From an uncultured Bacilli bacterium (GTDB lineage: Bacteria; Bacillota_I; Bacilli_A; RF39; UBA660), in assembly GCA_910585045.1 (NCBI GenBank), contig CAJUCD010000006.1:12580-76579 (forward strand): a stretch of DNA of 64,000 bases, in the 5' to 3' direction. Positions within the stretch are counted from its first letter, which is position 1, and each line of letters begins with the position of its first letter. Position numbers and translations under genes: made by a program. This document shows positions 1 to 64,000 of the stretch, in pieces. Below the pieces are notes generated by a model, which did not search any database, had not been told where the DNA came from, and was given only the letters and a program-made list of their open reading frames with translations.

Positions 1-993
1 ATAATGAATGATGATTCTAAAAGAGTAGCCTTTTTAAGACCAAAAATTATTAGATGTATTCAAAATTTTATGGATAATAAAGGTTTTACAGAAGTAGAAA
101 CTCCAATATTATCTACACTTCTTACAGGAGCTAGTGCAAGACCATTTATAACTCATCATAATGCTCAAGATTTAGATATGTATCTTAGAATTGCTTTAGA
201 GCTACCACTTAAAAGATTATTAGTTGGAGGAATGGAAGCAGTTTATGAAATTGGCAGAGTATTTAGAAATGAAGGTATGGATCCTAAACATAATCCAGAA
301 TTTACGTTAATGGAAGCTTATTTGGCTTATAGTGATTTGGATGGAATGATGGATTTAACAGAGAATATGTTTCAAACAATAGCAAAAAATGTTATGGGTA
401 AAATGACTTATAATTTTGGTGGATATGAGATTAACTTAGAAGGACCTTGGGCTCGTGTTAGTATGACTGATGCTATAAAAAATGCTACGGGTATTGATTT
501 TAAGAAAGAGATGACAGTAGATGAGGCGCTAGAGTTAGCACATGAACATCATATTGAAGTACAAGACCATGAACATAGTGTTGGTCATATAATAAATTTA
601 TTTTTTGAGAAATATGTCGAAGAAACATTAATTCAGCCTACATTTTTATATGGGCATCCAATTGAAATTTCTCCACTTACTAAAAAGAATCCTGAAGATC
701 CAAGATTTGTGGATAGATTTGAGTTGTTTATTGCAGGTAAAGAATTTGCGAATGCTTATACGGAATTAAATGATCCTATTGATCAATTAGAAAGATTTGA
801 AGAACAGTTAAAAGAAAAGAATTTAGGTAATGAGGAAGCTAATGATATTGATATGGATTTTATAGAAGCTTTAGAGTATGGCATGCCACCTGCTGGAGGT
901 ATAGGATATGGAATTGATAGACTTTGTATGTTGTTTTTAGAGCAAGAGTCTATTAGAGATGTATTGTTATTTCCAACAATGAAAAGTAGATAA
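1..993 (+). CDS. lysS: lysyl-tRNA synthetase (class II), C-terminal ~330 aa; 5' end lies outside the window
   Basis: Class II aaRS motifs 2 and 3 (FRNEG; [13 protein letters not shown]) and LysRS-type catalytic core (ELNDPIDQ); ORF runs to the window edge. Confidence 0.9.
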
Positions 994-1005
994 AATAATA
1001 AATAT

Positions 1006-1050
1006 AGATTATTATGAATTTGTTTTTGTAATAATCTTTTTAATTTTTTA
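1006..1050 (+). terminator. possible rho-independent terminator after lysS
   Basis: 9-bp inverted repeat agattatta/taataatct followed by a T-rich run; the loop is large, so this is weak. Confidence 0.35.
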
Positions 1051-1169
1051 ATTATTTTTATATTTTGTTAAAGCAGTTAATAATATTTTCACAAATATTT
1101 CACTAAAAAAATTATATTTTCTCTTTAATTTCAAATATTTTGTGTTATAATTTTATAGGAGGGAAATTT

Positions 1170-2585
1170 ATGAAGAAAAAAGAAAAGAATCATGGTTTAT
1201 TAAAAGCTATTATTTTATGTTGTGTTATTGCATTTGTGTTGACATGGATTATACCTAATGGTGGACTTGCAACATCAACATCAATGAAAAGATTGGGATT
1301 AACTGATTTATCATTTGTTTTTTATCATGCTTTATATTATAGTTTAGATAAAATAATTCTTTTATTTACTATTGGTGGTTTGTATGGAGTATTAACTAAA
1401 ACTAGTGCTTATGATAAATTAACTAGTAATATTGCTAAGAAATTATCAAAGCATAAAACTTTATTTGTAGTATTAGTTTCAGTATTAATAGCATTATTAA
1501 CAAGTGTTATCGCTCAAGGTTATGTATTGATTATCTTTATTCCATTTATTATTTCTATAATGAATAGAATGAAATTAGATAAAATAACTGTATTATCTGC
1601 GACATTTGGTGCGCTATTAGTTGGAACTATGGGTGCTACTTATGGTAGTGAAGGTGTTGTTTATTTAAATCAATATTTTATTGGTACTACACCTAATATT
1701 TTAAAAGATACTTTACTAGTTAGAGCAGGAATTTTATTAGTAGGTTTGGTGTTGTTTAATTTCTTTACAGTTATGCATATGAAAAAAACAACTGACAATA
1801 ATGAAATTGTAGAAGATATATTTTTAGAAGAAAAAGAAGATGAAAGTAAAATTAACACATCTTTACCTATTGTAGTGATTTTAGGTTTAATGTTTATTAT
1901 TACTATTTTAGGTTATGTAAATTGGGCAGATAATTTTGGAATTGAGATATTTAATACATTCCATGAAAAATTAACAACAATTGAAGTTGGTAAAGGGTTC
2001 TTCTTATTTAAGGATCTTCTTGGAACACAACCTGAAGCTTTAGGAACTTGGGAATTAGTATTTTCAATGGCATCTATTGTTTTGATATTTACAGTGATTT
2101 TAGGTTTATGCTATAAGTTTAAATTAGATGAATTTTTTGATGCATACATAAGTGGAATGAAAAAAGTTTTAAAGCCTATCGCTTGTGTTGTTGCAGCTTG
2201 GGTGCTTATGGTAATAGTTTATTTATCACCTTATGTGGCAACAATCATTGGTAAAATTTTAGGTTTAACTGATGGCTTTAATTTAGCTACTATGACATTG
2301 TCTGGTTTAATTACAAATATTTTCCATACAGATTTAGGTTTTTCAGGTTATATTTTAAGTTCTCATTTAGTGGCAGAATATGCTGATCATATTAAGCCTA
2401 TTTATATTATGTTAGTGTCTTTATATGGTTTTGTTCAATTCTTTATACCTACAAGTGCTATTTTAGGTATAGGTGTTACATCTTTAAATGTTAAATATAA
2501 AGATTGGCTAAAATATATTTGGAAATTTGTCTTAGGCATGTTTGTTTGTTTAATAGTAATTTTTGCTTTACTAACAATTATTTAA
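1170..2585 (+). CDS. polytopic membrane transporter, YfcC-like putative ion/amino-acid transporter family
   Basis: About 12 predicted TM helices; N-terminus ...LTWIIPNG resembles YfcC-family proteins; GGAGGG RBS 6 nt before the ATG at 1170 (the ORF track's 1140 start is probably too early). Confidence 0.5.
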   Translation: MKKKEKNHGLLKAIILCCVIAFVLTWIIPNGGLATSTSMKRLGLTDLSFVFYHALYYSLDKIILLFTIGGLYGVLTKTSAYDKLTSNIAKKLSKHKTLFVVLVSVLIALLTSVIAQGYVLIIFIPFIISIMNRMKLDKITVLSATFGALLVGTMGATYGSEGVVYLNQYFIGTTPNILKDTLLVRAGILLVGLVLFNFFTVMHMKKTTDNNEIVEDIFLEEKEDESKINTSLPIVVILGLMFIITILGYVNWADNFGIEIFNTFHEKLTTIEVGKGFFLFKDLLGTQPEALGTWELVFSMASIVLIFTVILGLCYKFKLDEFFDAYISGMKKVLKPIACVVAAWVLMVIVYLSPYVATIIGKILGLTDGFNLATMTLSGLITNIFHTDLGFSGYILSSHLVAEYADHIKPIYIMLVSLYGFVQFFIPTSAILGIGVTSLNVKYKDWLKYIWKFVLGMFVCLIVIFALLTII

Positions 2586-2608
2586 GAAAGCTTTTTAGCT
2601 TTCTTTTT
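2586..2608 (+). terminator. rho-independent terminator
   Basis: gaaagct-tttt-agctttc hairpin followed by TTTTT immediately after the stop codon. Confidence 0.6.
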
Positions 2609-2634
2609 GTGCTTTTAGTAAGGAACAATTTATA

Positions 2635-2663
2635 TTGAAAAAATGCGATTAACATGCTATAAT
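2635..2663 (+). promoter_or_regulatory. sigma-A type promoter of the Tad-like operon
   Basis: TTGAAA (2635-2640), 17-nt spacer, TGcTATAAT extended -10 (2655-2663), about 25 nt upstream of the GAGGT RBS and ATG at 2689. Confidence 0.55.
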
Positions 2664-2688
2664 CTTAGATATGAGGTTGGTGTATACT

Positions 2689-3435
2689 ATGAAAAAAATT
2701 GGAGGTATCGGGGTAGCCTTAATTGTATTTTTTGCAAGTTTAGGGTTAGCTAAAGCAACTTGTGATACGACAGAAATGAATAGGTTACGGAGTTTAGCAT
2801 CTAATGTTAAAACAAGTTATAAAGAGGTTTTTGAACCAATGGAGGATGGTACTTTTACTCCGCCAGATGGTCTTACTGATGAGATGATAGAAGACTATGT
2901 GGCTTATAGAACTTTGTTTGAGGTTTATATTACAAATCTTACAGAGGATTTATATATAGAAGTAAAAGATACAATTAGTGGTAAAACTACTAAGTATACT
3001 TATAAAGATTCTAATAATGGTACAATAACTATTAAGAATTATAATATAGAGGTTATAAATAAATATACAATAAGTATTTATACAACTAATACAGATTGTT
3101 CTAATTCTAAATTAAGAACGATTGAAACTAAGACACCAAGATTTAATAATTATAGTGCTTTAGATTATTGTCAAAATAATAAAGAATATTATATGTGTCA
3201 TATGTACGTTGATTATGATTTGCCACCTATGGAAGATTTTGTGAAAAAAATTAACAAGTACATAACTGATAAAGAAAAAAAACAACAACAAGAGGAAGAG
3301 GATAAAAAGAATCAAGGATTTATAGAATTTTTAAAAGAGAATAAATCAACTATTATAATTGTGTCATCAGTTATAGTTGTTGCAGGGGTAGGGGCTACCG
3401 TTGTGATTATTAGAAGACGGAGGAGAGTAGTATGA
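2689..3435 (+). CDS. secreted protein with signal peptide and C-terminal TM anchor plus RRRRR tail; first gene of the Tad-like operon
   Basis: N-terminal signal peptide (MKKIGGIGVALIVFFASLGLAKA); C-terminal hydrophobic helix followed by RRRRRVV; no LPXTG; stop overlaps the next start; the ORF-track start at 2671 is replaced by the RBS-supported ATG at 2689. Confidence 0.65.
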   Translation: MKKIGGIGVALIVFFASLGLAKATCDTTEMNRLRSLASNVKTSYKEVFEPMEDGTFTPPDGLTDEMIEDYVAYRTLFEVYITNLTEDLYIEVKDTISGKTTKYTYKDSNNGTITIKNYNIEVINKYTISIYTTNTDCSNSKLRTIETKTPRFNNYSALDYCQNNKEYYMCHMYVDYDLPPMEDFVKKINKYITDKEKKQQQEEEDKKNQGFIEFLKENKSTIIIVSSVIVVAGVGATVVIIRRRRRVV

Positions 3436-6400
3436 AAAGATTACTTAAAAGTTTTGGTTTAATTGTATTATTATTCTGTTTAACATTTTTAGAAGATGTA
3501 AATGCAGCTTCAGTTACAGTTGGAGGTTATACTGCAAATGATCCTTATAGTGGAACAGCAACTACAGGGACTAAATCATCTTCAAAGTATGCTTTGAGTG
3601 GAGTTCCTAGTAAAGCAGTTCTTAATACTCCTGGTGGGGCAAGAAGTAATTTACAATATTATTTGCATAACTTAAATGGTAAAGAAATTTATTGTATGGA
3701 TGCAGCATTAGCTTCAACTAATAAAGGATTATATGCTGGTCGTATTTTGTTTTATGAACAAAATACTTTAGAGAAAGCAGCAATAGATTCATGGACTTAT
3801 ATGTATGATATTTCTTTAATGACTGCTTTGATTAGTGGTGGTTATGCTGATTATTTCCAACATAGTTTGGCTGTTCGTACAGTATCAGCTGCTTGGGGTG
3901 CTTTACAATGGAGTACTAATAGTGATGATAAGATTCAAAATAGCGCAGCTAATAATTATTCACGTGATCAAATGTCAGCTTTTTATGGAACAGCTTATAA
4001 GTGGATACAAGAAGATTCTGAAATTCAAGAATATATTGATACAATAAATAAAGCATTACCTTCTGCAAAGGTTGGCTCTCAGTTATCTGGATATTCTGGT
4101 TATTATTGGACTGGTAATTTGGATGGAGCTAAAGCAGCATTTAAAGCAGCATTAAAAGCTTCAGCTGATCATGCATCTAAATTAGGTGGTAAATCTAATA
4201 TTAAATTTGGTACACCGATTCCAGATAGTAAAGTAGAAGAAACAGAAGATTCTAATGGTACTTTAGTTAAAAAACAAATTGAATTTAAGGCAACAGTTGA
4301 AGAATTTAAACAACAAGATGATAATCCTGCTATTTTTAAAATAGATAGTATAGCATTTGATGGTGGTTATAGTATATATGGAGCTTTAAAAGAGCCTCAA
4401 TTATCTTATGTTTCTATTGCAGGTAATACTATTTGTGAGGGTGCAGAGATTTGTGCAGCTTTTGTAGGACGCAATCTTTTAGAAGGTCTAGATTTACCAG
4501 AAAAGTTTGAAATTGTAATTAAAGTTCAAGTTGAGGGTTATAGTAAAGTTAATAATTCTGGAACTCCAATGTTAAACTGTGGAAAGCAACCTATGCCTTA
4601 TACAATAAAATATAGTTATGGTGGTGGTGGATTTAATTCTACTGGTACTAAGAGTGAGTTAGAAAATAATATTGCAATTGTTTGGCGTAATCAAAGTGAT
4701 GCTAAAGATATGCAAAGATTTGTTAGCTATGAAGGAAAACATACTCCTGATGGTTCTGGAGATGATGAGAATAATGATGAATTAACTCCAGGGGAATTAA
4801 AAGGTGAAGTTAGTTTAGTTGAAGATTGTGATTGTGATGAATTAGCAGAAGCTTGTATAGCTACTAATGATAAAAATAGTGATCCTTGTCAACAATTTTT
4901 CGATGCTGGTTGTGATGAGTGTGATGAATTAGAAGTTTTATGTGAATTAGGTGATCAAGCAGCTTGTGATCAATATGATAAAGAATGTAAAAAAATACCT
5001 GAGGATGCACTTTGCCCAACAGGAAAAACTGAAATTACAGAGTGTTGTGATGAGGCAGGAGACTTATTAATTATTGATGGAACTAATGGTTCAGGTTTGA
5101 TGGATGATCCTTATGAAATTCATGGTAATAAAGTAGAAGATATAAAATTATGTTTTGTCGATTATATAGAGGATAATAAAGATCCGATAGATGAAAAAAA
5201 TAATAAATATCAAATGTTAACTGATGATAGAGTAGTTGGAAATCCTTATTGTAAAGTTAATTGTCGTGAGGATTACGCGATAACATTCCCAACTGCTAAA
5301 AGAGTAAATGCTGGTAGATATTTTACTTTCCAAGCTAAAATGGAATCACATAAACAATGTTTTACAAGTAAAATTGATAGAGAACAGTATATTGAAGATA
5401 TGGTTAATTATTTGAAGGCGATAGAGCAAGCTTATAATACTTATCAAGAATATTATAGAGCATGGGAATTATCTGTTCCAAATCCTTCTATTCAAATTCC
5501 AACTGGATGTCAAAATGGAACTGCAGATACTTGTGCGACTATTACAGATATAGCTATTCCTGTTCAAGATGGTGGATCAGCTGGTGTGTCTGGTAATTAT
5601 ACATATGTTGGTTTGCGTTTTGATATTGATGAAGAACGTGGAGAGTTAAAGTCACCACCAACTCCTGAAAATAGAAATGCAACTCATACATTACATACTA
5701 TTTGGGGACCTGCTACTGTGTGTACAGGACAATCGTGTTATATTGATAAATTTGGAAATAAACATTGTTCTCCATGTGACGTGGCAGTTTATCCAAATTA
5801 TGAAGAAAAAACAGAACAAGATTTTAAAGATGATATGGAAAAGGTTTATACTCAAGCTAAGAGTGATTATGAATCTGCTATTCAAGGATTAAAAGAGGCA
5901 ATTAAAAACTTTAAAGGATGTAGCGAATGGGAGACTGATTATAAACCAGATCCAGAAGTAAAATACGATTATGAAGAAGATTATAGAAGTATGGCTGGAA
6001 TGCCAATTGATATGGATGGTTCATATGATGTTGAAGAAACAACTTATTCTTATTGTAGTCAAGAGTGGACTAATGATGTAACTGTTGATGTAGATAAAAC
6101 TTATGAATCATGTAAGGGTGGTTCAGGATTTAGTAGTGATACAAAGGAATCATTGTTATATATTGAAAGCTGTAGTTTAAATGGTTATAACGGTGGTTGT
6201 GTATCTTATAAAGATAATATGTCAAAAGCAATATTTAAAAAGTCAAATGCTGATGCAGCAGGAGAATATAAGCCACAAAGTATTTTCTGGAATATATATC
6301 CAGATGGAAATATTATTACTAATGGTAATACAAGTAATGGAGTATTACTTGAAGAATCATTGCCAGTAGCTCTTGATACTCGTAAAGGTGTTCATGAATA

Positions 6401-7160
6401 TAATGTTGTTGTTAATAATATTGGTGAATTTTATAAAGATGGAACACAAGGTAGATTTGTAGGAAGTAATGGTATTATTGATACTGAAATCAATTATGTT
6501 TGTTCTTATTTAGTAAATATACCTGATGCTGTTATGACTTGTGATTCAAATGGTTGTGAAGGACCAAATTGTACAAATGATTGTGTTGGACCAAATTGTG
6601 ATGACTTCGAGTGCGAAGGTGAAAATTGTGTTTCTGATTGTGTAAGTTCTGGATGTATGTATGATAAAGATTCAGGTTTAACTTATTATGAAAAAGAAGT
6701 AACTCTTGGTAATTTATTCCCTCAAGGAACAGCTGCTTCAAACTGGGATTCTAGTCAAAGCTCAAAAGCAGCCGCAACAATTAAAGAAATTGAATCTGGT
6801 GATGGAAGTTTAGATAATCCAGGAGGAAATGCTATTTTTGATCAAGAACCAATTTTAAGTATTACATTTACACCATCTATTTCTCAAGCAATTCTAAAAT
6901 ATAATGAAGATGCTGAGAGTGATGGTGGGTATTCTAATAAAACAGTTTATTGTAAAGATGTTGGTGGATATGAAAAAGTTGGATGTTACAGCGAATTTAT
7001 GGATGATTTCATAGATGGTAATATTAATGGTGTAAGTACTGCTGATTCTATTAATTCTAAAAGTTTAATTGGAAAAGATAGATCTTATCGAAGTAGTGTT
7101 GATAAATATTTCCAATTATGGGGTGCTATTAGTGATAAAATAGGCCCATCTTGGAAATAA
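3432..7160 (+). CDS. giant (1242 aa) secreted cysteine-rich acidic protein; candidate substrate, adhesin or tip protein of the Tad-like system
   Basis: Signal peptide ...EDVNA/AS; more than 60 Cys in clustered CxC, CDxC and CxGPNC modules (e.g. DCDCDELAEAC..., CDSNGCEGPNCTNDCVGPNCDDFECEGENC); no TM or anchor; GGAGGAG RBS; 4-nt overlap with the upstream gene. Confidence 0.85.
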   Translation: MKRLLKSFGLIVLLFCLTFLEDVNAASVTVGGYTANDPYSGTATTGTKSSSKYALSGVPSKAVLNTPGGARSNLQYYLHNLNGKEIYCMDAALASTNKGLYAGRILFYEQNTLEKAAIDSWTYMYDISLMTALISGGYADYFQHSLAVRTVSAAWGALQWSTNSDDKIQNSAANNYSRDQMSAFYGTAYKWIQEDSEIQEYIDTINKALPSAKVGSQLSGYSGYYWTGNLDGAKAAFKAALKASADHASKLGGKSNIKFGTPIPDSKVEETEDSNGTLVKKQIEFKATVEEFKQQDDNPAIFKIDSIAFDGGYSIYGALKEPQLSYVSIAGNTICEGAEICAAFVGRNLLEGLDLPEKFEIVIKVQVEGYSKVNNSGTPMLNCGKQPMPYTIKYSYGGGGFNSTGTKSELENNIAIVWRNQSDAKDMQRFVSYEGKHTPDGSGDDENNDELTPGELKGEVSLVEDCDCDELAEACIATNDKNSDPCQQFFDAGCDECDELEVLCELGDQAACDQYDKECKKIPEDALCPTGKTEITECCDEAGDLLIIDGTNGSGLMDDPYEIHGNKVEDIKLCFVDYIEDNKDPIDEKNNKYQMLTDDRVVGNPYCKVNCREDYAITFPTAKRVNAGRYFTFQAKMESHKQCFTSKIDREQYIEDMVNYLKAIEQAYNTYQEYYRAWELSVPNPSIQIPTGCQNGTADTCATITDIAIPVQDGGSAGVSGNYTYVGLRFDIDEERGELKSPPTPENRNATHTLHTIWGPATVCTGQSCYIDKFGNKHCSPCDVAVYPNYEEKTEQDFKDDMEKVYTQAKSDYESAIQGLKEAIKNFKGCSEWETDYKPDPEVKYDYEEDYRSMAGMPIDMDGSYDVEETTYSYCSQEWTNDVTVDVDKTYESCKGGSGFSSDTKESLLYIESCSLNGYNGGCVSYKDNMSKAIFKKSNADAAGEYKPQSIFWNIYPDGNIITNGNTSNGVLLEESLPVALDTRKGVHEYNVVVNNIGEFYKDGTQGRFVGSNGIIDTEINYVCSYLVNIPDAVMTCDSNGCEGPNCTNDCVGPNCDDFECEGENCVSDCVSSGCMYDKDSGLTYYEKEVTLGNLFPQGTAASNWDSSQSSKAAATIKEIESGDGSLDNPGGNAIFDQEPILSITFTPSISQAILKYNEDAESDGGYSNKTVYCKDVGGYEKVGCYSEFMDDFIDGNINGVSTADSINSKSLIGKDRSYRSSVDKYFQLWGAISDKIGPSWK

Positions 7161-7176
7161 GGAAGGAGTGTAATAT

Positions 7177-8625
7177 ATGAATACTTCTTATTGGGGGTAT
7201 TGGTTAGTTGCAATGGGTGTTGCTATTGTTGGACTGATGATTTCAGTACAAGGTATTACAACTAATACAGCTCAAAATTATTATGGTTTAAAAGAGGTGG
7301 TAGATGCATCTATGTTAGAGGCTATAGATGCAGCCTACTATCGTGATTATAATGAAGTTAAAATTGATAAAGAAAAATTTATGGAAGTTTTAATTAGAAA
7401 ATTGCCAACTTTTATAGGAGTAAATGAAACATATGAGCTTAATTTTTATGCTTTATATGAAGCTCCGCCTAAAGTTAGTGTAGAGATTAAAACTCATAGT
7501 GGAACTAGTTTTGTAAGTTCTAAAGATTATGATACTGTTACAAGAGTTAGTGCAGTATTACAAGTATTTAATAAAATTGATAGTGTTGGTATAGCGGATG
7601 GTGGAAGTGGTAGTTCTGGTAGTGGCGGAACTACTTCTAAACCAAGCAATGGTTCTACTAGTAATGGTAATGGTACCAATAATGGAACTGTAAATAAACC
7701 TGATACTCCTGTTGGAGGGGAAACATCTGGAAGTGGCGATGATGAAACATGTAAGTCTGGTATAACTTCTAATGAATTAAGCGGAATGCATGGAACTGCA
7801 ATGGTTGCTAAAGCTATTTATGAAAAAGCGGATTTTAAAGAAACTAGTAGAAGTGCTACACCAGGTGTTAAATTTGATATTTTAGGTGAAAATGGAAATA
7901 ATTGGGCTATTCAATATGATGGCAAATGTGGCTGGGTAGATAGCAATTATATGGCTATTAATATGGCTGAGTATATACCTAATGTTGAATTTAATATTAC
8001 TAATGCTTCGTCAAGTATTTATAAGTCTTCTGAAAAGAATATTCCTGGTTTGACAGGACAAAAACTTTATAGTAGCGAATATACTAATAGTTGGGTTCCA
8101 GGTACATTTAGTTTTGCAAAGAAATTAAAAGTAGCAGCAGCTAATGCAAAAGCAGCTGGAGATACAATTGTTGTAAATGATGCTTATAGACCAACTTCAG
8201 TTTCAAGTTTTGCTAATCAAAAATTAAAAGCATTATATAATAGTGATTCTGTTGTTCGTGAGAATATAGAGTTTAGTGTTGGTGAAAGCCTTAAGAAGCA
8301 TTCTTGGGGAATCAGCTGGTTTTTAGCTCAAAATTTATCTACACATAATACTGGTTGTGCAGTTGATGCATCTTTAAAGGGAAAAGCAATGCCTACAGCT
8401 ATGCATGAGCTTAGTACAAAAGCGATAAAATATTGGGGTCCTAGTACTTCTCATGAATCAAAAAATTATTCTGTCGGAATGAAGAATAATGTTCATGCTC
8501 AAGATTTAAGTAGATATATGATGAGTGCAGGTCTTACAGATTTAGCTTCAGAATGGTGGCATTATCAAGATAGTGCTTGTCATTCAAAGATTGGTAGTGG
8601 AGCTAATTTCTGGAGTGCAGTGTAG
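7177..8625 (+). CDS. membrane-anchored peptidoglycan hydrolase: N-terminal TM, G/S/T/N-rich linker, SH3b-like domain and M15 (VanY-like D-Ala-D-Ala carboxypeptidase) domain
   Basis: N-terminal TM helix; low-complexity GGSGSSGSGGTTSKPSNGSTSNGNGTNNG; SH3b-like GVKFDIL...WAIQYDGKCGWVDSNYM; M15 signature S-x-H-x-x-G-x-A-V-D (STHNTGCAVDASL); GGAAGGAG RBS. Confidence 0.75.
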   Translation: MNTSYWGYWLVAMGVAIVGLMISVQGITTNTAQNYYGLKEVVDASMLEAIDAAYYRDYNEVKIDKEKFMEVLIRKLPTFIGVNETYELNFYALYEAPPKVSVEIKTHSGTSFVSSKDYDTVTRVSAVLQVFNKIDSVGIADGGSGSSGSGGTTSKPSNGSTSNGNGTNNGTVNKPDTPVGGETSGSGDDETCKSGITSNELSGMHGTAMVAKAIYEKADFKETSRSATPGVKFDILGENGNNWAIQYDGKCGWVDSNYMAINMAEYIPNVEFNITNASSSIYKSSEKNIPGLTGQKLYSSEYTNSWVPGTFSFAKKLKVAAANAKAAGDTIVVNDAYRPTSVSSFANQKLKALYNSDSVVRENIEFSVGESLKKHSWGISWFLAQNLSTHNTGCAVDASLKGKAMPTAMHELSTKAIKYWGPSTSHESKNYSVGMKNNVHAQDLSRYMMSAGLTDLASEWWHYQDSACHSKIGSGANFWSAV

Positions 8626-8637
8626 AAGGAGGATAAA

Positions 8638-9450
8638 ATGGGAAATATAGTAACGACTTTTAAAAGATTCTTGTCAAATAAGAATACTGTTACAATAATT
8701 GGTGTAATGCTAGGAATAGTAGTACTTTATGTTGGTTATAACTATAGAGTTAATCATGCTATTGAGACAGTTTCAATTCCTTATGCTAAACAGTCAATTA
8801 AATCAACAGAGCAGATTACTCAGGATTTAATTGGTACAACTGAGGTTCTTAGATCTCTAGTTACAAGTAATAAAAATTTATTATCTCGTACTAATCAGGT
8901 GATAAATTCAACTGCACCTTTTTGTGTAAATGTTGGAACTAGTGTACCACAAGGAGCTTTCTTTTATAATGAGCAAGTTCTACCTTGTAAAGGTATAAAT
9001 AGTAATGCTTTAAAGGATATGCCAGATGGTTATAAAGCAGTTGCTCTTAATGTAGATCTTCAATCAACTTATGGTAATTCAATGTACCCTGGAGATTATA
9101 TTGATTTATATGTAAAAATGACAAGTGATGAAGGTAAAATTATATATGGTGAATTTATAACAAAATTACCAATTTTGGATGTACGTGACAGTAATGCTAA
9201 AAGTTTATTTTACGGATCATCTGTTAGTGGAACTCCAGCATTATTATTGTTTGCAGTTCCTCAAGAATTATATTTATTAATTAGTAAAGCTAATTATGTA
9301 GGTAGTGTAGAGTTGGTTCCAGTTCCTGGTAATGCATCTTATACTAGCGCACCAGGTGAAACAGCAGTTAAAAGCGAGTATTTAAGAAATCAAATTCTTG
9401 ATTATACTCAAGATATTCCTGATGAAGTTATACCTGATAGTGTTTCATAA
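8638..9450 (+). CDS. CpaB/RcpC-like pilus-assembly protein (N-terminal TM plus SAF-like domain)
   Basis: Single N-terminal TM; region VSIPYAKQSIKSTEQITQDLIGTTEV resembles the CpaB SAF-domain start; sits immediately upstream of the CpaF-family ATPase. Confidence 0.45.
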   Translation: MGNIVTTFKRFLSNKNTVTIIGVMLGIVVLYVGYNYRVNHAIETVSIPYAKQSIKSTEQITQDLIGTTEVLRSLVTSNKNLLSRTNQVINSTAPFCVNVGTSVPQGAFFYNEQVLPCKGINSNALKDMPDGYKAVALNVDLQSTYGNSMYPGDYIDLYVKMTSDEGKIIYGEFITKLPILDVRDSNAKSLFYGSSVSGTPALLLFAVPQELYLLISKANYVGSVELVPVPGNASYTSAPGETAVKSEYLRNQILDYTQDIPDEVIPDSVS

Positions 9451-9484
9451 ATAAAAGAATAAAGAATAAGGGAGGTGTTCATAA

Positions 9485-10579
9485 ATGAATGATGCAATAT
9501 TTTCGCAGATTGATTTTGGACCTTTAAAGGAATTTATAGATATTGATGATATTACAGATATCTCATATTCTAATGGTGGACAATTGTGGCTTAAATCTTT
9601 AACTAAAGGAGTTTATAGAGTTGAAAGACCAGAAATAAATAATCCACTGATAGAAAAGCTAGCGTTCCAATGTTCAAATGTAATGGGAAAAACATTCAAT
9701 ATGGCACACCCTTTTTTAGATGCTGAAAGTACAGAATTACGTCTTAACTTTGTTCACGATTCGATAGCTACTAATGGAGTAGCACTAGTTATTCGTAAAA
9801 CGCCAGCGAAGATTCGTCTTAATAAGGAAAAATTACTAAATGAAGAATATGTTAGAGCGGATTTATTAGATTTTCTACTTAATTGTGTACAGGGTCATGC
9901 TAATATAATTGTTAGTGGGGAAACTGGTTCTGGTAAAACAGAGCTTGTTAAGTATCTTGCTAGTACTACTAAAGAAAATGAAAAAATAATAACTATAGAA
10001 GATACTTTGGAGTTGCACTTAGATAGAATATTTCCACATCGAGATATTGTAGCGATGAAAACAAATAATATTGCTTCTTATTCGGATGTTTTAGTTACAT
10101 GTATGAGACAGAATCCAATTTGGATATTATTATCAGAGGTTCGTAGTGCTGAGGCAGTAATGGCAGTACGTAACTCAATATCTTCAGGACATCATATTAT
10201 TTCGACAATCCATTCAGATAAAGCAGCATTAATTCCAATGCGTATGTATAGTTTGATAGAGTCTAACATTGATGTTGAACAGTTTGTTACTACTATACAT
10301 AGATATGTACAAATTGGAATATATGTAAAAGGCTATATGAGTGAGAAATTAGGAAGATTTCAACGTGAAATAATGGAAATTTGTGAATTTTATGTTGATG
10401 ATGATAATAAACCGCAAGTTAATACAATATTTCAAAAAACTTTGGATGGGAAATATACTTTAAATAATCCTACAAAACATCTTAGAAGCTATTTAGCAAT
10501 TCAAGGTGTTATCTTACCAGATGATTTATTTCATATAGAAAGTAGTAATATTGGTTCTGAGATGATAGAGTCTTTGTAG
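9485..10579 (+). CDS. CpaF/TadA-family (VirB11-like) secretion ATPase
   Basis: Walker A GETGSGKTE, Walker B/Asp box WILLSEVRSAEA, His box GHHIISTIHSD; 364 aa; GGGAGG RBS. Confidence 0.85.
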   Translation: MNDAIFSQIDFGPLKEFIDIDDITDISYSNGGQLWLKSLTKGVYRVERPEINNPLIEKLAFQCSNVMGKTFNMAHPFLDAESTELRLNFVHDSIATNGVALVIRKTPAKIRLNKEKLLNEEYVRADLLDFLLNCVQGHANIIVSGETGSGKTELVKYLASTTKENEKIITIEDTLELHLDRIFPHRDIVAMKTNNIASYSDVLVTCMRQNPIWILLSEVRSAEAVMAVRNSISSGHHIISTIHSDKAALIPMRMYSLIESNIDVEQFVTTIHRYVQIGIYVKGYMSEKLGRFQREIMEICEFYVDDDNKPQVNTIFQKTLDGKYTLNNPTKHLRSYLAIQGVILPDDLFHIESSNIGSEMIESL

Positions 10580-10592
10580 AGGGAGGATTTGA

Positions 10593-11489
10593 ATGGAATT
10601 AGTTATTTTAATGGCAATAGCGTTATTTGTAATTATATATCGCAGAAATGATGGTAGTGAATCCTTTTATACTTTTATGAAATCTCAGTTTGGAATTGTA
10701 TATCAGAAATATGCTCCTTATAGTTTTCAGACTATAAGTGCAAAAATGAAAGAATTAAAACAAGAATATACAATGAAAGACTATATGATTCAAATTGTGG
10801 TATTAGGTGGTTTAGCTGGTGGTATAGCATATTTATATTTTTATAGTTTAATAATGGTTGCTGCGTATGGTGGAGTTGCAATAGCATTGATTCCATATTT
10901 GGCTTGGTTAAGAAGTAAAAGGCTTTATAGTGAGTATATATTTGAGCAAATTCAAGTTTATACAACTAATGTTATTATGGAATTTAATACAACACAAAGT
11001 TTTGTTAAATCATTAGAAGGTGTTAGAGATTCTGGTATTGTTGAAGATCCTGTTTTGGAAGATATAAAAATGATGATTAATATGTCTTATCAAAATGGTA
11101 CTATAGATGAATCTATTGAGTATTTTAATCAAAAATATCCATATTATATGGTTAAAAATATGCATCAATTGTTTTTACAAATTACCAAAGAAGGTGCTAA
11201 AGATTCTGGTGAAGCTTTAGAAAATATGAGTATGGATATAGACTCTTTAGTTGAAGGCGTTTATAGGGACCAAATGGACCGTAAACAATTTCATACTAAA
11301 TTTATAACATTTGCTTTGGTTTTATTTTTGTTAGTTTTAGTTATGCAAGTTTTATTAGGGAAAGATAGTTATTTAAAGCTTTTAGATATGTGGTATGTTC
11401 ATATAATATTACATGCTATAATTTTTATTAATTGCTTTTTCTTACTCTCAGGTGAAAAATATTATAATGATGATGTGGGGGTAGAATAA
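10593..11489 (+). CDS. TadB-like inner-membrane platform protein (T2SS-F-like)
   Basis: N-terminal TM, ~150-aa cytoplasmic domain, C-terminal TM helices; position directly after the ATPase; GAGGGAGG RBS. Confidence 0.55.
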   Translation: MELVILMAIALFVIIYRRNDGSESFYTFMKSQFGIVYQKYAPYSFQTISAKMKELKQEYTMKDYMIQIVVLGGLAGGIAYLYFYSLIMVAAYGGVAIALIPYLAWLRSKRLYSEYIFEQIQVYTTNVIMEFNTTQSFVKSLEGVRDSGIVEDPVLEDIKMMINMSYQNGTIDESIEYFNQKYPYYMVKNMHQLFLQITKEGAKDSGEALENMSMDIDSLVEGVYRDQMDRKQFHTKFITFALVLFLLVLVMQVLLGKDSYLKLLDMWYVHIILHAIIFINCFFLLSGEKYYNDDVGVE

Positions 11490-12277
11490 TGCAAATAGAG
11501 ATAGCTATTATAGCTGCGATTATTTTTTATATATTAACTAAAAGTGGTAAAATTAGTATAAGTAAATTAATTGCAGATAATGAAATGTATTTAAGAAAAT
11601 TAAAAGAATCTGATTATGATTTTTATGTAAGAGCAAAATATGGTGATTCAGTTAATCCAGATATTTTATTTAATAAGAGATTACAAAATGCTTTTATTAT
11701 TATAGCTTTGACGTTTTGTTTGCTTTTGAATAATATGTCATATGTTTATGCTTTAGTTTGTTTAATAGTAGGTTTTTTGTTCTTTAAATTAGATTATATG
11801 AATTTAAAAAGCTATTATAAAAAACATTTAAATGATATTGATACTATGCTTCCATATTATTTAAAAGGTTTAGAAATTTTAATTCAACATTATACGGTGC
11901 CAGTAGCTATTGGTAAATCAATGGAGGATGCTCCTGAGATTTTTAGAGATGGTTTAAAAAATTTAATTAATGAGATTAATGCTGGTAATGATACAATTGA
12001 ACCTTATATGGAGTTTGCAAGACAATACCCAGTTCGTGATTCAATGAGAATGATGCGTTTGTTATATCGTCTTAGTTTAGGAAGACAGGAGAGAAAGCAA
12101 GAGCAATTATTGGCTTTTTCAAAAACAATTTCTAATTTACAGCAAAAAGCAAGAGAAACTAAATATAAAAACCGTTTGGATAAAATGGAAGGTAAGACAA
12201 TGAGCATGCTTATTACTACTGGATTAGGAGTTATGGTACTTTTGATATTAGCAGTAATAATGTTAATGGGAATTTAG
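11489..12277 (+). CDS. TadC-like inner-membrane platform protein (T2SS-F-like)
   Basis: Same TM / cytoplasmic domain / TM architecture; start overlaps the previous stop (ATGA). Confidence 0.55.
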   Translation: MQIEIAIIAAIIFYILTKSGKISISKLIADNEMYLRKLKESDYDFYVRAKYGDSVNPDILFNKRLQNAFIIIALTFCLLLNNMSYVYALVCLIVGFLFFKLDYMNLKSYYKKHLNDIDTMLPYYLKGLEILIQHYTVPVAIGKSMEDAPEIFRDGLKNLINEINAGNDTIEPYMEFARQYPVRDSMRMMRLLYRLSLGRQERKQEQLLAFSKTISNLQQKARETKYKNRLDKMEGKTMSMLITTGLGVMVLLILAVIMLMGI

Positions 12278-12358
12278 TTTACATTTAATGTGTTAATGAC
12301 TTGACATTTAATATTAGTTAAGATAGAATTATATTATATAGGAAAGCGAGGAAAGTGT

Positions 12359-12790
12359 ATGTTAATAATGGCAGCGCCTAAGGTGTGTTCTGATTTACAA
12401 GAAGTATGGCAAATTGTGGGATGGATATTATGGGTTTTTAAAATTGTAATTCCAATTATAATTATTATATTTGGTATGATAGATTTAGGAAAAGCTGTAG
12501 TTGCTAGTAAAGATGATGAAATAAAGAAATCTATTAAATCATTAGCTATGAGAGCAGTTGCAGGTGTAATAATATTCTTTATTCCAGCTTTAGTTGCAGC
12601 TATCTTTGGTATGGTGGATAGTTTCCAAGAAGTTGAAGGAGAATATGCTGTTTGTGAATTATGTATTAAGAATCCTGGTAAATGCGGTAGCAATGCTGGA
12701 TCTGGTAATAATGATCGTGGAACTAAGGAGTCTTGTACTAGTGCTGGCGGAGTTTGGGATAGTAAAACAAATACTTGCCAAGGCATTTAA
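12359..12790 (+). CDS. small two-helix membrane protein with cysteine-rich C-terminal tail; candidate pilin/major subunit (VirB2/TrbC-like topology, not Flp-like)
   Basis: Two hydrophobic helices (IVGWILWVFKIVIPIIIIIFGMI and AVAGVIIFFIPALVAAIFGMV) separated by a charged loop; tail CELCIKNPGKCGS...CTSAGGVWDSKTNTC; last gene before the operon terminator. Confidence 0.5.
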   Translation: MLIMAAPKVCSDLQEVWQIVGWILWVFKIVIPIIIIIFGMIDLGKAVVASKDDEIKKSIKSLAMRAVAGVIIFFIPALVAAIFGMVDSFQEVEGEYAVCELCIKNPGKCGSNAGSGNNDRGTKESCTSAGGVWDSKTNTCQGI

Positions 12791-12810
12791 TAATATTAAT
12801 TTAAGAAAAT

Positions 12811-12838
12811 ATTCCAGAAATGGAATTTTTTTGTTTTT
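12811..12838 (+). terminator. rho-independent terminator ending the Tad-like operon
   Basis: attcca-gaaa-tggaat hairpin followed by TTTTTTTGTTTTT. Confidence 0.65.
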
Positions 12839-12891
12839 AATGCATAAAAGTATTGACTTTAAACATAATATTTACTATAATTTAGTAGTAC

Positions 12892-12967
12892 TGCTCGTTT
12901 AGCTCAGTCGGTAGAGCGCACGGCTGTTAACCGTTAGGTCGTAGGTTCGAGTCCTACAACGAGCGCC
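12892..12967 (+). tRNA. tRNA-Asn (anticodon GTT)
   Basis: Cloverleaf with 7-bp acceptor gctcgtt/aacgagc, anticodon loop ctGTTaa, T-loop ggttcgagtcc, 3' CCA. Confidence 0.9.
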
Positions 12968-12978
12968 ATTTAGTATAT

Positions 12979-13017
12979 TAACAAACCTAGATAATTACTG
13001 GGTTTGTTTTATTTTTG
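12979..13017. repeat. tRNA-trailer hairpin element, copy 1 (second copy at 47877-47914)
   Basis: aacaaacc-N13-ggtttgtt followed by TTATTTTTG; 36 of 38 nt identical to 47877-47914. Confidence 0.55.
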
Positions 13018-13078
13018 TCTGTTTTTTTGAAAATGGCAAAATAAAAGAGATACTTAAGAAATCTTATGGAATATCTCT

Positions 13079-13113
13079 CCGTAATATACAAGTAATATAC
13101 AGGTAATATACAA
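13079..13113. repeat. three tandem direct repeats of gtaatatacaN; shorter two-copy version at 47967-47988
   Basis: cgtaatatacaa gtaatatacag gtaatatacaa; same 22-nt block recurs at 47967-47988. Confidence 0.5.
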
Positions 13114-13249
13114 ATATGTAATTAAATTTTTTATGTTATAAAATATTTTTTGGCACCTTTTTTCGGCACTATATAAAGAGATTAAGAAAATTACAATAAC
13201 ATTTCAATTCTTTACAAATAAAAATCTATCAGTAAGATAGATTTCTTTG

Positions 13250-13735
13250 TTATTTGCAACTATAGTCTTTTAAGTTATTTTCTTTAAATTCATCTAAAGA
13301 AATATTTGTAGAAGAATAGAAGCTATCATCATCAAAATTTTCGCCTAAAGATTCTTTTAAAGAGTCAATATTAAGTTTAGTATAATCAACTGTCATAACA
13401 TATTTTAAATTAGTATCAGATTCTTTGGTGTATTTAACATCCATGCCTTCTATTTCGTTGAATAGGTTAGCAAATATTACTCCAAATGAATAAGACATTT
13501 CTAACATATCTTTATCCATTTCAGAAATGTTAATATTTTCAACTTTGGTAACTTTATTATTTTTATAAGTAATATTCATTGTGTCATCAATTTTTTTACC
13601 ATCATCATCAGTATCAATTTTGTTACAACTTAATGTGCCAGAATTAGTTTTTGTTTCTGGAGAATTTTCTTTTTTTTCACATCCAGTTAAAAAGAAGGTA
13701 GCAGCTAATAATGCTATTAGTAAACCTTTTTTCAT
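13250..13735 (-). CDS. lipoprotein, function unknown
   Basis: Lipobox LLAATFFLTG|C after MKKGLLIAL; GAGGTG RBS; acidic secreted domain. Confidence 0.6.
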   Translation of the reverse strand: MKKGLLIALLAATFFLTGCEKKENSPETKTNSGTLSCNKIDTDDDGKKIDDTMNITYKNNKVTKVENINISEMDKDMLEMSYSFGVIFANLFNEIEGMDVKYTKESDTNLKYVMTVDYTKLNIDSLKESLGENFDDDSFYSSTNISLDEFKENNLKDYSCK

Positions 13736-13949
13736 AAAACTCAATTTCACACCTCACTTTCTAAATTTTTTATTAAAATACAAAAGTGATTTAACCATTA
13801 TCGTTAAGATAGTGTTATATACAAATTATAATAAAAATTATGTAATAAATCAAACTTATTTGTAAAATTAAATGAAATATTTGCCATTGACTATAAATAC
13901 GTTTGTATGTTATTATGAATATAACTTAAGGATTATAAAGGTATTTAAT

Positions 13950-16298
13950 ATGAAAGAAAATATAGTTATTATTGCGGAAAATAGTAAAAAGAAAAAAATT
14001 TTGATGAAACTTAGTAGAAGTAAGTTATTGTATAATATTAAATTTTTAACTTTTAAAGAATTAAAGAAAAAGATTTTTTTTGATTATGATAATAAAACAT
14101 TAGAATATGTTATGAAAAATTATAATGTTGGTTTAAGTGTTGCTAGAATATATTTGGATAATTTATATTTTTTGAAGGATATTAATTATAAAAAAGTGCA
14201 ATTTTTAATAGATTTAAAAAAAGATTTGGAAGATAAGAATTTATTAATCTTAGATCACAATTTTAAAGATTGGATTAATAATAAAAAAGTAATTGTTTAT
14301 GGATATAAGAAGTTTTCAAAAGAACAAGAAATTCTTTTAAATAGTTTAGAAGTTAATTATGAAATTAAAGATGATAATTTAAAGCAATGTATGCCAGTAG
14401 TTTATGAAGCAAAAACTATGGAAGATGAAGCCCAATTTGTTGTTACTAAGATTAGTGAATTATTGAGTAAAAAAATTGATATTAATAAAATTAAGCTCGT
14501 TATTAGTAGTGACTATAGAAATGTTGTAATAAGATATTTTAGATTGTTTAATATTCCTATTAATATGGATAGTTTATCTTCTTTTTATAGTACAATTCTT
14601 GCCCAAGATTTTTTAAAGAATTATGATAATTTAGATATTGCTGATAATATTTTATTATTAAGAGAAAAATATAGTAATGTTAATGATTTAGTAAATATTA
14701 TTAATAGATCTGTTTTAGTAGAAAATAAAGAATTAAGAAAAGAATTTATAATAGAAGATTTGAAGAATTGTAAAGTAAAACCTAAAGTTTATGACAAAGC
14801 TGTTTCTATTTGTGATTTAGAGGAAATAGAAGAAGATGATTATGCTTTTATAATGGGATTTAATATAAATTTTTATCCTAAAGTATTTCGTGATGAAGAA
14901 TATTTGAGTGATGAGATAAAAGAAGCTTTAGGAATTGATATTAGTTCTTATAAAAATATGATAGCTAAAGAATATATTAAAGATGTGATACTTAGTTTGC
15001 CTAATTTATATCTTACTTATAAACTTTCTAGTGCTAAAGGAGTTTTTTATCCTTCACTTTTAATTCAGGAAATGGGATTACGAGTGGAAACTATAGAAAT
15101 GGAAGCTGCAGTTTCTTTTTCAAAAATTTGGTCTAAAATTAAATATGCACATGATTTGGATAATTTTTATAAGTTTAATGTAATTGGAGACAATTTAGGA
15201 TTATATAAGAATAGTTTGATGATAGATTATAGAGAGTATAATAATGAATTTAATGGTATAAATAATGACTTTTATAAGGAAAGCTTAGGAAATGAGTTAA
15301 GTTTAGCTTATACTAATATGGAAATGTATAATGAGTGTGCATTTAGATATTATTTAAGTAAAGTTTTAAAAATAGATTTGTTTGAGGAAAGTTTTAAAAC
15401 TATTATAGGTAATATAGTACATCATATTCTAGAGCTAGGTTTAAAAAAGGATATTGATATTAATGTAGAAATTATAAAGTTCATTAAAGAAAAAGATTAT
15501 GTTTTAACGTCAAGAGAATATTTTTATTTAGAGATGTTAAGTGAGGATATAAAAAAAATATTAAGGGTAATAAAGAAACAATCTTTACATAGTAAATTAA
15601 ATAAATATTTATTTGAAAATGAATTTTATGTTTATAAAGATAGACAAGATATTAATGTTTCATTTAAGGGATTAATAGATAAAGTTATGTATGCTGATAT
15701 TAATGGTAAAGAAGTTATTATGGTGGTTGATTATAAAACAGGAAGTACTTTAGTTACTTTGGATAATTTAGAGTATGGCTTAAATATTCAGTTGCCTATT
15801 TATTTATATTTATTAAAAAATTCTGAAAGATTTAAAGATGCTGTTATTGCTGGCTTTTATGTTCAAAAAGTTTTAGATAGCGTGCCATCAATAGTGGATG
15901 GTAAAAGTATTAATGAATTAAGAGAAGAAAATATGAGATTGCAGGGTTATTCTAATAGTTCTAATAGTATTTTAGAATTAATTGATGATGAGTATCAAGA
16001 TAGTAAGATTATAAAAGGTTTGAGATTTAAAACAAATGGAGAACTATATAGTAGTGCTAAAGTATTATCTAGTAAAGATATGGATGATTTGACAGTAAAA
16101 GTAGATTTAAAGATTGAAGAATGCATTAGCAATATTTTGGAAGGTAAGTTTGATATTAACCCTAAAGTAATCAATAATAAAAATATTTCATGTACATATT
16201 GTAAATTTAAAGATATTTGTTTTAAGTGTAAGAAAGATGAAATAGTGTTAGGAGGTGAAGTTGATGAATTGGACGAAGGAACAGGAGTTAGCAATTAA
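13950..16298 (+). CDS. addB: helicase-nuclease AddAB subunit B (compact form with RecB-like nuclease and Fe-S Cys cluster)
   Basis: C-terminal RecB-family nuclease motif VVDYKTGS and Cys cluster CTYCKFKDICFKC; directly upstream of addA with overlapping ends; shorter than typical AddB. Confidence 0.7.
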   Translation: MKENIVIIAENSKKKKILMKLSRSKLLYNIKFLTFKELKKKIFFDYDNKTLEYVMKNYNVGLSVARIYLDNLYFLKDINYKKVQFLIDLKKDLEDKNLLILDHNFKDWINNKKVIVYGYKKFSKEQEILLNSLEVNYEIKDDNLKQCMPVVYEAKTMEDEAQFVVTKISELLSKKIDINKIKLVISSDYRNVVIRYFRLFNIPINMDSLSSFYSTILAQDFLKNYDNLDIADNILLLREKYSNVNDLVNIINRSVLVENKELRKEFIIEDLKNCKVKPKVYDKAVSICDLEEIEEDDYAFIMGFNINFYPKVFRDEEYLSDEIKEALGIDISSYKNMIAKEYIKDVILSLPNLYLTYKLSSAKGVFYPSLLIQEMGLRVETIEMEAAVSFSKIWSKIKYAHDLDNFYKFNVIGDNLGLYKNSLMIDYREYNNEFNGINNDFYKESLGNELSLAYTNMEMYNECAFRYYLSKVLKIDLFEESFKTIIGNIVHHILELGLKKDIDINVEIIKFIKEKDYVLTSREYFYLEMLSEDIKKILRVIKKQSLHSKLNKYLFENEFYVYKDRQDINVSFKGLIDKVMYADINGKEVIMVVDYKTGSTLVTLDNLEYGLNIQLPIYLYLLKNSERFKDAVIAGFYVQKVLDSVPSIVDGKSINELREENMRLQGYSNSSNSILELIDDEYQDSKIIKGLRFKTNGELYSSAKVLSSKDMDDLTVKVDLKIEECISNILEGKFDINPKVINNKNISCTYCKFKDICFKCKKDEIVLGGEVDELDEGTGVSN

Positions 16299-19200
16299 TC
16301 AAGAAGGAACTAATATAATTGTATCCGCAGGAGCTGGTTCAGGTAAAACAGCAGTTTTATCAGAAAGGGTTCTTAGGAAAGTTAAAAGTGGAATTGATAT
16401 AAGGAATATACTTATTTTGACTTTTACAAATGAAGCAGCTGGAGAAATGAAAAATAGAATCCGTAAGAAATTAATGAAAGAAGATTTAAAAGAACAATTG
16501 GAATATATTGATGCTGCTTATATTACAACTTTTGATGCTTATGCCTTATCAATTGTGAAGAAATATCATTATTTATTAAACATTAGTAAAAATATTTCAA
16601 TTATTGATGCGTCTCTAATTATGTTAGAAAAAGAAAGAGTATTAGAAGAAATATTTTTGGAATTGTATGATAAAAAAGATGAAGATTTTTTAAAATTAAT
16701 AAGAGATTTTACTAATAGAAATGATAAAGTAATAAAGGAAGCTATTTTAAGTATAAATGATGCTTTAGATTTGAAATATGATAAAAAAGAGTATTTAGAT
16801 AGTTATTTAGAAAATTTTTATAAAGATGATTATATAAATTGTTTATTTGATGAATATTATGCTTATTTAAAGAATTTAGTAACGTCTTTAGAAAATGATG
16901 TTTATGCTTTAGAAGGAATGGTTGACGAAAAACTATTTGGGAAAATTTATGATAGTTATAGTGTTCTATTTAATCCTAAATGTTATAATGATTTATATAA
17001 GATTAAAGATATACCAAGAGTGCAATTTAGAAATATTCCTGAGGAAGCTATAAGTATAAAAGAATCTTTAAAAGCTAATAAAGATGAAATTTTAGAATTA
17101 ACAAAATATAGTGAAGAAGAATTAAAAGAGCAAATTAAGAGTACTAAGACTTATGTTAAAGTTATTATAGATATTATTTTAAAACTTGATGAAAGATTAA
17201 ATAAATATAAATTAAAAAATGAAGCTTTTGAGTTTTGTGATATTGCTAAAATGGCAATTAGAGTAGTTAAGGAACATGAAGATATTTGTGAAGAACTAAA
17301 AAATACTTATAATGAAATATTAATTGATGAATATCAAGATACTAATGATTTACAAGAGATTTTTATATCTAATATAGAGAATTCTAATGTTTATATGGTA
17401 GGGGATATAAAGCAATCTATTTATCGTTTTAGGAATGCTAATCCTAATATATTTAAAAATAAATATGATAATTATGCTAAATCTATAGGTGGTGAAAAAA
17501 TAGATTTATTAAAGAATTTTCGCTCTAGAAAAGAAGTATTAGATAATATTAATAAAATATTTGAATTAATAATGACTAATGATATTGGAGGGGTTGACTA
17601 TCAAGATAGTCATGCGATGGTTTATGGTAATTTAGCTTATATAAATGAAGGTAAAAATGATTATGATAATAATATGGAAATTATTAAGTATGATAATGAT
17701 TTTAAAGATTTTTCAAAAGCGGAAATAGAAGCTTTTATTATAGCTAATGATGTAAAAAAGAAATATTTGAATAAATATCAAGTTTATGATTTTGATTTGA
17801 AAAAAAATAGAAATATTAAGTATAGTGATTTTTGTATAATTTTGGATAGAGGCAGTGATATGCCTATATATAAGAAAATATTTGAGTCATTAAATATTCC
17901 GATGGTTGTTTATAAAGATAGTGATTTAGTAATGGAAAATGATATTTTAATTATTAAAAATATTGTTAATTTAGTTATATTGATTAAAGAAAAAGACTAT
18001 GGAATAAATATGCGATATGCTTTTACTAGTGTTGCTAGAAGTTTTGTTGGCAATATGAGTGATGCAGAGATTTTTAAATGTATAAAGAGTAATTCTTTTT
18101 TTGAAACAGAAGTTTATCGGAAATGTTTTCTTTTAGCAGATGATTTAGATAATAAGACTCCAAATATTTTATTAAGAGAAATAATAGATATATTTAATTT
18201 TTATGAAAATTTTATTAAAGTTGGAAATGTTAAAGCAGGAATTACAAGGTTGGAATATTTATTAGATTTAGCAAGCTCAATAGAAAATTTAGGTTTTACT
18301 ATTTTGAATTTTAGAGACTATTTAGATAATATAGTTAGTAATAAAAAAGAAATAAGGTATAAAGAACTTAATGAAGACAGTAATTGTGTAAAGATAATGA
18401 ATATTCATAAATCTAAAGGATTAGAATTTGCTATTTGTTATTTTGCAGGTTTTAAAAAAGATTTTAATTTAAGAGATTTGAATTCTAGATTTATGTTTGA
18501 TAATAAATATGGAATTTTAACACCATTTTATAATGAAGGAATAGGGACACTTTTAACAAAAACTTTAATTAAGCAGAAATATTATCAAGATGAAATTTCA
18601 GAGAAGATTAGACTATTTTATGTTGCATTTACAAGAGCTAAAGAAAAGATAATAATGGTTATGCCTGATTTTAAAAATGAGATGGTTCAAAATAATCATA
18701 TTGATTATTTAACTGGTATTAAATATAGGTCTTTTTATGATTTTATAAATTCTATTTCGATTAATTTGCGAAATTATACTACTACTATATCTTTAGATTC
18801 TTTAAATATTAATAAAGACTATGAAAGTGTTTTGAATACTTCTAATTTGGATGTAACATGTAACGATAGCATATGTTTTTATGAGAATGAAATTGATAGT
18901 AAATTAATAGAAAATAAACATGCATCAAAAATAATAAATAGTGTTTTGACAAGAGAAGAAGCTAAAACTTTAGAGTTTGGTACAATGATGCATGAAATGT
19001 TAGAAATGACAGATTTTAAGAAAATTTTAATTACTAATAAATATGTGGAAAATTTAAAGAATAATTTTGATTTTGATGGGGCAATTATATATCAAGAATT
19101 AGAATTTATATATTTTGGGGAAGATATAGAATATCATGGAATAATTGATTTGATGTTAGAGTATGATAAGGAAATAAAAATTATTGATTATAAGTTAAAG

Positions 19201-19341
19201 AATATTGATGATGAGGCTTATAAAAAACAGTTGGTTGTGTATTTTAATTATGTTAAATCAGTGAGTGATAAAGATGTTAAACTTTATTTGTATTCTATTT
19301 TGGATAATGTAGTTAAGGAAATAGAATATGTTGAGATGTAA
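16264..19341 (+). CDS. addA: ATP-dependent helicase/nuclease AddA (UvrD-like helicase plus RecB nuclease)
   Basis: Walker A SAGAGSGKTAVL, UvrD/Rep motifs (TFTNEAAGEMKNRI, LIDEYQDTN), C-terminal nuclease IIDYK; AGGAGGTG RBS. Confidence 0.85.
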   Translation: MNWTKEQELAINQEGTNIIVSAGAGSGKTAVLSERVLRKVKSGIDIRNILILTFTNEAAGEMKNRIRKKLMKEDLKEQLEYIDAAYITTFDAYALSIVKKYHYLLNISKNISIIDASLIMLEKERVLEEIFLELYDKKDEDFLKLIRDFTNRNDKVIKEAILSINDALDLKYDKKEYLDSYLENFYKDDYINCLFDEYYAYLKNLVTSLENDVYALEGMVDEKLFGKIYDSYSVLFNPKCYNDLYKIKDIPRVQFRNIPEEAISIKESLKANKDEILELTKYSEEELKEQIKSTKTYVKVIIDIILKLDERLNKYKLKNEAFEFCDIAKMAIRVVKEHEDICEELKNTYNEILIDEYQDTNDLQEIFISNIENSNVYMVGDIKQSIYRFRNANPNIFKNKYDNYAKSIGGEKIDLLKNFRSRKEVLDNINKIFELIMTNDIGGVDYQDSHAMVYGNLAYINEGKNDYDNNMEIIKYDNDFKDFSKAEIEAFIIANDVKKKYLNKYQVYDFDLKKNRNIKYSDFCIILDRGSDMPIYKKIFESLNIPMVVYKDSDLVMENDILIIKNIVNLVILIKEKDYGINMRYAFTSVARSFVGNMSDAEIFKCIKSNSFFETEVYRKCFLLADDLDNKTPNILLREIIDIFNFYENFIKVGNVKAGITRLEYLLDLASSIENLGFTILNFRDYLDNIVSNKKEIRYKELNEDSNCVKIMNIHKSKGLEFAICYFAGFKKDFNLRDLNSRFMFDNKYGILTPFYNEGIGTLLTKTLIKQKYYQDEISEKIRLFYVAFTRAKEKIIMVMPDFKNEMVQNNHIDYLTGIKYRSFYDFINSISINLRNYTTTISLDSLNINKDYESVLNTSNLDVTCNDSICFYENEIDSKLIENKHASKIINSVLTREEAKTLEFGTMMHEMLEMTDFKKILITNKYVENLKNNFDFDGAIIYQELEFIYFGEDIEYHGIIDLMLEYDKEIKIIDYKLKNIDDEAYKKQLVVYFNYVKSVSDKDVKLYLYSILDNVVKEIEYVEM

Positions 19342-19418
19342 AATAAATATAAATTTTGGGTATTTAATTGAGTTAAATATAATATTGTGATAATATATTT
19401 ATATAAGGAGGCGATTAT

Positions 19419-19973
19419 ATGCCAGTTTGGTTAATTGTAATTTTAGCAATTATAGTTGTAATTATTTTATGGGTAATAGCTACTTATAATTCACTAATAT
19501 CGCTAAAAAATAGAGTTAAGGATGCATGGAGTCAAATTGATGTTCAACTAAAAAGAAGATTTGATTTAATTCCTAATTTAGTAGAGACTATTAAAGGATA
19601 TACTAAGCATGAAAGTGAAACTTTAGAAAATGTTGTTAAAGCAAGAAATACTTATTTATCTGCAACATTACCTGAGGATCAAATGAAGGCTGATGGGGAA
19701 CTTACACAAGCGATTAATAAATTATTTGCACTTACTGAGTCTTATCCAGATTTAAAAGCTAATACTAATTTTACAGATTTACAAGAACAACTTAAAGAGA
19801 CAGAAAATAAAATTGCTATGTCAAGACAGTTTTATAATGACATTGTAATGCAATATAATAACAAAGTTGAGATGGTGCCATCTAATATTGTAGCAAGCAT
19901 TTTCAAATTTCAAAAACAAGCATTTTTTGAAGCTGTAGAATCTGAAAGAGAAAATGTAAAAGTTAAATTTTAA
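19419..19973 (+). CDS. lemA: LemA family membrane protein
   Basis: N-terminal TM and the family-wide block [41 protein letters not shown]. Confidence 0.85.
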
Positions 19974-20000
19974 GACTTACCATTGTAAGTCTTTTTTTGA
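19972..20000 (+). terminator. rho-independent terminator
   Basis: aagacttac-catt-gtaagtctt hairpin followed by TTTTTTT. Confidence 0.6.
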
Positions 20001-20009
20001 AGGTGAGAT

Positions 20010-21896
20010 ATGAAAAAGTTTATTGTAGGAGTATTATTATTTTTAGTAAGTCCTTTTATGGTGGAGGCAGCTGATTATGATATTACTGATTTTGCTGTTA
20101 GAGCGTATATTCAAGATAATGGAGATTTATTAGTTAATGAAATTATAATTCTGGATGGTAGCTTTAATGGGTATGAAAGAGATTTGGATTTTAAGCCTGT
20201 TTTAAGTGATAGATATGAGTCTTCTAATTTTTATCAAGGCAGTGGTATAGATGATTTAACTATTAAAGGAAAATATGTTTCAAAATATAGTGATGATTTA
20301 TTTTTAGATGAAGATTATAATACTTTTGTGGAAGTATCAAATGCCAGTAATGGTGATAAAGCTAAATATGTAAAAAGTAGTTTAAGTTCGGGTTATAGAA
20401 TGAGAATGTATTATAAAGCTAGTAAACAAAAAGTTGCTTTTTATATTAAATATACAATTAGTAATTTAGTAGTTAAACATAATGATGTAGCAGAATTATA
20501 TTATCCTTTTATTGGTGATGCTTTTGAAGATAAAATCAAAAATGTAGATATTAAAGTTTATTTGCCTGATAATGATGAATCATCTTTTCATAGAGTATGG
20601 GCTCATGGGTCTTTAGCAGGTGAAGTAGAAAAAATTAATAATGAAGGTTTGCATGCTTATGCATCAAATATAAACCAAGGCGAAGTATTAGATGTTAGAA
20701 TGACTTTTGATGCTAAATTAGTACCTTATTGTAGTAAAAAAAGTAATCAAGTTTATTTTGATAAAATTATAGATATAGAGACTAAAAGGGCAAATGATGC
20801 TAATCAATTAAGAGAAGAATTGCTTATTAAATATAATATTTATAAGTATGGAACAATTATATTTTATGTGTTGGTTGTAGGATTATGGATTTATACTTAT
20901 TATAAATATGGTAAAAGCCCTAAATCTTTATATTACGCAAAATATAATAGGGAATTTATTGATGATTATAATGTGGAGGTAATAGATTATTTAATGAATA
21001 AAAAAATTACTCCTAATGCAATGAGTGCTTCTATTATGAATTTGATTTATAAGAAAAATATTAGTGTTCAAGAATTGCCAGATTTGAAAAAAAATAAAGA
21101 TTATGAATTTACTTTAGAAAATATGGATAATATTAATGAAAGTGAAAAGATATTAATTGAGTTTTTGTTTGATAAAGTTGGTAAAGGTAAATTAAATAAT
21201 GAAAAGAAAATATTTACTACAAAAGATTTAAAAAAATATGCTGATGGAACAAAAACATGTAATACTTTTATATCAAGTTATACAAAATGGAAAAATAATA
21301 TCATGAGTGTAGCAATGAGAGAGAATTTTTATGAGAAAAGTTTTGTACCTATATTTTTTGGTGTTTTTGTTTTAATATTAGGAGTATTATTATTTATATT
21401 TGGGGTAAATAATGGTTCTGATTTTGTGCCAGGATATTTTATACCAATTGTTTGTATTATTTTTATGTTTTACACTATCTTAGTTGATAAAAAAACTATT
21501 AAAGGAGCAGAACATTATGATAAATGGAAAGCTTTTAAAAATTTCTTAAATGATTTTGGAGCATTTGATTTAAAAGAATTACCTGAAATAGTATTGTGGG
21601 AAAAATATTTAGTATATGCGATAATTTTTGGTTTAGCAAAAACTGTTCAAAAAAGTATGAATGTTAAAATTAAAGAACTTGATATGACAAGTGTAGATTA
21701 TTATCCTTCTTATTTTTACATAGATTTGGGTGGGTCTATTAGTTATTCTATAAATAATGCAATTAGCACTGCATATAGTAGACAGGCGGCTAATTATTCT
21801 AATAGTCACTCTAGTTCATCATCAGGTGGGGGATTTGGTGGTGGCTTCTCTGGTGGCTCTGGATTTTCTGGAGGCGGTGGAGGTCGCGGATTTTAA
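20010..21896 (+). CDS. DUF2207-type membrane protein (usual LemA partner), Gly-rich C-terminus
   Basis: Signal peptide, large extracellular domain, two internal TM segments, GGGFGGGFSGGSGFSGGGGGRGF tail; conserved pairing with lemA. Confidence 0.65.
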   Translation: MKKFIVGVLLFLVSPFMVEAADYDITDFAVRAYIQDNGDLLVNEIIILDGSFNGYERDLDFKPVLSDRYESSNFYQGSGIDDLTIKGKYVSKYSDDLFLDEDYNTFVEVSNASNGDKAKYVKSSLSSGYRMRMYYKASKQKVAFYIKYTISNLVVKHNDVAELYYPFIGDAFEDKIKNVDIKVYLPDNDESSFHRVWAHGSLAGEVEKINNEGLHAYASNINQGEVLDVRMTFDAKLVPYCSKKSNQVYFDKIIDIETKRANDANQLREELLIKYNIYKYGTIIFYVLVVGLWIYTYYKYGKSPKSLYYAKYNREFIDDYNVEVIDYLMNKKITPNAMSASIMNLIYKKNISVQELPDLKKNKDYEFTLENMDNINESEKILIEFLFDKVGKGKLNNEKKIFTTKDLKKYADGTKTCNTFISSYTKWKNNIMSVAMRENFYEKSFVPIFFGVFVLILGVLLFIFGVNNGSDFVPGYFIPIVCIIFMFYTILVDKKTIKGAEHYDKWKAFKNFLNDFGAFDLKELPEIVLWEKYLVYAIIFGLAKTVQKSMNVKIKELDMTSVDYYPSYFYIDLGGSISYSINNAISTAYSRQAANYSNSHSSSSSGGGFGGGFSGGSGFSGGGGGRGF

Positions 21897-21918
21897 AATT
21901 TTAATTAAAAAAAAATCA

Positions 21919-22866
21919 TTAGTTTTCACTAATGGTTTTTAATTCGCTATAAATAGCTCTATTAAATTCATGTTCTTTACTTGTTATATTGCTATCAGCT
22001 AATATTAATTCTTCAGTATTTATAAGAAAATATTTATGATATAAATAATCTTTGCCATCACTACTTACAGGATCATCCCAAGTTAAGTCTAAATGAAGCC
22101 ATTCATTATTTATTTTAACAGCATTCCAAACATGGCCAGCTGGTTCTTTTATGTTTTCATTGGTAGTGGCTATTTTAAAATTATCATAGCCCATATTAGT
22201 TAAGAATATAGCCATTAAATCAGTATAGCCATTACATGTTGCTAAATGATTAAATAAAGTTCCATAAGCACTATAACTCTTAGTTTCTTTATTGTTATTA
22301 ATATCATATTTAGTATTATTTATGATATAATCGTGTATAACTTTTATTTTGTCATAATCATCAGTTAAATCACTTGTTATCATTGAAGAAATAATTTTAT
22401 TTACTTCTTCATTTATTTTAGTTATTTCTTCTTGTTCATATAAATATTTTATTTTTAATGTTACTTCACCAGAATCAGAAATGGTTGTATTTATACTTGT
22501 AAAAGAATTGAAAGGATGAACATAATTATTTAAATGAGTTAAAAGATTGGCATCACTACTAATGTCATTTATATCTTTAAGACAGTTTTTATATTCTTTA
22601 GGGCAATAAAAAGTAAATATATCAGTACCACTATTAATTATAGTATAAATAATATTTAAGTGTTCTTGTTTACTATAAGGTGTAAAATTATTAGTATTAG
22701 ATACAAAAGTATAATTATTATTTTTGTAATATGCATTGTAAGCTTCTATATTATTAATATTAGGATGATTTATAAAAGCAATAATTTTGTCTGTGATGGG
22801 ATCAACATTTAATAAAATTGTTAAAATAGTCATTATACAAAGCATAGGAATAAATAGTTTTTTCAT
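21919..22866 (-). CDS. secreted transglutaminase-like cysteine protease domain protein
   Basis: Signal peptide; Cys-His-Asp core (ATCNGYTDLMA ... AGHVWNAV ... LDLTWDD); AAGGTGAG RBS. Confidence 0.6.
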   Translation of the reverse strand: MKKLFIPMLCIMTILTILLNVDPITDKIIAFINHPNINNIEAYNAYYKNNNYTFVSNTNNFTPYSKQEHLNIIYTIINSGTDIFTFYCPKEYKNCLKDINDISSDANLLTHLNNYVHPFNSFTSINTTISDSGEVTLKIKYLYEQEEITKINEEVNKIISSMITSDLTDDYDKIKVIHDYIINNTKYDINNNKETKSYSAYGTLFNHLATCNGYTDLMAIFLTNMGYDNFKIATTNENIKEPAGHVWNAVKINNEWLHLDLTWDDPVSSDGKDYLYHKYFLINTEELILADSNITSKEHEFNRAIYSELKTISEN

Positions 22867-22916
22867 ATTCTCACCTTTATAAGTATAGCAAAAAAAAAAG
22901 AAGTTCACAATAAATG

Positions 22917-23180
22917 TTACTTCATATTTTTAACTTTATTTGATAATCTTGATTTTTGTCTATCAGATGTGTTACTTTTTATTAAACCTTTGCTAACAGC
23001 TTGGTCTAAATATTTTTGAACATCTTTATATAAAGTATTAGCTTTTTCTGAATCACCATTAGCAATAGCTTTGTCAGTTTCTCTTATTAAATTTTTAACT
23101 CTAGCTTTTAATTCGTGATTATTCTCAGTTTTTTTTGCTATAACCTTTATAGCTTTTTTAGAGCTTTTAATATTTGCCAC
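22917..23180 (-). CDS. rpsT: 30S ribosomal protein S20
   Basis: MANIKSSKKAIKV... and KNLIRETDKAIANGD are typical S20 sequence; 87 aa, basic. Confidence 0.9.
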   Translation of the reverse strand: MANIKSSKKAIKVIAKKTENNHELKARVKNLIRETDKAIANGDSEKANTLYKDVQKYLDQAVSKGLIKSNTSDRQKSRLSNKVKNMK

Positions 23181-23352
23181 TTAAAACACTCCTTCCTTGA
23201 TTTCAGTATCAATTCTATCAAAATATTAGTAGTTTTTCAAGCTTTTTAGGGAATAATTTGACATTTTCTATTTATATGATAGAATATTTTGATAAATTAT
23301 ATTAAAAGCAGAAAAATTTTATGTTTGATTTTTAATATTTTAGGGGTTAAAA

Positions 23353-24078
23353 ATGGGGAATAGATATATTAGTATAGAGTTAAATTTTTTAGATAAAGAA
23401 GCATTTTATAGTTTATTTAAAACAATTTCTGGAATTACTGAAGAACAAAAAAGAGAAATTGTAGATAGTTTATTTCAGGCTTTAGATATTTCAAGACGAA
23501 ATAGATTAGTAAGATATCGAAATGGAGAATTTACTGCTAAGTCAGAAAGTGGTAATAAAGCTCGAAGTGATCAACAAATATTGCAAAAACAATATTTAAG
23601 AGAGATAAAAAAAATTTATGATGGTTATAGTTTTTATGATGCATTTTTAGATTTTCCAGAAGTTAGTATTTATAGGAAAAAGCTTATTATTGATAGTATT
23701 TTGGCTAAATTGTCAGATGAGCAAAGGGATAATGTAATTAGAGCTTTAAAAAAGGAAATTTTAATAAAAGATGTACCAAGTTTAAGAGCTATTTTAAGAA
23801 GGGTTAAAAGTCAATATGAATCTTTAATAAAAAGAAATTTATATGGAAGAAATATTTATAATATTTTACCAGATATAAATGGTATAGGTAATGAAAAGAA
23901 AATGGAGATAGCAGATAAATTGTTTTCTAGATTCTCTTTAGAAAGACAAGAAAATATGTTAAGGCTTTTAGCTTTAGAGATTAATTCTAGTAGTGAAAGT
24001 GGTCATATGGCCTATCAAGATTTGGATATTTATAAAAGGCAATATAATAGATATATAGAAGATAGAATAGTTGGTTGA
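23353..24078 (+). CDS. hypothetical helical protein
   Basis: Long ORF, no recognisable motifs; transcribed divergently from rpsT. Confidence 0.4.
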   Translation: MGNRYISIELNFLDKEAFYSLFKTISGITEEQKREIVDSLFQALDISRRNRLVRYRNGEFTAKSESGNKARSDQQILQKQYLREIKKIYDGYSFYDAFLDFPEVSIYRKKLIIDSILAKLSDEQRDNVIRALKKEILIKDVPSLRAILRRVKSQYESLIKRNLYGRNIYNILPDINGIGNEKKMEIADKLFSRFSLERQENMLRLLALEINSSSESGHMAYQDLDIYKRQYNRYIEDRIVG

Positions 24079-24093
24079 AATAATTTTTGTGAA

Positions 24094-24345
24094 ATGGTAA
24101 ATAGTAATTTTGGTTTAAATCTTGATGCTGCAATGTCTTTTGATAAAATGGATTTATTATGGTCGAGTTTAGAAATTGTAGAAGATAGTTTTAGAAGAAA
24201 TGGTAAAGATAAACGACCAGTATATATTAAGTATATGTATAGAGTTTTAGAGAAAATTATTTTATCTGACCCAGATTTAGATTTACAAAATCTTATTATT
24301 AGATACATAACTGTAACAATAAATTGTGTTGTAAATAGAAGATAG
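24094..24345 (+). CDS. hypothetical protein (83 aa)
   Basis: ORF only. Confidence 0.25.
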   Translation: MVNSNFGLNLDAAMSFDKMDLLWSSLEIVEDSFRRNGKDKRPVYIKYMYRVLEKIILSDPDLDLQNLIIRYITVTINCVVNRR

Positions 24346-24449
24346 ATTCCATTAAGAGAAGAAGTTATTGATGATATTGTAAATGAGATTCATGAAAATC
24401 CTAAAAGGTGATTGTAGGTATATCATTTTAGTTTTTGCTAATACTATAA

Positions 24450-25190
24450 ATGGTGGCAGTTATGAAAAAAGTGTTTATGGATTCGGCAAAAATTATTAAA
24501 GATAATATGATGAAAATTGATGAAAAGAATTACCGGGGATATAATGTTACTCATTTTAAAGTAGATTATTCTAATGAAAAGGTTTTAAAAAGAATAAGGG
24601 GAGATTATTTTTCAATTAATTTTGATTATGTTTCTTTACATAAGCAGGAAAAAATGTTAAAAAAAGAAGTAATGAAAATATTGAAAGTGTTTTTTATGGG
24701 AGAAAGTGCCCAAAAACCGTTAATAGTTGGTTTAGGTAATTCTAGTATTACTTGTGATAGTTTAGGAGTTAATACTACTAATAAGGTGATGGCTACTAAT
24801 CATTTTAATGATTTTTTAAATATTCCAAAAGTAGCCTTGTTTAACCCAGAAGTTACAGAGAAGACAGGAATAAGTTCTTTTAGTTTAATTGAAATGGTTG
24901 TTAAAAAGTTAAATCCTACTATAATTATTATGATAGATTCTTTGGCAACTAATAATGAAATGTATTTAAATAATTGTATTGAAATTAATAATACAGGAAT
25001 TATTCCTGGTAGTGCTATTAAAGAAAATAAAAAAATAGATGCTAAAACTTTTGGAATTCCTGTAATTGCAATAGGAGTTCCTTTAGTAATTGAAAGAAAT
25101 AAGAATCTTTTTACGACACCTAATGTTAAAGAAATAATAGATTTAACAAGTAAAATAATAAGTGATGCTTTAAATGATTTGTTTTTTTAA
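24450..25190 (+). CDS. gpr: germination protease (spore protease GPR), shortened C-terminus
   Basis: PLIVGLGNSSITCDSLG, IDSLA and GIPVIAIGVPLVIE align with GPR catalytic blocks (LIVGLGNWNVTPDALGP ... GVPVIAIGVP); conserved position next to rpsT and spoIIP. Confidence 0.7.
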   Translation: MVAVMKKVFMDSAKIIKDNMMKIDEKNYRGYNVTHFKVDYSNEKVLKRIRGDYFSINFDYVSLHKQEKMLKKEVMKILKVFFMGESAQKPLIVGLGNSSITCDSLGVNTTNKVMATNHFNDFLNIPKVALFNPEVTEKTGISSFSLIEMVVKKLNPTIIIMIDSLATNNEMYLNNCIEINNTGIIPGSAIKENKKIDAKTFGIPVIAIGVPLVIERNKNLFTTPNVKEIIDLTSKIISDALNDLFF

Positions 25191-25300
25191 GTAAATAAAT
25201 TGCATTTTTTTCTGATTAATGATAATATATTTATAGGATTAATTTTCTATATTTCTTTTTAGGATATATATGTAATTGAAATCCAAAAGGAGGTAGGAAA

Positions 25301-25474
25301 ATGCAAGACAAAAAATTAGTTTGTAAAGATTGTGGCGAAGAATTTGAATTTTCAGAAGCAGAACAAAGATTTTATCAAGAACGTAATTTATCAGAACCTA
25401 AGAGATGTAAAGCTTGTCGTGATAAAAAACGTGCTAATAATGAAAAAAATGATAATAAAAAATATGCAGCTTAA
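25301..25474 (+). CDS. 57-aa CxxC...CxxC zinc-ribbon protein
   Basis: AAAGGAGGTAGG RBS; MQDKKLVCKDCGEEF...KRCKACRDKKRANNEK; followed by a terminator. Confidence 0.5.
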   Translation: MQDKKLVCKDCGEEFEFSEAEQRFYQERNLSEPKRCKACRDKKRANNEKNDNKKYAA

Positions 25475-25490
25475 TTAAAGCTGTTTTTTT
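25467..25490 (+). terminator. rho-independent terminator
   Basis: cagctt-aatta-aagctg hairpin followed by TTTTTTT. Confidence 0.55.
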
Positions 25491-25586
25491 GTGCTTTTAA
25501 AAGAGATAAACTAGTTTTAAAATATGAACGACATTCTTTGACATAATTTTAAGGTTTGTTTTTATATAATATTAATGGTGAATGAT

Positions 25587-26516
25587 ATGCGGAGATTTAT
25601 AACTAGAAAAGTTAAGAAAAAAATAAGATATAAGTTTTTTTATAATGTTTGTTTAGTTGGAATACCTTTAATTATTATATCTAATATTTTAATTATGATG
25701 TTTTTTAATATATTTAGTGAAGATTCAGTTTTAGATATATTAGTTAGTAGTTCTTATGGAAATATTTATAATAATAGTAATAATAATTTTTTTTATAAAA
25801 ACTTGTATGGATTTGATTTAAAAAAAGACAAAGCAGTTTTTAGTGAAAGTAATATTAATGATTTATTGCTTGATTTTAAAGAGAATGAGCCTTTAATTTA
25901 TATATACAATACTTTTCAAACTAATAAATATAAAAGTAATTATTATAATTCTTATAATATTAATCCTGTTATAACTCAAGCTAGTAGAATTTTACAAGAA
26001 TATTTAAAATTACAAAAAATTAGTTCATATCTGGAAACAAAAAGTGTTGCTAAAGTATGTAAAGATAATAATATATCTTATGATAAAAGTTATAGATGTT
26101 CTAGAATATTGTTAGAAGAAGCTAAAAATAATAATCATTCATTAGATTTTTTTATAGATTTACAAATGTCTGATTATAATTATGATATTACAACAGCTAA
26201 TATAGATGGTAATAGTTATGCTAAAATTTTATTTGTAGTGGGAACAGATAATGGTAATTATAGTCTAAATCAAGATTTGGCTAATTCTTTAAATGGTATT
26301 TTAGAAGAAAAGTATAAAAGTTTAGTTAGAGGAGTTAGTCTTAGAGGGGGAGAAGGCTATCAGGGAGTTTATAATCAAGATTTTAATAAAAATGTTTTAT
26401 TAATTCAAGTAGGTGGAAAAGATAATACAATAGATGAGGTTAATAGAAGTTTAAAAGCTTTATCAGAAGTATTTTATGAATATTTAAAGGGGGAAAATAA
26501 TAATGAAAATAAGTAA
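25587..26516 (+). CDS. spoIIP: stage II sporulation protein P
   Basis: N-terminal TM; PLIYIYNTFQTN and LIQVGGKDNTIDEV blocks typical of SpoIIP; classic synteny with gpr. Confidence 0.75.
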   Translation: MRRFITRKVKKKIRYKFFYNVCLVGIPLIIISNILIMMFFNIFSEDSVLDILVSSSYGNIYNNSNNNFFYKNLYGFDLKKDKAVFSESNINDLLLDFKENEPLIYIYNTFQTNKYKSNYYNSYNINPVITQASRILQEYLKLQKISSYLETKSVAKVCKDNNISYDKSYRCSRILLEEAKNNNHSLDFFIDLQMSDYNYDITTANIDGNSYAKILFVVGTDNGNYSLNQDLANSLNGILEEKYKSLVRGVSLRGGEGYQGVYNQDFNKNVLLIQVGGKDNTIDEVNRSLKALSEVFYEYLKGENNNENK

Positions 26517-26832
26517 AAAAGGAAAATATTTTTTTAGAATATTGTTTGTATTCTTATTGGTATTTGTAGCTCTTAATATTGCTTATGAAAGTGGGTATTA
26601 TGAAACTAAATCGAAAAATAAAGCAATTCTTACTAAAGATGCTATGATGAGGTTTGAAGAAGATTTAAAAAATGGTCAGATGGTAGATGTTACGAATTAT
26701 TTAGAAGAAGATGATATTGATTATTCTACTAAAGTTAGCAAAATAGGTAATAAATTGTCTAATACTGTTAGTGAATTTATGACTAAAGGTATATCAGGGC
26801 TGTTTGATGCTTTGAAAGGCTTATTTTGGTAA
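26503..26832 (+). CDS. small membrane protein, possibly YqxA-like (DUF3679)
   Basis: N-terminal TM; 109 aa; position after spoIIP matches yqxA in Bacillus. Confidence 0.35.
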   Translation: MKISKKGKYFFRILFVFLLVFVALNIAYESGYYETKSKNKAILTKDAMMRFEEDLKNGQMVDVTNYLEEDDIDYSTKVSKIGNKLSNTVSEFMTKGISGLFDALKGLFW

Positions 26833-26893
26833 TGCGTAAAAAAGTATAGTTTTTTTCTTCAATTACTAGTATAATTAATTAAGAGGTGAGTTT

Positions 26894-27982
26894 ATGCGAA
26901 TAGTTGTTAGTGCTGGTGGTACAGGTGGCCATATTTATCCGGCTCTTGCGATAATTGATAAACTAAAAAAAGAATATAAAGATTTGGAAGTTTTATATAT
27001 TGGGACTAAGTCACGAATGGAAAGTGAAATTGTTCCTAAAAGAGGAATTCCATATGAAGGTATAGAAATTTATGGTTTTAGTAAAAATGTTTTAAAAGAT
27101 ATAAAGAATGTATTTTTAATTTCAAATAGTTATCGTAAATGTATTAAACTAATAAAGGATTTTAAACCTGATTTGGTTTTAGGATTTGGTGGTTATGTTA
27201 CTTATCCTGTTATTAAAGCTGCTAAGAAACTTAAAATAAAAACTTTTTTACATGAGCAAAATAGTTTAGTTGGCAAAACTAATAGATATTTATCTTCTGG
27301 AGTAGATTTGGTAGCAGTTTCTTTTTTATCTACTATTGAACAATTTAAAAAAGCTAAAAAAGTAGTGTATACTGGTAATCCTTGTGGGGGAGCAGCATTA
27401 ACTACTAAAGAAATTAAAAAAAGTGAGATAGGCTTTGATGATAAAAAGAAATTAGTTATAATAGTGGCTGGTTCTTTAGGAAGTAGCACCATGAATGATA
27501 AATTAAAAGATTTTTTACGATTAAGTAAAAAAGAAAATTATCAAATTTTATATATAACTGGTAATAAATATTATGAAGAATTTGTTAAAGATACAAGATT
27601 TTCTAGTAATGTTAAAATTTTGCCTTATTTAGATAATTTATCAGGTTTAATGCGTAATGCAGATTTAGTTATAACAAGAGCAGGAGCTAGCACTATTAGT
27701 GAAATATTAGCTCTTAGTAAGCCCGCTATATTTGTTCCTAGCCCATATGTTGCTAATAATCATCAGTATTATAATGCTAAAGAAATTGTAGATGCAAATG
27801 CAGGTATTATGATAGAAGAAAAAGATTTAAATGGAGAGTATTTATATAAAACGGTTAAAGATGTTTTAAATGATAAAGAAAAGTATGAGATTATGAAAAT
27901 GAATTTGAAAAACTTAGGGAAAACTGATAGTAGTGAGATAATTGCTAAAGAAATTAGGGAGATTCTTCATGAAAGATATTAA
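26894..27982 (+). CDS. murG: UDP-GlcNAc:undecaprenyl-PP-MurNAc-pentapeptide GlcNAc transferase
   Basis: MRIVVSAGGTGGHIYPALAI... and GT28 C-terminal domain. Confidence 0.9.
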   Translation: MRIVVSAGGTGGHIYPALAIIDKLKKEYKDLEVLYIGTKSRMESEIVPKRGIPYEGIEIYGFSKNVLKDIKNVFLISNSYRKCIKLIKDFKPDLVLGFGGYVTYPVIKAAKKLKIKTFLHEQNSLVGKTNRYLSSGVDLVAVSFLSTIEQFKKAKKVVYTGNPCGGAALTTKEIKKSEIGFDDKKKLVIIVAGSLGSSTMNDKLKDFLRLSKKENYQILYITGNKYYEEFVKDTRFSSNVKILPYLDNLSGLMRNADLVITRAGASTISEILALSKPAIFVPSPYVANNHQYYNAKEIVDANAGIMIEEKDLNGEYLYKTVKDVLNDKEKYEIMKMNLKNLGKTDSSEIIAKEIREILHERY

Positions 27983-28847
27983 AGGTATTATTGTTTTAGA
28001 AGAAGCTTCATTGCTTAATAATAATACTTATAAAATTCCTAGTATATGTAAATATTTAATTACAGTTAATGAAATAGATGGTTTGATTGAACTTTTAAAA
28101 TATTTGCGAAATAATAATATCAAGTATTTTATTTTAGGGGCAGGATCTAATGTGGTTTTAGGTGATTATTTTGATGGAGCTGTAATTAAATTAAATGGTT
28201 TAAATTATGTAAATATTAATGATTTAGATGTTGTAGTTGGAGCAGGTACTATGATGGGTAGGCTCACAATGAAAACAGTAGAAGCAAATTTAACTGGTTT
28301 AGAATGGGCAATAAATATTCCAGGAACTGTTGGTGGAAGTATTGTTGGTAATGCAGGTGCCTATAATTCAGAGATGTTTGATTCTTTGGTTAGTATAAAG
28401 GTTTTAAATGATAATTTGGAGATTCAAAGTATAAAAAAAGAAGATTTAATTTATAATTATAGACATACTAATATTAAGGAATTAAAATTAGTTGTTTTAG
28501 AAGGAACTTTTAGACTTGATAAGGGTAATAAAGAAGAATCATTAGAGCTTATTAAAGATAGATGTGAGAGAAGATGTCAATCTCAGCCTCTTGATATGCC
28601 TTCTGCTGGTAGTGTTTTTAGAAATCCAGATGGAGATTATGCAGGGCGTTTAATAGAGCAAGTAGGTCTTAAAGGCAAAACTTTGGGAGGAGCACAGATA
28701 TCTTTAAAACATGCCAATTTTATTGTAAACACAGGTAGTGCTACTAGTAAAGATATTAAAAATTTGATAGAATTAGTACAAAAAGAAGTAAAGGATAAGT
28801 TTGATATAGATTTAATTGTAGAGCAAGAAATTCTAGATTGGAAGTAG
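27969..28847 (+). CDS. murB: UDP-N-acetylenolpyruvoylglucosamine reductase
   Basis: FAD-binding fold, GAGSN, LKGKTLGGAQISLKHANFIVN C-terminal MurB block; overlaps murG. Confidence 0.85.
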   Translation: MKDIKGIIVLEEASLLNNNTYKIPSICKYLITVNEIDGLIELLKYLRNNNIKYFILGAGSNVVLGDYFDGAVIKLNGLNYVNINDLDVVVGAGTMMGRLTMKTVEANLTGLEWAINIPGTVGGSIVGNAGAYNSEMFDSLVSIKVLNDNLEIQSIKKEDLIYNYRHTNIKELKLVVLEGTFRLDKGNKEESLELIKDRCERRCQSQPLDMPSAGSVFRNPDGDYAGRLIEQVGLKGKTLGGAQISLKHANFIVNTGSATSKDIKNLIELVQKEVKDKFDIDLIVEQEILDWK

Positions 28848-28850
28848 AAA

Positions 28851-29615
28851 ATGGCTAATGTAAAAAGGGTAAAAAGAAGAAGAATTAATTTTAAAGCTGT
28901 TATTTTGTTGCTATTAATAGTTTATTTAATAGTAATGCTTTTATATACTTTTTTTACAATGCCAATAAAAAATATTTATATTAAAAATACTACACTTTTA
29001 AGTGATAATGATGTAATTGAAGTAGCAGGTATTAAAGATTATCCTTCAATTTTTAAGCTTAGTTCAAAAAAGTTAGAGGAGAAAATTCTTTCTTTAGAAT
29101 TAGTAGAAAAAGTTAAAGTTAGTAAAAAATTAAATGGTAAGTTAATTATTGATATAGATGAGGCTGTACCTTTATTTTATGTGAGAAGTACTGATAAAGT
29201 TGTCCTTAGTTCTAAAAAACACGTAAATAATAATAATAAATATTTAGGCATTCCAGCTTTAATTAATAAAGTGCCTAATGATTTACTTAATAAGTTTATT
29301 GAAGCTTTTAAAGAAGTTGATTTAGATATCTTAAAAATGATAAATGAAATAGAGTATAATCCTAATATTAGCGATAATGTAGTTATAGATGATAATCGCT
29401 TTTTACTCAGAATGAATGATACTAATATTGTATATGTCAATGTACTTAATATGAAGAGATTAAATGATTATAAAGAGTTTTTTATGCTTATTGGAGATAA
29501 TAGAGGTATTTTATATTTAGATAGCTATGATAGTGATAATAATTTAGTAGGATTATTTACGTCTTTTGATAGTCAGGTGGGTGAAGATGATAGTGGTAGA
29601 GATCAACAAGATTAA
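28851..29615 (+). CDS. divIB: cell division protein DivIB/FtsQ (POTRA domain)
   Basis: Basic N-terminus, one TM, POTRA-like region; position after murB. Confidence 0.6.
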   Translation: MANVKRVKRRRINFKAVILLLLIVYLIVMLLYTFFTMPIKNIYIKNTTLLSDNDVIEVAGIKDYPSIFKLSSKKLEEKILSLELVEKVKVSKKLNGKLIIDIDEAVPLFYVRSTDKVVLSSKKHVNNNNKYLGIPALINKVPNDLLNKFIEAFKEVDLDILKMINEIEYNPNISDNVVIDDNRFLLRMNDTNIVYVNVLNMKRLNDYKEFFMLIGDNRGILYLDSYDSDNNLVGLFTSFDSQVGEDDSGRDQQD

Positions 29616-30228
29616 TTATCAAAATAAATTGTTAGAATTAGTAAGAGATTTTAAGGATAAACCAACATTATTGTTACATAGTTGTTGTGGTCCTTGTTCG
29701 ACACAGGTTATTGATTTTTTAAAGGATTATTTTATTATTACAGTTTATTATTTTAATCCTAATATTGAGCCACAAGAAGAATATTTAAAAAGAAAAAATG
29801 AACAAATTAGGTTTATTAAGGAATTAAATGAGAAAAATAACTATTTTGTTAAATTTTTGGACTGTGATTATGATAATAATATTTTTAAAGAAATATCTTT
29901 AGGCTTAGAAAAAGAACCAGAAGGTGGAGCTAGATGTGGTAAATGCTTTTATTTAAGAATGTATGAAACTGCACTTAAAGCTAAAGATGAAGGTTATGAA
30001 TATTTTGGAACTACTCTTACTGTTAGTCCGCATAAGAATAGTCAAGTAATTAATAAAATTGGAGAAACTATTGCAAATAATTTGGGGATTAAATATATTT
30101 ATGGAGATTTTAAAAAGAATGATGGCTATAAAAAAAGTATAGAATTTAGTAAAACTTATAATCTATATCGTCAAGATTATTGTGGTTGCTTATTTGGAAA
30201 GGAAACAAGAAATGGAAGTAATAAATAA
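29587..30228 (+). CDS. queH: epoxyqueuosine reductase QueH (DUF208)
   Basis: LLLHSCCGPCS motif and C-terminal CGC; AGGTGG RBS. Confidence 0.7.
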   Translation: MIVVEINKINYQNKLLELVRDFKDKPTLLLHSCCGPCSTQVIDFLKDYFIITVYYFNPNIEPQEEYLKRKNEQIRFIKELNEKNNYFVKFLDCDYDNNIFKEISLGLEKEPEGGARCGKCFYLRMYETALKAKDEGYEYFGTTLTVSPHKNSQVINKIGETIANNLGIKYIYGDFKKNDGYKKSIEFSKTYNLYRQDYCGCLFGKETRNGSNK

Positions 30229-30700
30229 ATATATAACTTTAGTGACTTTTGTGCCTTGGATATTTATTTATATAAAAAGTATTATAGATAATTTAAAGAA
30301 AGATAATTATAAAAAGTTTTCTTTTAAATATTTAAGAAAGAATTTTTTTAAAGTATTTAGATTAGATATTTTGTTGATAGTTATTGTTTTCTTTTATTTT
30401 TCGTCTTTTAAAGTAGGATTTGTAGATAAATATTTATTTGCTGTTATGTGTTTATATATGTTTGTTAATAGTTTTTATGAAGAAAAGATGGAATTAAAAA
30501 AGAATTTTTTTAAAGATAATATGCTTCATTTAATATTATTACTTTTAGTAAGTTTGATTCCATTTTTAGTATATAGTATTAAAAAAGATTTACTATTAAC
30601 TTATAAAATAATGTTAATGTTTCTATTTTTAGAGTATATTATAATTCTAGTAATTAGTTATACAATTATGTTGGGGAAATTACTTTTTAAAATCAAATAA
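30182..30700 (+). CDS. hypothetical polytopic membrane protein
   Basis: 4-5 TM helices, no recognisable motifs. Confidence 0.35.
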   Translation: MVAYLERKQEMEVINKYITLVTFVPWIFIYIKSIIDNLKKDNYKKFSFKYLRKNFFKVFRLDILLIVIVFFYFSSFKVGFVDKYLFAVMCLYMFVNSFYEEKMELKKNFFKDNMLHLILLLLVSLIPFLVYSIKKDLLLTYKIMLMFLFLEYIIILVISYTIMLGKLLFKIK

Positions 30701-30726
30701 AAATTTGCTAATATAGCAAACTTTTT

Positions 30727-31935
30727 TTATATTTCTAATTCTTCATCCATAGATATATCTATTGTTTTTAATACTTCTTCCATAGTAGTTAGTCCCATGA
30801 TAACTTTTTCTAAACCATCTTGAAACATCGTTGTAATATCATCTTTAGCATTATAAACTAGTTTTTTTAACTCTTTTCTTTTGACATTGCTTGTAATAGC
30901 ATCGCGGATATCTTCGTTTATGGTTAATACTTCATGAAGGGCTATACGACCTGTAAAACCATTATGGCAATGTTTACAGCCTGTAGGAAGATATAATTCA
31001 TTTACATCAATATTTAAATGTTTTTTAATTAGTTTTTTTTCATATGATGTAGCAGGTCTGGTACTGCGACATTTTGGACAAAGCTTTTTAACTAGTTTTT
31101 GAGATATAATTCCTGTTAAAGCAGAGCCTAATAAATATCTTTCAACTTGCATATCTAAAAGTCTTTCAATAGTAGTTAAAGAATTATTAGTATGAATAGT
31201 TGATAAAACTAAATGTCCTGTAATACTAGCGCGAATAGCTATACGAGCTGTTTCATCATCACGGATTTCACCAACCATAATAATATCAGGATCTTGTCTT
31301 AATATACTTCTTAAAGTGTGAGAGAAAGTTAATCCAATATCACTTAATACTTGAACTTGATTAATGTTTTCTAGACGCATTTCAACCGGGTCTTCAACTG
31401 TGATAATATTTCGCTCTTTAGTATTTAATTTTTGTAAGAGAGCATAAACAGTAGTAGATTTTCCAGTACCTGTAGCACCAGTAACAAGAATAAGTCCGTT
31501 GGGATTTTCAATCATTTGGTTGATTTTAGTTAAATTGTTTCTTGAAAAACCAAGAGTATCTAAACCGTTTAAGCTCATACTATAATCGAGAATACGAATA
31601 ACAATTTTTTCACCATCTATAACAGGTAATGATGAAACACGTAAATCTAGAGTAATATCGTTAATAGCATTTTTGATAGCCCCATCTTGAGGTAATCTAG
31701 TTTCTGTTATATTCATACCACTTATAATCTTGATTCTAGTAATAACATTTTTAGTTAATGTAAGAGGAATCTTAGTATAGTCTTCTAGTTCACCATCAAT
31801 TCTAATTCTAACTAAAAGAGAATCGGGAGTTGGGTCAAAATGAATATCACTAGCTTTTCTTTTAATAGAATCAACAATAATGGTATTTACAATATCTACA
31901 ATAGAGTTTTGTTCAAAGTCAAATATTCTTATCAC
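30727..31935 (-). CDS. GspE/PilB/ComGA-family type II/IV secretion ATPase (orphan)
   Basis: Walker A GATGTGKST, Asp/His boxes (IMVGEIRDDETA; LVLSTIHTN), C-terminal tetracysteine CPKC...CKHC; no adjacent platform or pilin genes. Confidence 0.8.
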   Translation of the reverse strand: MIRIFDFEQNSIVDIVNTIIVDSIKRKASDIHFDPTPDSLLVRIRIDGELEDYTKIPLTLTKNVITRIKIISGMNITETRLPQDGAIKNAINDITLDLRVSSLPVIDGEKIVIRILDYSMSLNGLDTLGFSRNNLTKINQMIENPNGLILVTGATGTGKSTTVYALLQKLNTKERNIITVEDPVEMRLENINQVQVLSDIGLTFSHTLRSILRQDPDIIMVGEIRDDETARIAIRASITGHLVLSTIHTNNSLTTIERLLDMQVERYLLGSALTGIISQKLVKKLCPKCRSTRPATSYEKKLIKKHLNIDVNELYLPTGCKHCHNGFTGRIALHEVLTINEDIRDAITSNVKRKELKKLVYNAKDDITTMFQDGLEKVIMGLTTMEEVLKTIDISMDEELEI

Positions 31936-32123
31936 AATTTACCACCTTATTCTATAAATATTATAGCATAGTAATATTATTTAGGCTAGGGAATATATTT
32001 TTTAATTAAATGTTTTTTGGTTTATTAGTAAAATTTAATAGATAGACTTTGAAAAAGAAATAGAGAAATATAAAGATAATTGTTAGTTTTTCTTTCTTTT
32101 CATTTTTAGTTATAATTGTTATA

Positions 32124-33356
32124 ATGTTTTTAGGTGGTATTATGTATCAAAATATTGTAATAGAAAGTTTAGACCATTATGGAAGAGGTATTGCTCATAT
32201 TGATTCAAAAGTAGTTTTTGTTGAAAATGCTTTACCTGATGAAATTGTTGATATAGAAGTTACTAGTTCTAAGAAGAAATTTAGTTTAGCTAAAGTGGTA
32301 AAATATATAAAAATTAGTCCTAAAAGAATAGATAGTAAATGTCTTTATTTTGGTATGTGTGGTGGTTGTAATTTGCTTAATTTACAATATGATAATACAT
32401 TAGATTTTAAATTAAATAAAATAAGAGAACTATTAACTAAAAATAGAATTATTTATAATGGTAATTTTGATGTTATAGAAAATAAAAATAAATATAATTA
32501 TCGAAATAAAATCAGTTTAAAGATAGTAAATGGTAAAATAGGCTTTTTTCAAGATAAAACTCATGATTTAGTTATGATAGATGATTGTTTGGTTGCGCAT
32601 AAAGTAATAAATAAAATTATTAAAAACTATAAACTTTTAAATGTGCAGAATGGTGAACTTATTGTTAGAGTAAATTCTAATGATGAAGTTTTATTAATTA
32701 TAAAAAGTAATGATAATAATTATGATATAGAGTTAGGAAAATTAAAAGAGTTAGTTAAATTAGTAGGAATAGTTTATAATGATAAAACTATATTTGGCGA
32801 TAATTTCTTTTATGAGCGAGTAGGAGGTTTTTTATTTAAAGTTTCTTATAATTCTTTTTTTCAGGTTAATAGATATATTTGTGAAGTTTTATTTAATTTG
32901 ATTAAAGATAAAGTTCTAGAAGATGATAATGTATTAGATTTGTATTGTGGTGTTGGAACATTAGGAATTGTAGCAAGTAAAAAGGCTAAAAGTGTTATTG
33001 GGATAGAAATTATTGAAAATGCAGTTTTAAATGGAGTTTTTAATGCTCAAATTAATAAATGTAATAATATTAAATTTATGTTGGGTGATGTTTCTAAAAC
33101 TGTTAATAAATTGAATATTGAATTTGATACTTTAATTGTTGACCCTCCCCGTAAAGGTTTAGATTATAATACTATTCAGTTTATTAAAGATAATAAATTT
33201 AAAAAGATTATTTATGTATCTTGTGACCCAAATACTTTAATGCGAGATTTAAAGTCATTAAGCGATATTTATAAAATAGATGAATATAAAGTTTTAGATA
33301 TGTTTAGTTATAGTTATCATGTGGAAAGCTTTTGTTTATTAGAATATGTTAATTAA
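32124..33356 (+). CDS. rlmD: 23S rRNA (uracil-C5)-methyltransferase RlmD/RumA family (TRAM + SAM MTase)
   Basis: TRAM N-terminus, Fe-S Cys (CLYFGMCGGC), SAM motif LDLYCGVGT, DPPRKG; start may instead be the second ATG at 32142. Confidence 0.75.
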   Translation: MFLGGIMYQNIVIESLDHYGRGIAHIDSKVVFVENALPDEIVDIEVTSSKKKFSLAKVVKYIKISPKRIDSKCLYFGMCGGCNLLNLQYDNTLDFKLNKIRELLTKNRIIYNGNFDVIENKNKYNYRNKISLKIVNGKIGFFQDKTHDLVMIDDCLVAHKVINKIIKNYKLLNVQNGELIVRVNSNDEVLLIIKSNDNNYDIELGKLKELVKLVGIVYNDKTIFGDNFFYERVGGFLFKVSYNSFFQVNRYICEVLFNLIKDKVLEDDNVLDLYCGVGTLGIVASKKAKSVIGIEIIENAVLNGVFNAQINKCNNIKFMLGDVSKTVNKLNIEFDTLIVDPPRKGLDYNTIQFIKDNKFKKIIYVSCDPNTLMRDLKSLSDIYKIDEYKVLDMFSYSYHVESFCLLEYVN

Positions 33357-33374
33357 GTAAAAGGAAAAAGATAG

Positions 33375-33923
33375 ATGAAAGAAAATTTAAGATTAGAATT
33401 TAAAAAATTAAGAAATGATATAGAAGATAAAACTTTAAAAGATGAAAGAATTTGTATTAATTTTTTAAATTCTAAATTGTATCAAAATGCTGAAGTAGTA
33501 TTATGTTATTATCCTTTAAGTAATGAAATAAATACAATTAAAATTATAAAAACATGCTTTAAAGATAATAAAAAAATAGCTTTGCCAGTATGTTTAGAAG
33601 ATAATAAAATTGGTTTTTATTATATTAATAATTTGGATGATGTAGCTAAGGGTAAGTATGATATAATGGAACCTTTAATTAAAAGATGTGAAAAAGTAAC
33701 TGATTTTGGCGAGTGTGTACTTATTGTTCCTGGCTTGGCTTTTGATATTAAAGGATATCGTCTAGGTTATGGAAAAGGCTATTATGATAGGTTTTTAAGT
33801 GAAAACAAAATATTAACTGTAGGTTTTTGCTATAATAAATTTATTGTAAATGAATTACCTATAAATCAATTTGATAAAAAAGTTGAATATATTTGTAGTG
33901 AAAATGGTTTATGTAGTTTATAA
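33375..33923 (+). CDS. 5-formyltetrahydrofolate cyclo-ligase
   Basis: Size and the GLAFDIKGYRLGYGKGYYDR signature. Confidence 0.75.
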   Translation: MKENLRLEFKKLRNDIEDKTLKDERICINFLNSKLYQNAEVVLCYYPLSNEINTIKIIKTCFKDNKKIALPVCLEDNKIGFYYINNLDDVAKGKYDIMEPLIKRCEKVTDFGECVLIVPGLAFDIKGYRLGYGKGYYDRFLSENKILTVGFCYNKFIVNELPINQFDKKVEYICSENGLCSL

Positions 33924-33943
33924 TGAAATTAATGGAGGAAAAA

Positions 33944-34492
33944 ATGAATTTATATATTAGTGGTAGTAATAGAAAACATAATAGTTATAATTTTTTAAAT
34001 AGAATTAAAAATGTAGATGATATTTTGATTTCTTTAGGGGACTTGAATATTAAATATTGTGGTGGATGTAATGATTGCGCTAAGAATGAATTTAATAAGT
34101 GTATTTTAAAAGATGACATGGATAAAATTTATAAAGCAATAAGCGAATGTAATAAAATCATTGTTATGAGCCCAATTTATATGAATCAAATAACAGGGAT
34201 TTTAAAAAATGTGATAGATAGATTTAATCCATATTGTTCTAGTGAAAAATTAAAGAATAAAAAGCTGTTTTTAATTACAGTTGGACAGATGAGTGAAGAA
34301 GAACAAGCTGAAGTAGTTAATGATATAAATAATTATTTTGAAGGTATAAGCGAATTTCTTTATTTTGATTTTGAATATTTATATAACTTTAGTAGTGGTG
34401 ATATATTAGAATTAGATGATATAAATAAGACGTATAAAGAAGAAGACTTAAATAGTATTATTAATGAAATAAAAAGTAAAATTAATGATTAA
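33944..34492 (+). CDS. iron-sulfur flavoprotein (Isf-like) / flavodoxin-fold FMN reductase
   Basis: Flavodoxin-like N-terminus and compact CGGCNDC-x7-C cluster; GGAGG RBS. Confidence 0.45.
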   Translation: MNLYISGSNRKHNSYNFLNRIKNVDDILISLGDLNIKYCGGCNDCAKNEFNKCILKDDMDKIYKAISECNKIIVMSPIYMNQITGILKNVIDRFNPYCSSEKLKNKKLFLITVGQMSEEEQAEVVNDINNYFEGISEFLYFDFEYLYNFSSGDILELDDINKTYKEEDLNSIINEIKSKIND

Positions 34493-34506
34493 TTTAGGAT
34501 GGTAAT

Positions 34507-35097
34507 ATGAACTATGTATATACAGAAAAAGATTTAGCATTAATATCATGGGAATTAATAGATAAATTTATTGATAAATTATATGATGATATTATTAATT
34601 ATTTAAAAAAAGAGAATTTAGTAATTAAATATATAGTGCCAATTATGAGAGGTGGAGGTGTACCAGCTATTAAGTTGTCACATATGTTTAATGTAATAGA
34701 TATGTTGCCAATACAGTTAAAATATAATCATGAAACTTGTAATGTAGATTTGAAGATAGACTTAGATAACTATCAAGTTGATAAATTGAATGATAAAGAG
34801 TGTATTTTACTTATAGAAGGAAATCATGTTACAGGAAAGACTGCTAATATCGCTGCTTCGCAAATTCGGCATAAATTTGGTGATAATGTGAAAATAATAT
34901 ATATTTCTTTAACTAGAGATTATACTTATAGGAACAGTGTTCAAGGAGTTTGTTATACAACTTGGGCTATGACTACTAATGAAACTAAGCAATTAACTGT
35001 TGAAGAATGCAATAAATTAAATATTGATTATAATTTGGTTTCGGTATATCCTTGGGAAAATAATCAAGAAGAATTAAAAGAATTAAAAGCAGAATAA
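34507..35097 (+). CDS. phosphoribosyltransferase-like protein
   Basis: PRTase-like PRPP loop ILLIEGNHVTGKTA and RGGGVPA loop. Confidence 0.4.
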   Translation: MNYVYTEKDLALISWELIDKFIDKLYDDIINYLKKENLVIKYIVPIMRGGGVPAIKLSHMFNVIDMLPIQLKYNHETCNVDLKIDLDNYQVDKLNDKECILLIEGNHVTGKTANIAASQIRHKFGDNVKIIYISLTRDYTYRNSVQGVCYTTWAMTTNETKQLTVEECNKLNIDYNLVSVYPWENNQEELKELKAE

Positions 35098-35170
35098 ATA
35101 ATATGTAAAGTCCTTATTGATAGGGCTTTTTCTTATACTTATTTGATGTATAATTATGTTAGAGGTAATT

Positions 35171-36535
35171 ATGAGAAGTAGTATTAAATTAAGTGAAAAA
35201 GGGAAAAAATTTTTTACCAGTTTATTAATTTTAGTAATGGTTATTTTTTTAGCTATTTGTAATACTCCTAAAAAAGATTATAAACATGAAATTTTAGAAG
35301 GAGATAATTATAGTTTAAAAATTGATTATCCAGATATTAAAAATAAATTAATAGCTAAAGAGGCAATAAGTTTTATTGATGATAGAAAAAAAGAATTTAT
35401 TAACAGTATAAAAGATTTGGAGAAAAAAGAATCAAAATATGATTTTTCAGTTACATATAATTTAAGTAGTTATAATAATATAGATGTTCTTCATTTGCTT
35501 ATTTTTTCTTATACAGGTGGAGCACATTATATAAGAGAAGATAAGTCTTATTATTATAATAATCAAACAGGTAAAGAATTAACTTTGAATGATTTATTAG
35601 CTAGTGATGATAGTTTGTCTAAATTATCAAATTTGGCTTATTATTATGTAATGGAATATAGTCATAATAATAGTTTAAATTTATCAGAAGAAATGGTTAG
35701 AGAAGGGACAGAAGCTAAGTTAGATAATTTTTTACATTTTACATTTATTCAGGAAGGTTTAGAAATTTTATTTCCACCGTATCATGTAGCAGCATGGGCT
35801 TATGGTGAGATTAAAATAATTATTCCTTATAATGAATTAAGAGAAGTGATAAAAGAGGAGTATATTATACCTCATGGAAATAATAATGAAGAAACAATAA
35901 ATCCTAAAGTGCGTTCTTTGGATGAATTTCAAGGAAAAAAATTAATTGCTTTTACTTTTGATGATGGTCCTGCTTTAAAATCAACAAATAAACTTTTGGA
36001 TAATTTAGATAAATATAATGCAAGAGTGACTTTTTTTGTGTTAGGTAGTCGGGTTAATCAGTATAAAGATACTCTTAAAAAAGCTTATTTACAAGGAAAT
36101 CAAATAGGTAGTCATACTTATAGTCATCTTAATTTATTGAAATTAAATGATTATGATATTATAAGAGAGATTAAAAATACTAATAAAGTTATTAAAGATA
36201 TTATAGGAGTTGAACCTACTTTACTTAGACCTCCTTATGGTAATATTAATAAAGAAATAAAGAGCTTAGCGGATATGTATACAATTTTATGGGATATAGA
36301 TACAGAAGATTGGAAGTTAAAAGATAAGAATAAAATAGCGGAGAATATTGTTAAATATGCTCATGATGGAGCAATTGTTTTATTACATGATTTGTATGAT
36401 ACTTCAATTGAAGGAGCTTTATTGGCAATGGAACAGCTGATTAAAGAAGATTATGCTTTTGTGACTATTGAAGAAATGATAAAATTAAAAAATATAAATT
36501 TAGATAAAGAAAAATCTTATTTTAGTATTAAATAA
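35171..36535 (+). CDS. polysaccharide deacetylase with N-terminal DUF3298/DUF4163 (RsiV-like) domain
   Basis: N-terminal TM; C-terminal NodB-type motifs FTFDDGP, HTYSH, LLRPPYG. Confidence 0.6.
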   Translation: MRSSIKLSEKGKKFFTSLLILVMVIFLAICNTPKKDYKHEILEGDNYSLKIDYPDIKNKLIAKEAISFIDDRKKEFINSIKDLEKKESKYDFSVTYNLSSYNNIDVLHLLIFSYTGGAHYIREDKSYYYNNQTGKELTLNDLLASDDSLSKLSNLAYYYVMEYSHNNSLNLSEEMVREGTEAKLDNFLHFTFIQEGLEILFPPYHVAAWAYGEIKIIIPYNELREVIKEEYIIPHGNNNEETINPKVRSLDEFQGKKLIAFTFDDGPALKSTNKLLDNLDKYNARVTFFVLGSRVNQYKDTLKKAYLQGNQIGSHTYSHLNLLKLNDYDIIREIKNTNKVIKDIIGVEPTLLRPPYGNINKEIKSLADMYTILWDIDTEDWKLKDKNKIAENIVKYAHDGAIVLLHDLYDTSIEGALLAMEQLIKEDYAFVTIEEMIKLKNINLDKEKSYFSIK

Positions 36536-36633
36536 TAAAATGTTGTTTATAATAATGGTAAACTGATGTAAAGCACAATTGATTTAAAGTTAGTATTGTG
36601 ATATTATATTTGATAGTAAAGGAGTAGAGAAAT

Positions 36634-37041
36634 ATGCCTAAGGAATTAGTAGCTATGCAAATGAAATTTTTAGAATCTCATATAGGAGATGAAGGCGTTT
36701 GTATTTATTATGAAAAAGGAGAACGTAAGGAAATAAAAGGCCCTATTAAATTAGTTGAACCTTTTGATAGAATTGTAATTGGTACATATTCGTTACCATT
36801 TGTAGGCGCTTCTATAATTATTGAACAGGTAGCGGCTAATGGGTCTAGTGTTTATTATTATTCTGGAGCTAAAGATTATATTCAACTTTTTGAAACTGAT
36901 CATTATGGACTTGTTATGGCTCAAAAGGAAATATTGGGTTATAGTGTTAAAGATGTTTCTATGAATGCTTCGTACAATGAGGCTTCTGAAGATCAAAAAC
37001 CACAGTCAATTCCTGGTGGTAGAGGTTACCATAAATTTTAG
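36634..37041 (+). CDS. hypothetical protein (135 aa)
   Basis: ORF with AGGAG RBS. Confidence 0.4.
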   Translation: MPKELVAMQMKFLESHIGDEGVCIYYEKGERKEIKGPIKLVEPFDRIVIGTYSLPFVGASIIIEQVAANGSSVYYYSGAKDYIQLFETDHYGLVMAQKEILGYSVKDVSMNASYNEASEDQKPQSIPGGRGYHKF

Positions 37042-37359
37042 AAATATATAACACATATATTTATGTATTTGGACATGATTAATATCATGTCTTTTTTAAT
37101 TAAGTTTTAATAATAAAGCGTTTTTTATATTAAATGTTAGTAAAAAATAAATGCAATATTTAATAAAAAAATTTTATTAATAATAACAAACAAACGAATT
37201 GCTTACTGTGAAATTAGTTTGCTAATATTTATTTATAGGTCAAGGGTTTTAGTAAATATTGACGTACTCTTGATTTAAAATAAATAATAAATTAAAGAAT
37301 TAAATGCAAGTTTTAAAAAGGGGCATTTAATTCTTGAAGTAATAAGTTTTTTTTAAAAT

Positions 37360-37388
37360 TTGACAAGGGGGGGGGGTTATGTTATAAT
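37360..37388 (+). promoter_or_regulatory. consensus sigma-A promoter with a G10 homopolymer in the spacer (candidate slipped-strand phase-variation switch)
   Basis: TTGACA (37360-37365), 17-nt spacer aGGGGGGGGGGttatgt, TATAAT (37383-37388); G10 at 37367-37376 in a ~27% GC genome. Confidence 0.6.
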
Positions 37389-37416
37389 GTTGGCATAAAA
37401 AAAGGGGTAATGGTTG

Positions 37417-38397
37417 ATGAATAATAAGGGGTTATTATATTCAAATACAAATTTTTCGGAGATTCCGAGAAATGATATTTTAGATTTTTTAAATTTGATT
37501 TCAAAGTTTGAAATACCTTATAGAGATAGTTTAAATCTTCCTAGTTCAGCGTCTTTTGGTGTTGAAATAGAATATGAAGGTATGGATAAAGCAAAAGCTG
37601 ATAAGTTTGTTAATATTCTTGGTGGTTGGGAATCTACTATAGATTCTACTTTGGAGTCTGGTGGAGAGATTGTTTCTTCAAGATTATCTGATGAGAAAAG
37701 AGTATGGCAAGATTTATATTTGATTTGTGAACTTTTAAAATGTAATGATGCAAAGACAGATAAAAATGCAGGATTACATGTTAGCGTAGGGACACATTTA
37801 TTAGGTAGAGATTACCATTCATGGGAACTATTAGCTAAAATATATATGCTTTATGAAAGAGTTTTAGTAAGATTTGCTAAAGGCGATAAACATAGAATGC
37901 GTGATACTTTTATATATTTTGCTAGACCATTAGGGTTGAAAATGCTACAACAACGTAATTTATTAGAAAAAAGAAGATTAGGAAGTATAAAAAGCTTTTT
38001 GGAAGATTATGAAGAAAATAAAAAAGGTGCTATTAATTTTAGAAGTTTAGATTTTTCTCGTGCTATGAGTCCATATAATACTTTTGAATTGCGTTTATTT
38101 AATTCTACTACTGATAATTGCGTTATTCAAAATGATGTAAATGCAACATTAAAAATGACATTAGCAGCGGCTAATAAATCTGTTGATAGTGATTTATTGA
38201 GTGAGAGATTAGATAGATTAGAAGCTCAAAAACTTACAGGTCAGGAATATTTGCATCAGTGTAATAATGTATTATTAAGAGATGCTTTTGAGTTCGTTGA
38301 TTTGATTTTTGATAACGATTTAGATAAAGTGTGTTTTTTAAAGCAATATTTAGGAGATTCTAGTCTTGTTACAATGGCATCAGGGAGAAGTGCCTAA
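37417..38397 (+). CDS. putative amidoligase (Amidoligase_2/PF12224-like, GS/GCS-fold)
   Basis: N-terminal FGVEIEYEG block; conserved neighbourhood with an AIG2/GGCT gene described for this family in Firmicutes; stop overlaps the next start. Confidence 0.45.
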   Translation: MNNKGLLYSNTNFSEIPRNDILDFLNLISKFEIPYRDSLNLPSSASFGVEIEYEGMDKAKADKFVNILGGWESTIDSTLESGGEIVSSRLSDEKRVWQDLYLICELLKCNDAKTDKNAGLHVSVGTHLLGRDYHSWELLAKIYMLYERVLVRFAKGDKHRMRDTFIYFARPLGLKMLQQRNLLEKRRLGSIKSFLEDYEENKKGAINFRSLDFSRAMSPYNTFELRLFNSTTDNCVIQNDVNATLKMTLAAANKSVDSDLLSERLDRLEAQKLTGQEYLHQCNNVLLRDAFEFVDLIFDNDLDKVCFLKQYLGDSSLVTMASGRSA

Positions 38398-38861
38398 TGA
38401 ATGATAAGAAATATTATTTAGCTTATGGTAGTAATCTAAATTTATTAAGAAATAGATGTCCATATATTGAATATGTAGGAGCAACTGTTTTAGATGGGTA
38501 TGCTTTAGCTTTTAGAGGTTCTTGTGATAATTATGCATATCTTACAATCGAACCTCAAAAAGATGGAATTGTTCCAGTAGGTATTTTTAAGATTAGTAGG
38601 GAAGAAGAGCAAGCTTTAGATTATTATGAAGGGTTTCCATTATTATATGGTAAAGTATATATGCCTATAACTATTGCTGGTGAAGATATAGAAGCATTAA
38701 TATATGTTATGAATAGAAGGTATAGTTATCACATTCCTTCACAAGACTATTTTGTTGAATGCTTGCGTGGATATATGCATTTTAAATTTGATTTAACATT
38801 ATTGTCAGAAGCTTTTAGAAGGTCTAGTGATAATAGAGGTCTTATAAGAATAAAAAAATAA
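38397..38861 (+). CDS. AIG2/gamma-glutamyl cyclotransferase-like protein
   Basis: YLAYGSNLN N-terminal motif, catalytic-Glu region DYYEGFP; 154 aa. Confidence 0.65.
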   Translation: MNDKKYYLAYGSNLNLLRNRCPYIEYVGATVLDGYALAFRGSCDNYAYLTIEPQKDGIVPVGIFKISREEEQALDYYEGFPLLYGKVYMPITIAGEDIEALIYVMNRRYSYHIPSQDYFVECLRGYMHFKFDLTLLSEAFRRSSDNRGLIRIKK

Positions 38862-38873
38862 CACTTTAAGGTG

Positions 38874-39035
38874 TTATTTTTCAATTGTTCTAGCTTCTCT
38901 AGCACTGATTCTAACTTTATTTCCATTAATAGTCTTTTTTTGAATATTAGGTTTTTGTTTTGTTTTTGTTGCGTTTAGTGCATGACTTCTTTTGTTACCT
39001 GATAAAGGTTTCTTTGTTGTAACTTTCTTTGCCAT
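38874..39035 (-). CDS. rpmB: 50S ribosomal protein L28
   Basis: Manual translation (53 aa): MAKKVTTKKPLSGNKRSHALNATKTKQKPNIQKKTINGNKVRISAREARTIEK, with the L28 core GN.RSHALNAT; below the ORF-track size cutoff. Confidence 0.8.
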   Translation of the reverse strand: MAKKVTTKKPLSGNKRSHALNATKTKQKPNIQKKTINGNKVRISAREARTIEK

Positions 39036-39141
39036 TTCGCCACCTCCAAAATTTGTTTACTTATAAAACTTTACCATAATAAGAGGGAAAAGTCAATTTA
39101 ATTATATGAGTTTATTAATATAATATGGAGAAAAATAAAAT

Positions 39142-39170
39142 TTGACTTGTAGTTTTTACCGTGATATAAT
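39142..39170 (+). promoter_or_regulatory. sigma-A promoter for the 39197 gene
   Basis: TTGACT, 17-nt spacer, TGaTATAAT; followed by an AAAGGAGGGG RBS. Confidence 0.5.
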
Positions 39171-39196
39171 ACATTTCGCCAAAAAGGAGGGGTATA

Positions 39197-39475
39197 ATGA
39201 GTTCAAGTCAAAAATCAATTGAAGAAAGAATTAGTTATTTAATTGCAACTATGAGAGGAACAACAATATTATATGAAACTTGGTTTAAAGGAGTTATGTT
39301 ATGTAGAGATTCTTTAAAAAGTGGAATTGATAGTGAATTAATTAAAAGTTTTATTGATGCTTTATTAGCTGTTAATGTTGATGTAAAAAATGCAGCTGAA
39401 AATGCTTCTCATAAGTGTTTAAAAGATACTTTATCAGCTATAGGTAGTAATTCAAATGTAATAGGAAGAACCTAA
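39197..39475 (+). CDS. hypothetical protein (92 aa)
   Basis: Strong promoter and RBS; no recognisable motifs. Confidence 0.45.
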   Translation: MSSSQKSIEERISYLIATMRGTTILYETWFKGVMLCRDSLKSGIDSELIKSFIDALLAVNVDVKNAAENASHKCLKDTLSAIGSNSNVIGRT

Positions 39476-39542
39476 ATTATTAGATTCTTTTTTTGTTATA
39501 AAAATTAATTTCTTAGAATACAATTTTTTAGGAGATGATTAG

Positions 39543-40289
39543 ATGAATTGTAAAATACCATTTACAAAAGATATTGACTTTGAAAAAAAACTGTATGAGA
39601 TAACTAGTATTAGCTTAGAGCATGAGATTAAAGTGGAAGATGGAAATTTAAAAGGAAATTTTATAGTTTCAGGAGATTTTAAAAGTCATGAGGTTAGTGT
39701 TAATAAAGAGGCTTTTTCTTATATTTTACCTTTTGAAATAGAAATTGCTGATGATATTGATGTAGATACAATTGAATTTATGATTGAAGATTTTACATAT
39801 GAGATCGTAGAAAGTAATATTCTTAGAGTAAATATTGATTTTAATGTTATTGCTAGTAAAAAAGAAATAGAAGAAGAAGTTGTTGAAGAAGAAACAGTAT
39901 TTAGAGATGCAAGTGAATTATTTGAAACTGAAGAAAATCTGGAAAAGGATTTAATAGAACAAGAGCCAGAAATATTAGAGACTTTAGAAGTAGATTCAGA
40001 TAAGGAAGAAAATTTAATAGTAGAAGAAAATCTAGAAAGAGATGAAAAAATTGTAGAAATTAGAGAAGATACTAATATTATTAAAGAGAGTGAAAATACA
40101 ATTATTAGTAGTGTTCAAGGTGTAGATGATGAATATACTACATATCACATTCATATGGTAAGTGATGGTGAATCTGTAGAAACTATTTGTACAATGTATA
40201 ATTCGAATATGAGTATTTTAGCTGAATATAATGATTTAAATAACATTGCTCAAGGAGATAAATTAATTATTCCTGATAAAAATGAATAA
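39543..40289 (+). CDS. acidic protein with C-terminal LysM domain (SpoVID-like spore-coat morphogenetic protein candidate)
   Basis: Glu-rich repeats (EENLEKD, EENLERDE) and C-terminal LysM (YTTYHIHMVSDGESVETICTMYNSNMSILAEYNDLNNIAQGDKLIIP); followed by a CotS-like gene as in spoVID-ysxE. Confidence 0.4.
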   Translation: MNCKIPFTKDIDFEKKLYEITSISLEHEIKVEDGNLKGNFIVSGDFKSHEVSVNKEAFSYILPFEIEIADDIDVDTIEFMIEDFTYEIVESNILRVNIDFNVIASKKEIEEEVVEEETVFRDASELFETEENLEKDLIEQEPEILETLEVDSDKEENLIVEENLERDEKIVEIREDTNIIKESENTIISSVQGVDDEYTTYHIHMVSDGESVETICTMYNSNMSILAEYNDLNNIAQGDKLIIPDKNE

Positions 40290-41172
40290 TGCACTAGAAG
40301 AAATAAAAGGTACTTATAAGCCATATCGTATAACAAAGAAGAAAAATGTGACAATTATAGATTCAACAAGTGGTTCTTATGTGATAAAAGAAAAAAAAGA
40401 TAATAAAATAAATAAAGCTTATAGTTATTTAATTAGTCGTAGTTTTGATTATTTTCCTGAATTGCAAGGGGAAATGCGAAGTGATGTGAATGTATTTCAA
40501 TATGTAGAAGAAGTTAATATGCCAGTTGAACAAAAAGCTTTAGATATGATGGAATTAGTAGCACTTCTTCATAATAAAACTACTTATTATAAGGAAATAA
40601 CTGAGGATAAGTATAAAGAGATATATGATAATTTGAAAAATAATATTATTTATACTAAAAATTATTATGATAATATGTATAATATTTTAATAGAAGAAAC
40701 TTATATGAGTCCTAGTCATTATTTATTTATGCGAAATATTTATAAAGTTTTTGCAGCTTTAGACTATACGTTAAATGAACTTGATGTTTGGTATGATAGT
40801 ACTAAAGATGATTTAAAAGAAAGAGTTGCTTTTATTCATAATAATTTAGAAGTTGAACATTTTATAAAAAATAAAAAGGGATATTTGGTTAGTTGGGAAA
40901 AATCAAAGATCGATTCGCCAATATTAGATTTAATTACTTTTTATCAAAAAGAATATATGAATTTTGATTTTGAATCGTTATTTCGTAAATATTTAAAAAA
41001 TTATCCTTTAAAGGATAATGAGCAAAAATTATTGTTTATTGTAATAAGTATTCCACCATTAATTAATTTAGAAGGTAAAGAAATGAATGTTACAAGAGAT
41101 ATTAGAAAAAAATTAGACTATATTTTTAAGACTGAGAATTTAATTAAAAATCTTAGCAGCGAGGGTATATAA
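40282..41172 (+). CDS. CotS/YsxE-family spore-coat protein-like (kinase-like fold)
   Basis: Size, composition and synteny with the LysM protein; overlapping start. Confidence 0.35.
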   Translation: MNNALEEIKGTYKPYRITKKKNVTIIDSTSGSYVIKEKKDNKINKAYSYLISRSFDYFPELQGEMRSDVNVFQYVEEVNMPVEQKALDMMELVALLHNKTTYYKEITEDKYKEIYDNLKNNIIYTKNYYDNMYNILIEETYMSPSHYLFMRNIYKVFAALDYTLNELDVWYDSTKDDLKERVAFIHNNLEVEHFIKNKKGYLVSWEKSKIDSPILDLITFYQKEYMNFDFESLFRKYLKNYPLKDNEQKLLFIVISIPPLINLEGKEMNVTRDIRKKLDYIFKTENLIKNLSSEGI

Positions 41173-41583
41173 TGCGAAACATTAAATAAAATAATAAAAA
41201 TACTTCTATTAAAAGAATAAAAAGATTAAATCTTAATGGAATTATAAGCGTTATAATTATTTGATAGAAGATAAGTATTGATAAACAAAATATAGCTAGG
41301 ATAGTAAATAATCCGCCACCACAATTTCTATTTGGACACATTTTAATCACCTAGTTTATTTTATGCAAGTTTTGTTTTAGTGTATAAATTAACGCCTAGT
41401 TATGTAATAAATGTTAATTTGGCAAAAATTGTCGAACGAATTTTGTTGACTATTACTCTCAGTAAATATAAAATTAAAGTGTACAGAGAAAAATCTGTAT
41501 AGAAGAGCACTTGATCGATTTCCAAACTCTCTTTTGGCTTTATGCCCTCGTGGTCAAGTGCTCTTTTTGTTTTGAGGTTAATA

Positions 41584-41823
41584 ATGGATATAGATGAAGT
41601 TTATAATATCATAGGAAAGAATATTAGATTTTATAGAATGAATAATTTAAAATATGGATACTTATCTCAGGAAAGTTTATCAAGAATATGTATGGTTAGT
41701 ATAAGTATAATTAGAAATATGGAAGCTAAAAGAAAGAATAATATTATAAATTTAGTAGCAATTAATAATATAGCTAAAGCGTTAGATGTTCCTTTGTATA
41801 AATTTTTTTTGAAAGATAGTTAA
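41584..41823 (+). CDS. small XRE-family HTH protein
   Basis: HTH-like IGKNIRFYRMNNLKYGYLSQESLSRICMVSISIIRNME; GAGG RBS; the ORF-track start at 41542 lies inside an upstream hairpin. Confidence 0.5.
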   Translation: MDIDEVYNIIGKNIRFYRMNNLKYGYLSQESLSRICMVSISIIRNMEAKRKNNIINLVAINNIAKALDVPLYKFFLKDS

Positions 41824-41892
41824 ATCATTGTAAATAGGTTTACATAATTTGATAATTGTTTTATAAAGCTTTTATGTGGTATAATAGACTAG

Positions 41893-42738
41893 GTGAATCA
41901 TATGAAAGAAGAGTACTTTGTTAATATTGCTATTAGTAGAGCAATAGAATTATATTTATCAAGTTCTAAAAATAAAGATAGTATTCTTTATAATTCTTTC
42001 TTAGTGGTTACAGTACGAATTTTAGCTTTTATTTATGGTGAACTAGATGTTTTAAATCCATATTATTTGAATAATAGTGTTGCTTTTTTTAATAATTTAG
42101 CGAAGTATGGAATGAGTAGAGCAGATATTGCAATTTTTAAAGAAGAGTTTTTAAATTATTATAAATTTGAAGAAGAAAATAATAATGGTAAAATTAAGTT
42201 TAAAAATCCTTATTTTAAAAATGTTTTAAAGTATTTAGTAGATATGTTTATTTTTAAAAGAAATAGTGTTGAAGTAACTTATCAAGAAGAAGAAATGTTT
42301 TTAGATCTGGCTTATACAAGTCATACTAAGAATCCATATAGAGTTTCATATAATTATTTAGCTAGTGAAAATCCACAATATATAGAGAAGTATTATTATT
42401 CTAAAGTTAATCAATTTGATGTTACTAGTGATTTATCAAAGACTATTAGTACTAATCTTAATTTAGAAGCTTTAAAATATGTGGGAGTAGATTTGTCTAG
42501 TCTTAAAAATATGAGTAAAGATGAAATAGAGAATGCTAAAAATGAGGCTTATAATTATTTTATGGTAGATGCTACTAGTCCAAGTAGAGATGATGATTTG
42601 GAATCAGCAATAAATAATTTTAAGAACTATGGTAAAAAAGTTACAACTGGAAATGGATATGTGGATATTTTATTACTGATGAGTGTTATTGTAACCTCAT
42701 TTAGTGTAATAGCAATTATTATTTTTAGTTTAGCTTAA
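41893..42738 (+). CDS. hypothetical tail-anchored protein (C-terminal TM)
   Basis: Soluble helical domain followed by C-terminal TM LLLMSVIVTSFSVIAIIIFSLA. Confidence 0.4.
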   Translation: MNHMKEEYFVNIAISRAIELYLSSSKNKDSILYNSFLVVTVRILAFIYGELDVLNPYYLNNSVAFFNNLAKYGMSRADIAIFKEEFLNYYKFEEENNNGKIKFKNPYFKNVLKYLVDMFIFKRNSVEVTYQEEEMFLDLAYTSHTKNPYRVSYNYLASENPQYIEKYYYSKVNQFDVTSDLSKTISTNLNLEALKYVGVDLSSLKNMSKDEIENAKNEAYNYFMVDATSPSRDDDLESAINNFKNYGKKVTTGNGYVDILLLMSVIVTSFSVIAIIIFSLA

Positions 42739-42750
42739 GCAGGAGGGTTT

Positions 42751-43032
42751 ATGGAAGTTATTGAGGTTAATCATAAAAAATATCAAGTTATGCGTAATTA
42801 TAAAGATGCTATAGATATAGAAGCATTGTCAGAAAAGCTTACTGATTATTTTGATGATTTTGATTATATTGTAGGTGATATTGCCTACGGGAAGTTAAGA
42901 CTTAAAGGTTTTAATAGTAAAACTAATAAAAATTTTAAAGTTATAAATGATGTAGATAAAGTAGATGAATATATTTTAAATAATTGTGCTTATGGTTGTC
43001 GGTGGTTTATGATTAGCGAAATAAAAGATTGA
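42751..43032 (+). CDS. YutD-like (DUF1027) protein
   Basis: ~93 aa; MEVIEVNHKKYQV...FDYIVGDIAYGKLRLKGF pattern; yut-region synteny. Confidence 0.45.
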   Translation: MEVIEVNHKKYQVMRNYKDAIDIEALSEKLTDYFDDFDYIVGDIAYGKLRLKGFNSKTNKNFKVINDVDKVDEYILNNCAYGCRWFMISEIKD

Positions 43033-43081
43033 ATATAAAAAGTTATTTTGTTATAATGTTTAAAGAATAGAGGGATTGTTT

Positions 43082-44167
43082 ATGGCTAAGGTGAATATTA
43101 CAAAGCCTGTTGGAGGTGTGGAGTCACTTCCTTTGGTTAGTGCTTTTAAAGTTGAAGATAATGTTTATACTGTTTTTGATAGTGAAAAAAATGGTTCTAT
43201 GGGTTTGCCTATAATTTATGTTAGTAAATTAAGTAATAATAAATTGGAGAAAATAAATGATACTAATGAGTGGCAAAGTGTTAAGAATTATTTAAAAGGT
43301 ATAATTAGTGGTACTAATTTTCAGTATGTAAATATTGGTAATGATTTAAATGCTGATGAAGCTTATTATATGCCTCTTACTTTACCACAGGCTTCTTTTG
43401 ATATGATAAAGTCGAGATATGTAGTAAATGATGATAAAGGTACTACAGCTGAGGAAGTTTTAATGCCAGATAATAACGGAGTAGAAGAAGCTAAGCCAGA
43501 AGTTTTTAATGAAACTGTAATGCCTGCAGCTCCAGAAGTAGTATCTACTCCAGAAACTGTTTTACAACCAGAAGTTGCTGTAAATTCTAATGTAGTTAAT
43601 CCAATGCCAGTAGAAAATAATCCTATTCCAGCAGAGGCTCCTAAAGAAGTAAGTACTCCAAATGCTGTAGAATCACCTGCACCAGCAGTTAATATGATGC
43701 CTCCTGAACCTGTAGCAGAATCTGTAATGCCTACAGCTCCAGTTGCACCAGTAATGCCAAATAATAATGTTACAAGTAATGTAAGTATGAGTAGTGCTCC
43801 AATGGAAGTTGCTCCAATACCTACTAATAATGTTGCTACTGCATCGGTAACTACTGAAGTTGAGAATAATGATAATAGTGAATTTGATAGTGATAGAGAG
43901 ACTTTTTTAAAAGCTTGTGAGAATATGTTTGATGCTGTTATTTCAAAATATCAAAAGCAATTATTAGAGTATAAAAAAAGAGAAGAAGAATTGAAAAGAA
44001 AAGAAGCTGAGATAGAGCAAAAATTAAAAAATGCAAGTGAGCATTTAGCTAATGCCGAGGCTAGAGAACAAGTAGCTAATATAGCTCATGATAATGCCCA
44101 AAGAGTTATGGATTTGAATAATTTTATGCCACAAGCTCCTGATAATAATCAAACTGGTGTTATATAA
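43082..44167 (+). CDS. hypothetical protein with Pro/Val/Ala-rich 'PEVV/PAAPEVV' repeat region and C-terminal coiled coil
   Basis: Repeats PEVFNETVMPAAPEVVSTPETVLQPEVAV...; coiled-coil KREEELKRKEAEIEQKLKN. Confidence 0.45.
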   Translation: MAKVNITKPVGGVESLPLVSAFKVEDNVYTVFDSEKNGSMGLPIIYVSKLSNNKLEKINDTNEWQSVKNYLKGIISGTNFQYVNIGNDLNADEAYYMPLTLPQASFDMIKSRYVVNDDKGTTAEEVLMPDNNGVEEAKPEVFNETVMPAAPEVVSTPETVLQPEVAVNSNVVNPMPVENNPIPAEAPKEVSTPNAVESPAPAVNMMPPEPVAESVMPTAPVAPVMPNNNVTSNVSMSSAPMEVAPIPTNNVATASVTTEVENNDNSEFDSDRETFLKACENMFDAVISKYQKQLLEYKKREEELKRKEAEIEQKLKNASEHLANAEAREQVANIAHDNAQRVMDLNNFMPQAPDNNQTGVI

Positions 44168-44202
44168 ACATCAGTTTTTTCATATGGTTTAATAGTGATA
44201 TT

Positions 44203-45132
44203 ATGAAAGAAAGTATAAATTATTATTATAATTTTAATGTTTCAGAAGTAGAATATTGGGGTAGTATTTACCGTTTTAAATATTATGGTGATAGTTTTTA
44301 TTTTGTTCCTTTAAAAAGATTAGATACAGAGTTAGAAGATATAATTTTAGTGAGTAAAGAACTTAAATCTAGAGGTATTTTAGTGCATGATATTATTGGA
44401 AATAAATTTAATGAGATTGTTACTAATGTTAATGGGGGAAATTATATTCTTCTTAAGCCAATTGGCGATATTTATGAAGAATATGGATTAGATTCAATTA
44501 TAAATTTTAATAATAGTTTGTTATTAAACGCTAATAAGAGTAAAATTTATAGAAATTCTTGGGCTAAACTTTGGAGTGATAAGTTAGATTATTTTGAATA
44601 TCAAATTCGAGAGCTTGGTAAAGATAAAAAAGTTATTTTAGATAGTTTTAGTTATTATATAGGTTTGGGAGAAAATGCTATTAGTTATGTTAATAGTACA
44701 ATTGCAAAATATAAACCAGATGATAGGGATAGAATTTGTTTGTCACATAAAAGAATTAATTTTCCAAATTATAAATTGAATTATTTTAATCCTTTGAGTT
44801 TTATTTTTGATTTAGAGGTAAGAGATATAGCTAGTTTTATTAAGAGTGCTTTTATGGCAGGAGAGAATGCTATTAGTTATTTAAAAGAAGTTTTGAGATT
44901 AAAAAAATTTTCAATTTATAGTTTGCAGCTTTTGTATGCAAGATTAATTTATCCAACATATTATTTTGATATATATGAAAAAGTTATGAATGATGAGGAA
45001 GATGAAGATGCTTTAATTCCAATAATTGATAAAAGTGAGGCATATGAAATATTTTTACAAGAAGCTTATTTTGAAATTAGTAGATATGCTCCAATTGAAA
45101 GAATAGAGTGGCTATTAAAAAAAGAGTTATAA
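44203..45132 (+). CDS. hypothetical protein (possibly CotS/YutH-like)
   Basis: ORF; position in the yut-like region. Confidence 0.3.
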   Translation: MKESINYYYNFNVSEVEYWGSIYRFKYYGDSFYFVPLKRLDTELEDIILVSKELKSRGILVHDIIGNKFNEIVTNVNGGNYILLKPIGDIYEEYGLDSIINFNNSLLLNANKSKIYRNSWAKLWSDKLDYFEYQIRELGKDKKVILDSFSYYIGLGENAISYVNSTIAKYKPDDRDRICLSHKRINFPNYKLNYFNPLSFIFDLEVRDIASFIKSAFMAGENAISYLKEVLRLKKFSIYSLQLLYARLIYPTYYFDIYEKVMNDEEDEDALIPIIDKSEAYEIFLQEAYFEISRYAPIERIEWLLKKEL

Positions 45133-45363
45133 TTCTACGTTTATAACTCCTTCAATTTCAGGTATTTGCTCTTTTAAGTAAGTTTCAATACCATAGTTGA
45201 TAGTTTCATCTTGATATCCACAGTGAGCACATGCCCCTGTAAGTTTTATAAAAACAAATTTATCTTCGTATTTTATAAATTCAATATCGCCACCATCTTG
45301 ATTTAATAAAGGACGAATATCGTTTAATAGTTCTTTTATTTGAGTTGCTTTATCTTTTTCCAT
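45127..45363 (-). CDS. NifU-like Fe-S cluster assembly domain protein (Nfu/YutI-like)
   Basis: LTGACAHCGYQDETI and overall Nfu C-terminal domain pattern. Confidence 0.8.
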   Translation of the reverse strand: MEKDKATQIKELLNDIRPLLNQDGGDIEFIKYEDKFVFIKLTGACAHCGYQDETINYGIETYLKEQIPEIEGVINVEL

Positions 45364-45448
45364 TTATAATCACCTTGTATAAATAATTATATTTTAAAAA
45401 TTTTTAAAAGTAAAGGGAAATGTGTTATAATTTAGGTGGTGAATATAT

Positions 45449-45793
45449 ATGTATAAAGTAAATGATATTGTGAAGTGTACTATATCTGGTTTTAAGGATT
45501 ACGGGATATTTGTAAGTGTTGATGCGGATTATGATGGGTTAATTCATATATCAGAGATTTCTGAAAGTTTCGTTCGAAATGTGACTGATTATGGGGAAAT
45601 GGGAGAAGAAATTTTTGCTAAAATAATAGGAATTGATGAAAAAACAAATCAGCTTAAATTGTCAATAAAGAATATTAATTATAAGGTTGATGGTAAAGAT
45701 GCAGATGATGAAGATTTAAATGGTTTTTTGCCATTAAAGAAACATCTTAATATTTGGATTAATGAGAAAGTTAAAGATATAAAAAGATTCTAA
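45449..45793 (+). CDS. S1 RNA-binding domain protein (YugI/general stress protein 13-like)
   Basis: S1 fold: IVKCTISGFKDYGIFVSVDADYDGLIHISEIS. Confidence 0.75.
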   Translation: MYKVNDIVKCTISGFKDYGIFVSVDADYDGLIHISEISESFVRNVTDYGEMGEEIFAKIIGIDEKTNQLKLSIKNINYKVDGKDADDEDLNGFLPLKKHLNIWINEKVKDIKRF

Positions 45794-45821
45794 ATTAAAA
45801 TTAGAACCTTTTTTGTTAGTA

Positions 45822-45852
45822 ATAAAAAAAGCCTTTGAAAGGCTTAAATTTT
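45822..45852. terminator. bidirectional rho-independent terminator between the S1 gene and the minus-strand tRNA-Leu
   Basis: aagcctt-tga-aaggctt hairpin flanked by A-run and T-run. Confidence 0.55.
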
Positions 45853-45856
45853 CAGA

Positions 45857-45945
45857 TGGTGCCCAAGGCCGGACTTGAACCGGCACGAGCTTTAACACTC
45901 GCAGGATTTTAAGTCCTGTGCGTCTACCTATTCCGCCACTTGGGC
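45857..45945 (-). tRNA. tRNA-Leu (anticodon TAA), long variable arm
   Basis: Reverse complement gcccaagtggcggaataggtag...cttaaaatcc...ggttcaagtccggccttgggcacca; anticodon loop ctTAAaa. Confidence 0.9.
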
Positions 45946-46173
45946 AGGCACTGTCTTAATTAATAAGACTATTTAAGTATAATATGTTTTTTTTAGTTTT
46001 GCAAGTGTTTTTATGATAATTTTTAATTTTTATGGATATTTTACTGGTAAATAGGGAATATAATATAATATGGAGCTAAAAAATAGTTGTTTTAGAATGT
46101 AGAATTTAAAAACTTGTTGACATGTTATTTTATATTATGTTATAATTCAATTGTTAACGAGAAAAAAGTTCTT

Positions 46174-46266
46174 GGAGGAATACCCAAGTCTGGCTGAAGG
46201 GACCGGTCTTGAAAACCGGGAGGTCGAGCAATCGGCGCAGGGGTTCGAATCCCTTTTCCTCCGCCA
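46174..46266 (+). tRNA. tRNA-Ser (anticodon TGA), long variable arm
   Basis: Acceptor ggaggaa/ttcctcc, anticodon stem ccggt/accgg with loop ctTGAaa, T-loop ttcgaat, CCA. Confidence 0.85.
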
Positions 46267-46288
46267 CTTTAAGTGTTAGCATGTATAT

Positions 46289-46365
<77 letters not shown>

Positions 46366-46370
46366 ATTGT

Positions 46371-46447
46371 GGTTCGTTAGTCTAGAGGCCTATGACGTCT
46401 GCCTGTCACGCAGAAGATCACGGGTTCGAATCCCGTACGAACCGCCA
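46371..46447 (+). tRNA. tRNA-Asp (anticodon GTC)
   Basis: Anticodon arm tctgc-ctGTCac-gcaga, T-loop ttcgaat, CCA. Confidence 0.9.
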
Positions 46448-46454
46448 TTTTTTT

Positions 46455-46530
<76 letters not shown>

Positions 46531-46540
46531 GATTGATACC

Positions 46541-46572
46541 AAACTCGAACTTTTATGTTTCGAGTTTTAAAA
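46541..46572 (+). terminator. terminator hairpin after the tRNA cluster
   Basis: aaactcgaa-N9-ttcgagttt, 9-bp stem. Confidence 0.5.
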
Positions 46573-46686
46573 TACTTCAAAATATGGTAGAATATTTATA
46601 AAGAAACTAATTGAATATGTCAATTTAGTAAACACACTTGCATAATGACAATAATCATTATGCAAATTACGAGGGGAATAGTTTAT

Positions 46687-47217
46687 ATGGAATTATTAGA
46701 AGTTTTAAACGAGAATGGTATTCCAACTGGGGAAATATTAGATAAAAACAAAGTTCACAAAGAAGGAAAATACCACAAAGAAGTAGCACTAATATTATTG
46801 AACAAGAAAGGTGAAATTCTTTTACAAAAAAGATCCTCAACAAAAGAAATTGAGCCAAACAAATGGGCATGGCATGGAGGTCATGTTATTGCGGGAGAAA
46901 CAAGTAAAGAAGCAATTATTAGAGAAACAAAAGAGGAATTAGGGTTAACTTTAACTAAAAATCAAATTAAGTTATTAGTCGAACTAAGAAGAGACAAGTT
47001 TCCAAATAGGCAATATACAGTAGCATATTATTCAAGATGTAATTTAAATGTTGATGAGTTTAAGATTCAAAAAGATGAACTATCTGAAGTAAAATGGTTT
47101 TCTTTTAGAAAATTTAAAGATATGATTTATAGTAGTCATCCTGACATGATGTTTAAAAATAATGAAAACACTAATAAAATAATTAGTGCTTTAGAAAACA
47201 TAATTAAATCTTACTAA
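46687..47217 (+). CDS. NUDIX hydrolase
   Basis: Nudix box GGHVIAGETSKEAIIRETKEELGL; GAGGGGAA RBS. Confidence 0.75.
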   Translation: MELLEVLNENGIPTGEILDKNKVHKEGKYHKEVALILLNKKGEILLQKRSSTKEIEPNKWAWHGGHVIAGETSKEAIIRETKEELGLTLTKNQIKLLVELRRDKFPNRQYTVAYYSRCNLNVDEFKIQKDELSEVKWFSFRKFKDMIYSSHPDMMFKNNENTNKIISALENIIKSY

Positions 47218-47800
47218 TAATGTTATATACATCATCCCATTTATATACTCTATAAATTTGGTTATTAGTATATGAATGGTTGTACTTTGCATCAAAGCAT
47301 AGTAGTTTCATATGATTTTTTAGTTGTTCTATATTTGAAATGGAATCTTCAATCATAATATCAATTTTATTGTTTAAGCAAGCCTTTAGCTTATTTAAAT
47401 TAGAGAAAACAATCTTGTCATACATTATATTATTTTTATCCAACCATTTGATAATTAGTTTTTCCATATTTTTTTGTCTTTTAATACCTCTTTTGACAAT
47501 TTGGCTATCGTAGGTTCTTGCAGTAATTATAATTATTTTATTTCCATCATTTTTCAATTTTTCGATTATATTGCTAGCATTTTCTCTAACTTTTATAGAT
47601 GTAGCATATTTTTCCCAATGTGTATCCCAAAATTGGTGACTATCTTCTTTACTTAAAAAACCACAAATGGAATTTGTATTCATTGTATCATCAAAGCCTA
47701 AATTATTTTCAATCATATATTTTTTACCAACAGTTTTTATATAATTTTCCAAATCAGTAAGAACTCCATCTATATCTATTCCAATGTTCATTATAATCAC
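47204..47800 (-). CDS. HAD-superfamily hydrolase, 5'(3')-deoxyribonucleotidase-like
   Basis: HAD motif I IGIDIDGVL at the N-terminus; ~195 aa. Confidence 0.5.
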   Translation of the reverse strand: MIIMNIGIDIDGVLTDLENYIKTVGKKYMIENNLGFDDTMNTNSICGFLSKEDSHQFWDTHWEKYATSIKVRENASNIIEKLKNDGNKIIIITARTYDSQIVKRGIKRQKNMEKLIIKWLDKNNIMYDKIVFSNLNKLKACLNNKIDIMIEDSISNIEQLKNHMKLLCFDAKYNHSYTNNQIYRVYKWDDVYNIISKI

Positions 47801-47848
47801 CTTTTATAGTATAACACATTGTGATATTCAAAAAAAGTTATTGAACGT

Positions 47849-47865
47849 CCTCCCTTAGGGCACCA
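47849..47865 (+). other. tRNA 3'-end-like remnant (…cctcccttagggcaCCA) followed by the same trailer element as tRNA-Asn; possible att-site scar
   Basis: Ends in an acceptor-like gggca + CCA with no upstream tRNA body; 12 nt downstream is repeat copy 2. Confidence 0.35.
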
Positions 47866-47876
47866 GTTAGAATATC

Positions 47877-47914
47877 AACAAACCTAAATAAATACTGGGT
47901 TTGTTTTATTTTTG
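47877..47914. repeat. tRNA-trailer hairpin element, copy 2
   Basis: aacaaacctaaataaatactgggtttgttttatttttg, 36/38 identical to 12979-13017. Confidence 0.55.
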
Positions 47915-47966
47915 CTTATTTTTTGAATTTTCAAATTTCACTCATAAACACCTATAATCTTTGCTA

Positions 47967-47988
47967 CGTAATATACAAGTAATATACA
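47967..47988. repeat. gtaatatacaN direct repeats, two copies
   Basis: cgtaatatacaagtaatataca identical to 13079-13100. Confidence 0.5.
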
Positions 47989-47999
47989 CATTTATAATG

Positions 48000-48242
48000 C
48001 TAATATTCTATTCTTTCTAAATACTTTAATAATTCTTTTATTGATTTTTTTACATAAGCATCGTTAGTCACATCTTTAGATAAACTATGACCCATCAACT
48101 TTTTTATAACTGGATCGGGTATTTCTAGCTCAGAACATTTTGTAGCAAATGAGAACAAAATGCAGACATTTCTCAAAAATTTTAGGTTTATAGTGCAAAA
48201 ACATAGGTAAAAGGTATTAGCATGGAAGCATTCGAAGTTATA
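48000..48242 (-). pseudogene. remnant of a tyrosine recombinase (integrase) C-terminus
   Basis: Minus-strand translation ...ILFSFATKCSELEIPDPVIKKLMGHSLSKDVTNDAYVKKSIKELLKYLERIEY* matches integrase box II (h-T-F-A-T ... G-V/I-P-x-x-V-I-x-x-L-L/M-G-H-S ... Y); the upstream frame has no start and the catalytic R/H positions are replaced (L/F). Confidence 0.4.
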
Positions 48243-48817
48243 TTAGGCATATTAAATAATCTAATTGTTAACAAAGCATTTAATAAAAAAATAAGTCTTA
48301 AAAGATGATTGCCTTACATTTTTATATATTATTCAGTAATTATACTTTTATTATTTGTTATTATCTTTTTAAGCATTAGCTATATAAGATTAAAAAATAT
48401 AATAGGATATTTTCTAATTTTATTAGGTATTATTCTTTTTGTACTACTACTATTACCATTATTTGCTTATAGAGATAAATAATTTCTTTCTTATAACAGT
48501 TATCCATCGTAATTGAGAAGAAGAAAGAATTTTTGGGTTTTATATGAAAAATAAGACAAAAGCAAAAATGTTGTAAACTGTTATATTTATGTCATAAATT
48601 TTGTGAAGCTAACCTAATTGGTACTTGTAGATGATTTTATTTCATTAACGAGTTTTAAAATGTTGATGGAAATATTAAAATATTGAAGTGTTTAAGCTAT
48701 AAGTTTTTTCTTTTAATGAAACTGTTAATTTAGATTTAGTTGCTGGAATATTCCTTATTAGGAAGTTTTTTTGTTTAGGAAAATATGTTATAATTAATTC
48801 TGAAGTAAGAGGTTGCT

Positions 48818-49519
48818 ATGATAAAGTATGAAATATCTTTGAAGGATATAGATTTTAATTATTTTCATTTTACAAAAAAGAAGAATATTATTTCTATTGA
48901 AGAAAAAGGTTTGTTACCAAAAAAATCTTTTCATGCTCAATCTTTGGAGGTTACGAAAAAGGTGTTTTTTGTAGAAGGGTTAGATAATCTTTTAATATTA
49001 TTTGATTGTTGGATAAATATTTGTGAAAAATATCCACTTATTCCAGGGTTTTTTAATATAGGTACAAAAATTAAAGGAAAGAATATATTTTCAAAGTTAT
49101 TTATTAAAGCTTATTTTAAATGGATAGAATTTAATAAATTACATAAGTTTGTTTCATATAAATATTTTGATAGATTTTTAAAAAAATATATATTACTTAA
49201 TATAGATGTTAAAGAAGGCTTAGACTTTAGTTTTGATGATATGGATCAGATAAAAGCTAAGGGGTATGATAAGTATTTTTTGATGAAAGCTGGTTATTCT
49301 TTAAAGTATTCAAATTTGGATTCTATAAAAATGGATAAATGGAATTTACATACTTTTTCAAATCATGGTGTAGATTCTAAAAAAATAAAATTATGTTATA
49401 TTAATGGTTCTTATAATATGTTGGATATAATTAAATATGCTTTGGCTAACTCTAAGTTAGATGTAGAAAATATTTGTCCTGTTCTTTGGGGTTATTTAAA
49501 AACAAGAAAAATATTATAA
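48818..49519 (+). CDS. hypothetical cytoplasmic protein (233 aa)
   Basis: ORF with GAGG RBS; no reliable motif; weak resemblance of the N-terminus (YFHFTKKKNIISIEEKGLLP) to DarT-like/DUF4433 starts. Confidence 0.45.
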   Translation: MIKYEISLKDIDFNYFHFTKKKNIISIEEKGLLPKKSFHAQSLEVTKKVFFVEGLDNLLILFDCWINICEKYPLIPGFFNIGTKIKGKNIFSKLFIKAYFKWIEFNKLHKFVSYKYFDRFLKKYILLNIDVKEGLDFSFDDMDQIKAKGYDKYFLMKAGYSLKYSNLDSIKMDKWNLHTFSNHGVDSKKIKLCYINGSYNMLDIIKYALANSKLDVENICPVLWGYLKTRKIL

Positions 49520-49573
49520 AAAAATACTAAATTTTAAAATTTTGGACAAATTAATATAGAGGTTTAGATATTA

Positions 49574-50329
49574 ATGAAGAAATTTAGAATTAGTAATATT
49601 TTTTTAATAGTTATAATTTTTCTTATAAGTAGTTCTTTAATAAATGAATTGTTTTTGGGCTTTTGGGATAAAGTTTTTTTGTGTGCTTTTTCCTTGATAT
49701 TATTAATAGTTTTAAAATTTGTTCAGTATAAATTTAAGTTTTTTTTATCTAATACTTTAGAATTATTAATTTGTTGTTTTATATTTTTAACAAGTATTTT
49801 AGGAGAAGTTTATAATTTTTATACACTTATTTCTTGGTGGGATATTTTAGTGCATTTTTTTAGTGGAGTATTAGGAGTTGCTGTTTGTTTTGCTTTTTTA
49901 AGGCTCGTTTTTAAAAATTGTTCTAAAGGTGTTTCTTATATTTTATTAATTGTTTCTATTTGTTTTAGCATTACTATTGGAGTAATGTGGGAATTTGGTG
50001 AATATTATACAGATAAATATTTAAATTGGGATGGTCAGAAAGATACTATATTAACTAAAATATCTTCGATAAAATTAGATGCTAGTAAAAATAGTAAGCC
50101 AGTTGTAATTAAAGATATTTCTAAAACAACTTTGTATAATAAAGAAGAGCAAGAATTAGCAATTATTAAAGGAGGTTATTTAGATATAGGGCTTAATGAT
50201 ACAATGTTGGATTTAATGATAGCATTTCTAGGCTCAAGTATGTATGTGGCTTTTATAATTATGTTTTTGAAGTTTAGTAATATTGATTCTTATCAAAAAA
50301 GATTTGGCATTGTAAAATTAAATAGATAA
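49574..50329 (+). CDS. hypothetical membrane protein (5-6 TM)
   Basis: Hydrophobic helices throughout; GAGG RBS. Confidence 0.45.
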   Translation: MKKFRISNIFLIVIIFLISSSLINELFLGFWDKVFLCAFSLILLIVLKFVQYKFKFFLSNTLELLICCFIFLTSILGEVYNFYTLISWWDILVHFFSGVLGVAVCFAFLRLVFKNCSKGVSYILLIVSICFSITIGVMWEFGEYYTDKYLNWDGQKDTILTKISSIKLDASKNSKPVVIKDISKTTLYNKEEQELAIIKGGYLDIGLNDTMLDLMIAFLGSSMYVAFIIMFLKFSNIDSYQKRFGIVKLNR

Positions 50330-50380
50330 TGTCATAAAAAGATACTTAAAGCGTACAGTTAATTAGAGGTGTTATTTGTT

Positions 50381-51529
50381 TTGAAAAAAGTTTTTATGTT
50401 TTTATTTAGTTTAGCATTTTTAATTCCAATTACTTTTGTAAATGCAGAGGATTCTTTAAATTTAGAAAGTGAATCAGCTATTTTAATTGATTACGCAAGT
50501 GGAAAAGTATTATATGAAAAAAATGCAGATGCAAAGCTTCCAATGGCTAGTATGACTAAAATTATGAGTATGCTTTTAATTATGGAAAATATTGATAATG
50601 GTAACTTAAATTATAATGATAAAGTAGTTATAAGTAAAAATGCAAGTGGAATGGGTGGTTCGCAAGTTTTTTTACAAGAAGGGGAAGAATATAAATTAGA
50701 AGATTTATTAAAATGTATAGCTGTTTCTAGCGCTAATGATGCAGTGGTGGCAATGGCTGAAAAGATAAGCGGAAGTGTAGAAGCATTCGTAGAGTTAATG
50801 AATAAAAAAGCAAAAGATTTAGGGTTAGAAAATACAAATTTTGCTAATCCACATGGTCTTGATAATGAAAATCATTATTCAACAGCGAGAGATATGGCAA
50901 AGATGGGGCAAGAGTTACTTAAATATCAGGATATACTTAGATTTACTTCTATTTATGAAGATTATTTGACTAAACCAGATGGCTCACAAGTGTGGCTAGT
51001 TAATACAAATAGATTAGTAAGATTTTACGACGGAGTAGATGGTTTGAAAACAGGATATACAACTGATGCAGGTTATTGTCTTACAGCAACAGCTAAAAAA
51101 AATGATTTGCGACTTATAAGTGTAGTTATGAAAGCTAGTAGTGGTGATAGTCGTAGTAAAGATACTGCTACTTTGTTAACTTATGGATTTAATTCTTATA
51201 AAAATGTAATTATTTATTCTAAAGATAAAGAATTGGGAGAAGTTCAAGTAGTTAATGGTCGAGTAGATAAGGTTAAGGTTTATTTAAAAGAAGATGCAAC
51301 ACAGTTGCTTGGAGTTACAGAAAAACCTAAGGATTACAGTTTTAATATTAAAGCCTCTAAAATAAAAGCTCCTATTAATAAAAATACAGTTGTAGGTACA
51401 GTAGAAATAATTGATAATGAAGGAAATATTGTAAGAGAAGTTGATATAATTATAAAAGAAGAATTAGAAAAAGCTAATTTTTGGAATTATTTAAGAAGAA
51501 ATTTAAAATTAATAACTAGTGGAAAATAG
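50381..51529 (+). CDS. D-alanyl-D-alanine carboxypeptidase (peptidase S11, PBP5-like)
   Basis: Signal peptide; SxxK (ASMTKIMS), SAN (SSANDA) and KTG (LKTGYT) motifs; TTG start with AGAGGTG RBS. Confidence 0.8.
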   Translation: MKKVFMFLFSLAFLIPITFVNAEDSLNLESESAILIDYASGKVLYEKNADAKLPMASMTKIMSMLLIMENIDNGNLNYNDKVVISKNASGMGGSQVFLQEGEEYKLEDLLKCIAVSSANDAVVAMAEKISGSVEAFVELMNKKAKDLGLENTNFANPHGLDNENHYSTARDMAKMGQELLKYQDILRFTSIYEDYLTKPDGSQVWLVNTNRLVRFYDGVDGLKTGYTTDAGYCLTATAKKNDLRLISVVMKASSGDSRSKDTATLLTYGFNSYKNVIIYSKDKELGEVQVVNGRVDKVKVYLKEDATQLLGVTEKPKDYSFNIKASKIKAPINKNTVVGTVEIIDNEGNIVREVDIIIKEELEKANFWNYLRRNLKLITSGK

Positions 51530-51577
51530 TCAGTCTATGATTGACTTTTTAAATTTTAAAAATTATAATTTAATTAT

Positions 51578-51663
51578 GCAAGAGTGGCGGAATGGTAGAC
51601 GCACTACTTTGAGGGGGTAGCGAGTGAATACTTGTGGGAGTTCAAATCTCCTCTCTTGCACCA
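51578..51663 (+). tRNA. tRNA-Leu (anticodon GAG), long variable arm
   Basis: gcaagagtggcggaatggtagacgc...anticodon arm ctact-ttGAGgg-ggtag...gagttcaaatctcctctcttgcacca. Confidence 0.85.
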
Positions 51664-51810
51664 TATTGATTGATACTCGAACTTTTTATTTGATAGTAGT
51701 AAATATTAACTAGAAGTATTGCCTAGTTTTTTTTATTATTTGAGAATGGAAGTTAATAAATTATAGATGGTTTTAAGGTGTTAGAGCTTGATAATTCTTT
51801 TTTTGAATTA

Positions 51811-51839
51811 TTGAATTTCAAGTGAAAAATGTTATAATT
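51811..51839 (+). promoter_or_regulatory. consensus-like promoter ~290 nt upstream of the next ORF (long leader or small RNA?)
   Basis: TTGAAT, 17-nt spacer, TGtTATAAT. Confidence 0.4.
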
Positions 51840-52123
51840 TAACTGTAATAAAAAAATCATAAATTTTTGGAGATTGCTAAAATAAGTAGAGAACTTTTAC
51901 AACTATATGATAAATTTCTTAAATGAATGTAAAGGTTTATGTTTTTGAATAAAATTATGATTATTTTTTAATACTTTCAATCAAATGGTTTAAGAATTAA
52001 TTAAATATATACTTTAATATTTAAAGTTTAAGTTTTATTTTACTTAAATTTGTGTTAAATTATTTCTATAAATTGAATTGGTAATTAAAAAAACGATATT
52101 GTAAACTTATTTAGGAGAATATT

Positions 52124-52678
52124 ATGAAAATCAAAAATAAATTAGAAAGTCCAAAAAAGATTAATGAATTGAAACTTAATAAATTTCCTGAACAAATATT
52201 TAAAAAAGGGGAAGAATATAAAGTTAAGAAATTTTTGGAAAATTATCCAGTAGCATATTATGCCATTAGAGATAAATCTAAATCTTGTGGAGTTTTTAAA
52301 TTAAAGGTTACTAAAGAAAATGTTTTAGAAGAAATTAAGGAATATAGTCTTTTTTCTATTAATGTTAGTTCTGCAAATTATTCTAATAATCAGTTGTTAG
52401 TAGGAGAAATTGAGTTTTTATCAAATGGCGAAATATATGCTACTTTGTCTACTGATTCTAAAGCATCTGTTCGAGATGCGCTTTGTAATCCAACGTATAA
52501 TTTAAAAACTAATATATTTGATAGAAGTTTAGACAATATTCCATATTTTGATTATATTTATAATTATATTATTTCTAAGGGGCTTATGGATGTTATTGTG
52601 GAATTTTCATTGTTTGATAAAGAAGTTGGTATTAAGAAAGAAAAAATTGTAGTTTATGAATTAAGAACTCATTATTAA
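52124..52678 (+). CDS. hypothetical protein (184 aa)
   Basis: ORF with GGAGAA RBS. Confidence 0.45.
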   Translation: MKIKNKLESPKKINELKLNKFPEQIFKKGEEYKVKKFLENYPVAYYAIRDKSKSCGVFKLKVTKENVLEEIKEYSLFSINVSSANYSNNQLLVGEIEFLSNGEIYATLSTDSKASVRDALCNPTYNLKTNIFDRSLDNIPYFDYIYNYIISKGLMDVIVEFSLFDKEVGIKKEKIVVYELRTHY

Positions 52679-52774
52679 ATAAATACTATGAAAGATAACG
52701 TAAAAGTTAATCTTTTTTTATTGACAAGATGTTATATACTGTTATATACTACATATAACAGTTATGGAGGTAAT

Positions 52775-53152
52775 ATGAAAATTATTATAAGTAATAATAG
52801 TGCAATTCCAATATATGAGCAAATAAAAAATGCCATAATTAATGGGATAATTAATGGTGATTTGCAGGAAAATGAAAGTTTGCCTTCAATTAGAACATTA
52901 GCTCAAGATATAAGAATAAGTGTAATGACAATAAAAAAAGCTTATGATGAACTTGAAAATGAAGGTTATATAATTACACGGCATGGAAAAGGTAGTTTTG
53001 TAGCTCCTAAAAATATTGAATTAGCTATGGAGCAAGCTAAAAAAGAAATAGAAGCAAATATAATTAAAATTTTAGAAATTGCTAATAAATTTGAGATAAG
53101 TAAAGAGGAAATAAAAGATTTGTTTGATTATTTAGAGGAGGAAGAAAAATGA
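52775..53152 (+). CDS. GntR-family (YtrA-like) transcriptional regulator
   Basis: Winged HTH LPSIRTLAQDIRISVMTIKKAYDELENEGYIITRHGKGSFV; GGAGGT RBS; followed by ABC ATPase and permease (ytrABC-like). Confidence 0.75.
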   Translation: MKIIISNNSAIPIYEQIKNAIINGIINGDLQENESLPSIRTLAQDIRISVMTIKKAYDELENEGYIITRHGKGSFVAPKNIELAMEQAKKEIEANIIKILEIANKFEISKEEIKDLFDYLEEEEK

Positions 53153-54009
53153 AGAAAGCTATAGAGTTAAAAAGCGTAGTTAAAAGATATGATGATAAGT
53201 TTCAATTAGGCGAAATAAGCTTAGATATACCTAGTGGAATTATTGTAGGCTTGATTGGTGAAAATGGAGCTGGAAAAACTACTCTTATAAATTCTATTTT
53301 AAAAATTCTAAAAATTGATAATGGTAATATTAAAATATTTGGAAAAGATTTAACACAAGAAGATGGGATTATTAAAGAGGATATAGGTGTAGTATTAGAT
53401 GATATGTTTTTACCGGAAATTCTTTTTGTTAAAGATATTAATTTAATAATGAAGGATATTTATAAAAGATGGGATGTTGGTTTATTTGCTAAATATTTAA
53501 AAGAATTTGGTATTTTAGAAAATAAACAAATTAAAGCTTTGTCAAAAGGAATGAGAAAGAAACTTGAGATAGCAACAGCTTTAGCTCATCATCCAAAACT
53601 TTTAATTTTAGATGAACCTACAAGTGGATTAGATCCCATAGTTAGAAACGAAGTATTGGATATATTTTTAAAATTTATTAGTGATGAAGAACATACTATT
53701 TTATTGTCAACACATATAACTAGTGATTTAGAACATATTGCAGATAAAATAATTTTTATAGATAAAGGGCAAATTATTTTAAATGAAGATAGAGATAATA
53801 TTATGGATAATTATAAAATTCTTAAATGTGAAATAGATTATTTTTCAAATATTGATAAGAAAGATATTATTGCATATAAGAAAAATAAATATAATTATAA
53901 TATTTTAATTAATGATAAAAATGGTATAAGTAAAAAATATAAAGAGGCTATTGTAGATAAAATAACATTAGAAGATTTGATGGTTTTAGTAATTAAGGGT
54001 GATAAATAA
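53149..54009 (+). CDS. ABC transporter ATP-binding protein
   Basis: Walker A GENGAGKTT, ABC signature LSKGMRKKL, Walker B LLILDEPTSGLD. Confidence 0.85.
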   Translation: MKKAIELKSVVKRYDDKFQLGEISLDIPSGIIVGLIGENGAGKTTLINSILKILKIDNGNIKIFGKDLTQEDGIIKEDIGVVLDDMFLPEILFVKDINLIMKDIYKRWDVGLFAKYLKEFGILENKQIKALSKGMRKKLEIATALAHHPKLLILDEPTSGLDPIVRNEVLDIFLKFISDEEHTILLSTHITSDLEHIADKIIFIDKGQIILNEDRDNIMDNYKILKCEIDYFSNIDKKDIIAYKKNKYNYNILINDKNGISKKYKEAIVDKITLEDLMVLVIKGDK

Positions 54010-54641
54010 TGAAAGGTTTGATAAATAAAGATTTGTTGATGGTAAAAAGTAATTTAAAAATGTTAGGAATGGTTTTTATAGCTTTTATTTTAATGGCTTT
54101 AAATGACATGAGTAATTTCTTTTTTATACCAGCATTTTTAAGTATAACTATTATGATGTCAACTTTTAGTTATGATGAATATAATAAAACTAATGCTTTT
54201 GTAATTACACTTCCAAAAGGAAGGGAGAATGCTGTTAAAGCAAAATATTTGGCTACATTATTAATAGTTTTAATTTCAATAATATTAACATTTAGCATTT
54301 ATTTTATAGTTGGTTTTATTAAGAATAATGTAGATATTGAGGAGTTATTTGTTAGTGCTTTAGGTTGCGGAGTAGGTATTATATTATTAGAAGCTATATT
54401 ATATCCTTTTATTTTTAAATTTGGAATTGAAAAAAGCAGAATTGGTATGTTTGTTGGTGTTTTTATTATAGTTGGTATTATTACATTAATATTTAAAAGT
54501 AATATTTCTATTAAAGTACCAGAGTTAATTGTAACTTTATTTGATAAATGTTGGTTTATAATAATTCCAATGTTAATAGTATTAATCTTATTAGTTTCTT
54601 ATAAAATATCTAAAAATATTTATTTGAAAAAAGAATTTTAA
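54009..54641 (+). CDS. ABC-2-type permease-like membrane protein
   Basis: 6 TM helices; overlapping ATGA junction with the ATPase gene. Confidence 0.5.
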   Translation: MKGLINKDLLMVKSNLKMLGMVFIAFILMALNDMSNFFFIPAFLSITIMMSTFSYDEYNKTNAFVITLPKGRENAVKAKYLATLLIVLISIILTFSIYFIVGFIKNNVDIEELFVSALGCGVGIILLEAILYPFIFKFGIEKSRIGMFVGVFIIVGIITLIFKSNISIKVPELIVTLFDKCWFIIIPMLIVLILLVSYKISKNIYLKKEF

Positions 54642-54811
54642 AATTAGCTCTAAAGTTAAATGCTTTAGACTTTTTTTTACTTTGATATATATTTGATGTA
54701 TAATATTAAGGGTAAAGTGATAAATTTGTTGAATATTCTTAAAAATAGACGAAAGTTTAGTTTAAGTATAAATTTATTTTAAAGTAAAATTATGTTAAAA
54801 GGAGGATTAAA

Positions 54812-55480
54812 ATGAAGTTATGTATATCATCTTTTGGTTTTACGACTAAAGAAATCGCACTATCTGTTGAAAAGCTAATAGGAAAATCACTAAGTGAAGT
54901 AAATATTGCAATTGTTTATGATGCAGCTTTGGCATCATGTGGTAATAAAAGATGGTTTATAGAGGAATCTGCTAATATTGCAAATTTTATTGGAGGAAAT
55001 ATTTACTTTGTAAGTATTTTAAAATTTAGTGCGGAAGAAATAAAAAAAAGTTTTATTAATGCTGATATTATTTATTTGATGGGAGGTAAAAAACATTTTT
55101 TAGCAGGGTTATTTCGTCAAACTAATACAATAGATTTACTTAAAGAAATAACTCATGAAAAAGTAATTATGGGTACATCTGCTGGTTCTATGGCATTATG
55201 TAGACAAATTACAAGCGTTAAATTTTGGCAAGAAAGATATAATGTTTCTAAGGATGAGATAATAAAGAAACCAGAACTAGATATAGTTGATTTTAGTATT
55301 GTGCCACATTTTATGCGAGAAGACCATTTGTTATGGGATGAAAAATTTTTAAAGAGAGTGTTAAATGATAATCTATATCCAGTTTATGCTTTAAATGATA
55401 ATCAAGCTATAATTTATGATAATGGCAATATATCTTTTGTTGGAGGAAATCCTCTTGTATTTGGGAAACGTGATAAATGA
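54812..55480 (+). CDS. peptidase S51 (dipeptidase E / cyanophycinase-like) family protein
   Basis: IYLMGGKKHFLAGL and IMGTSAGSMALC blocks. Confidence 0.55.
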   Translation: MKLCISSFGFTTKEIALSVEKLIGKSLSEVNIAIVYDAALASCGNKRWFIEESANIANFIGGNIYFVSILKFSAEEIKKSFINADIIYLMGGKKHFLAGLFRQTNTIDLLKEITHEKVIMGTSAGSMALCRQITSVKFWQERYNVSKDEIIKKPELDIVDFSIVPHFMREDHLLWDEKFLKRVLNDNLYPVYALNDNQAIIYDNGNISFVGGNPLVFGKRDK

Positions 55481-56208
55481 AAACATTATGGAGTCCTTGG
55501 CATGGCTGTCATAAGTGTAGTCCTGGTTGTGCTAATTGTTATGTTTATTATTTAGATAAAATACGAGATAAAGATGCAAGTATTGTTAATCGTAGTAAGA
55601 CTAATTTTAATTTACCTTTAAAAAAGAATAGAAAAGGAGATTATAAAATTCCTAGTGGAACTGAAGTGGCTACTTGTTTTACATCAGATTTCTTTTTGGA
55701 AGAAGCAGATTCTTGGCGATATGAAGCATGGGAGATAATAAAGAAAAGAAGAGATGTTAATTTTTTAATATGTACTAAAAGAATTGAAAGATTTGATGTT
55801 TCTTTACCAAAAGATTGGCATGAAGGATATTCTAATGTAATTATAGCTGTTACGGCAGAAAATCAAAAAATGGCTGATATAAGAGTTCCTATTTTATTAA
55901 ATATTAAAGCAAAAAGAAAAATGATTTTAGTAGCACCCATTTTAGAATATGTAGATTTAAAACCATATTTAAAAACTGGAGAAATAGAACAGGTATCTGT
56001 AGGAGGAGAATCTTATCAAAATGCAAGAGTGTGTGACTTTAGTTGGATAAAAAAAATATATTTAGATTGTAAATTATATAATGTTAAATTTGATTTTCAT
56101 CAAACAGGTTCTAGTTTTTTGAAAGATGGGAAGTTGTATAAAATTAAACATCATGAGGAGTATCAACAGGCTAAAAAAGGAATGCAAGTTTTAGCTCAAT
56201 TAAAATAA
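55477..56208 (+). CDS. DUF5131 (phage Gp37/Gp68 family) protein
   Basis: N-terminal WSPWHGCHKCSPGCANCYVYY is the hallmark of this family; overlaps the S51 gene stop. Confidence 0.6.
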   Translation: MKTLWSPWHGCHKCSPGCANCYVYYLDKIRDKDASIVNRSKTNFNLPLKKNRKGDYKIPSGTEVATCFTSDFFLEEADSWRYEAWEIIKKRRDVNFLICTKRIERFDVSLPKDWHEGYSNVIIAVTAENQKMADIRVPILLNIKAKRKMILVAPILEYVDLKPYLKTGEIEQVSVGGESYQNARVCDFSWIKKIYLDCKLYNVKFDFHQTGSSFLKDGKLYKIKHHEEYQQAKKGMQVLAQLK

Positions 56209-56274
56209 AGTAATATTATTGACAATAAATGTATTTTATATGATAATTGAGTTAGAAGTAGAGGCGAATAGAAA

Positions 56275-57180
56275 ATGGAATTTATAATTGTAGAGATTGG
56301 AAGTACTAATACAAAGGCTTTTATTAATAAGGGAGAAGATTTAGAATCTTTAGGATTTGTAACTATTGAATTTAAAGATAATTTTAAAAAAGAAAATAAA
56401 ATAGCTGATAGTGATAAGGAAAAGTTATTTAATTATATTGCAGAATTAAAGAAGAAATGTACTAATATTTATGTTTATGGAACTAGTGTTTTTAGAAATC
56501 TTGATGATGAGGCTAAAAAATTATGGTTAGAAGAATTTAGAAATAGAACTGGTTATGATTTTACTATAGTTAGTAGTGAAAAAGAAAATAGATATACTAC
56601 TTATGGAGCTTTTGATAAATCTTATAAAGGTAGTATAGCCATTATGATTGGTGGAGGAGCTTCTACAGAATTAGCAATTTTTGATAATGGAGAATTGGTA
56701 GAGGAACAATTTTATAATTTTGGTGTAACTAGTGCTACAGATAAATTTCCTGATATTAGAAGCGATAAGGTTCAAAGTGATTATAAAGATATGTTAGAGT
56801 ATATGAAAAGTTTAATAGATAATCCTGCAGAGCATAAAGCAGATGTTTTAGTACTGGCAGGAGGCGACCATATTTATTTTGCGGAAGGTGCTAAATATCC
56901 TATACAGAAGAATAAGTTTTACGATAATAAATTGCATCCCTATTATATGGAAATAGCAGATTGTGATAAAGAGGATCAAAAATTTTTTTATGAAACTTCT
57001 TTAGATGAAATATGTCATAGAACTAATAAAGAGTCATGGTGGCGTGGTGTACGTGGAATGCGTTTATGTGTAAAGACTTTATGCGATATGTTGGATGTTA
57101 AATATGTAATTCCAACAAGTATTAATATGATTTATGGAATAGCAGAGGAAATAAAAAATGAAAACAGAGATAGAAGCTAG
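56275..57180 (+). CDS. ASKHA-fold (actin-like ATPase) protein, possibly Ppx/GppA-type phosphatase
   Basis: N-terminal IIVEIGSTNTKAF phosphate-1 loop, second IMIGGGASTELAIF loop. Confidence 0.35.
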   Translation: MEFIIVEIGSTNTKAFINKGEDLESLGFVTIEFKDNFKKENKIADSDKEKLFNYIAELKKKCTNIYVYGTSVFRNLDDEAKKLWLEEFRNRTGYDFTIVSSEKENRYTTYGAFDKSYKGSIAIMIGGGASTELAIFDNGELVEEQFYNFGVTSATDKFPDIRSDKVQSDYKDMLEYMKSLIDNPAEHKADVLVLAGGDHIYFAEGAKYPIQKNKFYDNKLHPYYMEIADCDKEDQKFFYETSLDEICHRTNKESWWRGVRGMRLCVKTLCDMLDVKYVIPTSINMIYGIAEEIKNENRDRS

Positions 57181-57691
57181 AATTTTAGATATTAATAAAG
57201 AAGAATTAATTAAAAAATTAGAAAATATGGGAGCAACATTTGTTAATAATTATGAACAAAAAAGATATGTTTATGATTTTAAACCTGCAGTAAAAGGAAA
57301 GTGGATAAGGCTTCGAAGTGATGGCGAACATTCAACTCTTACAATAAAAGAAATTAATAATGATAAAATAGATGGAACAAAAGAATTAGAAATTTTAGTA
57401 AGTGATATTGATGATACTAATTTAATATTAGAAAAGTTAGGATATAAAGCTCGCAGTTATCAAGAAAATAGAAGAATAAGATATGTATATAATAATATTG
57501 AAATAGATATTGATTCTTGGCCTTTAATTCCTACTTATGTTGAATTTGAAGGAACAAGTGAAGAAGAAATAAGAGAGTTTGTAAAATTATTAGGATATAA
57601 AACTAGTGATTTAACCACTTTAAATGTTAATAAGATATATGAGTATTATGGATTAGATATTGATTCTTATGCAGTTTTAAAATTTGATTAA
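57158..57691 (+). CDS. CYTH-domain (triphosphate tunnel metalloenzyme / CyaB-like) protein
   Basis: N-terminal EIEARILDINKEEL (ExExK) and mid TLTIKE; 23-nt overlap with the upstream gene. Confidence 0.6.
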   Translation: MKTEIEARILDINKEELIKKLENMGATFVNNYEQKRYVYDFKPAVKGKWIRLRSDGEHSTLTIKEINNDKIDGTKELEILVSDIDDTNLILEKLGYKARSYQENRRIRYVYNNIEIDIDSWPLIPTYVEFEGTSEEEIREFVKLLGYKTSDLTTLNVNKIYEYYGLDIDSYAVLKFD

Positions 57692-57853
57692 ATAAGGAAG
57701 AAATTCTTTATTTTTTTTAATACCATGGTATACTATTTATAAGGTAATATATATAAAAATTAATAATGTTAAAGTTGGTTGACAAATTTCAAATTAAAGT
57801 TGGTAGTGTGCAACTCTTTAATTTAGTAGAATGATTTTGAGGTGAGAAAATAT

Positions 57854-58468
57854 ATGTCTATTGGAGAAAAAATTTATAGTTTACGCAAAAGTAAAAATAT
57901 GAGTCAAGAAGATTTAGCTAATGTTCTTAATGTTTCAAGACAAACAGTTAGTAAATGGGAAACTGGGGAGTCTAATCCTGATATTGAAAAAATAGTGCCT
58001 TTGTGTGATTTTTTTGATATTTCAACTGATGAATTATTGAAAGGAAGTAATTCTTATTTAGAGCGGGAAATAGTTTTGGAGAAAAAAAGAAATAAAGCAC
58101 TTACTATGTCGCTTTGTATTGTAATATTTGTTGTGATGATGATTATTATGATGATATTTGATGAGATTGGTGTTAGTGATTCTTTAATGGCGACAATTAT
58201 ATTAATTGGTTTGGGGTCTATTTCTATAATATTAGTTTATTATTTTACTGCTCAGCCAGTTAATAATAGAAAAATAAAATTAGGTATGAATTTAGAAAAA
58301 AGAAAATTAATTAATTCGATTGTTAATATGTTAACTGTAATAATTTATTTTTTAGTAAGTTTTTTGTTTCAAGCTTGGGCTGTATCATGGATAATTTTGA
58401 TAATTGGAGCATTAATTAAGAGAATTATAGAATTAGTAGATATTTTAAGGAGAGAAGAAAATGAATAA
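57854..58468 (+). CDS. membrane-bound XRE-family transcriptional regulator (HTH plus 3 TM)
   Basis: HTH IYSLRKSKNMSQEDLANVLNVSRQTVSKWETGESNP; C-terminal TM helices; GAGGTGAG RBS. Confidence 0.7.
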   Translation: MSIGEKIYSLRKSKNMSQEDLANVLNVSRQTVSKWETGESNPDIEKIVPLCDFFDISTDELLKGSNSYLEREIVLEKKRNKALTMSLCIVIFVVMMIIMMIFDEIGVSDSLMATIILIGLGSISIILVYYFTAQPVNNRKIKLGMNLEKRKLINSIVNMLTVIIYFLVSFLFQAWAVSWIILIIGALIKRIIELVDILRREENE

Positions 58469-59333
58469 TAAAACATTAATTGTTACAAATATTATAATAC
58501 TAGTTTGTATTATAATTGGCCTTATTTGGTTTATGTTTTGGGGCTTTAATTTAAAGTTTAATTTTGGTGGGGTAGATAAAAAAATAATTAAAACTGAAAA
58601 TTTTAAAATAGAAGATATAAAAAGTATTATAAGTGATGTTAAAAGCTATGATTTGGTACTTACAGAAGGTAAATCTGATGAAGTTAAAGTAGAATTTTAT
58701 AGTAGTGATAAGAATAAAAATAATTTAAATATTGTAAATAAAAATGGAATTTTAACTGTAGAGCAAACAGGGTCTTCGATTTGTTTTGGTTTTTGTAATA
58801 TGGATAGTGAAATAATTATTTATGTTCCGAGTGGTTTTCTTGGAAAGATAAATTTTAGTAGTAATTCTGGAGATATAGAAGTTTTAACAGATTTATTAGG
58901 TAGTGATTATAATATTAAAACTACTAGTGGAGATATTGCACTTGGTTATTTAAATACATGTAAAATTCGCAGTATAAGTGGAAGTGTAAGTATCGATAAG
59001 GGTAAATCTGTAGATATTGCTACTACTAGTGGTGATGTTATAATAGATAAATTAGAAGAAGCTTCTATTAAAACTGTAAGTGGAGAAATTGATATAAATA
59101 ATCTTTTAAGTGGTGGTAATTTTAATACAACAAGTGGAGATATTGAAATAAATAATTTTATGATAGATAAAAATACAAGATTTGAGACAACAAGTGGAGA
59201 AATTGAAATTAATCTTTTAAATGAAGCTTTGATAAATGTTAGTACAGTATCTGGCGAAAAAGATATTAAATCATCTTATGGAGAATATAAATTAGATGTT
59301 AAGACTGTAAGTGGAGATGTGAAGATTAAATAG
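58461..59333 (+). CDS. DUF4097 (LiaG-like beta-helix 'putative adhesin') protein with N-terminal TM
   Basis: Repeated TTSGDIEINN / TVSGEIDINN / TTSGDVIIDK units. Confidence 0.6.
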   Translation: MNNKTLIVTNIIILVCIIIGLIWFMFWGFNLKFNFGGVDKKIIKTENFKIEDIKSIISDVKSYDLVLTEGKSDEVKVEFYSSDKNKNNLNIVNKNGILTVEQTGSSICFGFCNMDSEIIIYVPSGFLGKINFSSNSGDIEVLTDLLGSDYNIKTTSGDIALGYLNTCKIRSISGSVSIDKGKSVDIATTSGDVIIDKLEEASIKTVSGEIDINNLLSGGNFNTTSGDIEINNFMIDKNTRFETTSGEIEINLLNEALINVSTVSGEKDIKSSYGEYKLDVKTVSGDVKIK

Positions 59334-59344
59334 GAGGCTTGTTA

Positions 59345-60175
59345 ATGGATTTTAGCAATAAAGAAGTATTGCAAGTTAATGGTAAAATTAGATATATTTG
59401 TTTTAAAGAACTATCAGAATATAAAGATTTAGTACATGCTTATACTGTAGATAATAATTATAGTTTTCGAACAGATATGTTTAATAGTAGTAATAGTTTG
59501 TCTTCTTTAGAATATCAAAAATCAAGTGATAATTATAAAATTCTTTGCCAAGATTTAGGTATAGATTATAAAAATATTGTTAAAGTAAATCAAGAACATA
59601 CGGCAAATATAGTCGTAATTAAAGATAAAAAAAATAAAGATTCTTGGTCTGTTAATAATGAAGATTATCGCAATGTAGATGGGTTAATAACAAACCAAAA
59701 GAATGTTGTATTAACAACAGTTAGTGCTGATTGTATTATTCTTTTTATGTTTGATCCTGTGAAAAAAGTTATTGCTAATATTCATTCAGGTTGGCGAGGA
59801 ACTTTAGAAGAGATAGGTATTAAAGCTTTAAAGATAATGCATAAGGAATTTGATTGTAATTTTAAAGATATAAAGATTCTTTTTAATCCTAGTATTTTGG
59901 GTGATTGTTTTGAAGTTCTTTATGATGTAAAAGAAAAGTTTTATGGGAAATTTAAGTATTTAGATAATATAGAAAAGATAATAAAAACTAAAAATGGAAA
60001 ATGGATTATAGATACTGTATTATTAAATAAAACCTTATTTTTAAATATTGGAGTTAAAGAATCTAATTTGATATGTAGTAATATTTGTACAAAATGTAAT
60101 AAAAGTTATATGCATTCTTATAGAGGTAGTATGGGACAAGGAGGTCTTAATACTGCGCTTATAATGCTTATGTAA
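59345..60175 (+). CDS. pgeF: YfiH/PgeF-family (DUF152) purine nucleoside phosphorylase / peptidoglycan editing factor
   Basis: Conserved HSGWRGT and Cys/His pattern; AGGAGG RBS. Confidence 0.7.
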   Translation: MDFSNKEVLQVNGKIRYICFKELSEYKDLVHAYTVDNNYSFRTDMFNSSNSLSSLEYQKSSDNYKILCQDLGIDYKNIVKVNQEHTANIVVIKDKKNKDSWSVNNEDYRNVDGLITNQKNVVLTTVSADCIILFMFDPVKKVIANIHSGWRGTLEEIGIKALKIMHKEFDCNFKDIKILFNPSILGDCFEVLYDVKEKFYGKFKYLDNIEKIIKTKNGKWIIDTVLLNKTLFLNIGVKESNLICSNICTKCNKSYMHSYRGSMGQGGLNTALIMLM

Positions 60176-60250
60176 CAGAAATGTAATATTAGATAAATTG
60201 CAGAATTCGACAATTTATGATAAAATAAAGCTAGAACTTGGGGTAGTGCT

Positions 60251-61810
60251 ATGTTAAGAAGACTTGAGTTTAAAAAGCGTGGTAAAAATGCTTTTTATCG
60301 AAATTGGAAATCCTGTATTTTGATTTGTTTTGTTTTTGCGATATTAGTTGGTGGAACAGTAATAAGTATTAGAAATACAGAAGTAAATAGTGAAATTAAT
60401 GTTAGTGTTTGGAATTTAAAGGGAGATAATAATTCAGAGATTGTTAATGATTTTATTAATGGAATTACAGGCAAAAGTCCTATAGAAAGTGAATTCTTAA
60501 ATAATACTAAAGGGGTATTAGGAACTATTTCTAATAATGTTTCTAAAACAGGTTCTTTTCTCTTTGGAATTTTAAATGCTTTAAATCAAGCGTTGTTTAA
60601 AGATAGAGTTTGGGCAAGTGTTATTATAATTATTGGAGCTAGTCTCTCTTTCTTATACTGGGTTTTTGGTAGTAAAGTTTTAGAAGTAGGAAAAGCAAGG
60701 TTTTTCTTAGAAAATAGAAAATATACTAAAACAAAAGCTAATAAGATGATTTTACCTTATAGAATAGGAAAGACTACACATATAGCTTATACAATGTTTG
60801 TTAAAAATATTTATAATATTTTGTGGTATTTGACATTAGTTGGTGGAGTAATTAAATCTTATAGTTATATGATGGTGCCATATATTTTAGCAGAAAACCC
60901 AAAAATTAAAACTCGAGATGCTATAAAGTTATCAAGAGATATGATGAATGGTTATAAATGGGAAGTTTTTAAATTAGATTTGTCTTTTATTGGTTGGGGA
61001 ATTTTAGGAATAATTACTTTTAATATTTCTAATTTAGTATTTACTACTCCTTATATGAATGCAACTAAAGCAGAAATTTATATGTATTTAAGAGATTTAG
61101 CTAAAACTAGAGGCATTAAAAATGCTAAATTACTAAAAGATACTAATTTAGAAGGAGATATAGTATTAGGAGAATATCCAGTTTATGATTATATGCTTAA
61201 GAGTTCGAAACCAAGAAAATGGTTAACTTTTAATTATAATCGAGATTATTCTTTTTGGAATATAGTTTTATTATTTTTTGCTTTTGCCTTTTTAGGATGG
61301 ATTTGGGAAGTATTACTATTTTTATTTCAAACAGGTTCATTTGTTAATAGAGGAGCACTGCATGGACCTTGGCTTCCTATTTATGGTGCTGGTGGCATAG
61401 CTATGTTGGTATTACTAAAAAAGGTTCGTAAAAATCCTTTTGTGTATTTTATCTTTGCTATGATTGTTAGTGGCATAATTGAGTATTTTACAAGTGTTTA
61501 TTTAGAAATTGTTCATCATATGGCATGGTGGGATTATACTGGTTTCTTTTTAAATATTAATGGAAGGGTATGTTTAGAAGGCTTAATGTTATTTGGAATT
61601 TGTGGTGTGGCAGTTACTTATGTGTTAGCTCCAGTGATAGCTAATGTCTTAGATAAAATAGATAAAAATATTAAAATGTTTTTGTGTGTAGGTTTGGTTT
61701 TATTAATAGCAGGTGATTTTTATATTTCTGGAAAAAATCCAAATATTGGTGAAGGAGTAACAACAGAAGTAGTAGAAAATAGTAAAATTAAAGATAGATT
61801 AAGGAACTGA
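60251..61810 (+). CDS. hypothetical polytopic membrane protein (two-domain)
   Basis: Multiple TM helices in both halves; C-terminal half has WWDYTGFF similar to CmpB/DUF1113-type membrane proteins. Confidence 0.45.
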   Translation: MLRRLEFKKRGKNAFYRNWKSCILICFVFAILVGGTVISIRNTEVNSEINVSVWNLKGDNNSEIVNDFINGITGKSPIESEFLNNTKGVLGTISNNVSKTGSFLFGILNALNQALFKDRVWASVIIIIGASLSFLYWVFGSKVLEVGKARFFLENRKYTKTKANKMILPYRIGKTTHIAYTMFVKNIYNILWYLTLVGGVIKSYSYMMVPYILAENPKIKTRDAIKLSRDMMNGYKWEVFKLDLSFIGWGILGIITFNISNLVFTTPYMNATKAEIYMYLRDLAKTRGIKNAKLLKDTNLEGDIVLGEYPVYDYMLKSSKPRKWLTFNYNRDYSFWNIVLLFFAFAFLGWIWEVLLFLFQTGSFVNRGALHGPWLPIYGAGGIAMLVLLKKVRKNPFVYFIFAMIVSGIIEYFTSVYLEIVHHMAWWDYTGFFLNINGRVCLEGLMLFGICGVAVTYVLAPVIANVLDKIDKNIKMFLCVGLVLLIAGDFYISGKNPNIGEGVTTEVVENSKIKDRLRN

Positions 61811-61866
61811 AAAATATTTTTTCAGTTTTTCTTTTGTTAAAGACATGATATAATAAAGTATATTAT

Positions 61867-62202
61867 ATGGGAGGTATTATGGATTGGTGTTTTAAATTAA
61901 AAGAGTCGTGGCTAAAAAAAGATGTAAAGAACATTTTGGAATTATTTTCCGAAGATGTTGTTTACTATGAATCTCCTTTTTGTAAGATAGATAATTTATT
62001 AGAAGTTTGGGAAGAAATTAAAAGTCAAGAAATAAAAAGATTAGATTATGAAATATTATGCGAGAATAATAATGTTATAATTGCTAATTTTAAATTGGAA
62101 GATCAATTAGGATATACTGATATGATATATGAAATAAGATTAAATCAGGATAAGAAGTGTAATTATTTTAAGCAGTGGTATATGGTAAATAATGTTTGTT
62201 AA
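61867..62202 (+). CDS. hypothetical protein (NTF2/SnoaL-like?)
   Basis: ORF with GGGAGG RBS. Confidence 0.35.
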   Translation: MGGIMDWCFKLKESWLKKDVKNILELFSEDVVYYESPFCKIDNLLEVWEEIKSQEIKRLDYEILCENNNVIIANFKLEDQLGYTDMIYEIRLNQDKKCNYFKQWYMVNNVC

Positions 62203-62253
62203 ATGATAATTTTTGTGATAAAATATTTTTTTAGAAAAAAGGAGGGCTAAATT

Positions 62254-63561
62254 ATGAGAAAGTGTGTTTGTTTAATTGGAAAGCCTAATGTAGGTAAATC
62301 AACGATTTTTAATAAATTAATTAAAGAAAAAAAATCTATTATAATGGATGAGCCTGGTGTTACTAGAGATAGAATATATGGGGTAGCAAATTATAAAGAT
62401 AAAAAGTTTTCAGTTATAGATACTGGTGGTTTGGTTGATGAAACTAATGATTTTAATAAAGAAATAAAAATGCAAGCGGAATTAGCAATTGATGAAGCTG
62501 ATGTTATATTATTTGTTGTTGATGGAAAATATGGTTTAGATAATAGTGATTATTTTATTCGTGATATGTTAATAAAAACTCAAAAAGAAGTTATTGTGGT
62601 AGTTAATAAAATAGATAATGATAAAAGAAAAGATGCTATATATGAATTTTATGAACTTGGTTTTCCTATAGTTTTAAGTGTAAGTGCTGAACATAATTTG
62701 GGCTTTAATGAGCTATTAGAACAAATTGTAAAGGATATAAATGTAACTGATGAAGAAAAAGAGACAATTCCAAGATTTTGTCTTATAGGAAGACCTAATG
62801 TAGGTAAGAGTAGTCTTATAAATGCTATTTTGAATGAAGAACGAGCAATAGTTAGTGATATTGCAGGAACAACTAGAGATTCTATAGATACTAAATTTAC
62901 TTATGATAAAAAAGAGTATATTGCTATAGATACCGCAGGTTTAAGAAAAAAAGGGCGTATTTATGAAAATGTGGAAAAATTTAGTTATATTAGAAGTATG
63001 CGAGCTATTGATGAAGCTGATGTATGCGTAGTAGTTATAAGTGCGCTTGAAGGAATATTAGAGCATGATAAGCATATTTTAGGATATGCCTTAGAATCAG
63101 GTAAAGGGGTAGTTTTAGTAGTTAATAAGTGGGATACAGTAGATAATCCTGATTTAGATATTAAAAAGTGGAAACTTAAAATTAAAAATGAATTTCAATT
63201 TGCTGATTATTTAAAAGTAGTATTTTTATCAGCTAAAACACGTAAGAGAATTCATACTTTAATGCCTGAGATAATTGATGCTTATAATAATAATCAAAAA
63301 ATTATTAAAACTAGTTTATTAAATAATGTTATTACAGAAGCAGTAAGTCTTAATGCACCTCCTTCTTATAAAGGAAAAAGATTAAAAATATATTTTGTAA
63401 GTCAAACTGATATTAAACCACCTAAATTTACTTTGCAAGTTAATAATAAAGGTTTAGTTCATTTTAGTTATGAACGTTATTTAGAAAATAAATTACGAGA
63501 AACTTTTGATTTTAGTGGAACTCCAATTACATTCCAGTTTAAAAATAAAGGAGATAAATAA
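62254..63561 (+). CDS. der: GTPase Der/EngA (tandem GTP-binding domains plus KH-like)
   Basis: Two G domains (GKPNVGKSTIFN...DTGG...NKID; GRPNVGKSSLIN...DTAG...NKWD). Confidence 0.9.
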   Translation: MRKCVCLIGKPNVGKSTIFNKLIKEKKSIIMDEPGVTRDRIYGVANYKDKKFSVIDTGGLVDETNDFNKEIKMQAELAIDEADVILFVVDGKYGLDNSDYFIRDMLIKTQKEVIVVVNKIDNDKRKDAIYEFYELGFPIVLSVSAEHNLGFNELLEQIVKDINVTDEEKETIPRFCLIGRPNVGKSSLINAILNEERAIVSDIAGTTRDSIDTKFTYDKKEYIAIDTAGLRKKGRIYENVEKFSYIRSMRAIDEADVCVVVISALEGILEHDKHILGYALESGKGVVLVVNKWDTVDNPDLDIKKWKLKIKNEFQFADYLKVVFLSAKTRKRIHTLMPEIIDAYNNNQKIIKTSLLNNVITEAVSLNAPPSYKGKRLKIYFVSQTDIKPPKFTLQVNNKGLVHFSYERYLENKLRETFDFSGTPITFQFKNKGDK

Positions 63562-63579
63562 AAAAGTAAATAATCATTT

Positions 63580-63846
63580 CTAATTATTTACTTTTTTTTC
63601 TTTTTCATCAATTCTTTTCTTTTGTATGATATGAGCTTCGTTATAAGCTAATAAATCATTGGCGTCAATACCTAATTTTGAAGCAATATATTCAACATTT
63701 TCAATAGTAAGATTAACTTCACCACGTTCAGCACAAGCATAATATTTAGGTGAAAGACCCATATTAGTATAAAATACTTCTTGGCTTAATTTAGATTTAT
63801 AACGATAGTATTTTAAATTTATTCCAATTCTCTTTTTTAAATCCAT
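63580..63846 (-). CDS. XRE-family HTH transcriptional regulator
   Basis: HTH KLSQEVFYTNMGLSPKYYACAERGEVN. Confidence 0.65.
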   Translation of the reverse strand: MDLKKRIGINLKYYRYKSKLSQEVFYTNMGLSPKYYACAERGEVNLTIENVEYIASKLGIDANDLLAYNEAHIIQKKRIDEKEKKVNN

Positions 63847-63966
63847 CCAAACTGACTCCTCATACTTAATATTATTGATAATTTATAATAATGTCCACCT
63901 AGTTAAAACTATACAAAATTTGACATTGCAAAGTTTTTGGTATATTATATATCTAGTGGAGGATTT

Positions 63967-64000
63967 ATGGGTAAAAGTAGTACAAATGTAAATTTTAAGT
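63967..64000 (+). CDS. start of an ORF continuing beyond the window
   Basis: AGTGGAGGA RBS then ATGGGTAAAAGTAGT... Confidence 0.3.
   Translation, partial: MGKSSTNVNFK

Follow-up and report, generated by a model that had tools for sequence, protein, structure and literature searches.

An uncultured, very AT-rich Bacilli bacterium of the mouse gut carries a gene pair that encodes a putative amidoligase and a gamma-glutamyl cyclotransferase (GGCT). The pair lies in a 64-kb stretch of DNA, called the window here, and its features are collected in Table 1. The end of the pair carries a hairpin terminator with a predicted RNA fold of -10.5 kcal/mol (z = -3.7 against shuffled sequences). With a promoter, two genes, and a terminator, the pair forms a self-contained bicistronic unit. 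A PdaC-type deacetylase and a 135-aa open reading frame (orf135) flank the pair on one side, and rpmB flanks it on the other. A terminator-like hairpin at 37071-92 is found 3' of orf135, upstream of the promoter. No Pfam matches were found for orf135, and a homologue search with it returned its own cluster only.

Table 1. Features of the operon and its surroundings, in window coordinates
Feature	Position	Strand	Remarks
A/T tract (T8 A4 T)	37347..37359	+	Abuts the -35 hexamer upstream; resembles an UP element and may act as one
-35 hexamer, TTGACA	37360..37365	+	Direct sequence reading and promoter scan
Spacer, 17 nt (A + G10 + TTATGT)	37366-37382	+	Direct reading
G10 homopolymer, hypermutable element	37367..37376	+	Inside the promoter spacer
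Extended -10, TG-T-TATAAT	37380..37388	+	TG at 37380-81, TATAAT at 37383-37388; direct reading and scan
Ribosome-binding site, AAAGGGG	37401..37407	+	In a leader of about 20 nt (length predicted from the sequence)
Amidoligase gene, 326 aa	37417..38397	+	PF12224; ATG at 37417, alternative start TTG at 37414
Gamma-glutamyl cyclotransferase gene, 154 aa	38397..38861	+	PF06094; overlaps the amidoligase stop as TAATG
Hairpin terminator, 12-bp stem	38854..38881		Flanking A and U runs; shared with convergent rpmB
rpmB	38874-39035	minus	PF00830
Natural 76-nt deletion allele L130 (GCA_948571445.1)	37304..37379	+	From alignment

The promoter is a perfect consensus site of the sigma-A type. It scores 12 of 12 plus the extended -10 in a consensus promoter scan, in which it is the top site within 34000-42000. 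A perfect TTGACA-N16-18-TATAAT arrangement occurs at one other place in the 64 kb, position 46117, directly 5' of a tRNA cluster. The G10 run is the sole run of G or C longer than five in the window, which has a GC content of about 22-32%; its composition (17.4% G) predicts 0.0017 such runs. Short GGGG runs at 37321-24 and 37404-07 lie on either side of the promoter. Promoter-spacer SSRs are marked by a homopolymer, about 8 nt or longer, between recognizable -35 and -10 elements, and the G10 tract has this arrangement. An earlier note on this DNA had described a consensus TTGACA-N17-TATAAT promoter with ten Gs in its spacer and, behind it, a translationally coupled amidoligase and AIG2/GGCT pair. 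Reading of the sequence found this exactly as claimed, with a one-base overlap between the genes and with a TG extension of the -10 in addition.

Several other kinds of element were considered at the locus. Control by a riboswitch or leader was rejected because the leader is too short, and Rfam gave no match near the operon in the window or at the G-tract regions of relatives. A coding-frame switch was rejected because the tract is intergenic; a 40-aa minus-strand open reading frame across it is spurious. No prophage or mobile-element setting was found for the pair in the window, and a prophage location was rejected: the pair lies between orf135 with the PdaC-type deacetylase and rpmB, and the locus is syntenic across related species. 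The amidoligase, the GGCT, and the two flanking small open reading frames had no match in PADLOC-DB 2.0 at E<=0.01, and the same four proteins had no match in NCBIfam. Both proteins of the pair look cytoplasmic, and their genes sit among housekeeping genes by rpmB, which is atypical of phase-variable cargo.

The two proteins and their relatives

Profile searches and predicted structures place the two proteins in the families that the earlier note had named. The first protein matches PF12224 (Amidoligase_2) with E=3e-10 and 40.8 bits (cutoff 22), over profile positions 73-243 of 245, and precomputed annotation assigns PF12224 to 22 of 24 homologues. The second matches PF06094 with E=8e-10 and 39.7 bits (cutoff 22.8). 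Both assignments are thus above the Pfam curated cutoffs. The second protein also matches phrog_2520 (E=2e-32), and its score against PF13772 (AIG2_2), 21.2 bits, is under the cutoff of 27. The predicted folds, one like glutamine synthetase and one like GGCT, agree with these families.

The model of the amidoligase has a glutamine-synthetase-like fold (AF2, pLDDT 90). Its best matches in the PDB are glutamine synthetases, which make up most of the top 40 Foldseek matches at a modest TM of about 0.4, and a GCS2-type protein is also among them. Residues E50/E52/E54, G82-G83-E84, H121, and E224/R226 are invariant in 23 homologues. By analogy, they are expected to correspond to the metal, ATP, and substrate ligands of glutamine synthetase. 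From its sequence the protein is most likely an ATP-dependent carboxylate-amine ligase. A PDB sequence search found no solved structure for the amidoligase family, and such searches with both proteins of the pair gave chance matches only (GFP biosensors and a designed TIM barrel). Literature searches found no biochemical characterization of any PF12224 member.

The modelled fold of the cyclotransferase (AF2, pLDDT 92) is nearer to GGCT than the Pfam name implies. Among PDB structures it is closest to human GGCT (3cry/2rbh; TM 0.75, rmsd 3.0), followed by YkqA of Bacillus subtilis, and mouse and human GGACT match at a TM of about 0.5. All of 38 homologues share the N-terminal motif YLAYGSNL (Y10-G11-S12-N13-L14) and E78, and E78 is predicted from its position relative to the motif to be the catalytic Glu of GGCT. 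The substrates of GGCT are gamma-glutamyl amino acids.

The pair, mostly with two or three amidoligase paralogues, is widespread in MAGs of gut Bacilli and in phages of Firmicutes. A profile search with the window protein found 3783 cluster representatives. In the genome collection, which does not contain the species itself, there are 273 relatives, the best of them 45% identical, in gut MAGs of very high AT content that carry the labels Bacilli, Tenericutes, or Mycoplasma. Relatives usually have an array of two or three amidoligase paralogues in tandem, of about 285, 285, and 333 aa, with the cyclotransferase after them, and the window retains just the last and longest paralogue. The neighbors of the arrays differ widely and include tRNA synthetases, an integrase, and Fic and RhuM proteins, which suggests that the arrays are an accessory cassette. 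Some distant family members adjoin integrase or Fic/RhuM genes or occur in phages.

The pair had been said to be known from Firmicutes, and published papers and phage records bear this out and extend it to prophages. The window cyclotransferase is 38-43% identical to phrog_2520 proteins, which occur in 44 records of phages from gut Firmicutes. The phage GGCT gene lies directly 3' of genes annotated "amidoligase enzyme" in both of the phage records examined. The phage ligases are about 21% identical to the window amidoligase, and tblastn of the latter against the phage records gave no match, so that the link to phages runs through GGCT alone. Two prophage papers (PMC11253131 and PMC11318856) relay a prediction by Iyer et al. 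2009 that these ligases attach or modify peptides, possibly of the cell wall, and that they may block superinfection. The cell-wall peptide modification predicted for the module would act on the adsorption of phages. The module is not mentioned in the Heliusvirales paper.

The phage and prophage module consists of phrog_2443/7469 and phrog_2520, and examples are found in Terrisporobacter phage TPDSL_ph1, in prophages of C. clostridioforme LM41, and in Heliusvirales gut phages. It shares with the window the order of ligase or ligases and then GGCT. In contrast, the pair in the window is chromosomal and syntenic with rpmB across relatives, it has a single ligase rather than two or three, and it has its own strong and variable promoter.

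Variation of the G tract and conservation of the promoter

The G tract is hypervariable within the species. Among 25 independent public assemblies, 14 have G10, four have G9, four have G11, two have G8, and one has G12. The earlier note had named uniform tract length in reads as a result that would count against a switch; at the consensus level these 25 assemblies, ranging from G8 to G12, came out for the switch. The assemblies are independent contigs with a complete tract, found by look-up of the window proteins and close sequence variants, and they come from SPAdes, MEGAHIT, Logan, JGI, and NCBI MAG pipelines. Their tract lengths are those of assembly consensus sequences and therefore describe populations, and two contigs (L118 and L119) may come from one sample. 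Hundreds of contigs in ENA, Logan, JGI, and NCBI carry the exact proteins of the locus. Searches for the promoter pattern, with a variable gap or as a fixed 36-mer, found nothing in a metagenome contig collection that lacks this species.

The length polymorphism is far above the background indel rate, as in promoter-spacer SSRs. The 2.2-kb operon region, aligned for 21 sequences, contains 11 SNP columns, and all of its indels are inside the tract. Over 6.2 kb in seven sequences, the sole indel outside the tract is an in-frame 3-nt change in a gene for an acidic repeat protein. Three groups of sequences each share a single SNP haplotype and have mixed tract lengths (G9/G10/G11, G9/G10/G12, and G8/G9). 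The different lengths on identical haplotypes require at least about seven independent length changes, which makes the changes recurrent. G9, G10, and G11 occur on one haplotype in runs with neighboring accession numbers (SRR298557xx). Five contigs start or end at the tract (L114, L115, L132, L135, and L146), and such breaks are expected if the reads are heterogeneous there.

One further assembly has lost the -35 and the tract. The deletion in L130 removes the A/T tract, the -35 hexamer, and the G tract, and it keeps the -10 and TGTTATAAT. Both ends of the deletion have TTA microhomology. The genes are intact, and the allele shows that loss of the promoter is tolerated.

The promoter itself is conserved beyond the species. 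The relatives compared were the seven closest loci of the genome collection (L007-L012 and L027) and a closer sister species (L137-L141). In the eight related species the -35 is kept as (A)ATTTGACAA, followed by an AT-rich 17-nt spacer and then the -10. A TGn together with the -10 is found at the 17-nt distance in six of the seven scored orthologues from the genome collection and in L137, and L027 keeps the 17-nt spacing without the TGn. The leader ATAAAAAAAGGGGTAATGG is also conserved in related species, where the leaders end in AAAAAGGGG. Synteny with rpmB is common to the relatives' loci, and the 135-aa open reading frame is near in most of them. The promoter is kept in eight related species and is therefore functional, conserved, and under selection. 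None of the promoters of the eight related species has a G run in its spacer. Comparison of the sequences identifies the G tract as a derived, hypermutable insert particular to one species. As all of the relatives have 17 nt, this is the ancestral, optimal spacing, and it is restored by the modal length G10.

Probable effect of the tract on the operon and possible role of the module

The G tract appears to be a simple-sequence contingency locus, in which slippage alters the promoter spacing and with it the transcription of the ligase and cyclotransferase genes; the probability of this reading is put at about 0.72. Slipped-strand mispairing during replication would add or remove Gs, and the spacer would shift between 15 nt (G8) and 19 nt (G12). 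Since all of the related species keep a 17-nt spacing, G10 should be the fully ON state. What is established for sigma-70/sigma-A promoters, together with the precedents of porA and fetA in Neisseria, likewise predicts a maximum at G10 with graded loss to both sides: intermediate activity for G9 and G11, and low activity for G8 and G12. The outcome would be heritable, reversible, population-level variation in transcription of the operon. The influence of tract length on transcription is argued by analogy, and we infer reversibility within a lineage along with the enzyme chemistry and the selective agent.

The tract probably works as a mutational dimmer for the two-enzyme operon. The TG-extended -10 and the upstream A/T tract may make it a dimmer rather than an on/off switch, with a small dynamic range. 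An extended -10 and an upstream A/T tract can lower the dependence of a promoter on -35 spacing.

Some of the evidence could be read differently. The data are consensus assemblies only, poly-G is harder than poly-A for Illumina chemistry, and the contig breaks at the tract could also be caused by low coverage or poly-G error. The length differences might then be errors of sequencing or assembly, with a real tract that is fixed and does not switch. However, the consensus sequences differ by up to +/-2 nt across several assemblers and sources, and the same contigs resolve other homopolymers without variation. Two intergenic A runs elsewhere in the window, an A10 at 22890-99 and an A9, show no variation in six assemblies, among them the ones with G11 and G12, and the T8 and A7 runs adjacent to the tract are constant among assemblies. 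The A/T tract upstream of the -35 has a constant length in all of them, with one A>T SNP at 37355 in L005. The confinement of indels to the tract in the 21 aligned sequences also speaks against error, as does the tract-free promoter of the sister species, which is identical in five Logan assemblies. With the controls invariant, an assembly artefact is unlikely as the source of the length differences, and the chance that the real tract is fixed is slim.

Real variation could still be without effect. The extended -10 and the A/T tract might drive transcription, and the polymorphism might be drift at a mutational hotspot. It is established that a TGnTATAAT promoter can be active even when its -35 contacts are poor, and L130 has no -35 yet has intact genes. 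On the other hand, the -35 TTGACA is perfectly conserved across the eight related species and is therefore under selection, and the tract lengths are centered on the one that restores the 17-nt spacing of these species. Without selection, a G10 run is also very unlikely to appear and be maintained in a genome of about 26% GC. Neutrality of the tract is accordingly judged improbable, if less so than an artefact. The G run might also act in a way other than by spacing, as a protein site, as part of a G-quadruplex with the flanking GGGG runs, or as a block to melting. G-rich spacers can influence promoter kinetics, and the GGGG runs do lie on both sides of the promoter. This explanation seems highly improbable, since the same promoter in the related species has no G run at all and a specific binding site should not tolerate lengths from 8 to 12.

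A contingency locus that acts through promoter spacing has well-known counterparts. In Neisseria, porA and fetA are established cases in which a spacer homopolymer makes transcription phase-variable (van der Ende 1995; Carson 2000). The tract in the window resembles the poly-G of N. meningitidis porA and the poly-C of N. gonorrhoeae fetA in being a G or C homopolymer of about 8 to 14 nt in the spacer whose length differs between strains. In porA and fetA the spacing sets graded expression, whereas at the window locus graded expression is predicted from the sequence. The Neisseria hosts are Gram-negative pathogens and their cargo is an outer-membrane protein; the window comes from an uncultured gut commensal, a low-GC member of the Bacilli, its cargo is a pair of cytoplasmic enzymes, and here the -10 is also TG-extended. 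In Treponema pallidum, poly-G tracts lie upstream of tpr genes, and homopolymer length modulates transcription. In the vlp promoters of Mycoplasma hyorhinis, the length of a poly-A tract modulates transcription. These systems are like the present one in that a homopolymer lies near or in a promoter of a bacterium with a small genome. They differ from it in that tpr and vlp are multigene families of surface lipoproteins or antigens, while the operon in the window is a single locus for enzymes.

The chemistry of the pair can be considered in the light of known pathways. In the gamma-glutamyl cycle (gamma-glutamylcysteine ligase and GGCT) and in butirosin biosynthesis (BtrJ and BtrG), an ATP-dependent ligase attaches a gamma-glutamyl group through an amide bond, and an enzyme of the AIG2/GGCT fold removes this group as 5-oxoproline. 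The window pair is like the gamma-glutamyl cycle in that its cyclotransferase matches the fold of human GGCT, and it is unlike the butirosin pair in that BtrJ has an ATP-grasp fold and the window ligase is predicted to be glutamine-synthetase-like. Most likely, the window ligase would use ATP to join an amino acid, peptide, or amine through a gamma-glutamyl (isopeptide) bond, which the cyclotransferase would later resolve to 5-oxoproline and the free amine. If both enzymes acted on the same small-molecule bond the result would be a futile cycle, which makes a macromolecular or pathway-bound acceptor more plausible. The gamma-glutamyl group would then serve as a removable mark or a protecting group.

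A possible role for such a mark can be suggested tentatively. The operon could be a domesticated phage module that places a removable gamma-glutamyl or peptide mark on an envelope precursor or on a target seen by phage or IgA, with the poly-G tract as the switch, so that marked and unmarked cells coexist. This proposal is doubtful as it stands, though somewhat better placed than the neutral account of the tract. Stochastic control would imply that the benefit of the operon is conditional and comes with a cost, as would be expected if it modified the envelope, excluded phages, or evaded immunity.

The locus shows the testable features of promoter-spacer SSR phase variation and is a well-supported example of it. 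The mechanism is a textbook one; what is new is its occurrence in an uncultured gut commensal of the Bacilli and its cargo, an uncharacterized amidoligase-GGCT module that gut phages share. Phase variation of an amidoligase was said in the earlier note to be undescribed, and a literature search agrees, as it found no paper linking the two subjects and the sole full-text co-occurrence was in an unrelated survey. Among gut commensals, most known cases of phase variation involve invertible promoters, and homopolymer switches are known mainly from pathogens with many contingency loci. The present locus is a clean, population-supported case in very AT-rich uncultured Bacilli of the mouse gut. Its cargo is common, given the thousands of ligase cluster representatives and the dozens of gut Firmicutes phages with the cyclotransferase. 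The lengths from G8 to G12 together with the promoter deletion form a natural allelic series that could be correlated, in metagenomes already available, with phage load, host state, or metabolites. If the operon is indeed a domesticated phage module, it would show an uncultured gut Firmicute subjecting a pair of metabolic or modification enzymes to SSR phase variation, and it would provide the first functional handle on a module of thousands of gut bacteria and phages.

Perfect promoters and a natural deletion allele

The TTGACA-N17-TATAAT promoter with the G tract is one of two perfect promoters of this kind in the 64-kb window. The sole other copy, at 46117-46145, also has the TG, and a cluster of four tRNA genes (46174-46527) lies immediately 3' of it. 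The placement of this second promoter directly upstream of tRNA genes argues that perfect promoters mark very highly expressed units in this genome.

A natural deletion allele of the promoter in front of the amidoligase is found in L130, a public assembly with the same locus. The deletion is 76 nt long and removes the A/T tract, the -35 element, and the G tract, and TTA microhomology is present on both sides of it. L130 keeps intact coding sequences.

Features of the window and of related loci
Feature	Sequence	Position	Strand	Remark
orf135, 135 aa	window	36634-37041		family match: none
241-aa ORF	window	23353-24078	+	disruption differs from strain to strain
LysM/acidic-repeat ORF	window	39543-40289		3-nt indel at 40035
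natural deletion allele	L130 (GCA_948571445.1)	L130:2360-2515		equivalent to window 37304-37379
G9 run	L032	6873
G9 run	L063	7516
G8 run	L066	5138
G10 run	L084	7573
G7 run	L008	3968

The amidoligase and its neighbors in relatives

In related MAGs the amidoligase is usually the final member of two to three tandem paralogues (L013-L015, L021-L025, and L030-L037, among others). Two paralogues are fused into a 609-aa protein in L048 and L049, and several small genomes have two separate amidoligase loci. The small protein orf135 stays beside the amidoligase and cyclotransferase pair across related species, upstream of it in the window and downstream of it in L008, L010, L012, and L027. An FDRIVIG motif is conserved in this protein, its C-terminal part carries the motif GGRG(F/Y), and in L027 the domain is duplicated. 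The protein could be a partner or a substrate of the pair, or it could be only syntenic with it.

Strain variation elsewhere in the window

The species of the window was not found in the genome_contigs or metagenome_contigs collections; contigs listed for its proteins number in the hundreds (ENA, Logan, JGI, and NCBI). The window appears to match contig Ga0434952_153433 of JGI 3300038382. The 241-aa ORF is split in strains L126 and L127, where an A/T run near 23614 has 7 nt rather than 8 nt. L128 lacks 20 nt of the ORF at 23638-57, and the counterpart in L129 has 330 aa. One possibility is that this gene is decaying; another is that it forms a second variable locus.

The gene 5' of the PdaC-like deacetylase gene is not the same in all strains (34507-35097 compared with L003, L005, L094-L096, and L108). 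In some it is a phosphoribosyltransferase-like ORF of 196 aa, and in others it encodes a 338-aa radical-SAM/SPASM protein. The indel in the LysM/acidic-repeat ORF is in frame and lies in the acidic repeat, giving 249 aa in L003 and 248 aa in other strains.

Long G runs in related genomes

Long G runs are also present in related AT-rich MAGs. In several cases the run comes immediately past the start codon of a very short ORF; the L008 run falls within the ribosome-binding region of the amidoligase gene there. An Rfam search at these runs gave no match. It is possible that the runs are additional contingency loci in this lineage.
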